IMG/VR virus record: IMGVR_UViG_2541047682_000003 | Strand: one strand, 5' to 3' | Source: a virus | Taxonomy: Duplodnaviria; Heunggongvirae; Uroviricota; Caudoviricetes | Length of the DNA: 24,435 bases | Shown: positions 1 through 24,435 of the stretch, piece by piece | How positions within the stretch are numbered: the first letter of the stretch is position 1 | How the letters are laid out: every line of letters begins with the position of its first letter | Made by a program: the position numbers and the translations under genes | Notes under the pieces: model-generated | The model's input: only the letters and a program-made list of their open reading frames with translations | Database searches by the model: none | What the model was told of the DNA's origin: nothing

Positions 1-1143
1 CTATGCTGTTTTGATATCTACGATAATCCAGTCTTTACCACGATCATCATTGTATCGGTCGGTCATTTTTCTGGATTTATGGCCTAACAACTTTTGCGTA
101 TCCAGACCCTGTTCCCGATATAACCGTTCTGACAGAGATCGCTGCTCATGAAATGTGGGCGCAGTTCCTTGCTCCCATTTTATGCCACATTTTTCCCGGG
201 CCTTTTTAAAAGCCGTTGTCAGAGTATTCGCAGAAACCTGGTCTCCTCTGTTTGCTTGAGAGGTAGTGTGACGGTAATGGACCAGATATTTACTAACAAC
301 AGCATCCCTGCACTGAGATATAACTTCACGAAGGGTAATATTCAGAGCATCGCATTTCAGGTTAAGCGGAATAGCAAGTTTTGAACCGGTTTTTTCCTGA
401 GTAATGTGCAACATGTCGTCCCATATATCAGAGAATTTCAAATTGCAGATATCGCCTAAACGTTGTCCAGTAACAAGAGCAAGTAGCATGCCGCATTTTA
501 AATAGGGCTGCCGTCTGCTTACGCTGTCAAATATTGCCTGCCATTCGGGCAGTGACAATCTTTGGCGGTTTACTCGATTTCGTGGTTGTTTTGTTGCCTG
601 CGCTGGGTTAAATCCTGGCGGAACATGTCCTGCGTGTTGTGCTTCTTTGAAGACGTCGATCAACACCATTCTCACGACTTGCGCCATCCTGTTATGACCT
701 TCAGCCTTTACAGCATCAATTATTTCGGCAATATCAAGTGCGGTAATATCCTTGAGGTGTTGCATTCCACAATGCTCACGGAAAAGACGAATGGGTTTGC
801 CTTTTTGCCGATAGGAGTTGGGTCTTAGTTCATTATGTTGCAGCCTGTCCTCTTGGATAGAAATATATTTATCAAGCCATTCTGTCACCGTAATGTCTGA
901 GCGCCTGCCTTTCATTCTTTCCAGACGCTCATTGACGCTTAATATTTGTCTGGTACGTTGTTCAGCAATAATGGTATTTGCTTCAGTAGCAACTTGTTTT
1001 GCTTCATTCTCATCAGTTCCTAAGCTATGAAAACGACCGGATAGTGGATGTTTGTATTGCCAATATACCTTTCCGGTTCGCTTATCTAATTTGCAATATA
1101 AATTGGGTATAGAGATTTTGTGAGATCGGGGTCTAGCAGCCAT
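1..1143 (-). CDS. int: Phage tyrosine integrase (lambda Int family), complete
   Basis: 380-aa ORF with ATG at 1143-1141 and TAG at 3-1. C-terminal region (TFHEQRSLSERLY...LLGHKS...DRY) resembles the lambda Int catalytic domain. Overlaps the upstream xis by 11 nt as in lambda. Not identical to lambda Int, so a different att specificity is expected. Confidence 0.93.
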   Translation of the reverse strand: MAARPRSHKISIPNLYCKLDKRTGKVYWQYKHPLSGRFHSLGTDENEAKQVATEANTIIAEQRTRQILSVNERLERMKGRRSDITVTEWLDKYISIQEDRLQHNELRPNSYRQKGKPIRLFREHCGMQHLKDITALDIAEIIDAVKAEGHNRMAQVVRMVLIDVFKEAQHAGHVPPGFNPAQATKQPRNRVNRQRLSLPEWQAIFDSVSRRQPYLKCGMLLALVTGQRLGDICNLKFSDIWDDMLHITQEKTGSKLAIPLNLKCDALNITLREVISQCRDAVVSKYLVHYRHTTSQANRGDQVSANTLTTAFKKAREKCGIKWEQGTAPTFHEQRSLSERLYREQGLDTQKLLGHKSRKMTDRYNDDRGKDWIIVDIKTA

Positions 1144-1369
1144 CAGCGATTATCCTTTGGAGTTTTGGGTTTGCGTTTATTGGGAGTTGCGGTTCTGCAA
1201 GCGTTCCTACAAAACGGGAATTTCGGTCAATCATCCAGTAGCGACCAACTTTTATAGCGGGTGGGGCCATCATTTTCCCTTGCGCGTATTTTTTCAGAAC
1301 TCGCTCACTTGGTGCTAAGTCCCCAAATTCTTCTTTAGCCCAGTCCTGTAAAGTGATTAGTCGAGACAT
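1133..1369 (-). CDS. xis: Excisionase-like protein (Xis)
   Basis: 78-aa ORF immediately upstream of and overlapping int; strong RBS (GAGGAGG) before ATG at 1369. Position and size are typical of lambdoid excisionases; sequence is not lambda Xis. Confidence 0.7.
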   Translation of the reverse strand: MSRLITLQDWAKEEFGDLAPSERVLKKYAQGKMMAPPAIKVGRYWMIDRNSRFVGTLAEPQLPINANPKLQRIIADGC

Positions 1370-1508
1370 TTGTCCTCCTCTTAGCTGCTGAGGGAGTTTG
1401 TGACCGATATATCTGACATGATATTAAGCTCATGGCAGGTACATCTCTTGACTGGTCATAGAGATAAATTTAATGCTGAGAAATGCAGTATTGAATTTAT
1501 CAATTTTT

Positions 1509-1748
1509 CTATTTCCTGCGCATGTCACGTAACTTCTTAATGTGTTCTGCCGTTTCGATCTCTTCTGCTATCCGATCTGCATCAGCTTTATTCACAGGTT
1601 CAAAGTCATGATTAAAGCGGAACATGCTGGCGATACATGTTCTGCCTTTTCGGATGTAGTGAACTTTGTTGTGGGTAGAACGCAGGATTTTGCAGGGAGT
1701 GCCGTGGTGGTCGACGTACCAGGTGTTAGGGTCAATCACTCTGAACAT
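1509..1748 (-). CDS. Hypothetical small protein (exo-xis accessory region)
   Basis: 79-aa ORF, same strand as neighbours, 17-nt overlap with the upstream gene. No family recognised. Confidence 0.45.
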   Translation of the reverse strand: MFRVIDPNTWYVDHHGTPCKILRSTHNKVHYIRKGRTCIASMFRFNHDFEPVNKADADRIAEEIETAEHIKKLRDMRRK

Positions 1749-2061
1749 TCTTGACCTTGTGTTGTGCGGATTGATATTCAGTGCTGATATTCACCTTTAT
1801 AGCGAACACCTTTACCGGTTTATCGCCAAAGTGCGGATGTGTGATTGTCTTCACTTCATATCCGTCATACGGAACATCAATTCTGCGACTGGAATCGTCG
1901 CGCTTCGGATATCCCTTTGTGATAATCAGGCGGTCATATTCCCGGAACATAATTCGCTTATTCCAGTAGTCATTACACAAGCGATACTCTTCCGTTTTCT
2001 CTCCGCGAATCATGGCATCGAAGTATTCACTTTTAACAGCAAGTTGCAGGTTAGCCATCAC
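1732..2061 (-). CDS. ASCH-like (PUA-fold) domain protein
   Basis: 109-aa ORF containing GEKTEEYR, which matches the ASCH signature GxKxxExR. Its stop overlaps the start of the next gene. Confidence 0.5.
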   Translation of the reverse strand: MMANLQLAVKSEYFDAMIRGEKTEEYRLCNDYWNKRIMFREYDRLIITKGYPKRDDSSRRIDVPYDGYEVKTITHPHFGDKPVKVFAIKVNISTEYQSAQHKVKNVQSD

Positions 2062-2279
2062 TTAATCCCCCTTTGTTTGCGGATAAGCTCCAGATCTTGC
2101 TGGCAACTGGCGCAAGTCCGACAACCCTGAACGGCCAGGCGTCTTCGTTCATCTATCGGATCGCCACACTCACAACAATGAGTGGCAGATACAGCCAGGT
2201 AGTTCAGGCGGCGCATTTTTATTGCTGTGTTGCGCTGTAATTCTTCTATTTCTGATGCTGAATCAATGATGTCTGCCAT
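2058..2279 (-). CDS. TraR/DksA-family C4 zinc-finger protein (lambda Orf73-like)
   Basis: 73-aa ORF with CxxC...CxxC (CCECGDPIDERR...CRTCASCQ), the hallmark of TraR/DksA-type proteins. Lies in the same exo-xis position as lambda orf73. Confidence 0.8.
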   Translation of the reverse strand: MADIIDSASEIEELQRNTAIKMRRLNYLAVSATHCCECGDPIDERRRLAVQGCRTCASCQQDLELIRKQRGIK

Positions 2280-2329
2280 CTTTCATTAATCCCTGAACTG
2301 TTGGTTAATACGCTTGAGGGTGAATGCGA

Positions 2330-2356
2330 ACAATAAAAAAGGAGCCTGTAGCTCCC
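2330..2356 (-). terminator. Putative intrinsic terminator (minus strand)
   Basis: Hairpin GGAGC-CTGTA-GCTCC (2341-2355) followed on the minus strand by TTTTTTATT. Confidence 0.4.
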
Positions 2357-2472
2357 TGATAATTTTGCTTTTCATGTTCATCGTTCCTTAAAGACGCCGT
2401 TTAACATGCCGATTGCCAGGCTTAAATGAGTCGGTGTGAATCCCTTCAGCGTTACCGTTTCGCGGTGCTTCT

Positions 2473-2655
2473 TCAGTACGCTACGGCAAATGTCATTGAC
2501 GTTTTTGGAAACTGCTGTCTGACTTTTTTGATTTCAGAATTAGCCTGACGGGCAATGCTGCGAAGGGCGTTTTCTTGCTGAGGTGTCACTGAACAAGCCC
2601 CATGTCGGCAAGCATAAGCACACAGAATATGAAGCCCGCTGCCAGAAAAATGCAT
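2473..2655 (-). CDS. Small exo-xis region protein (lambda orf61 position)
   Basis: 60-aa ORF in the conserved order orf60a-orf63-orf61 downstream of exo. Confidence 0.45.
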   Translation of the reverse strand: MHFSGSGLHILCAYACRHGACSVTPQQENALRSIARQANSEIKKVRQQFPKTSMTFAVAY

Positions 2656-2665
2656 TCAGTGGTTG

Positions 2666-2857
2666 TCATACCTGGTCTCTCTCATCTGCTTCTGCTTTCG
2701 CCACCATCATTTCCAGCTTTTGTGAAAGGGATGTGGCTAACGTATGAAATTCTTCGTCTGTTTCTGCTGGTATTGGCACAAACCTGACTCCAATTTGAGC
2801 AAGGCTATGTGCCAAATCAATACTCGTTCTTAACTCAACAGGAGATGCTTTGTGCAT
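2666..2857 (-). CDS. Small exo-xis region protein (lambda orf63-like)
   Basis: 63-aa ORF; size and position match lambda orf63. Confidence 0.5.
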   Translation of the reverse strand: MHKASPVELRTSIDLAHSLAQIGVRFVPIPAETDEEFHTLATSLSQKLEMMVAKAEADERDQV

Positions 2858-3018
2858 ACCGCCCCCCGTTTATTATTTATCTCCTCAGCCAGCCGCTGGG
2901 CTTTCAGCGGATTTCGGATAACAGAAAGACCGTGAAATACCCAGCCTCGCTTTGTAACGGAGTAGACGAAAGTGATCGCGCCTACCCGGATATTATCGTG
3001 AGGATGGGTCATCGCCAT
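2830..3018 (-). CDS. Small exo-xis region protein (lambda orf60a-like)
   Basis: 62-aa ORF (60 aa from the second Met) overlapping the 3' end of exo, as orf60a does in lambda. Confidence 0.55.
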
Positions 3019-3689
3019 TGCTCTCCAAATACAAAACCAATTTCAGCCAGTGCTTCGTCCATTTTTTCGATGAACTCCGGCACCATCTCGTCAAAACTCG
3101 CCATGTACTTTTCATCCCGTTCAACCACGACATAATGCAGGCCTTCACGCTTCATTCGTGGGTCATAGTTGGCAAAGTACCAGGCATCTTTTCGTGTCAC
3201 CCACATGCTGTACTGCACCTGGGCCATGTAAGCCGACTTTATGGCCTCGAAACCACCGAGCCGGAACTTCATGAAATCCCGGGAGGTAAACGGGCATTTC
3301 AGCTCAAGGCCATTGCCGTCACTGCATAAACCATCGGGAGAGCAGGCGGTGCGCATACTTTCGTCGCGATAGATGATCGGGGATTCAGTAACATTCACGC
3401 CGGAAGTGAATTCAAACAGGGTTCTGGCGTCGTTCTCGTACTGTTTTCCCCACGCCAGCGCCTTAGCATTAACTTCCGGAGCCACACCGGTGCAAACCTC
3501 AGCCAGCAGGGTGTGGAAGTAGGACATTTTCATGTCAGGCCACTTCTTTCCTGAGCGGGGCTTTGCTATCACGTTGTGAACTTCTGAAGCGGTGATGACG
3601 CCGAGCCGTAATTTGTGCCATGCATCATCCCCCTGTTCGACAGCTCTCACGTCGATCCCGGTACGCTGCAGGATAATGTCCGGTGTCAT
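3009..3689 (-). CDS. exo: Lambda exonuclease (Red-alpha)
   Basis: 226-aa ORF that matches lambda Exo almost residue for residue as recalled ([36 protein letters not shown]...). 4-nt overlap with bet. Confidence 0.97.
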
Positions 3690-4471
3690 GCTGCCACCTT
3701 CTGCTCAGTGGCTTTCTGTTTCAGGAATCCAAGAGCTTTCACTGCTTCGGCCTGTGTCAGTTCTGACGATGCGCGAATGTCGCGGCGAAATATCTGGGAA
3801 CAGAGCGGCAATAAGTCGTCATCCCATGTTTTGTCCAGGGCAATCAGCAGAGTGTTAATCTCCTGCATGGTTTCATCGTTAACCGGAGTGATGTCGCGTT
3901 CCGGCTGACGTTCTGCAGTGTATGCGGTATTTTCGACAATGCGCTCGGCTTCATCCTTGTCATAGATACCAGCAAATCCGAAGGCCAGACGGGCACACTG
4001 AATCATGGCTTTATGCCGTAACATCCGTTTGGGATGCGACTGCCACGGCCCCGTGATTTCTCTGCCTTCGCGGGTTTTGAATGGTTCGCGGCGGCATTCA
4101 TCCATCCACTCGGTAACGCAGATCGGATGATTGCGGTCTTTGCGGTAAATCCGGCATGTACATGATTCATTGTCCTGCTCAAAGTCCATACCATCAAACT
4201 GCTGGTTTTCATTGATGATGCGGGACCAGCCATCAACGCCCACCACCGGAACAATGCCGTTCTGCTTATCAGGGAAGGCGTAAATTTCTTTCGTCCACGG
4301 ATTAAGGCCGTACTGGTTGGCGACGATCAACAATGCGATGAACTGCGCATCGCTGGCATCACCTTTAAATGCCGTCTGGCGAAGAGTGGTGATCAGTTCC
4401 TGTGGGTCGACAGAATCCATGCCGACACGTTCAGCCAGCTTCCCTGCCAGCGTTGCGAGTGCTGTACTCAT
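3686..4471 (-). CDS. bet: Red-beta single-strand annealing protein
   Basis: 261-aa ORF matching lambda Bet as recalled ([37 protein letters not shown]...). Confidence 0.97.
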
Positions 4472-4476
4472 CCGTT

Positions 4477-4773
4477 TTATACCTCTGAATCAATATCAGC
4501 CTGATGGTGAGCAATGGTTTCAACTATGTACCGGATGTGTTCTGCCATGCGCTCCTGAAACTCAACATCGTCATCAAACGCACGGGTAATGGCTTTTTTG
4601 CTGGCCCCGTGGCGTTGTAAATGATCGATGCATAGCGATTCAAACAGGTGCTGGGGCAGGCCTTTTTCCATGTCGTCTGCCAGTTCTGCCTCTTTCTCTT
4701 CACGGGCGATCTGCTGGTAGTGACGCGCCCAGCTCTGAGCCTCAAGACGATCCTGAATGTAATAAGCGTTCAT
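4477..4773 (-). CDS. gam: Gam (short form GamS), RecBCD inhibitor
   Basis: 98-aa ORF starting [21 protein letters not shown]..., corresponding to lambda GamS. The upstream ATG at 4894 ([14 protein letters not shown]...) is out of frame (see findings). Confidence 0.93.
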
Positions 4774-4848
4774 GGCTGAACTCCTGAAAATGGCTGTGAA
4801 AATATCGCCCGCGAAATGCCAGGCTGATTAGGAAAACAGGAAAGGGGG

Positions 4849-4992
4849 TTAGTGAATGCTTTTGCTTGATCTCAGTTTCAGTATTAATATCCATTTTTTA
4901 TAAGCGTCGACGGCCTCACGAAACATCTTTTCATCGCCAATAAAAGTGGCGATAGTGAATTTAGTCTGGATAGCCATAATTGTTTGATCCAT
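4849..4992 (-). CDS. kil: Kil (host-killing/FtsZ inhibitor peptide)
   Basis: 47 codons from ATG at 4992 ([47 protein letters not shown]). Overlaps the gam upstream region and the cIII 3' end as in lambda. Confidence 0.8.
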
Positions 4993-5125
4993 TTTTTGGG
5001 ACTCCTGGCTGATTAAGTATGTCGATAAGGCGTTTCCATCCGTCACGTAATTTACGGGTGATTCGTTCAAGTAAAGATTCGGAAGGGCAGCCAGCAACAG
5101 GCCACCCTGCAATGGCATATTGCAT
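4961..5125 (-). CDS. cIII: CIII (FtsH/HflB protease inhibitor)
   Basis: Hand-translated 54 codons from ATG at 5125: [54 protein letters not shown], then TAA at 4963-4961. Below the ORF-track length cutoff. Confidence 0.85.
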   Translation of the reverse strand: MQYAIAGWPVAGCPSESLLERITRKLRDGWKRLIDILNQPGVPKNGSNNYGYPD

Positions 5126-5197
5126 GGTGTGCTCCTTATTTATACATAACGAAAAACGCCTCGAGTGAAGCGTAATTGGTATGCGGTAACGCCGCGC

Positions 5198-5566
5198 TCA
5201 GGCGGCCTTGATAGTCATATCATCTGAATCAAATATTCCTGATGTATCGATATCGGTAATTCTTATTCCTTCACTACCATCCATTGGAGGCCATCCTTCC
5301 TGACCATTTCCATCATTCCAGTCGAACTCACACACAACACCATATGCATTTAAGTCGCTTGAAATTGCTATAAGCAGAGCATGTTGCGCCAGCATGATTA
5401 ATACAGCATTTAATACAGAGCCGTGTTTATTGAGTCGGTATTCAGAGTCTGACCAGAAATTATTAATCTGGTGAAGTTTTTCCTCTGTCATTACGTCATG
5501 GTCAATTTCAATTTCTATTGATGCTTTCCAGTCGTAATCAATGATGTATTTTTTGATGTTTGACAT
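5198..5566 (-). CDS. ea10: Ea10-like early protein
   Basis: 122-aa ORF; size, position and sequence as recalled for lambda Ea10. Confidence 0.75.
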   Translation of the reverse strand: MSNIKKYIIDYDWKASIEIEIDHDVMTEEKLHQINNFWSDSEYRLNKHGSVLNAVLIMLAQHALLIAISSDLNAYGVVCEFDWNDGNGQEGWPPMDGSEGIRITDIDTSGIFDSDDMTIKAA

Positions 5567-5583
5567 CTATTCATATCCTCATA

Positions 5584-5612
5584 GATAAAAAATCGCCCTC
5601 ACACTGGAGGGC
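5584..5612 (-). terminator. Putative intrinsic terminator (minus strand) between ral and ea10
   Basis: Hairpin GCCCTC-ACACTG-GAGGGC (5595-5612) followed on the minus strand by GATTTTTTATCT. Confidence 0.45.
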
Positions 5613-5748
5613 AAAGAAGATTTCCAATAATCAGAACAAGTCGGCTCCTGTTTAGTTACGAGCGACATTGCTCCGTGTATTCACTCGTTGGAATGAATAC
5701 ACAGTGCAGTGTTTATTCTGTTATTTATGCCAAAAATAAAGGCCACTA

Positions 5749-5949
5749 TCAGGCAGCTTTGTTGTTCTGTTTACCAAGTTCTCTGGCAATCATTGCCGTC
5801 GTTCGTATTGCCCATTTATCGACATATTTCCCATCTTCCATTACAGGAAACATTTCTTCAGGCTTAACCATGCATTCCGATTGCAGCTTGCATCCATTGC
5901 ATCGTTTGAATTGTCCACACCATTGATTTGTATCAATAGTCGTAGTCAT
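5749..5949 (-). CDS. ral: Ral restriction-alleviation protein
   Basis: 66-aa ORF matching lambda Ral as recalled (MTTTID.NQWCGQFKRCNGCKLQSECMVKPEE...). Confidence 0.9.
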   Translation of the reverse strand: MTTTIDTNQWCGQFKRCNGCKLQSECMVKPEEMFPVMEDGKYVDKWAIRTTAMIARELGKQNNKAA

Positions 5950-6019
5950 ACGGATAGTCCTGGTATTGTTCCATCACATCTTGAGGATGCTCTTCGAACT
6001 CTTCAAATTCTTCTTCCAT
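5933..6019 (-). CDS. Small acidic peptide (lambda orf28-like)
   Basis: Hand-translated 28 codons: MEEEFEEFEEHPQDVMEQYQDYPYDYDY. RBS AAGGTGA upstream; 17-nt overlap with the ral start, same geometry as lambda orf28/ral. Confidence 0.55.
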   Translation of the reverse strand: MEEEFEEFEEHPQDVMEQYQDYPYDYDY

Positions 6020-6162
6020 ATATCACCTTAAATAGTGGATTGCGGTAGTAAAGATTGTGCCTGTCTTTTAACCACATCAGGCTCGGTGGTTCTCGTGTAC
6101 CCCTACAACGAGAAATCGGATAAACTCTATTCACCCCTACAGAGAGCAAAAGAGAAACGCCG

Positions 6163-6744
6163 ATGAACAACTCATGGTGGCAGGAACTAATGCATTTTTT
6201 CCTGCAAGGAATGACACTTAAACAGTTGATTCATATGCTAATCATCCTGATCATATTGATTATTGTTATGCCGGTAAGCGTAAAAGAATGGATAAACCTG
6301 CATAATCCAGAAATCCTTCCTCATTACTGGATGTATTACATCCTGTTGTTTTGCGTTAGCTATGTGCTTAACGGCGTTGTTAATTCCGCTTATCACGCTG
6401 TGACTGAAAGAATTGAGGTATTCGCTGCTCAGAAGCGCAAATCTAAAGAAGAAAAATATGTGCAAGATTTGTTTGATTCGTTAACTCTTGGAGAAAGAGC
6501 GTATTTGGCATTCGCTGTAGCCGCTAATAACCAGCTACAAACGGAAAAGGGCGCTCATGAATCAATTTCATTGCTCAAAAAAGGACTCCTCGTTCGAAGG
6601 CCTCCTGCTGTTGGATATCCTGATACCGACCGTTTCGTTATCCCTGAAAGCTATAGACATGAGTGCTACATTAGGTTTGCCGGGAAGGCAGACAGCCTTA
6701 TGGATGAACTTATCGCTCAGGATAAGCATGGCAAAAACAAGTAA
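6163..6744 (+). CDS. sieB: SieB-like superinfection exclusion protein (membrane)
   Basis: 193-aa ORF with a strongly hydrophobic N-terminal segment (LIHMLIILIILIIVMPV); sequence as recalled for lambdoid SieB. Converges on the N gene. True start may be an internal Met. Confidence 0.75.
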   Translation: MNNSWWQELMHFFLQGMTLKQLIHMLIILIILIIVMPVSVKEWINLHNPEILPHYWMYYILLFCVSYVLNGVVNSAYHAVTERIEVFAAQKRKSKEEKYVQDLFDSLTLGERAYLAFAVAANNQLQTEKGAHESISLLKKGLLVRRPPAVGYPDTDRFVIPESYRHECYIRFAGKADSLMDELIAQDKHGKNK

Positions 6745-7045
6745 TTAGCAAATGAATTTATCATCTCGCCGTCAGTTGTTTTGATTTCCGGTAGCCTGCC
6801 GCGTAAAGAGCTACGTTCGGAAGACAAGTTGAACCTTCATATTTTCTGGTCAACGTTGTCAGAGTTATCACTTCTGCTCTCATTGCTGGTTTGAGCTTGC
6901 ATTGCAAGACCACTCGTGAAGGGGTTGGCCTGTGTAGCTTGTCGGAGCTGATCGCCTCCTGACTTTGCAGATTTGCGCGACGAGCTCTACGGCGAGAAGC
7001 TGCGGTGCCTTTAAATGAAGTGGTCAACAAAAACTGGCCACCGAG

Positions 7046-8193
<1,148 letters not shown>

Positions 8194-8384
8194 TATGGCA
8201 CCTGTGTTGTTCTGAGGTGAGCATATCACCTCTGTTCAGGTGGCCAAATTCAGTAAACCACTTCAAAATTCTGTTTTTCTGGACATGGATTCCTCCCGAA
8301 TAAACTTTGGCGATGCAATCTCGAAGCTCCTCCTGAGACGGTTGCTTCGGCATTGCATCCCACAGCTTATGTGGTTGGGTGATC

Positions 8385-8430
8385 TGGCTTTTCAGCCACG
8401 TAGTCGAGAGTCGACGTTGTTTAAAGAGCC
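8385..8430 (-). promoter_or_regulatory. Putative nutL (boxA + boxB)
   Basis: Minus-strand read: boxA-like GGCTCTTTAA (revcomp of 8421-8430), then ACAACG, a small hairpin, TACG, and a boxB-like hairpin TGGCT-GAAA-AGCCA (8385-8398). Same architecture as the site downstream of cro. Confidence 0.55.
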
Positions 8431-8469
8431 TGCCAGTCTGTTCCATTTGGCTTCCAGCGTCCTGCTGAC

Positions 8470-8515
8470 GGTTAAATAGTACGATATGTACTTTACAAGA
8501 TCAATACAATTTGTT
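8470..8515 (-). promoter_or_regulatory. Putative pL promoter with OL operators
   Basis: Minus-strand read: -35 TTGATC (8504-8499), 17-nt spacer, -10 TACTAT (8481-8476). Operator-like palindrome AGTAC-ATATC-GTACT (8478-8492) overlaps the spacer and -10; a second ATTGTATT motif lies at 8503-8510. Confidence 0.5.
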
Positions 8516-8689
8516 GTAAGTTGGCGTGGTTTTTTATAACGCTTTGTATTTAATAGTGTTGTTTTTTAGCGTGGATGTATTGCCTCGGCGATGTAAGGAG
8601 AGATCAGAATTGCGTGGTTTAGTGGGTTGCATCTATTTATTTTTCAATAAATATAATTGGTTATGTGTTTTTAGGTGGGCGAACGTGAG

Positions 8690-8720
8690 GCAAAGAAAAC
8701 CCGGCGCTGAGGCCGGGTTG
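8690..8720 (-). terminator. Intrinsic terminator closing the cI operon (minus strand)
   Basis: 8-bp GC-rich stem AACCCGGC/GCCGGGTT with 6-nt loop, followed on the minus strand by TTCTTTG; immediately after the stop of the 250-aa ORF. Confidence 0.6.
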
Positions 8721-8722
8721 TA

Positions 8723-9475
8723 TTATGCTGCAAGTCTCTTAACCCAAGTCTCTCTTTTGGAGAATGGTAGAACTTGGCTTGATTCATGGAAGAGTAAGGA
8801 GAGTTGTTGCATTTGATCACCAATTGCTTCGCTGTCTATAACAACAAATCTGTTGTTATACTCCTCACTTGAAGCTTTAAGATCAATTAGTTTCCCAAGC
8901 AATGAGTAAGCACTATTCCAGCTTCCTCCGTGTTTCACGCTTGATGTAAAAACGTATTTAGGTATGTCGGTTTTTATTGTTACAGGGACGGTAATTTGAT
9001 GTCCACTCAAGCCATATACGTTTTCACGAAGAGAAAGTGCGTCTCTAAGCTCTGTGTGATATAGATAATCAATAACCATACTTTCAAACTTTTCAGCTTG
9101 AACTGGCTGATACCAGTCTAACGACAAAGTTGATGCGAGTATACCAGCTCTAATTATGTTCGATGTAATCGCACCGACATCCTTTTCTGTTGCCCAAGCA
9201 ATGATTTCTCCTCGAGCATTGAGTTCTGCGCCTTCTTTAAGCAGTAATTGTCGTATCTCATCAAGTCGTTTTTTGGTAAGCGAGATCCCTCTTGCCTCCA
9301 TATTCATTAAGGCATCGCATCTGTCACTAACTAAATACCTACCATTGACTTCACGGATAAAGGCACCGACATGCTCTCCATCATCACAGTAAGTGAATGG
9401 ACTGATAATTCTCAAGGTCTTGCCTATTGGATGGCATTCGAAACCTAGTTGTGAGATCACTGTTGAGCACATCAT
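8723..9475 (-). CDS. Uncharacterised protein B of the cI-linked two-gene cassette
   Basis: 250-aa ORF; its ATG (9475-9473) overlaps the TGA of the upstream ORF (ATGA). No family or catalytic motif recognised. AT-rich by eye. Confidence 0.7.
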   Translation of the reverse strand: MMCSTVISQLGFECHPIGKTLRIISPFTYCDDGEHVGAFIREVNGRYLVSDRCDALMNMEARGISLTKKRLDEIRQLLLKEGAELNARGEIIAWATEKDVGAITSNIIRAGILASTLSLDWYQPVQAEKFESMVIDYLYHTELRDALSLRENVYGLSGHQITVPVTIKTDIPKYVFTSSVKHGGSWNSAYSLLGKLIDLKASSEEYNNRFVVIDSEAIGDQMQQLSLLFHESSQVLPFSKRETWVKRLAA

Positions 9476-10029
9476 ATTCCAAACCCCATTTGCCCCGACT
9501 CATCTTCAAGCGGTAAAGGTATTCTCCCAGAGTAAGTTATGTTCAGATGTTTACAGAAGTAATTCCAATACCCTACCAGGTCATCTGGGTTTATGTCATC
9601 TTCGATTGGAAACGCTATTCTATCACTATAGTATCCAGCTTCTTCATAGTATACATGGTAGTGAGCACCGTAAATGATATCTTGGTACTTCGGATGATCG
9701 ACCTTGTAACTATTCGTGTGTTTGTCAAAGTGATAGGTATCTACCGCGAAAACCCTCTTGTTATGATAGAAAGCAATAATATTTATTTTAGGGTAAGAAA
9801 TCGGGTCATCAGGTTCTGAATCCTGATCTGGTTTCCATTTCAGTTCAAACTTTAGCCCTTGTATAGGTATACAATCCTCATCCAAGGGGATGATATGGGC
9901 TTGTAGCCACATATCAGAGCGACTTGGTTTCTGTTTCCATTTAACGCCAGAAAAGTTAACTATTTTTTTACAATAAAGTACTTTATCAACTTCTACTTGG
10001 CTTGGCTGATAATCATCTATTTTTGCCAA
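9472..10029 (-). CDS. Uncharacterised protein A of the cI-linked two-gene cassette
   Basis: 185-aa ORF starting 39 nt downstream of the cI stop. First codon is TTG directly after an in-frame TAA, so the start is non-canonical or uncertain. Tyr/His/Asp/Pro-rich, no TM segment, no family recognised. Confidence 0.65.
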   Translation of the reverse strand: MAKIDDYQPSQVEVDKVLYCKKIVNFSGVKWKQKPSRSDMWLQAHIIPLDEDCIPIQGLKFELKWKPDQDSEPDDPISYPKINIIAFYHNKRVFAVDTYHFDKHTNSYKVDHPKYQDIIYGAHYHVYYEEAGYYSDRIAFPIEDDINPDDLVGYWNYFCKHLNITYSGRIPLPLEDESGQMGFGI

Positions 10030-18712: not shown

Positions 18713-19170
18713 ACAGAGTAACCGCGATTATCTCCGCTCTGGTTATCTGCATCATCGTCTGCCTGTCATGGGCTGTTAATCATTACCGTGATAACGCCAT
18801 TACCTACAAAGCCCAGCGCGACAAAAATGCCAGAGAACTGACGCTGGCGAACGCGGTAATTACTGACATACAGATGCGTCAGCGTGATGTTGCTGCGCTC
18901 GATGCAAAATACACGAAGGAGTTAGCTGATGCGAAAGCTGAAAATGATGCTCTGCGTGATGATGTTGCCGCTGGTCGTCGTCGGTTGCACATCAAAGCAG
19001 TCTGTCAGTCAGTGCGTGAAGCCACCACCGCCTCCGGCGTGGATAATGCAGCCTCCCCCCGACTGGCAGACACCGCTGAACGGGATTATTTCACCCTCAG
19101 AGAGAGGCTGATCACTATGCAAAAACAACTGGAAGGAACCCAGAAGTATATTAATGAGCAGTGCAGATAG
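18709..19170 (+). CDS. Rz: Rz inner-membrane spanin
   Basis: 153 codons from [21 protein letters not shown] (N-terminal TM) with a coiled-coil-like remainder; ATGA overlap with the endolysin. Confidence 0.85.
18929..19111 (+). CDS. Rz1: Rz1 outer-membrane lipoprotein spanin, embedded in Rz in the +1 frame
   Basis: 60-aa ORF with lipobox LVVVGC and a proline-rich body ([13 protein letters not shown]); fully nested in Rz. Confidence 0.8.
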
Positions 19171-19201
19171 AGCTGCCCATATCGATGGGCAACTCATGCA
19201 A

Positions 19202-19495
19202 TTATTGTGAGCAATACACACGCGCTTCCAGCGGAGTATAAATGCCTAAAGTAATAAAACCGAGCAATCCATTTACGAATGTTTGCTGGGTTTCTGTTTT
19301 AACAACATTTTCTGCACCACCACAAATTTTTGCTGCATCGACAGTTTTCTTCTGCCCAATTCCCGAAACGAAGAAATGATGGGTGATGGTTTCCTTTGGT
19401 GTTACTGCTGTAGGTTTGTTTCCAACAGTAAACGTCTGTTGAGCACATCCTGTAATAAGCATTGCCAGAGCGGCAGAAAACAACATTTTTTTCAT
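19202..19495 (-). CDS. bor: Bor lipoprotein (serum-resistance)
   Basis: 97 codons from MKKMLFSAALAMLITGCAQQ (lipobox); matches lambda Bor as recalled. Confidence 0.92.
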   Translation of the reverse strand: MKKMLFSAALAMLITGCAQQTFTVGNKPTAVTPKETITHHFFVSGIGQKKTVDAAKICGGAENVVKTETQQTFVNGLLGFITLGIYTPLEARVYCSQ

Positions 19496-19677
19496 CTTAT
19501 TATCCTGCATTGTTAAAAACGGCAGAATCCTATGTGACAACAATTAAACGATAGTTAAATGGATTGATGAAAATTAAAACTACACAGGTGGGCTCAGACT
19601 ATTGGAGGAAGTTGGGGACACTCAGAATCCTGTGGAATGAAATAAACCGGTCTATCCGTCCATTACTGGATTTGCCC

Positions 19678-20583
19678 CTATATTTCCAGACACCTGTTAT
19701 CACTTAACCCATTACTGGCTTGCTGCCGCAGATATTCCCGTGGCGAGCGATAACCCAGTGCACTATGCGGATGCCATTCGTTATAATGCTCGAACGCCTC
19801 TGCAAGGTTCTTTGCTGCCGTTAACCCGTCTGGTTTGGGCATGACACTGATGTAGTCACGCTTTATCGTTTTCACGAAGCTCTCTGCTATGCCGTTACTC
19901 TCCGGACTCCGCACCGCCGTGCTCTTCGGTTCAAGCCCCAACATCCGGGCAAACTGCCGTGTTTCATTAGCCCGGTAGCATGAACCATTATCCGTCAGCC
20001 ACTCTACTGGAGACGCCGGAAGCTCGTTGCCGAAGCGGCGTTCCACCGCTCCCAGCATGACGTCCTGTACTGTTTCACTGTTGAAGCCGCCCGTAGTGAC
20101 CGCCCAGTGCAGTGCCTCACGGTCACAGCAGTCCAGCGCGAACGTGACTCGCAGTTTTTCTCCGTTATCACAGCGGAACTCGAACCCGTCAGAGCACCAT
20201 CGCTGATTACTTTCTTTCACAGCCACTCTGCCTGTATGTGCCCGTTTCGATGGCGGTACAGCAGGTTTTCGCTCAAGCAACAGCGCATTCTGGCGCATGA
20301 TCCGGTAAACACGTTTGGCATTGATCGCAGGCATACCATCAAGTTCTGCCTGTCTGCGAAGCAGCGCCCATACCCGACGATAACCATACGTGGGCAGCTC
20401 TCCGATAACATGGTGTATACGGAGAAGCACATCCGTATCATCAGTGTGACGACTGCGGCGGCCATCCATCCAGTCATCGGTTCGTCTGAGAATGACGTGC
20501 AACTGCGCACGCGACACCCGGAGACAACGGCTGACTAAGCTTACTCCCCATCCCCGGGCAATAAGGGCGCGTGCGCTATCCAC
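19678..20583 (-). CDS. insD: IS2 InsD (OrfB transposase)
   Basis: 301-aa [26 protein letters not shown]...; overlaps insC for the frameshift fusion. Confidence 0.92.
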
Positions 20584-20906
20584 TTTTTTGCCCGTCCATA
20601 TTCAACGGCTTCTTTGAGGAGTTCATTTTCCATCGTTTTCTTGCCGAGCAGGCGCTGGAGTTCTTTAATCTGCTTCATGGCGGCAGCAAGTTCAGAGGCA
20701 GGAACAACCTGTTCTCCGGCGGCGACAGCAGTAAGACTTCCTTCCTGGTATTGCTTACGCCAGAGAAATAACTGGCTGGCTGCCACACCGTGTTGCCGGG
20801 CAACGAGGGAGACCGTCATCCCTGGTTCAAAGCTCTGCTGAACAATTGCGATCTTTTCCTGTGTGGTACGCCGTCTGCGTTTCTCCGGTCCTAAGACATC
20901 AATCAT
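20541..20906 (-). CDS. insC: IS2 InsC (OrfA, HTH)
   Basis: 121 codons from [25 protein letters not shown]... Confidence 0.9.
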
Positions 20907-21311
20907 CTGCTCTCCAATGACTAGTCTAAAAACTAGTATTAAGACTATCACTTAAATAAGTGATATTGGTTGTCTGGAGATTCAGGGGGCCAGTCTAATT
21001 ACCCTTTTAGCTGCGCTGTATCGTCGCCGTATTCCCGCATTAACCATGACCGTAGCCCGACGGGGAATTCCTTCTGCGTGAGTGTGCGGGAATAATTAAA
21101 AACGATGCACACCGGGTTTTTACCGCGTTAATGATTCGCGGGTTTATCCCGGTGCGATGGTGGAAGAAACAGGAAGCTGTATTACAGAAAGTGCTACTAC
21201 TGTATCCCGATGCGATGTATGTAATGTGAGTCAGATAATGGCACAGGATGTGGTGATGTGGCAGTCTGGAACACAGGATATATTGTCAGAATAAGACCCG
21301 TAGGAATAAAA

Positions 21312-21638
21312 ATGAAAAGACGCCTTTTACTACTTTTTCTGTTATCTGTCCTGGCAGTGGGATGCTCGCAGCAAAAAGCTGATGAGCCCCGGCAATTAGT
21401 GACGGTGTATCCACGATATCCGGAATATGCTGCAGCAAATTATATCAAGGGGCTGGTTGAGGTTAAGTTCGATATTGGTGCTGATGGGACTGTGACACGG
21501 ATCGTTTTTCTCCGCTCAGAGCCTCATAATTTGTTTCGTGATGAAGTGGTGAAGGCCATGGCGAAATGGCGATTTGAAAAGAATCGCCCCTGTCAGGGAG
21601 TGAAGAGACAATTTATCTTTACGCCGTCACGTCCTTGA
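21312..21638 (+). CDS. Lipoprotein consisting of a TonB C-terminal domain
   Basis: 108 codons from MKRRLLLLFLLSVLAVGCSQQ (signal peptide + lipobox, RBS AGGA). The remainder aligns with the TonB C-terminal domain as recalled (YPRYPEYAAANYIKGLVEVKFDIGADGTVTRIVFLRSEPHNLFRDEVVKAMAKWRFE vs TonB [54 protein letters not shown]). Confidence 0.75.
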   Translation: MKRRLLLLFLLSVLAVGCSQQKADEPRQLVTVYPRYPEYAAANYIKGLVEVKFDIGADGTVTRIVFLRSEPHNLFRDEVVKAMAKWRFEKNRPCQGVKRQFIFTPSRP

Positions 21639-21760
21639 TGCTTCCAGGTAGAGAGGGGCTGGAAGCAGGAGAAAAATGAAAGAGCCAGCGGTTATATTTT
21701 TGTCATGGCTGACGAGGAATGATGGAAGAAGGCGTTGTATGCCACACAACGCCTCACTGT

Positions 21761-21940
21761 TCATTTCTTCTTTTTCTCTGGTGGAACCCGATGAATAAGA
21801 GTTGCACTGGTTTCCGATGAGATGGCGATATACTCGGGCAAAGTATGCTGGCAGTTTTCCAACTGGTCAAAAATACCTGCTCTCGTCTGTTGCAATGCCT
21901 GCAGCATGCGGCGGCAATGCGCCTTGCTTTTACTAACCAT
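21761..21940 (-). CDS. Hypothetical 59-aa protein
   Basis: Start taken at MVSKSKAHCRRMLQ (ATG 21940) preceded by a good RBS (GAGGAAGG). The longer 117-aa reading of the ORF track lacks an RBS and overlaps the next gene. Confidence 0.4.
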   Translation of the reverse strand: MVSKSKAHCRRMLQALQQTRAGIFDQLENCQHTLPEYIAISSETSATLIHRVPPEKKKK

Positions 21941-22001
21941 CTTTCCTTCCTCTATCAGTCGCTGCGTGAACTCATCATGGAATACCAGGTAAATGCGGAT
22001 G

Positions 22002-22253
22002 TTATCGGTTTTGGCTACGCAGCATAGTACAAAACGGACAGGTGCATCCCGGGACGGGGGAGGCGTCACATGTCCCTGTGATGGTTGTTCCGGGTAATGT
22101 ACTGTGTGGGGCATAAAAATGTCCGATAATTTTACTTTCTACCGCAGTTAGTTGATTCGTTGGTCCTGGTAGCACATTGGGCGAGGATTTAAATGCCAGG
22201 CAACTGAAGGATGATGTCGCAAGGGAGATAGCGAGAATATTTCTGATTTTCAT
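22002..22253 (-). CDS. Small secreted cysteine-rich protein
   Basis: 83 codons from MKIRNILAISLATSSFSCLA (signal-peptide-like; RBS GAGG), with a C-terminal Cys cluster TGTCDASPVPGCTCPFCT. Confidence 0.5.
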   Translation of the reverse strand: MKIRNILAISLATSSFSCLAFKSSPNVLPGPTNQLTAVESKIIGHFYAPHSTLPGTTITGTCDASPVPGCTCPFCTMLRSQNR

Positions 22254-22401
22254 TTGATGATGCCTCTGTGTGAAATGACGGTAAACGACGCACTTGTGCC
22301 GGCACATAATAGCAAGCACCATAATAGATCAGATTCGATTCTTGCTGTAAGTGATAATTATTCTCGTTTTCGGGTCCTTTCCGTCGATCCAACAGGTTAC
22401 G

Positions 22402-22413
22402 GGGCGGCGACCT
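22402..22413 (+). other. cosN: the 12-nt lambda cohesive-end sequence
   Basis: Exact GGGCGGCGACCT followed by CGCGGTTTTTCACTATTTATGAAAATTTT, a close match to the lambda cos region as recalled, about 180 bp upstream of Nu1. Confidence 0.9.
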
Positions 22414-22589
22414 CGCGGTTTTTCACTATTTATGAAAATTTTTCAGGGAAAATCGTGTCGGTACTTCTCGAATATAACTTTTTGTTTTTTTTAATATTGC
22501 ATCCGTAAAGGTCCGACATGAAAGTGTCCGAAAATGCCTTTTTCTGGCGTTTTCATGTCGGGCCTTGTATTTGATAATGGGTTGTTTTC
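22414..22589 (+). promoter_or_regulatory. cosB: terminase small-subunit binding region
   Basis: Between cosN and the Nu1 start; contains an inverted pair CCGACATGAAA (22513-22523) and TTTCATGTCGG (22551-22561) and AT-rich bendable segments. Individual R and IHF sites not assigned. Confidence 0.6.
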
Positions 22590-23138
22590 ATGAAGGTTAA
22601 TAAAAAGAGGCTTGCCGAAATTTTCAACGTGGACCCGCGGACGATTGAACGCTGGCAGTCTCAGGGACTCCCTTGCGCCTCCAAAGGTAGTAAGGGCATT
22701 GAATCTGTATTTGATACTGCCATGGCAATTCAGTGGTATGCGCAGAGGGAAACTGATATCGAAAACGAAAAGCTCCGCAAAGAACTGGCCGATTTGCGTG
22801 CGGCAGCGGAGTCAGATTTACAACCCGGCACCATTGACTATGAACGCTACCGGCTCACAAAAGCGCAGGCAGATGCGCAGGAACTGAAAAATGCCCGTGA
22901 AGACGGAGTAGTGCTGGAAACTGAACTGTTTACCTTCATTCTGCAACGTGTGGCACAGGAGATTTCGGGGATACTTGTGCGTGTGCCGTTGACATTACAG
23001 CGTAAATATCCGGACATTTCACCATCACACCTTGATGTGGTGAAAACTGAAATCGCGAAAGCCTCCAATGTTGCAGCTAAGGCCGGTGAAAACGTGGGCG
23101 GGTGGATCGATGATTTCAGACGCGCAGAAGGCAGCTAA
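22590..23138 (+). CDS. nu1: Terminase small subunit (Nu1-like)
   Basis: 182-aa ORF resembling lambda gpNu1 as recalled ([12 protein letters not shown]...[15 protein letters not shown]...[29 protein letters not shown]). Confidence 0.93.
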
Positions 23139-24435
23139 TGCAGCCGGTGCGATAGCTACAGGGCTTTTATCTCTCATTATTCCTGTTCCACTGACGACAG
23201 TTCAGTGGGCCAATAAACATTATTACCTTCCTAAAGAGTCGTCTTATACCCCGGGGCGATGGGAAACACTGCCGTTTCAGGTTGGCATCATGAACTGTAT
23301 GGGCAACGATCTGATTCGCACGGTTAACCTGATTAAATCTGCCCGTGTTGGTTATACAAAGATGTTGCTGGGAGTGGAGGCTTATTTTATTGAGCATAAA
23401 TCACGCAACAGCCTTCTTTTTCAGCCCACGGACTCAGCTGCTGAAGATTTTATGAAATCTCATGTTGAGCCAACGATAAGGGATGTTCCTGCATTGCTGG
23501 AGCTGGCTCCATGGTTCGGAAGAAAACACCGCGATAATACGCTCACCCTGAAGCGTTTTTCCTCCGGTGTGGGGTTCTGGTGTCTGGGTGGTGCGGCAGC
23601 AAAAAACTACCGTGAAAAATCCGTGGATGTGGTCTGTTATGACGAGCTTTCCTCGTTCGAACCGGATGTTGAAAAAGAGGGTTCGCCAACCCTGCTGGGG
23701 GATAAACGTATTGAGGGCTCTGTATGGCCAAAATCCATTCGCGGCTCGACGCCTAAAATCAAAGGCTCCTGCCAGATCGAAAAAGCCGCTAACGAGTCGG
23801 CACACTTCATGCGTTTTTATGTGCCCTGTCCGCACTGTGGGGAGGAGCAGTATCTGAAATTTGGCGATGATGCCTCGCCTTTCGGTCTTAAGTGGGAGAA
23901 GAATAAGCCAGAAAGTGTTTTCTACCTTTGTGAGCATCATGGCTGTGTGATCCATCAGTCTGAGCTTGACCAGAGTAACGGGCGGTGGATCTGTGAAAAC
24001 ACGGGCATGTGGACCCGTGACGGCCTGATGTTTTTCAGCGCCCGGGGTGATGAAATTCCGCCGCCGCGCTCCATCACTTTCCATATCTGGACGGCGTACA
24101 GTCCGTTCACCACCTGGGTACAGATTGTCTATGACTGGCTGGATGCACTGAAAGATCCCAACGGCCTGAAAACCTTTGTGAACACCACGCTGGGCGAGAC
24201 CTGGGAAGAGGCCGTGGGCGAAAAACTCGATCACCAGGTGCTGATGGATAAGGTTGTGCGTTACACGGCTGCGGTGCCTTCCCGGGTGGTTTATCTGACG
24301 GCGGGCATTGACTCGCAGCGAAACCGTTTTGAGATGTATGTCTGGGGATGGGCTCCGGGAGAGGAAGCCTTTCTGGTGGATAAAATCATCATTATGGGGC
24401 GTCCCGATGAGGAAGAGACGCTGTTACGTGTGGAT
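23110..24435 (+). CDS. A: Terminase large subunit (gpA-like), 3' end beyond the window
   Basis: Hand-translated open frame from ATG 23110 ([13 protein letters not shown]...[20 protein letters not shown]...) to the window end; resembles lambda gpA as recalled, including the Walker-type region and ...[17 protein letters not shown]...; overlaps nu1 by 29 nt. Not in the ORF track because it has no stop in the window. Confidence 0.93.

Follow-up and report, generated by a model that had tools for sequence, protein, structure and literature searches.

The one-base difference from lambda at the kil-gam junction of an IMG/VR phage record is a natural allele common among lambda-like phages

The gam gene of the virus record IMGVR_UViG_2541047682_000003, of which the whole analyzed stretch of 24,435 nucleotides is hereafter called the window, differs in length from lambda by a single base in the short region between kil and the conserved gam start codon. 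This difference does not stem from an error but represents a natural allele that is common in lambda-like phages. The description of the locus in which we have high confidence is that of an ordinary, widespread kil-gam junction allele, where Gam would be translated only from the ATG at 4773, the region between kil and that ATG would be an untranslated leader, and the 50-codon open reading frame (ORF) opened by an upstream ATG is most likely not usefully expressed.

The locus belongs to a set of lambda-type leftward early genes on the minus strand (cIII, kil, gam and bet). As in other lambdoid recombination modules, gam is placed directly upstream of bet (3686-4471, minus strand; ORF list and Pfam) and downstream of kil and cIII, and the gene order bet-gam-kil in the window is that of lambda and 933W. 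The GamS form of gam, a member of the RecBCD-inhibitor family, occupies 4477-4773 on the minus strand (98 codons plus stop; ORF list, Pfam PF06064), has an intact ORF and begins with the ATG at 4773-4771, preceded at a distance of 7 nt by the Shine-Dalgarno sequence AGGAG (4781-4785, minus strand; context cacagccattttcAGGAGttcagccATG). kil is found at 4849-4992 on the same strand (47 codons plus stop; Pfam PF06301 Lambda_Kil, E=3.1e-19), and between its stop codon and the GamS start lies a 75-nt leader (4774-4848, minus strand), which is the GamL-specific part not shared with kil. A second ATG at 4894-4892 is located inside kil in a different frame and opens the 50-codon ORF (4742-4894, minus strand; ORF list), the first 24 residues of which are the N-terminus of lambda GamL; kil overlaps the start of this ORF by 46 nt, and its stop is found 32 nt beyond the GamS ATG. 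The sequence-only reading of the window had placed ATG 4894 at 121 nt from the GamS ATG and out of frame with it, and all coordinates were confirmed, the two frames differing by +1. This frame relation was read straight from the sequence, and no chance model is applicable to it. Further upstream, the Rfam element Lambda_thermo (RF01804), a cIII thermoregulator, was detected over its full model at 5080-5138 on the minus strand (88.5 bits), an expected feature of the cIII leader.

When aligned to lambda (NC_001416) over 500 nt, the window showed one length difference only, reading AGCCATTTTCAGG where lambda reads AGCTA-TTTCAGG. The T-run at 4787-4790 is TTTT in the window and TTT in lambda, and the substitution adjoining the indel is found at 4792 (C in the window, T in lambda), giving a polymorphic site (4787-4792, minus strand) with the sequence CATTTT in the window, as delineated by alignment with lambda, Stx2-86, ev017 and 06-3462, as opposed to TATTT in lambda. 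The extra T sets the frame relation of the upstream ATG to GamS: in lambda the spacing is 120 nt and the upstream ATG is in frame, resulting in a 138-codon ORF, whereas in the window the spacing is 121 nt, so that the upstream ATG is out of frame and its ORF stops after 50 codons. The window thus has neither an in-frame ATG 40 codons upstream of GamS nor a single 138-codon ORF, which together characterize the lambda GamL isoform. The earlier assignment of the shift to the run at 4787-4790 agrees with the alignment, and the statement that kil is unaffected also holds, as the kil stop codon (4849-4851) precedes the indel and the Kil protein of 47 aa is recognized by the Lambda_Kil profile. In the CATTTT allele, kil and GamS share one reading frame, with only two TAA stops between them (4774-4851, minus strand).

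Among previously described systems, lambda gam (NC_001416, 32816-33232; GamL 138 aa, GamS 98 aa) has the same kil-gam-bet arrangement as the window, and likewise possesses an internal ATG led by AGGAG and an upstream ATG inside kil. Lambda GamS is approximately 95% identical to the window protein, an identity estimated from 5 differing residues out of 98 in the alignment. On the basis of this similarity, the window protein would be expected to bind and inhibit RecBCD as a DNA mimic; the structure of the lambda GamS-RecBCD complex has been solved (PMC5218532). GamL and GamS are regarded as two isoforms of lambda Gam, 'presumably' arising from two start sites, and quinolone resistance was lowered by both when expressed from plasmids (PMC5218532; PMC11610958). 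The prior description of GamS as 'the' active inhibitor was for this reason slightly too strong, both forms being active from plasmids (PMC5218532). Among the papers listed in a literature search, none was found that states explicitly from which start Gam is made in vivo or that comments on the frame difference of Stx phages.

The CATTTT site, the 121-nt spacing and the 50-codon ORF were all found in 933W (AF125520), BP-4795, Stx2-86, 06-3462 and ev017; the corresponding features are TATTT, 120 nt and 138 codons in lambda and in one O157:H7 prophage. Comparison with lambda gam and other lambdoid gam genes had been proposed as a way to see if the single-base difference recurs, which it does (933W, BP-4795, Stx2-86). 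As in the window, 933W, BP-4795, Stx2-86 and ev017 have a 98-aa gam, and gam of the Shiga-toxin phages and ev017 differs from the window by a few point substitutions only, with ev017 being 100% identical over the 484 nt compared. This 484-nt stretch is 100% identical in four records of three phages (ev017, PhiR57_1 and PhiR63_2) and 98–99% identical in many Shiga-toxin phages, and PhiR63_2 matches the whole window at 100% identity over 89% of the window length. Of 5,426 complete E. coli genomes, 3,116 contain the region; among the complete E. coli replicon records, 1,423 carry an exact 69-mer of the window allele and 746 the corresponding exact 68-mer of the lambda allele. In a phage collection rich in lambda laboratory derivatives, the window allele was present in 79 and the lambda allele in 81 of 180 records. 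Lambda-type gam was also encountered at 96% identity in genome assemblies of unrelated organisms (Shewanella, Pseudomonas, Kitasatospora, Neobacillus, Leeuwenhoekiella and others), some on contigs of approximately 48.4–48.5 kb and several with low coverage, which looks like contamination with lambda control DNA.

The sequence-only reading had left two alternatives for the one-base difference, a homopolymer error or a natural variant making only GamS and a short upstream peptide. According to the former, the true sequence would have three T and a continuous 138-codon gam, and the difference does fall in a short homopolymer, a typical place for a miscall. The run is however merely four bases long, a linked substitution stands beside the indel (C vs T at 4792), and the 484-nt stretch is matched perfectly by the four independent phage records. 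Nor is the variant private to this assembly, since the same allele occurs in 933W (AF125520), BP-4795, the 1,423 complete E. coli records and the 79 phage records. The presence of the same allele across many independently sequenced phages and prophages led us to reject a sequencing artifact, the probability of which we regard as negligible. The second alternative, a natural GamS-only variant, was supported, although not its framing as an odd departure from a 138-codon norm, as the split or GamS-only arrangement proved to be the commoner one (see below).

The arrangement of ORFs was compared in IMG/VR loci gathered by a leader DNA pattern and by Gam peptide motifs, yielding 109 distinct haplotypes of 557 nt; the proportions are approximate, as they derive from the matches listed and one of the samples was chosen by a pattern inside the leader. 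Among the matches listed, the 138-codon ORF was intact in 25/109 haplotypes, the 50-codon arrangement of the window was found in 23/109, an upstream ORF shortened to 21 or 80 codons in 4/109, and no upstream ATG at all in 57/109. The split or GamS-only arrangement is the commoner state and the only one encountered in distant homologs, and the continuous 138-codon ORF of lambda is the minority state. In the 57 haplotypes without the ATG among the matches listed, a different gene replaces kil up to the kil stop codon; this gene has 68 codons and is labelled in RefSeq as a phage-encoded cell division inhibitor (for example locus L237, positions 166-372, and loci L048, L022 and L026). The stop codon is the exact point at which homology between the kil-replaced loci and the window sets in (..AATCACTAA.. 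vs ..ATTCACTAA..), and at this mosaic junction the last sense codon, CAC, is common to both modules. Prophages of this type (E. coli SK1144, NZ_AP018784) share the leader, the CATTTT allele and the 98-aa gam with the window, and as the homology ends exactly at the kil stop codon, there is no GamL-type ATG in them. The CATTTT allele was found in 52 of the 57 haplotypes lacking the upstream ATG among the matches listed, and is therefore not tied to the two-ORF arrangement (52/109 listed haplotypes have the allele without any upstream ORF).

Where the upstream ATG was still present in the lambda-allele group, the 138-codon ORF was intact in 25/28 haplotypes among the matches listed. The continuous GamL ORF occurs only where a kil module supplying the ATG is combined with a T-run one base shorter than that of the window, and the available sequences indicate that only some members of the lambda group have it. 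Among relatives, the T-run has 3 or 4 T and a C-run just 3' of the kil stop has 4, 5 or 6 C, and these changes in homopolymer length in the leader yield the 138-, 50-, 21- and 171-codon arrangements. The last of these are rare Kil-Gam fusion ORFs of 171 residues (P0002, P0009 and P0010), matched in Pfam by both Lambda_Kil and Gam, which arise through loss of the kil stop (TAA to TAC in P0009) or an upstream frame change, together with a lambda-type T-run. Such repeated length changes reshuffling the frames are the pattern expected of non-coding sequence.

More distant homologs similarly point to the 98-residue unit. The window GamS matched the Pfam family PF06064 Gam with E=1.4e-63 and 211.7 bits (cut-off 25), residues 1–98 aligning to 98/98 profile positions; this full-length match above the curated cut-off places the protein in the Gam host-nuclease inhibitor family. 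In lambda Gam, the same profile aligns to residues 41–138 and leaves the extension out. The window protein is 99% identical to a cluster of 98-aa proteins with 1,844 member sequences, and a protein search with GamS retrieved homologs of 72 to 99% identity that were almost all 97–99 aa long, with 138-aa forms found only among sequences approximately 96–97% identical to the window GamS. In RefSeq, a prophage that has the lambda allele and an intact 138-codon ORF is nevertheless annotated with the 98-aa protein. As start codons in databases are picked by gene callers, distant loci were also inspected at the DNA level, using eight loci with a confirmed ATG start and 57–75% protein identity, from Citrobacter, Klebsiella, Raoultella, Yokenella, Pseudescherichia and Escherichia sp. 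An in-frame upstream ATG was found in 0/8 of these loci, and the only in-frame start codon of any kind ahead of the Gam ATG was a GTG, seen in one locus at a distance of two codons. The motif (T)TCAGGAG stands right before the Gam ATG in 6/8 loci; two have the variant TTTTAGGAG or TTTCAGGAA, and Raoultella lignicola (locus L148) has TGAGG instead. The N-terminal extension is thus not conserved across the family, being present in 0/8 distant loci and 25/109 of the close haplotypes listed and lying outside the Pfam profile. The distant leaders were not alignable base for base, and the length of the T-run in them gave no guide to the ancestral allele. Two additional loci, from E. coli ECMA0423 and Shigella flexneri SFBU1023 (L141 and L142), encode a gam homolog with 81% identity that lacks an ATG where the start is expected; CAG stands at the aligned position and the only alternative is a GTG eight codons upstream, and the gene could be a degenerate remnant within a cryptic prophage.

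Regarding the choice of start codon, the context of ATG 4894 (cgacgcttataaaaaATG, with cgacgcttataaaaa ahead of the ATG) contains no purine-rich ribosome-binding site. We infer that ribosomes would in vivo initiate at ATG 4773 via its own AGGAG site, producing the 98-residue GamS as the conserved RecBCD-inhibitor unit, and that the 75 nt from the kil stop to the GamS ATG would remain untranslated, as a leader of the leftward early mRNA. The ORF opened by ATG 4894, which has no ribosome-binding site, would most likely give no useful amount of product. A weak hairpin resembling a terminator may be present in the leader, for which a consensus scan identified GCCTGGCATTTCGCGGGC followed by GATATTTTCA (4797-4824, minus strand; hairpin 4824-4807). 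This hairpin with its T-rich tail falls inside the would-be GamL coding sequence, and one stem position, at a CCNGG site, varies greatly among relatives, where it can be C, T, A or G. In stability the fold of the leader does not exceed those of shuffled sequences (z=-0.89), and a search of the leader against Rfam gave no family match. The tL2 terminator cluster of lambda presumably maps to this leader area; no such feature was found in annotated lambda records, and a literature search gave unrelated matches only. Nucleotide diversity in the leader was 0.027, between those of the first (0.018) and third (0.036) codon positions of GamS, values that we do not rely on as the sample was chosen by a pattern fixing approximately half of the leader and included duplicate lambda contaminants.

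With a sequencing artifact set aside, two further readings give the 50-codon ORF a role in the natural allele. A programmed +1 frameshift at CAU UUU C could join it to the GamS frame and produce a GamL-like protein at low level, and if tRNA-Phe slipped from UUU onto UUC at 4787-4790, the lambda GamL sequence would be restored except for one Y-to-H change; the frame past the second TAA is also open for 19 codons up to the GamS ATG. In known +1 frameshift sites, such as that of prfB, a stimulator lies upstream, the P-site codon is slippery, and the codon after it is either a stop or decoded slowly. The UUU C sequence could slip, but the next zero-frame codon is CAG, neither a stop nor rare, no Shine-Dalgarno-like stimulator is found just upstream of the slip site, and the upstream ATG has no ribosome-binding site. 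Furthermore, the two ORFs are not kept together wherever the shift site occurs, with CATTTT present in the absence of any upstream ORF in the 52/109 haplotypes among the matches listed, and some kil-module variants shorten the upstream ORF to 21 codons. We consider such frameshifting highly improbable; if true, frameshifting and not alternative initiation would determine how much long Gam is made relative to short Gam.

Alternatively, the 50-codon ORF could be a functional small gene or a regulatory upstream ORF, which, by being translated over the ribosome-binding site of GamS, would adjust how much GamS is made. Among the matches listed, 23 distinct haplotypes have the ORF intact; it extends 32 nt past the GamS start, and it carries the label 'gam alternate' in one public record (Stx2-86). 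Its intactness weighs little as evidence, as the carriers are approximately 98–100% identical, and the first 15 codons are in any case constrained by kil. The ORF furthermore has neither a ribosome-binding site nor a Pfam match, is absent from the 57 kil-less haplotypes among the matches listed, and is shortened or fused in others. A function of this kind finds no support in the comparisons and is very unlikely, and the 50-codon ORF is probably not a functional gene. Since the 138-codon ORF is usually intact in the lambda-allele group and GamL has been published as an active isoform, the GamL extension may have some value in lambda, and its loss in the window allele could affect phenotype.

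Public annotation of the locus varies, most records listing the 98-aa gam only, and Stx2-86 and 06-3462 also listing the 50-codon ORF. The window allele is already in public records, where it is annotated as a 98-aa gam, making the finding an ordinary one with small significance for discovery. Where the frame departs from that of lambda by one base at this site, there is no reason to flag an assembly error or a pseudogene, and GamS is supported as the reference form for annotation, recombineering and cell-free work. Conservation does not extend to the 138-residue 'full-length Gam' of lambda, and natural phages mostly encode the 98-residue unit alone.

Follow-up and report, generated by a model that had tools for sequence, protein, structure and literature searches.

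A complete IS2 lies in non-coding DNA between bor/iss and a gene for a putative TonB_C-domain lipoprotein in the window, the whole 24,435-nt stretch analyzed here, which represents the immunity-to-terminase part of a lambdoid prophage. Comparison with complete E. coli genomes indicates that the insertion is a simple, recent, clone-specific event, and the explanation we judge likely as a whole is that of an ordinary, near-neutral insertion through which late transcription reads. IS2 would have entered by its normal copy-out/paste-in route via a minicircle intermediate, generating the 5-bp ATTAC duplication that flanks it. It interrupted no gene, and the predicted core promoters on either side stayed in place; most likely it is a passenger that affects bor/iss and the TonB_C gene little or not at all, with Q-modified RNA polymerase expected to traverse the element. 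An insertion of this type is an ordinary, already well-understood kind of event. The coordinates of the features are collected in Table 1.

Table 1. Positions of the features discussed, numbered along the window except where another locus is named.
Feature	Position	Strand	Description
IS2	19667-20997	-	1331 bp, complete; strand is that of the transposase
Target-site duplication, left copy	19662-19666	.	ATTAC; single ATTAC in the empty allele
Target-site duplication, right copy	20998-21002	.	ATTAC; read directly from the sequence
IS2 right inverted repeat (IRR)	19667-19707	-	41 bp; tip at 19667; placed by comparison with the K-12 IRR
IS2 left inverted repeat (IRL)	20956-20997	-	42 bp; tip at 20997, toward the TonB_C gene
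insD/orfB	19678-20583	-	301 aa, rve DDE domain; differs from K-12 InsD at 8 residues
insC/orfA	20541-20906	-	121 aa, HTH_Tnp_1; identical to K-12 InsC
A6G (AAAAAAG) programmed -1 frameshift site	20583-20589	-	fuses orfA and orfB into the transposase
bor/iss	19202-19495	-	97-aa lipoprotein; Lambda_Bor in Pfam, named iss by PGAP; same strand as the IRR and downstream of it
Predicted bor/iss core promoter	19527-19561	-	PhoP-like box CATTTA-ACTAT-CGTTTA (19545-19561), 12 nt, -10 TAGGAT (19527-19532); placed by homology
TonB_C-domain putative lipoprotein gene	21312-21638	+	108 aa; ATG at 21312, 314 nt from the IRL tip
IS911-like element (PGAP: ISEc52)	7016-8265		1250 bp; 3-bp duplication AAA, flanks 7013-7015 and 8266-8268
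Sister-allele IS2, AHB22 locus	14189-15519
Sister-allele IS2, AH21I008 and ESBLEC_HM50 loci	1989-3319

A position-by-position comparison with IS2A of E. coli K-12 (NC_000913, 381260-382590) gave 31 mismatches and no indels (97.7% identity). With its length, an identity of at least 95%, terminal repeats, two overlapping ORFs with a frameshift site and a 5-bp duplication, the element is a full-length isoform of IS2 (IS3 family). The 1331-bp size, ORF layout, A6G site, ends and 5-bp duplication are like those of IS2A, from which the copy differs by the 31 base substitutions, including one base of the IRR and an AA to TT change at the center of a palindrome, and by the eight changes in InsD. The terminal 41 bp of the IRL are identical to those of IS2A, and the single difference in the IRR lies 27 nt from the tip. 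Directly after the left ATTAC, the IRR reads TGGATTTGCCCC... (TGGATTTGCCCCTATATTTCCAGACA...) on the plus strand, and on the strand of the element it terminates in ...GGGGCAAATCCA, ending CA-3´, with the one internal change. The IRL begins TAGACTGGCCCCC... on the strand of the element, starting 5´-TA, and appears reverse-complemented on the plus strand at 20997 as ...GGGGGCCAGTCTA (...GATTCAGGGGGCCAGTCTA). The imperfect terminal inverted repeat was recovered independently by a repeat finder.

Both coding regions gave strong Pfam matches (HTH_Tnp_1 in InsC, E = 1.8e-19; rve and rve_3 in InsD, E = 4.8e-19 and 9e-18). The AAAAAAG heptamer is at IS2 position 409, as in IS2A, and PGAP labels an identical IS2 copy with "programmed frameshift". 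None of the eight InsD substitutions falls at D132, D198 or E234, the putative DDE residues assigned by motif (WCSD, LTDNG and NGIAE) and by their spacing of 66 and 36. The copy is probably still transposition-competent; indirect evidence on this point comes from identical copies at several loci and from the two independent insertions near iss described below. IS2 is multicopy in E. coli, with a median of four places per genome, and among the matches listed this variant was the 100% identical best match in only eight records. The palindrome mentioned above, CACTTA-NN-TAAGTG, lies just inside the IRL and overlaps the reported OrfA repressor binding sequence, with TT replacing AA at 20955-20956 (IS2 positions 42-43).

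The two flanking pentamers agree at 5/5 positions, a match expected by chance about once in 1024. An artificial empty site, built from 500 bp of left flank with one ATTAC and 500 bp of right flank, served as the query against 5426 complete E. coli genomes. The full 1005 bp were matched at 100% in at least 40 listed genomes, Nissle 1917, ATCC 11775 and NU14 among them; across the 5426 genomes, 772 records matched at ≥99% and 814 covered ≥80% of the query. Since the reconstructed site is present verbatim in hundreds of genomes, the ATTAC duplication is not a chance match, and its exact reconstruction argues for simple transposition without later rearrangement. The exact Iss protein is indexed in 31,110 blocks of the collection, and 10/10 representative contexts for it had the 480-bp empty spacer. 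Across the insertion site in the empty allele, the longest ORF has 37 aa, and PGAP annotates nothing between iss and the TonB-family gene of Nissle 1917, indicating that no gene was interrupted. A known RNA at the site was considered and discarded, as no Rfam family maps there; the sole Rfam match in the window is the lambda cIII thermoregulator (RF01804, 88.5 bits), far away at 5080-5138 on the minus strand. These results bear out much of a sequence-only reading of the window, which had described a complete 1331-bp IS2 between perfect ATTAC duplications (exact to the base), a simple transposition, no evidently interrupted ORF and distances of about 170 bp to bor and about 310 bp to the TonB-C lipoprotein gene (171 nt to the bor ATG at 19495 and 314 nt as measured), and which had proposed the comparison with IS-free alleles given here.

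The occupied left junction was found in 1/5426 complete E. coli genomes (CEA212U), versus about 800 with the empty site. The CEA212U IS2 is identical to the window copy at 1331/1331 positions, and the CEA212U prophage is otherwise uninterrupted. The rarity of the junction, together with the complete identity of the copy to copies elsewhere, indicates that the insertion is recent and clone-specific. The window also carries a second IS, 94% identical to elements annotated as IS911, which divides the gene for the N antiterminator behind codon 7 (minus strand, with the N start at 8286) and should cripple early gene expression. Its junction was found in 0/5426 complete E. coli genomes; the element is missing from CEA212U and is located in sieB instead in AHB22. 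The earlier suggestion that IS2 and IS911 together mark the prophage as an old resident is contradicted by these counts, and the rare junctions, with an IS2 copy identical to others, point to both insertions as recent events at the level of the strain or clone. IS2A of K-12 (in yaiX; locus positions 53-65 and 1392-1399) also is flanked by ATTAC, followed on the right by C to give ATTACC as here, which is either a coincidence or a hint of IS2 target preference.

The 480-bp spacer is divergent, with the IRR facing bor/iss (PF06291, E = 1.1e-30; lipobox LITGC in the translation). Both IS2 ends were examined for promoters. In the IS2 minicircle, an outward -35 in the IRR pairs with a -10 at the tip of the IRL at a mandatory 17-bp spacing to give Pjunc (PMC3219604, PMC3299598), and at ampC an IS2 -35 paired with a chromosomal -10 forms a hybrid promoter (Jaurin and Normark, 1983, as summarized in PMC9330008). 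As in both of these cases, the outward -35 of the IRR is directed at a gene that lies downstream on its own strand, here bor/iss; from the stated Pjunc geometry, with which the sequence is consistent, this -35 would be TGGAAA, ending 16 bp from the tip. We then applied the hybrid promoter rule, by which the -10 hexamer must start at the second flanking base to give the 17-bp spacing. In contrast to ampC and Pjunc, the hexamer at this place is TAATGG, which is without the invariant final T. As a -10 it scores -2.6, only within the top 20% of hexamers; in combination with the -35 it reaches 0.1, versus 8.4 for Pjunc scored alike. A hybrid -10 at the right spacing, the feature tested, is absent here, and with TAATGG at that spacing no hybrid promoter is predicted for the ATTAC allele. 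Our -35/-10 weight-matrix scan is noisy (the median best score is 6.7 per 300-nt stretch, and 36% of stretches reach 7.5), so weak promoters may still be present. A consensus scan reported no promoter at either junction, with one site in the region versus 2.6 expected from shuffled sequences. Promoter prediction across both ends, which had been recommended with the earlier proposal of altered bor or moron expression, thus gave that proposal no sequence support. The TonB_C gene retains 314 bp of native upstream DNA. A candidate promoter at the IRL/duplication junction directed toward it (TTGTCT-18-TCTAAT, score 6.5) was rejected on account of a -10 without the essential A at position 2 and its absence from the stricter scan.

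The native bor/iss promoter could be placed by homology. About 65 bp upstream of the start codon are homologous to lambda bor and to borD of the K-12 prophage DLP12, both of which have an intact PhoP box (TGTTTA-GGGTT-TGTTTA, a perfect match) followed after 12 nt by TACGAT; in lambda this lies upstream of bor at 46752. The predicted promoter in the window likewise has a direct-repeat box 12 nt from TAnGAT, but the box is degenerate, matching at 9/12 positions; unlike in lambda, the DNA further upstream, where IS2 is located, is not homologous. borD is a member of the PhoP regulon (PMC5740661), though not mentioned in PMC2650801, and a box with a -10 at this spacing corresponds to "architecture I" of PhoP-activated promoters (PMC3335776). 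Given the degenerate box, iss and bor may not depend on PhoP to the same extent. The predicted core promoter is intact, as the end of IS2 lies 105 bp further upstream; any elements located beyond those 105 bp, such as DNA acting in silencing or curvature, would have been moved 1.3 kb away. The top weight-matrix candidate for the native bor promoter, TTAATT-18-TATCGT, was dropped, since the scores are noisy and the PhoP box with its -10 has homology to lambda and K-12. Two publications, one dealing with the svsR small RNA (PMC12803456) and one with prophage phiv142-3 (PMC7724020), were set aside as not relating to this locus.

Among the alternatives to a near-neutral insertion, the one that survives best, though we regard it as unlikely, is that IS2 alters bor/iss expression by read-through across the IRR, a weak junction promoter or the loss of upstream silencing DNA, and is kept for serum survival in extraintestinal E. 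coli. The orientation and the 171-bp distance to the start codon are compatible with this possibility, IS2 is an established -35 source for hybrid promoters, as recounted in PMC9330008 from Jaurin and Normark, 1983, and with no terminator-like site predicted between insD and bor, transcription from PIRL could extend into bor/iss. However, PIRL is a weak promoter repressed by OrfA (PMC3299598), a reporter assay detected no promoter activity from the isolated IS2 right end (PMC12095673), and neither the TAATGG hexamer, with its score of 0.1, nor the intact predicted core promoter 105 bp away favors a change in expression. The single occurrence among 5426 genomes gives no sign that the allele has spread. 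A further observation in favor of altered expression comes from a second clone, including blood isolates, in which an identical IS2 inserted independently.

This second clone is represented by AHB22, from a blood culture in the UK, AH21I008, from blood in Melbourne, and ESBLEC_HM50, from a rectal swab in Malaysia. Its IS2 is identical and identically oriented, but is inserted 112 bp nearer to iss and is flanked by GATAG. The three genomes share an usher::IS2 insertion that is absent from CEA212U, indicating that they constitute one clone. The AHB22 prophage region is near-identical to that of the window, with seven mismatches over about 16 kb outside the IS positions, and has the same intergenic spacer. 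Derivation of the GATAG allele from the ATTAC allele by a local hop and recombination was rejected, since recombination between two direct copies would delete the 112 bp between them and leave unlike pentamers, whereas in AHB22 the 112 bp are retained and GATAG flanks the element at either end. The sequences therefore indicate two independent IS2 insertions into the iss-TonB_C spacer.

The GATAG allele differs from that of the window in that IS2 has entered the 5-nt spacer of the PhoP-like box, splitting the box. It also matches the ampC hybrid-promoter geometry, which the ATTAC allele does not, with TGGAAA-17-TATCGT, where TATCGT is in the top 0.8% of hexamers as a -10 and the combined score is 7.5, a value reached by 36% of 300-nt stretches. 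The GATAG allele thus plausibly provides a candidate hybrid promoter for the serum-survival gene iss, and of the two alleles it is the better candidate for IS-driven iss tuning. Were the ATTAC insertion to alter bor/iss expression after all, it would be a natural example of a serum-survival gene tuned in this way in bloodstream E. coli. As a near-neutral, clone-specific IS2 in non-coding prophage DNA, it serves chiefly to mark the strain or lineage and to caution annotators.

Two insertions within 112 bp are suggestive, and only suggestive, of a regional IS2 preference or hotspot, or of selection on iss expression; by a rough estimate that assumes thousands of independent events in the collection, two IS2 events this close have a chance of a few percent to about 10%. 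A broader proposal would be that, in extraintestinal E. coli, an active IS2 variant lands in this spacer repeatedly and with a bias in orientation, with insertions retained because they retune Iss expression, in the window by read-through or insulation from upstream DNA and in the sister allele by replacement of a PhoP-type promoter with an IS2 hybrid promoter. We consider this proposal improbable.

The position of IS2 in the late region raised the further possibility of polarity. Q (quuD) is followed in order by an ompC-like porin gene, S, R and Rz (holin, endolysin and spanin), bor/iss (antisense), IS2, the TonB_C gene, a small hypothetical gene, cos (at about 22400 by homology to the lambda right end), Nu1 and A. 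The element thereby lies inside the Q-dependent late transcription unit, from the lysis cassette to cos and terminase, and is antisense to the late transcript. Located between Rz and cos/Nu1, an antisense, untranslated IS2 might reduce expression of the terminase and head genes and help to inactivate a prophage that also has an IS in N, and IS2 is classically polar through rho-dependent termination. However, Q-antiterminated late transcription in lambdoid phages resists both rho-dependent and intrinsic terminators, no intrinsic terminator is predicted on the plus strand within IS2, and CEA212U has the same IS2 in an otherwise uninterrupted prophage. We find a polar effect slightly less probable than altered bor/iss expression, itself unlikely. 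That a multicopy repeat open to misassembly was collapsed or misplaced into the prophage is extremely improbable given the perfect 5-bp duplication, the exactly reconstructed empty site and the same junction in the independent complete genome CEA212U.

Several observations were made on the surroundings of the IS2. The ompC/nmpC-like porin gene (16329-17471, minus strand), between the Q antiterminator gene and the lysis cassette, is another lysogenic-conversion-type gene of the late region; in the corresponding region of CEA212U it is annotated as ompC. The iss gene, the 480-bp spacer and the TonB_C gene are linked to at least three different holin/endolysin/Q cassettes, and the unit behaves as a conserved module in mosaic lambdoid prophages. 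Folding of the conserved block beside the insertion site was no better than that of shuffled sequences (z = -1.3 and -0.65). This block of about 110 bp (21009-21119) starts 6 bp rightward of the insertion site, shares 83% identity with the stretch of lambda from bor to lambdap78 at 46865-46974, and contains a 10-bp perfect inverted repeat (21030-21039 and 21085-21094). With lambda homology in the block on the right and none in the DNA on the bor side, IS2 is located at a mosaic boundary.

Follow-up and report, generated by a model that had tools for sequence, protein, structure and literature searches.

A prophage lipoprotein gene made of a TonB C-terminal domain, a candidate decoy against TonB-dependent entry

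The locus between bor and cos

The window analysed in this study is a stretch of 24,435 nucleotides from a Caudoviricetes virus (IMG/VR record IMGVR_UViG_2541047682_000003), and the gene under study is an open reading frame for a protein of 108 residues, confirmed at 21312-21638 on the plus strand with the stop codon included and recorded in RefSeq as a 'TonB family protein' (WP_000830178.1). A Shine-Dalgarno motif, AGGA, stands 6 nt before the ATG (21302-21305, plus strand) and is annotated as the ribosome binding site in the phage 21 record as well. The left neighbour is a bor/iss lipoprotein gene on the minus strand (19202-19495), which RefSeq names iss and which is a homologue of phage 21 bor. 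Between the two genes, 315 bp upstream of the TonB C-terminal domain (TonB-CTD) gene, lies an IS2-like element of the IS3 family (19667-20997, minus strand, 1331 bp), delimited by alignment to phage 21, labelled 'IS3 family transposase' in RefSeq and flanked by a 5-bp target duplication, ATTAC, at 19662-19666 and 20998-21002. This element is particular to the present prophage copy and is missing from 61 other 21-type loci.

On the right, a 12-nt cohesive-end sequence of the cosN type, GGGCGGCGACCT, occurs as a single exact match at 22402-22413 on the plus strand, with 0 expected; we take it to be identical to lambda cosN, and it stands where the linear phage 21 record ends. As the region is bounded by this site on the right, the gene lies near the right end of the virion DNA. 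With bor on one side and the cosN-type site and Nu1 (at 22590) on the other, the gene does lie in the moron region between bor and cos, where an earlier note on this DNA, made from the letters alone, had placed it. A 15/19 match to the Fur box at 22353 falls in the AT-rich cos region. The same prophage also has an Rz/Rz1 pair upstream of the gene, a porin (RefSeq) that makes a second neighbouring envelope moron beside bor/iss, and, at its other end, sitABCD, a TonB-independent Fe/Mn importer which holds the same place in Perceval and is not seen in phage 21 or in Stx-type carriers. The C-terminus of the prophage J protein is of the phage 21 type and is 53% identical to that of lambda J.

A lipoprotein signal joined to a TonB C-terminal domain

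The protein begins with MKRRLLLLFLLSVLAVGC and continues with SQQ, and a signal peptide with lipobox (MKRRLLLLFLLSVLAVG-C18) can be read at 21312-21365 on the plus strand. Its parts are MKRR, the segment LLLLFLLSVL, A-V-G-C18 and then S19, with no Asp at +2; the lipobox L-A-V-G-C satisfies the PROSITE-type rule, with K/R in the n-region and an uncharged h-region, and the protein thereby carries the n-region, h-region and lipobox of an SPase II substrate. In an alignment of 13 family members, whose identity to the window protein is 31-85%, Cys18 is invariant; the lipobox Cys is found in essentially all related enterobacterial loci, and the residue after it is S, T or A throughout the family. 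Searched with a broad family alignment, viral contigs gave near-identical E. coli copies only. The rule and the invariant Cys together bear out the lipoprotein signal with an LAVGC lipobox that had been proposed earlier. Ser at +2 predicts sorting to the outer membrane, and the protein would be lipidated and sorted by the Lol route. A short tether, SQQKADE (residues 19-25; 21366-21386, plus strand), leads from Cys18 to the folded domain, so that the spacing is only 7-9 residues (SQQKADEPR); in the AlphaFold2 (AF2) model residues 1-20 have a low pLDDT and residues 21-30 one of 79.

Residues 26-104 (21387-21623, plus strand) form a TonB C-terminal domain. The earlier note had assigned the mature part to this domain by alignment with E. 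coli TonB and had named a TonB_C profile search and a structure prediction as checks, and both came out in its favour. The protein matches Pfam PF03544 (TonB_C) at E=7.3e-13 with 49.2 bits against a cutoff of 24.6, TIGR01352 of NCBIfam with 47.4 bits against 27.1, and PDB entry 1u07, a TonB-CTD, at E=1.4e-14. The AF2 model, with a mean pLDDT of 86 and values above 94 within the domain, superposes by Foldseek on E. coli TonB-CTD structures (1u07, 2gsk_B, 2grx_C), including TonB bound to BtuB and to FhuA, with a target-normalised TM of 0.9 and an rmsd of 0.9-1.5 Å. Its first strand is at residues 28-30, and its last, residues 94-103, is equivalent to beta3 of TonB. PF03544 is the sole Pfam match; among PHROGs the protein matches phrog_1267 and phrog_34172, and a structural search of BFVD with the model gave no neighbour at E<1e-3.

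The alignment with E. coli TonB pairs residues 24-103 with 151-230, and the window protein has the same Pfam domain and fold as the E. coli TonB-CTD (about residues 150-239; 1U07, 1XX3, 2GSK chain B, 2GRX chain C), keeping the YP motif, G186, five recognition aromatics and the beta3-equivalent strand. Unlike TonB, it has neither the signal-anchor helix with His20 nor the Pro-rich spacer: the N-terminus contains no His and has a 17-residue lipoprotein signal of the cleavable type in place of the transmembrane anchor, and no Glu-Pro / Lys-Pro segment occurs in the 108 residues. The full-length TonB equivalog models give 45-69 bits against cutoffs of 265-448, with the match confined to the C-terminal ~80 model positions, which agrees with the earlier statement that both the proline-rich spacer and the N-terminal transmembrane helix are missing. 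Because these parts are absent, the protein would be uncoupled from ExbB/ExbD, and because a cleavable lipoprotein signal replaces the anchor helix, its predicted anchoring is inverted with respect to TonB, in the outer instead of the inner membrane. Its chain also stops 4 residues short of the TonB end, its identity to the E. coli TonB-CTD is only ~41%, and in a tree it falls into a clade separate from the true TonBs; it is not a recent copy of the host tonB.

TonB boxes pair with the beta3 strand of TonB, and the Q160 region together with R166 provides TonB contacts revealed by cross-linking and by the FhuA complex, these being the best known TonB-box/cork positions. Judged by its residues and by the predicted strand 94-103, the window protein has both a free beta3 edge and recognition residues suited to TonB-box docking. 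Y33 stands at the position of Q160 and Y39 at that of R166; the latter position is Tyr in 10 of the 13 aligned members of the lipoprotein family, Gln in an independent lipoprotein lineage described below, and Arg in all 8 sampled CTDs of true TonBs. Seven residues of the TonB-CTD, namely Y163, F180, G186, F202, W213, Y215 and F230, have experimentally idiosyncratic colicin and transport phenotypes, and for five of the seven, conservation across TonBs at large is only 22-53% (PMC3005593). Their equivalents here are Y36, F53, G59, F75, W86, F88 and F103, that is, six identical residues and the change of Y215 to Phe. The retained aromatics are largely core residues, and their retention may reflect only the maintenance of the fold.

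Distribution, transcription and related lipoproteins

The gene is already known as a sequence and is not new. Gene CPT_21_73 of phage 21 is 100% identical to it, the phage 21 and Perceval copies (LF82_160 / PERCE_65) are the same gene at 99.9-100% DNA identity, and an identical copy in the ev017 record bears the EDL933-derived name 'partial tonB-like membrane protein encoded within prophage CP-933N'. The existing records are annotation only, and none of them mentions the lipobox or gives a function; a full-text literature search for a functional study, or for binding, localisation or phenotype data, found none, its only relevant match being the moron table of a study on strain LF82.

Among 5426 complete E. 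coli genomes, the identical-type gene occurs in 1225 and is intact in 1221 of these, while an allele of 72% identity, carried by Stx1a and JLK-2012-type phages, occurs in 415 more (intact in 414). Between the window-type and the Stx-type E. coli alleles dN/dS is 0.12 at a dS of ~1.5, and selection on the gene is strongly purifying. It is common in B2 ExPEC lineages and frequent in ExPEC and AIEC strains, with ST131, ST73, ST95, ST1193, LF82 and EHEC lineages among its carriers. The gene keeps to a fixed site, in the order Rz-(bor)-gene-cos and always between Rz/bor and cos, and four different phage groups all have it directly after the lysis cassette, on the strand of the late genes; many lambdoid phages with the same flanking DNA are without the gene. 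Some family members are in chromosomal islets that do not look like phage and are away from lysis genes.

Published RNA-seq of the LF82 lysogen places the gene at log2 5.0-6.6 in 10 of 10 samples, with the flanking Rz and terminase genes at background (2.3-4.3); the gene is thus 8-fold above the prophage background next to silent late genes, its expression is unchanged between LB, DMEM and macrophages, and the authors of that study listed it as a moron. Since the gene is on in these data while its neighbours are silent, it is probably transcribed autonomously, at an mRNA level that is only moderate. Variable presence, a fixed site and transcription in the lysogen independent of the flanking phage genes together make it a moron. 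Its promoter is expected in the upstream region at 21188-21311 (plus strand), which an upstream alignment shows to be allele-specific and in which a weak candidate -10 element, GATAAT, is found at 21234-21239 and is kept in the Stx-type allele. A consensus promoter scan upstream of the gene gave nothing on the plus strand, and the best site of a lenient scan reached 8/12. The best upstream match to the Fur box is an unremarkable 11/19, and the stop codon is followed by a hairpin without a U-tract (z=-1.4), which falls short of a terminator.

The gene belongs to a family of lipobox-bearing proteins, carried by enterobacterial mobile elements, that consist of the TonB-CTD only. A second lipoprotein-TonB-CTD lineage is 62% identical to the E. 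coli TonB-CTD and branches inside the clade of true TonBs; on this sequence evidence it is independently derived, with a lipobox gained separately. Its members are on integrase-bearing islands of the Klebsiella type, where their gene forms a single cluster of overlapping genes, all in the same orientation, with the gene of a lipoprotein that carries TolA domain III (PF06519, E=7e-20), as in the two loci L147 (8001-9237) and L148. Among the morons of lambdoid prophages such TolA-III lipoproteins are frequent as well, and 897 of the 5426 genomes have relatives; these lipoproteins sit in moron hotspots beside the lysis cassette, and two prophage contigs (L079 and L081) carry a TolA-III and a TonB-CTD lipoprotein both. 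Examples are WP_000506936.1, named 'tolA' by PGAP, and the 'TolA protein' of mEp460_ev081, and the identity to E. coli TolA 333-421, counted from an alignment, is ~56%. They follow the same design as the window protein, with a lipobox and a C-terminal head only, for the other trans-envelope energiser, and differ from it in the domain used. The searches made for a characterisation of the TolA-III lipoproteins found none. What TonB and TolA share is one thing, that both are hijacked for the entry of colicins and phages.

Possible function of the tethered domain

The reading we put forward, tentatively and as somewhat short of probable, is that this outer-membrane-tethered TonB-CTD blocks the TonB-dependent entry of toxins and phages to the benefit of the lysogen. 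The moron product would be held by its tether of 7-9 residues directly beneath the TonB-dependent transporters, and its domain, which is without the membrane anchor and spacer of TonB, would receive no energy from ExbB/ExbD. The last beta-strand would pair with exposed TonB boxes, both those of ligand-loaded transporters (FhuA, FepA, Cir, BtuB and others) and those in the N-termini of group B colicins, and by occupying them would compete with the scarce host TonB. Colicins, microcins and phages such as T1 and phi80 would then enter less readily, or not at all, by the TonB-dependent route, at the cost of some loss of siderophore and B12 uptake. The binding to TonB boxes, the competition with TonB and the phenotype are what we infer. 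The lysogen would gain protection from other phages and toxins, with no self-exclusion: exclusion by way of a FhuA-type receptor of the phage itself is rejected, the carrier phages having a lambda-like J tip, and for the same reason any exclusion would be aimed at other phages or toxins.

A precedent for such interference comes from the laboratory, where periplasmic C-terminal TonB fragments reportedly act as dominant negatives, the premise of the earlier note; those of at least 86 residues are reported to bind FhuA, with inhibition of both ferrichrome uptake and phi80. The window protein resembles these fragments as a ~90-residue TonB-CTD without the energising part, and its mature form, equivalent to TonB 145-235, is longer than the 86-residue fragment reported to bind FhuA; it differs from them in being a natural phage gene product, diverged in sequence, with a predicted lipid tether to the outer membrane where they are soluble. 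A second precedent is given by the lipoproteins Llp of T5 and Cor of phi80, which act on FhuA from the periplasmic leaflet. Like Llp and the Cor proteins of phi80, N15 and HK022, which work on a TonB-dependent transporter at the inner leaflet of the outer membrane, the window protein is a small phage lipoprotein; unlike them, with which the Pfam and BFVD searches show no kinship in sequence or fold, it would target the generic TonB box, whereas the specific target of Llp and Cor is FhuA, which also serves as receptor for the phages that encode them.

Several observations strengthen the decoy reading, which the earlier note had proposed as a means of superinfection exclusion or colicin immunity. 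The seven recognition residues are kept (six identical and one Tyr to Phe change), the gene is under purifying selection with the lipobox conserved down to 31% identity, it is expressed on its own in the lysogen, and the J tip of the carrier phages is lambda-like. What is more, an independent lipoprotein-TonB-CTD clusters with a lipoprotein of TolA domain III, and the TolA-III lipoproteins are themselves common lambdoid morons, found twice in the same contig as a TonB-CTD gene. This comparative evidence, of a TonB-CTD lipoprotein family and of TonB-CTD/TolA-III clusters, seems to us to favour a decoy, with the co-occurrence of TolA counting as guilt by association. Against a decoy count the moderate mRNA level, the replacement of the residues at the Q160 and R166 positions, the missing link to FhuA-type tail tips, and a search of PADLOC-DB, which gave no match to a catalogued defence protein at E<=0.1. 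A further point against it is the cost that a strong block of TonB would have in B2 ExPEC hosts, whose virulence depends on taking up iron by way of TonB.

The domain may instead have been re-purposed for a partner other than a TonB box, such as peptidoglycan, an envelope protein or a beta-strand ligand of phage or host, in a lipoprotein that stabilises or remodels the envelope and affects, as its neighbour Bor/Iss, outer-membrane integrity, vesiculation or serum resistance. An old lineage separate from the true TonBs, the family-specific changes at the Q160 and R166 positions, the company of bor/iss and a porin, and the members in chromosomal islets without a phage look would all fit; the enteric TonB recognition aromatics are kept, however, the fold is near-identical to that of receptor-bound TonB, and no data point to another ligand; we hold this explanation to be unlikely, if by no means negligible. 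Somewhat less likely again is that the protein binds TonB boxes as proposed above and brings a physiological benefit with no role in defence, by damping the uptake of nutrients and iron that the lysogen achieves through TonB, with less iron toxicity or less uptake of siderophore-linked antimicrobials as possible gains. The earlier note had raised modulation of iron uptake as its alternative, and sitABCD at the other end of this prophage and of Perceval speaks for it, as does the frequency of the gene in ExPEC and AIEC strains; it is weakened by the upstream Fur-box search (best match 11/19), by the constant expression in LB, DMEM and macrophages, by the phage 21 and Stx-type carriers, in which sit was not seen, and by the co-occurrence with TolA-III lipoproteins, which iron physiology leaves unexplained.

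The PHROGs label 'Rz-like spanin' would make the product a lysis accessory, a late-made outer-membrane lipoprotein that helps to disrupt the envelope. The full-length match to phrog_1267, of the lysis category, is strong (E=5e-43), and the gene is always directly downstream of the lysis cassette on the late strand in the four phage groups, but the same prophage already has Rz/Rz1, the gene is neither embedded in nor paired with an i-spanin gene, and its product has a globular domain of 80 residues in place of a short Pro-rich periplasmic segment and no C-terminal transmembrane helix; in addition, its transcript is present in lysogens whose lysis genes are silent, and relatives are found away from lysis genes. 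A role in lysis is thus very improbable, and the identity as a spanin itself (o-spanin or u-spanin) is rejected, its defining features being absent in spite of the label. As for a non-functional remnant of a transduced host tonB, which the wording 'partial tonB-like' and 'TonB fragment' in the EDL933-derived and Perceval records implies, it has next to no probability and is effectively refuted by the data on selection and conservation, since the gene is in a separate clade at 41% identity to the E. coli TonB-CTD, has gained a signal peptide and lipobox, and is conserved (dN/dS 0.12), intact in 1221/1225 and 414/415 genomes, and expressed.

If the protein is indeed a decoy for TonB boxes, a lipoprotein of 108 residues present in ~23-30% of complete E. 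coli genomes would alter the sensitivity to TonB-dependent colicins, microcins and phages, and possibly to siderophore-conjugated antibiotics too, by targeting the shared TonB box and not a single receptor. This would bear on the host range in phage therapy, on bacteriocin competition in the gut and on how 'Trojan horse' uptake of the cefiderocol type is read, and the genes for the TonB-CTD and TolA-III lipoproteins would together make up a new class of cargo genes that block entry. A wider proposal, more doubtful than the decoy reading of this one gene, is that enterobacterial mobile elements have a general, hitherto unrecognised immunity strategy of encoding outer-membrane-tethered, energy-uncoupled TonB-CTD and TolA-III heads, which capture the TonB boxes or TolA-binding epitopes that colicins, microcins and several phages have to expose in the periplasm; in that case one small gene would give broad, receptor-independent tolerance to group A and B colicins, microcins and several phages, and no fewer than a quarter to a third of the sequenced E. 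coli would harbour a decoy of this kind. If such genes do encode decoys, the names that they now bear, 'TonB family protein', 'TonB fragment', 'Rz-like spanin' and even 'tolA', are mis-annotations.

The lipoprotein and its TonB C-terminal domain

The gene is an ORF of 108 codons on the + strand (21312-21638), whose ATG lies 6 nt 3' of an AGGA motif. There is a longer reading from a GTG at 21258; neither RefSeq nor the phage 21 annotators chose this start, and homologues begin at MKR.... As read from the sequence, the N-terminus MKRRLLLLFLLSVLAVG-C18-S fits the lipoprotein signal rule, and with Ser at +2 the protein is predicted to be carried to the outer membrane by the Lol pathway. Residues 24-103 align without a gap to residues 151-230 of E. 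coli TonB. In profile searches the window protein gave a significant Pfam TonB_C match (E=7.3e-13, 49 bits vs a cutoff of 24.6) and a TIGR01352 score of 47 bits, and the full-length TonB equivalog models matched it only by their last ~80 positions, with scores far under their cutoffs. An AlphaFold2 model, for which the 13-sequence family alignment served as input, has pLDDT >94 across the TonB_C domain and superposes on crystal and NMR structures of the E. coli TonB C-terminal domain (CTD), including BtuB-bound TonB (2GSK) and FhuA-bound TonB (2GRX), with a target-normalised TM of 0.9 and an rmsd of 0.9-1.5 Å. Because the membrane-anchor helix with His20 and the proline-rich spacer are both absent from its sequence, the window protein is a TonB_C-domain lipoprotein and not a TonB. 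The earlier note had described such a product, a lipoprotein made of the TonB C-terminal domain with neither spacer nor N-terminal helix, and its description is correct.

Cys-scanning of TonB 150-239 pointed out seven functionally important residues, namely Y163, F180, G186, F202, W213, Y215 and F230. Each of these has an idiosyncratic profile of its own for colicins and transport; five of the seven have a conservation of 22-53% among TonBs generally, yet are conserved in enterics (PMC3005593). Compared with E. coli TonB, the window protein has Y36, F53, G59, F75, W86, F88 and F103 at these positions, that is, six identical residues and one change of Tyr to Phe, and it differs in having Tyr33 for Q160 and Tyr39 for R166. 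In TonB, suppressors and cross-links of the TonB box classically map to Q160, and R166 touches the FhuA cork. In the family alignment (A1), the R166 equivalent (residue 39, codon 21426-21428) is Tyr in 10 of the 13 aligned lipoproteins; it is Gln in an independent lineage (P0139) and Arg in all 8 true TonB-CTDs sampled, and its loss may be convergent in non-energised versions. The last strand of the window protein (94-103) is the equivalent of TonB beta3, which in the 2GRX and 2GSK complexes pairs with TonB boxes. The other Cys of the window protein, C94, is not kept from allele to allele.

Family history and other lipid-anchored heads

At the DNA level the gene is 100% identical in phage 21 (OL657228.1, CPT_21_73), ev017 and several PhiR phages, and 99.9% identical in Perceval, a prophage of E. 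coli LF82. Gene and domain were previously annotated, CPT_21_73 being labelled 'TonB C-terminal domain protein' and the Perceval copy 'TonB fragment'; no functional study of the gene was found in literature searches. Among 5426 complete E. coli genomes, this 21-type allele occurs at >=95% identity in 1225 under the label 'TonB family protein', and a 72%-identical allele of Stx1a-converting phages and JLK-2012 (Stx-type) occurs in 415, the two sets being counted apart and possibly overlapping. Full-length genes are found in 1221 of the 1225 and in 414 of the 415 genomes. Between the two alleles dS is ~1.5 and dN 0.18, and the resulting dN/dS of 0.12 is alike for the signal peptide and the mature part. 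The gene is functional.

With the window protein as query, 1.8 billion cluster representatives were searched exhaustively by HMMER, and the matches include a set of 100-135-aa proteins which cover the query end to end at 31-46% identity, nearly all with a lipobox; the lipobox Cys is invariant in the family alignment and in the loci recovered from Klebsiella, Raoultella, Pantoea and Erwinia. In a rough neighbour-joining tree these lipoproteins form a clade apart from the enterobacterial TonB-CTD clade; their lineage is old and did not arise as a recent fragment of host tonB. Several distant members lie directly 3' of a phage lysis cassette (e.g. Klebsiella phage ST13-OXA48phi12.4, L105), others in islets that also contain DinI-like, holin-like or cI-like genes, or beside lacZ/lacI. 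As a separate observation, many of the HMMER matches (P0036, P0043, P0047, P0166 and others) contain 2-6 TonB_C domains in tandem, in some cases together with a signal peptide or lipobox, and seem to be another little-described architecture of the domain.

The homologous lipoprotein P0139 (signal ...LALAGC, then SQP) has a longer linker and a domain 62% identical to the E. coli TonB-CTD, which branches within the true-TonB clade of the rough tree and therefore shows that a lipid-anchored TonB head originated a second time, independently. Relatives of P0139 reside on islands, one of which (L146, Klebsiella aerogenes) has an integrase. On two contigs (L147 8001-9237 and L148 3512-4748) the lipoprotein-TonB_C gene is followed by genes for a secreted 143-aa protein and a 118-aa lipoprotein (...MLAGC, then AP), with reading frames that overlap or abut, and L146 (8001-8989) has only the first two. 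The domain of the 118-aa lipoprotein is the C-terminal domain III of TolA (PF06519, E=7e-20). With this lipoprotein as query against the collected loci, a 142-aa lipoprotein (signal ...LTTGC, then T) was found in two E. coli prophage contigs, L079 and L081, both with the Stx-type TonB_C gene; its domain matches E. coli TolA 333-421 (PF06519 E=4e-23; phmmer E=8e-27; ~56% identity, counted from the alignment). The TolA-III lipoprotein genes lie at L079 1414-1842 (+), L081 1555-1824, L150 4933-5361 and 5533-5907, and L149 5001-5429. Strain M10 and phage mEp460_ev081 have one TolA-III gene, or two adjacent ones, between the Q region and the lysis genes, and both products of the M10 pair have a lipobox. 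Relatives of the 142-aa lipoprotein gene are present in 897 of the 5426 E. coli genomes, where PGAP gives them the misleading name 'tolA: cell envelope integrity protein TolA'.

Lambdoid prophages and other islands repeatedly carry lipoprotein-anchored heads of both envelope energisers, and what TonB-CTD and TolA-III have in common is that group B and group A colicins, as well as several phages, exploit them as docking sites in the periplasm. Three points appear to be new: the TonB_C proteins are a conserved family of predicted outer-membrane lipoproteins under purifying selection, a lipid-anchored TonB head has arisen at least two times, and this head travels with likewise lipid-anchored TolA heads.

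Expression in lysogens and a possible decoy role

The identical gene of LF82, LF82_160, is listed as a moron expressed 8-fold over prophage background, with log2 values of 5.0-6.6 in 10 of 10 samples and no change in macrophages (log2FC 0.26), and its neighbours are at background (adjacent Rz, log2 2.3-3.7; terminase small subunit, 2.3-4.3) (PMC9928086). Since LF82_160 is expressed at this level with Rz and terminase at background, the TonB_C gene is transcribed autonomously in lysogens, its level being moderate and apparently constitutive. Scans around the gene gave no convincing promoter, Fur box or intrinsic terminator; the 120 bp 5' of it differ between alleles to about the same extent as the gene itself, and the conserved lambdoid backbone lies farther upstream. 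The best Fur-box-like match in the window (15/19 at 22347-22371, ~30 bp upstream of cosN) is probably due to chance in the AT-rich cos region and unrelated to the TonB_C gene.

Beyond a folded TonB_C lipoprotein expressed in lysogens, we infer each of the following steps. After export the protein would receive its lipid and come to lie in the outer membrane, on the inner leaflet, with a tether of <10 residues keeping its TonB-like head at the height at which TonB boxes are exposed by transporters and by translocating colicins. Without ExbBD-driven force, binding by beta-augmentation would remain unproductive and in competition with the limiting TonB pool. The lysogen is predicted to be less sensitive to phages, colicins and microcins that depend on TonB, and to take up somewhat less siderophore and B12. 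The J tip of the prophage is of the phage 21 type and 53% identical to the C-terminus of lambda J, which we take as indicating a porin-type receptor, and the effect would therefore be aimed at other phages or toxins and not at the own phage. Precedents are the FhuA-specific lipoproteins Llp and Cor and the dominant-negative action of periplasmic TonB fragments; the proposal is akin both to phage lipoproteins which block TonB-dependent gateways and to the laboratory fragments.

Taken as a whole, competition for TonB boxes by a lipid-anchored head is given slightly less than an even chance. Against it stand the expected cost in ExPEC, which is TonB-dependent, the moderate mRNA level and the loss of the Q160 and R166 equivalents, and the conserved aromatics possibly serve just to maintain the fold. 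Another binding partner or a general envelope role is regarded as unlikely. Tuning of iron or nutrient uptake through the same biochemistry is more doubtful still, and we know of no iron-uptake role common to TonB-CTD and TolA-III. In PHROGs the window protein falls into phrog_1267, 'Rz-like spanin' of the lysis category; because it has the TonB_C fold and no spanin features, this label looks like an annotation error spread from gene position, and a lysis accessory or spanin is very improbable. A dead gene fragment deserves hardly any credence for a gene so regularly kept at full length. A PADLOC search of the window protein gave no match. With these comparative findings, the plausible guess of the earlier note becomes a specific, cheaply testable hypothesis on a gene carried by between about a quarter and a third of E. 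coli genomes.

Genomic surroundings

The window matches at 100% identity a phage-21-like prophage, which lies integrated beside icd in a human bloodstream isolate of E. coli, and sitABCD is located at the far end of the same prophage. The local gene order is Q (quuD), porin (-), S, R, Rz/Rz1, iss/bor (19202-19495, -), an IS2-like element, the TonB_C gene, cosN (GGGCGGCGACCT, 22402-22413) and the terminase gene Nu1 (22590), which agrees with the moron-region position between bor and cos proposed earlier. The IS2-like element (IS3 family, 1331 bp, 19667-20997, -), with an ATTAC 5-bp target duplication at 19662-19666 and 20998-21002, sits between iss/bor and the TonB_C gene and has its transposase genes directed away from the latter. 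Its insertion is peculiar to the window copy, being missing from phage 21 and from 61 other same-allele loci; in these 61 the TonB_C gene lies 0.7-1.3 kb past Rz, with or without bor between, and Nu1 follows 1.2-1.4 kb on.

Several other genes of the window deserve mention. The OmpC/NmpC-type porin gene (16329-17471, -; Porin_1 E=2e-151) separates the Q antiterminator from the lysis genes, at the position where phage 21 has tRNA genes, and in LF82 the porin gene is expressed 10-fold over prophage background. According to RefSeq for the identical genome, the superinfection-exclusion gene sieB (~6163-7997) is interrupted by ISEc52 (IS3-like), whose transposase is frameshifted. Beside the cI-like repressor, two co-oriented genes (8723-10029, -) encode a DUF1828 protein of 250 aa and a 185-aa protein with a DUF6978 match below threshold; they occupy the position of rexAB in lambda and may be an uncharacterised defence pair. 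Finally, overlapping ORFs on opposite strands, 21761-22114 (-) and 21845-22027 (+), match phrog_4843 and phrog_3744, both PHROGs of unknown function (E~3e-46); both readings of the DNA at 21761-22114 are thus present in databases, and RefSeq and the phage 21 record annotate the 60-aa ORF on the + strand.

What the first reader, a model, noticed from the sequence alone, without database searches (positions are those of the whole stretch)
21761..22253. Two small convergent morons next to cos: an 83-aa secreted cysteine-rich protein and a 59-aa basic protein
Seen: the 83-aa ORF (22002-22253, minus) has an N-terminal signal-peptide-like segment and a C-terminal Cys cluster (TGTCDASPVPGCTCPFCT); the 59-aa ORF (21761-21940, minus) has a strong RBS and a lysine-rich tail. 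They converge on the TonB-C lipoprotein gene. The ORF track merges these into longer overlapping readings, which I consider less likely. Inference: a secreted disulfide-bonded peptide suggests a lysogenic-conversion function (toxin, bacteriocin-like or signalling peptide), but I do not recognise the family.
Basis: inference. Interest (0 to 1): 0.45.

Follow-up and report, generated by a model that had tools for sequence, protein, structure and literature searches.

The report
Unannotated iron-regulated secreted phage protein
Next to the packaging site of a phage-21-type prophage lies a real but almost never annotated gene for a small exported four-cysteine protein; it sits just downstream of a site where the iron regulator Fur binds, and its chromosomal relatives belong to zinc-starvation gene sets, whereas the neighbouring 59-aa reading frame is probably not a conserved gene.

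Summary
Both ORFs exist as described. Only the 83-aa ORF (22002-22253, minus) behaves as a gene. It has 80-85-aa homologues in at least ten genera of Enterobacteriaceae, dN/dS is 0.1-0.3 with synonymous sites near saturation, and 78 prophage copies show no stop or indel. The signal peptide ends A-x-A|F across the family, so this is a Sec-exported protein, not a lipoprotein. Four Cys are invariant (C-x7-C-x-C-x2-C). There is no Pfam, NCBIfam, PHROG, PADLOC or PDB match, and phage 21 and RefSeq do not annotate it.

New context: a Fur box (22347-22371) lies about 100 nt upstream, beside cosQ. Its homologue in Qin was gel-shifted by Fur, and a CFT073 Fur ChIP-seq peak labelled nohA maps to window 22379. 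Chromosomal relatives carry Zur boxes and sit among aztABCD/znuABC-like, COG0523, folE2 and similar genes. I read the gene as a metal-starvation-induced moron. Its biochemistry is unknown; it may handle zinc.

The 59-aa ORF has no homologues outside E. coli, is frameshifted in a common allele, and shows 2 synonymous versus 7 nonsynonymous changes. The plus-strand 60-aa ORF that RefSeq annotates carries a premature stop in 22 of 78 copies. No evidence supports the toxin or bacteriocin guess.

The parts
22002..22253 (-). 83-aa gene (stop codon included): precursor of a small exported four-cysteine protein. It is not annotated in phage 21 (OL657228) or in RefSeq E. coli genomes.
   Evidence: homologues of 80-85 aa; dN/dS 0.10-0.29; no stop or indel in 78 copies; homology limits coincide with the ORF.
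22194..22253 (-). Signal peptide, residues 1-20 (MKIRNILAISLATSSFSCLA). Predicted signal peptidase I cleavage is after Ala20, before the invariant Phe21.
   Evidence: Alignment A3: A20 and F21 are invariant, and position -3 is C, A, V or S. Cys18 is Ala in most distant members, so this is not a lipobox. No SignalP run was available, so this is a rule-based inference.
22029..22070 (-). Invariant cysteine cluster C62-x7-C70-x-C72-x2-C75 (CDASPVPGCTCPFC), followed by the conserved TMLRS.
   Evidence: C62, G69, C70, C72 and C75 are invariant in 24 diverse members. AF2 places the CPFC at the start of a C-terminal helix, but at low confidence.
22263..22267 (-). Shine-Dalgarno AGAGG, 9 nt before the ATG of the 83-aa gene.
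   Evidence: Sequence. A GGAG/GAGG-type motif is present at the same place in homologous loci.
22347..22371 (.). Fur box: two overlapping 19-mers matching 14/19 and 15/19, with a 7-1-7 core CGAGAATAATTATCA (12/14). It lies 94-118 nt upstream of the 83-aa ATG and directly beside cosQ.
   Evidence: The homologous site is a perfect TGATAATnATTATCA in lambda, Qin, DLP12 and L016. The Qin nohA site bound Fur in a gel shift (PMC2189734). The CFT073 Fur ChIP-seq summit at 1424721 equals window 22379 (PMC7157518 Table S5A).
22321..22350 (-). Candidate sigma-70 promoter for the 83-aa gene: -35 TTACAG (22345-22350), 18-nt spacer, -10 TATTAT (22321-22326). Low confidence.
   Evidence: Read from the sequence. 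It was not picked up by the consensus scan, and the -10 is altered in the variant allele. This is inference only.
22372..22378 (+). cosQ (context). The cos cleavage site follows at about 22401/22402.
   Evidence: Phage 21 annotation transferred by 100% identity. The phage 21 record ends at window 22401.
21761..21940 (-). 59-aa ORF of the finding. It is probably not a conserved gene; at most it is a variable or decaying short ORF on the same transcript.
   Evidence: no homologues outside E. coli.: +1 insertion after 21923 in a common allele; 2 synonymous, 7 nonsynonymous, 2 frameshifts. SD+ATG is kept in a Klebsiella copy, but the ORF there is 31 aa, and L003 has no start.
21845..22027 (+). 60-aa ORF annotated in RefSeq (WP_000881610.1) and in phage 21 (CPT_21_75). 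Judged spurious.
   Evidence: annotation; 0 synonymous and 7 nonsynonymous changes, including E46* in 22 of 78 copies; frameshift in 6 of 78. It overlaps the 3' end of the 83-aa gene.
21730..21754 (.). GC-rich hairpin (AGGCGTTGT-ATGCCAC-ACAACGCCT) between the convergent units. It is a likely terminator for the TonB_C transcript and possibly for the leftward transcript.
   Evidence: (12-bp stem in both MFE and centroid structures) and the sequence. The annotated plus-strand 40-aa ORF (21676-21798) runs through it and has a stop allele.
21312..21638 (+). TonB C-terminal-domain lipoprotein gene (context; convergent neighbour).
   Evidence: Pfam TonB_C 7e-13, NCBIfam tonB_Cterm. 9 synonymous and 4 nonsynonymous changes in 78 copies.

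Best explanation
The 83-aa ORF is a real gene and a moron of phage-21-type lambdoid prophages.

Anatomy. Its product carries a Sec signal peptide that is cut after Ala20. This releases a mature periplasmic protein of about 63 aa. The only invariant part of that protein is a C-terminal C-x7-C-x-C-x2-C cluster followed by (T/S)MLR.

Regulation. The gene is read leftward, away from cos. A Fur operator directly beside cosQ lies upstream, so the gene should be switched on in the lysogen when iron is scarce.

Family. The protein belongs to an uncurated family of 80-85-aa exported proteins of Enterobacteriaceae. The chromosomal members each have their own Zur box, and many sit in zinc-starvation islands. 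The family therefore acts in the response to metal starvation.

Most likely mechanism. I propose a periplasmic protein whose four cysteines either bind Zn(II) or another thiophilic metal, or form two disulfides that shape a small binding module for a metal-uptake component. The phage has placed a copy under Fur control, alongside other metal-related cargo of the same prophage (the TonB_C lipoprotein, and sitABCD in CFT073).

Shown here: the gene is real; the signal peptide and Cys pattern are conserved; the Fur box is present and homologous to sites that bind Fur; chromosomal relatives have Zur boxes and zinc-related neighbours.

Inferred: export and the cleavage site; that Fur controls this gene rather than another function; the promoter; any metal binding.

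The 59-aa ORF downstream is not a conserved gene.
For: Gene reality:
- 22 close and 31 profile-level homologues, nearly all 80-85 aa.
- dN/dS 0.10-0.29 with pS 0.37-0.84 in all but the two closest pairs.
- No indel or stop in 78 copies, whereas the overlapping and antisense ORFs carry stops and frameshifts.
- Present in 1224 of 5426 complete E. coli genomes.

Export: A20 and F21 are invariant, position -3 is C, A, V or S, and Cys18 is not conserved.

Moron status: the gene lies in a 763-nt segment that replaces 148 nt between the Fur box and the DUF3950 gene. It is absent from lambda, Qin and DLP12.

Fur:
- The box matches 15/19 and 14/19 at 22347-22371. Matches of at least 15/19 occur 0.075 times per shuffled window.
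- The site is a perfect 7-1-7 box at the same position in lambda, Qin, DLP12 and L016.
- The Qin nohA -233 site was gel-shifted by Fur and selected in vivo (PMC2189734).
- The CFT073 Fur ChIP-seq peak (height 283) at 1424721 maps to window 22379 in a 99.9% identical prophage.

Zur:
- Boxes matching at least 14/17 lie 50-110 nt upstream of the family gene in L021, L022, L024, L026-28 and L110.
- In L108 the box lies upstream of a COG0523-family-gene operon.
- In Salmonella L007 and L019 it lies upstream of a PPC-domain gene that precedes the family gene.
- The shuffle rate is 0.027 per 10 kb.
- The same motif precedes the znuC-like, folE2, hisI2/COG0523 and thrS-paralogue genes in those loci.
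- Neighbours were confirmed as ZnuA, ABC-3, AztD, CobW/ZigA-like, FolE2, PRA-CH, dihydroorotase, HemB and ThrRS.
Against: - No transcript, protein or phenotype data exist for this gene. The CFT073 study's direct-regulon table (Table S1) has no entry for this locus (the only mention is the ChIP peak), and the gene was not annotated there.
- The phage copy has no Zur box, so a zinc link for this copy rests on homology alone.
- The window's Fur box is degenerate (12/14) compared with lambda's perfect box. The site is conserved even where the gene is absent, so it may serve another purpose.
- No convincing sigma-70 promoter was found by the scan.
- Cysteines in the oxidising periplasm usually form disulfides rather than metal sites.
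- AlphaFold models are of low confidence (pLDDT 49 and 60).
- Some phage-borne relatives (L025, L106, L107) have neither box.
Confidence: 0.55

Rival explanations
1. The exported peptide is a disulfide-knotted effector, such as a toxin, bacteriocin-like peptide or signalling peptide. On this view metal starvation is only the cue for its production.
For: The layout resembles the ST enterotoxin precursor: signal peptide, variable middle, Cys-rich C-terminus. Fur-controlled antimicrobial peptides exist, for example microcin H47 in the CFT073 Fur regulon (PMC7157518). The variable middle region would fit a pro-region.
Against: There is no Pfam, NCBIfam or PDB similarity to ST, guanylin-type or microcin families. 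The protein has four Cys with a different spacing. No immunity, processing or export genes appear in any of about 12 different genomic contexts. Many copies are single chromosomal genes with a Zur box in environmental Enterobacteriaceae.
Confidence: 0.12
2. The protein is an envelope or host-defence factor, or a superinfection-exclusion factor. It would act like other cos-proximal or late-region morons (Bor/Iss, Cor, the Zur-regulated lysozyme inhibitor PliG) and would be unrelated to metal chemistry.
For: It is linked to bor/iss in several loci, directly upstream and co-oriented in Salmonella and in E. coli L003. Its neighbours in phage 21 are envelope lipoproteins. From general knowledge, Zur regulons include non-metal functions such as pliG.
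Against: Chromosomal members are not linked to bor or to phage genes. They recur next to zinc importers and COG0523 genes. There is no PADLOC match.
Confidence: 0.15
3. The Fur site beside cosQ does not regulate the 83-aa gene. It would belong to cos/terminase biology or to Nu1 (as published, 'nohA'), and the 83-aa gene would have a different, unknown promoter.
For: The palindrome is conserved in lambda, Qin and DLP12, which lack the gene. Both papers assign the site to nohA. No strong sigma-70 promoter was found downstream of it.
Against: In every lambdoid genome examined, the first gene leftward of the site is a small leftward-reading ORF (DUF3950 ynfO/ylcI, or the 83-aa gene) 100-160 nt away. 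Nu1 lies 220-240 nt away across cosN and is served by the late promoter. The CFT073 direct-regulon table holds no nohA entry.
Confidence: 0.25
4. The 59-aa ORF is a second real gene, co-transcribed with the 83-aa gene as the finding proposes.
For: It has a good Shine-Dalgarno (GAGGAAGGA). SD+ATGGT is conserved in the Klebsiella copy L004. The mismatch pattern against L003 is weakly codon-periodic, 9/5/14 at positions 1/2/3, a hand count that is not significant. Its stop lies 7 nt before the terminator hairpin.
Against: It has no homologues outside E. coli. ORF lengths at the homologous place are 59, 31 and 24 aa, or there is no start at all. The population data show 2 synonymous, 7 nonsynonymous and 2 frameshifts. 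It has no similarity to the DUF3950 gene that occupies this position elsewhere.
Confidence: 0.15
5. The public annotation is right: the genes here are the plus-strand 60-aa (WP_000881610.1) and 40-aa ORFs.
For: They are annotated by PGAP and by the phage 21 curators. A PHROG exists for the 60-aa ORF.
Against: The 60-aa ORF shows 0 synonymous and 7 nonsynonymous changes, a premature stop in 22 of 78 copies and a frameshift in 6 of 78. The 40-aa ORF has a stop allele and spans the terminator hairpin. Neither has homologues outside near-identical E. coli DNA.
Confidence: 0.03

Closest known systems
Lambdoid late-region and cos-proximal morons (lambda bor, lom; DLP12 borD; phage 21 iss)
   Same: A small, independently transcribed envelope-targeted gene, read against the late operon. 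It is present in some lambdoid genomes and absent in others, and is often linked to bor.
   Different: It is not a lipoprotein and has no sequence relationship to these genes. It sits directly downstream of a Fur operator, and its relatives are ordinary chromosomal genes of the zinc-starvation response.
Zur-regulated periplasmic zinc-acquisition helpers (ZinT, AztD)
   Same: Exported to the periplasm. The chromosomal members have a Zur box and lie beside aztABCD/znuABC-like transporters and COG0523 GTPases.
   Different: It has no homology to these proteins. It is only about 63 aa when mature. The conserved residues are four cysteines rather than the histidine-rich sites of ZinT and AztD (general knowledge). 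Metal binding has not been tested.
Fur site 'nohA/nohB' of E. coli K-12 cryptic prophages Qin and DLP12, and the CFT073 'nohA' ChIP peak
   Same: It is the same conserved palindrome next to cosQ. The window's site is its positional homologue, and the CFT073 peak lies in a 99.9% identical prophage.
   Different: The literature assigns the site to the terminase small-subunit gene. Here the nearest downstream gene is the unannotated 83-aa gene (ynfO/ylcI in K-12). This suggests the site controls the leftward moron unit.
Heat-stable enterotoxin STa precursors
   Same: A pre-pro-like layout with a Sec signal and a Cys-rich C-terminus in a 70-85-aa precursor.
   Different: It has four rather than six Cys and a different spacing. 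There is no Pfam or PDB similarity, and the family occurs in non-pathogenic environmental genera.

Membership tests
Sec/SPase I-exported protein | Positively charged n-region, hydrophobic h-region, small residues at -3 and -1 before the cleavage site | tested here: met
   The signal is MK(I)R + NILAISLATSSF + C-L-A|F. In 24 diverse members, -1 is Ala and +1 is Phe without exception, and -3 is C, A, V or S. No SignalP was available, so this is a rule-based reading.
Bacterial lipoprotein (some UniProt entries name homologues 'Lipoprotein') | Lipobox with an invariant Cys at +1 of the mature protein | tested here: not met
   Cys18 fits the PROSITE-type pattern in the phage clade, but it is Ala, Val or Ser in most family members, while A20 and F21 are invariant.
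Phage moron | A discrete insertion between conserved phage features, absent from related phages, read independently of the late operon | tested here: met
   A 763-nt segment holding the gene replaces 148 nt between the Fur box and the DUF3950 gene in L016 versus DLP12. The gene is absent in lambda, Qin and DLP12. Its orientation opposes the late genes.
Phage moron | Own promoter and terminator | tested here: inconclusive
   There is a candidate -35/-10 at 22345-22350 and 22321-22326 and a hairpin at 21730-21754, but the consensus scan did not call them.
Fur regulon | Fur box in the upstream region | tested here: met
   Matches of 15/19 and 14/19 at 22347-22371, and 12/14 to the 7-1-7 core. The homologous sites in lambda, Qin, DLP12 and L016 are perfect.
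Fur regulon | Fur occupancy in vitro or in vivo | tested here: met
   From the literature, mapped here. Gel shift and in vivo selection of the Qin nohA site (PMC2189734). CFT073 ChIP-seq summit equals window 22379 (PMC7157518 Table S5A).
Fur regulon | Fur- or iron-dependent expression of the gene | not testable with these tools
   The gene is unannotated in CFT073, and the supplementary tables hold no entry for it.
Zur regulon | Zur box upstream of the gene | tested here: not met
   The window has no match of at least 14/17 anywhere. The feature is met for chromosomal homologues (L021, L022, L024, L026-28, L108, L110) and for the Salmonella PPC-domain/family-gene pair.
Heat-stable enterotoxin (STa) / guanylin-type peptides | Characteristic Cys pattern and a Pfam Enterotoxin_ST match | tested here: not met
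   No Pfam hit at E<=1 for the protein or for any of 24 relatives. The Cys pattern is C-x7-C-x-C-x2-C.
Class II microcin / bacteriocin | Double-glycine leader with adjacent immunity and ABC-export genes | tested here: not met
   The protein has a Sec signal instead. No such neighbours appear in any context examined.
DUF3950 (YlcI/YnfO), considered for the 59-aa ORF because of its position | Sequence similarity to DUF3950 | tested here: not met
   No Pfam hit. BLASTP finds no alignment at E<=100 against the L016 DUF3950 protein.
Known anti-phage defence proteins | Match to a PADLOC model | tested here: not met
   No hits for the 83-aa, 59-aa, 60-aa or TonB_C proteins.

The most novel reading that the evidence does not exclude
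The 83-aa protein would found an unrecognised family of Fur/Zur-controlled periplasmic four-cysteine mini-proteins. These would take a direct part in zinc (or iron) acquisition or buffering in Enterobacteriaceae. Lambdoid phages would have captured one copy and wired it to the Fur operator beside cos. The long-known 'nohA' Fur site would then be the switch of a lysogenic-conversion cassette that helps gut and urinary E. coli, including CFT073 and Nissle 1917, cope with host metal withholding.
Probability: 0.3. Interest if true: 0.7.

Novelty: new variant of a known kind. Interest (0 to 1): 0.55.

Why it matters
- Scale of the annotation gap. The gene is present in about 23% of complete E. coli genomes, including the model uropathogen CFT073, the probiotic Nissle 1917 and the classic phage 21. 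Standard annotation omits it and instead lists an antisense ORF that carries stop codons in many strains.
- Reinterpretation of a known Fur site. The finding gives a plausible target for a Fur-binding site that has been listed under a terminase gene (nohA) since 2000-2007 and again in 2020.
- A candidate zinc-starvation component. The gene links to a small protein family that sits under Zur boxes next to zinc importers and COG0523 chaperones in many Enterobacteriaceae. That family is a candidate new part of the zinc-starvation response.
- Testability. All of this can be tested with existing strains and published RNA-seq and ChIP data.

Tried and rejected
- Pfam, NCBIfam, PHROGs and PADLOC scans of the 83-aa protein gave nothing, and Pfam gave nothing for its 24 relatives. 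A PDB profile search also gave nothing.
- Two AlphaFold runs gave pLDDT 49 and 60, so I ran no fold search, because matches would be meaningless.
- An Rfam scan of 21000-22620 found only sub-threshold chance hits.
- Folding the 371-nt region downstream of the gene gave z = -0.4, so there is no global structure beyond the hairpin.
- I considered the lipoprotein reading because of the UniProt names and rejected it on family-wide loss of Cys18.
- I tested the 59-aa ORF as a diverged DUF3950 and rejected it.
- The apparently diverged homologues of the 59-aa and 60-aa ORFs (P0026, P0033, P0037, P0022, P0025) look like error-ridden metagenome assemblies of the same DNA, not true divergence.
- A first search for related loci attempt with the broad alignment failed because no conserved stretch was found.
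- The CFT073 gene c1255 (Fur-regulated, unknown function) was checked and is the iroB-divergent gene, not this locus. The c1601 peak belongs to sitABCD.
- Eukaryote-like proteins with repeated PGCNCPKCTxLR motifs matched the profile but have no known domain and are probably low-complexity coincidences.
Full report
**Where the window comes from**

Window 21640-22330 is 100% identical to the right end of phage 21 (OL657228) and to a prophage in E. coli Nissle 1917 and many other strains. It is found in 1224 of 5426 complete E. coli genomes, at 99% identity or more in 1202 of them. Most of the window aligns to the icd-integrated prophage of CFT073, at 99.8-99.95% over its right half. The local order is:

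- iss/bor (19202-19495, minus)
- an IS2 copy not present in CFT073, Nissle or phage 21 (19667-20997)
- a 45-aa ORF
- a TonB_C lipoprotein gene (21312-21638, plus)
- the region of the finding
- cosQ (22372-22378) and cos (about 22401/22402)
- Nu1 (22590 onward) and terminase A

**Observation check**

Both minus-strand ORFs are present exactly as described. The phage 21 curators and PGAP call two plus-strand ORFs, 21676-21798 (40 aa) and 21845-22027 (60 aa, WP_000881610.1), and neither calls the 83-aa ORF. PHROGs holds one family for the minus 59-aa ORF and one for the plus 60-aa ORF, but none for the 83-aa ORF.

**The 83-aa ORF is a gene**

- A search of 5.8 billion proteins returned 22 relatives, mostly 82-84 aa, at 54-98% identity. 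They come from E. coli, Citrobacter, Klebsiella and Salmonella.
- A profile search of 1.84 billion cluster representatives found 31 hits at E<=0.001, most of them 79-88 aa.
- A scan of one genome per species added Enterobacter, Superficieibacter, Phytobacter, Dryocola, Raoultella and Kosakonia.
- In Klebsiella and Salmonella loci, DNA homology to the window starts 8 nt before the ATG and stops at the stop codon.
- Among phage-clade copies, pN is 0.11-0.30 and pS is 0.37-0.84, apart from the two closest pairs. This gives dN/dS of 0.10-0.29 wherever dS can be estimated.
- In 78 near-identical prophage copies (35 haplotypes) the ORF has 4 synonymous and 5 conservative nonsynonymous changes, and no indel or stop.
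- The longer 106-aa reading is wrong. Homologues start at MK(I/V)R, the N-terminal extensions of two annotated homologues are unrelated to each other, and the ATG at 22322 is changed in a common allele.

**What the protein looks like**

In a 24-member alignment spanning 25-71% identity, the invariant positions are A20, F21, C62, G69, C70, C72 and C75. G60, P66, L78 and R79 are nearly invariant. The N-terminus is a classical Sec signal that ends A/C/V/S-x-A|F.

Cys18 of the phage clade makes the sequence fit the PROSITE lipoprotein rule, and some UniProt entries are named 'Lipoprotein'. However, Cys18 is Ala in most relatives, so signal peptidase I cleavage after Ala20 is the consistent reading.

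The mature protein is about 63 aa. Its middle part is variable, with a weak (E)SxI..FY..H motif. Its C-terminus is G-T-C-x-A-x-P-V-x-G-C-x-C-x-F-C-(T/S)-M-L-R.

AlphaFold2 gave only low-confidence models (pLDDT 49 and 60). They show helices at 32-46 and 73-81. There is no hit in Pfam, NCBIfam, PHROGs, PADLOC or PDB sequences for this protein or its relatives.

**The 59-aa ORF and the annotated plus-strand ORFs**

- The 59-aa ORF has a good Shine-Dalgarno but no homologue outside near-identical E. coli DNA. The few 'diverged' hits appear to be frameshift-ridden metagenome assemblies.
- An allele whose 48-aa residual ORF is recorded on 486 contigs (6 of my 78 copies carry the insertion) has a +1 insertion after window 21923. 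This separates the start and RBS from the rest of the ORF. A second copy has a 1-nt deletion.
- Substitutions in the 59-aa ORF are 2 synonymous and 7 nonsynonymous.
- At the homologous place, a Klebsiella copy keeps SD+ATGGT but encodes 31 unrelated-looking residues, and E. coli locus L003 has no start codon. Other relatives have a DUF3950 gene or bor there instead. I therefore treat it as, at most, a decaying or variable short ORF.
- The RefSeq 60-aa plus-strand ORF has 0 synonymous and 7 nonsynonymous changes, a premature stop (E46*) in 22 of 78 copies and a frameshift in 6 of 78.
- The 40-aa plus-strand ORF has a stop allele and runs through a strong hairpin at 21730-21754 that looks like the terminator between the convergent units.
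- As a control, the TonB_C gene shows 9 synonymous and 4 nonsynonymous changes.

**Regulation of the phage copy**

Between cosQ and the gene lies CGAGAATAATTATCA (22352-22366). It sits within two overlapping 19-mers that match the Fur consensus at 15/19 and 14/19. At the same position:

- lambda and Qin have the perfect 7-1-7 box TGATAATGATTATCA
- DLP12 and a diverged prophage (L016) have TGATAATAATTATCA

Chen et al. 2007 (PMC2189734) list strong Fur sites at nohA -233 and nohB -133. They gel-shifted the nohA site, which had also been selected in vivo. In my extraction the Qin box lies 226-240 nt from the nohA start, so it is that site.

Banerjee et al. 2020 (PMC7157518, Table S5A) report a CFT073 Fur ChIP-seq peak of height 283 at 1,424,721, labelled nohA. 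That coordinate maps to window 22379, 8 bp from the box.

In all these genomes the nearest gene downstream of the box is a leftward small ORF: ynfO, ylcI, an unannotated lambda homologue, or the 83-aa gene. Nu1 lies across cosN.

Compared with DLP12, the 83-aa gene of L016 sits in a 763-nt segment that replaces 148 nt between the box and the DUF3950 gene. So the gene is a moron dropped into a Fur-guarded leftward unit.

A candidate promoter is visible (-35 TTACAG at 22345-22350, -10 TATTAT at 22321-22326). It is weak evidence and was not called by the scan.

**What the relatives say**

Chromosomal relatives are not in prophages. In Superficieibacter, Phytobacter massiliensis and Dryocola the gene lies among:

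- a ZnuA/ABC-3/ABC-ATPase transporter with AztD
- a KdgM porin
- a COG0523 GTPase
- FolE2
- paralogues of HisI, dihydroorotase, HemB and ThrRS

These are hallmark zinc-starvation genes (PMC11672702).

A Zur-type palindrome (ATGTTATnnnATAACAT, at least 14/17) lies 50-110 nt upstream of the family gene:

- in the Superficieibacter and Phytobacter massiliensis loci (L021, L022, L024)
- in three Kosakonia/Phytobacter loci where the neighbour is pagP (L026-28)
- in a metagenomic contig (L110)

In another contig (L108) the gene follows a COG0523 gene under such a box. In Salmonella salamae and diarizonae a perfect TTGTTATAGTATAACAA precedes a PPC-domain gene that is followed by the family gene and then bor.

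The same motif precedes the znuC-like, folE2, hisI2/COG0523 and thrS-paralogue genes in these loci. In shuffled sequence it occurs 0.027 times per 10 kb.

A Citrobacter copy sits divergent from a fecIR-type iron-uptake cluster. The Klebsiella copy, with a cos remnant upstream, sits beside a Fur-family regulator, a ZigA-like GTPase and FolE2. The window itself has no Zur box.

**Interpretation**

Shown:
- a real, exported-looking, four-cysteine protein gene
- a Fur-bound site immediately upstream
- a family under Zur boxes

Inferred:
- Fur represses this gene
- the product acts in the periplasm in metal starvation

The chemistry of the four cysteines cannot be decided here. They could form a metal site or two disulfides. 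I put it at roughly even odds, leaning to disulfides on general periplasmic grounds.

The toxin or bacteriocin reading has no positive support. The same prophage carries other metal-related cargo: the TonB_C lipoprotein, and sitABCD at its right end in CFT073. This fits the metal-starvation theme.

**Novelty**

I found no paper or curated family for this protein. Phage morons and Zur-regulated periplasmic helpers are both known kinds of system. The new elements are this family, its unusual Cys4 signature, its capture by phages under a Fur operator, and the reassignment of the 'nohA' Fur site.

Noticed in passing
window 19667-20997: An IS2 copy (1331 bp, with a 5-bp target duplication) is inserted about 170 nt upstream of the iss/bor start (bor at 19202-19495, minus). 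It is absent from CFT073, Nissle 1917 and phage 21 at this place and could alter iss expression.
   Followed up: partly
L111 (lambda NC_001416) 1810-2004 minus = lambda 48109-48303; also L111 2153-2167: Lambda has an unannotated 64-aa DUF3950 (YnfO/YlcI-like) ORF reading leftward from cos. A perfect Fur box, TGATAATGATTATCA, lies about 150 nt upstream, next to cosQ. The same arrangement occurs in Qin (ynfO) and DLP12 (ylcI). The published 'nohA/nohB' Fur sites may really control these leftward genes.
   Followed up: partly
window 21845-22027 (+) and 21676-21798 (+): The RefSeq protein WP_000881610.1 and the phage 21 genes CPT_21_74 and CPT_21_75 look like annotation artefacts. Many natural copies carry stop codons or frameshifts, no change in the 60-aa ORF is synonymous (the 40-aa ORF has 2 of 5), and one ORF spans a terminator hairpin.
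   Followed up: yes
window 21312-21638 (+): This is a lipoprotein made only of a TonB C-terminal domain (lipobox LAVGC). PHROGs labels its family 'Rz-like spanin', which looks like a mislabel. It might interfere with TonB-dependent uptake or TonB-dependent phages.
   Followed up: no
L007/L019 (Salmonella salamae, diarizonae) about 4450-5740 / 5450-6740: A compact cassette: Zur box, a 133-aa PPC-domain gene, the family gene, a Fur-like box (TGATAAAAATTATCA), then bor. It lies between a SPATE autotransporter, an omptin and a NEL E3-ligase effector gene, so it looks like a virulence islet built from a prophage remnant.
   Followed up: partly
L004 (Klebsiella quasipneumoniae CP024459.1) 1564-5252: A phage-clade copy of the gene, with a cos remnant upstream and IS2-like debris downstream, sits beside a Fur-family (Zur-like) regulator, a ZigA-like COG0523 GTPase and FolE2 on a 211-kb record. 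A prophage fragment has landed in, or been kept next to, a zinc-starvation cluster.
   Followed up: partly
L114/L115 (CFT073 1396000-1455000): The CFT073 prophage identical to this window is integrated at icd (the phage 21 attachment site) and carries sitABCD at its right end. One prophage therefore bundles several metal-related cargo genes.
   Followed up: partly
P0081, P0083 (profile-search hits; 611-627 aa): Long, low-complexity, eukaryote-like proteins contain 4-5 repeats of P(I/L)PGCNCPKCTxLRN. This resembles the C-terminal motif PVPGCxCPFCTMLRS of the family. They have no Pfam domain, and this may be coincidence.
   Followed up: partly
L025, L106, L107 (Raoultella MAG and two viral contigs): This looks like a second phage-borne lineage of the family (about 41-44% identity). 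It has a strong sigma-70-like promoter (TTGCAT-17-TATAAT) and neither a Fur nor a Zur box, so phage capture of this family may have happened more than once.
   Followed up: no
window 21157-21294 (+): A 45-aa ORF annotated in phage 21 (CPT_21_72) upstream of the TonB_C gene has no family match. I did not test whether it is a real gene.
   Followed up: no
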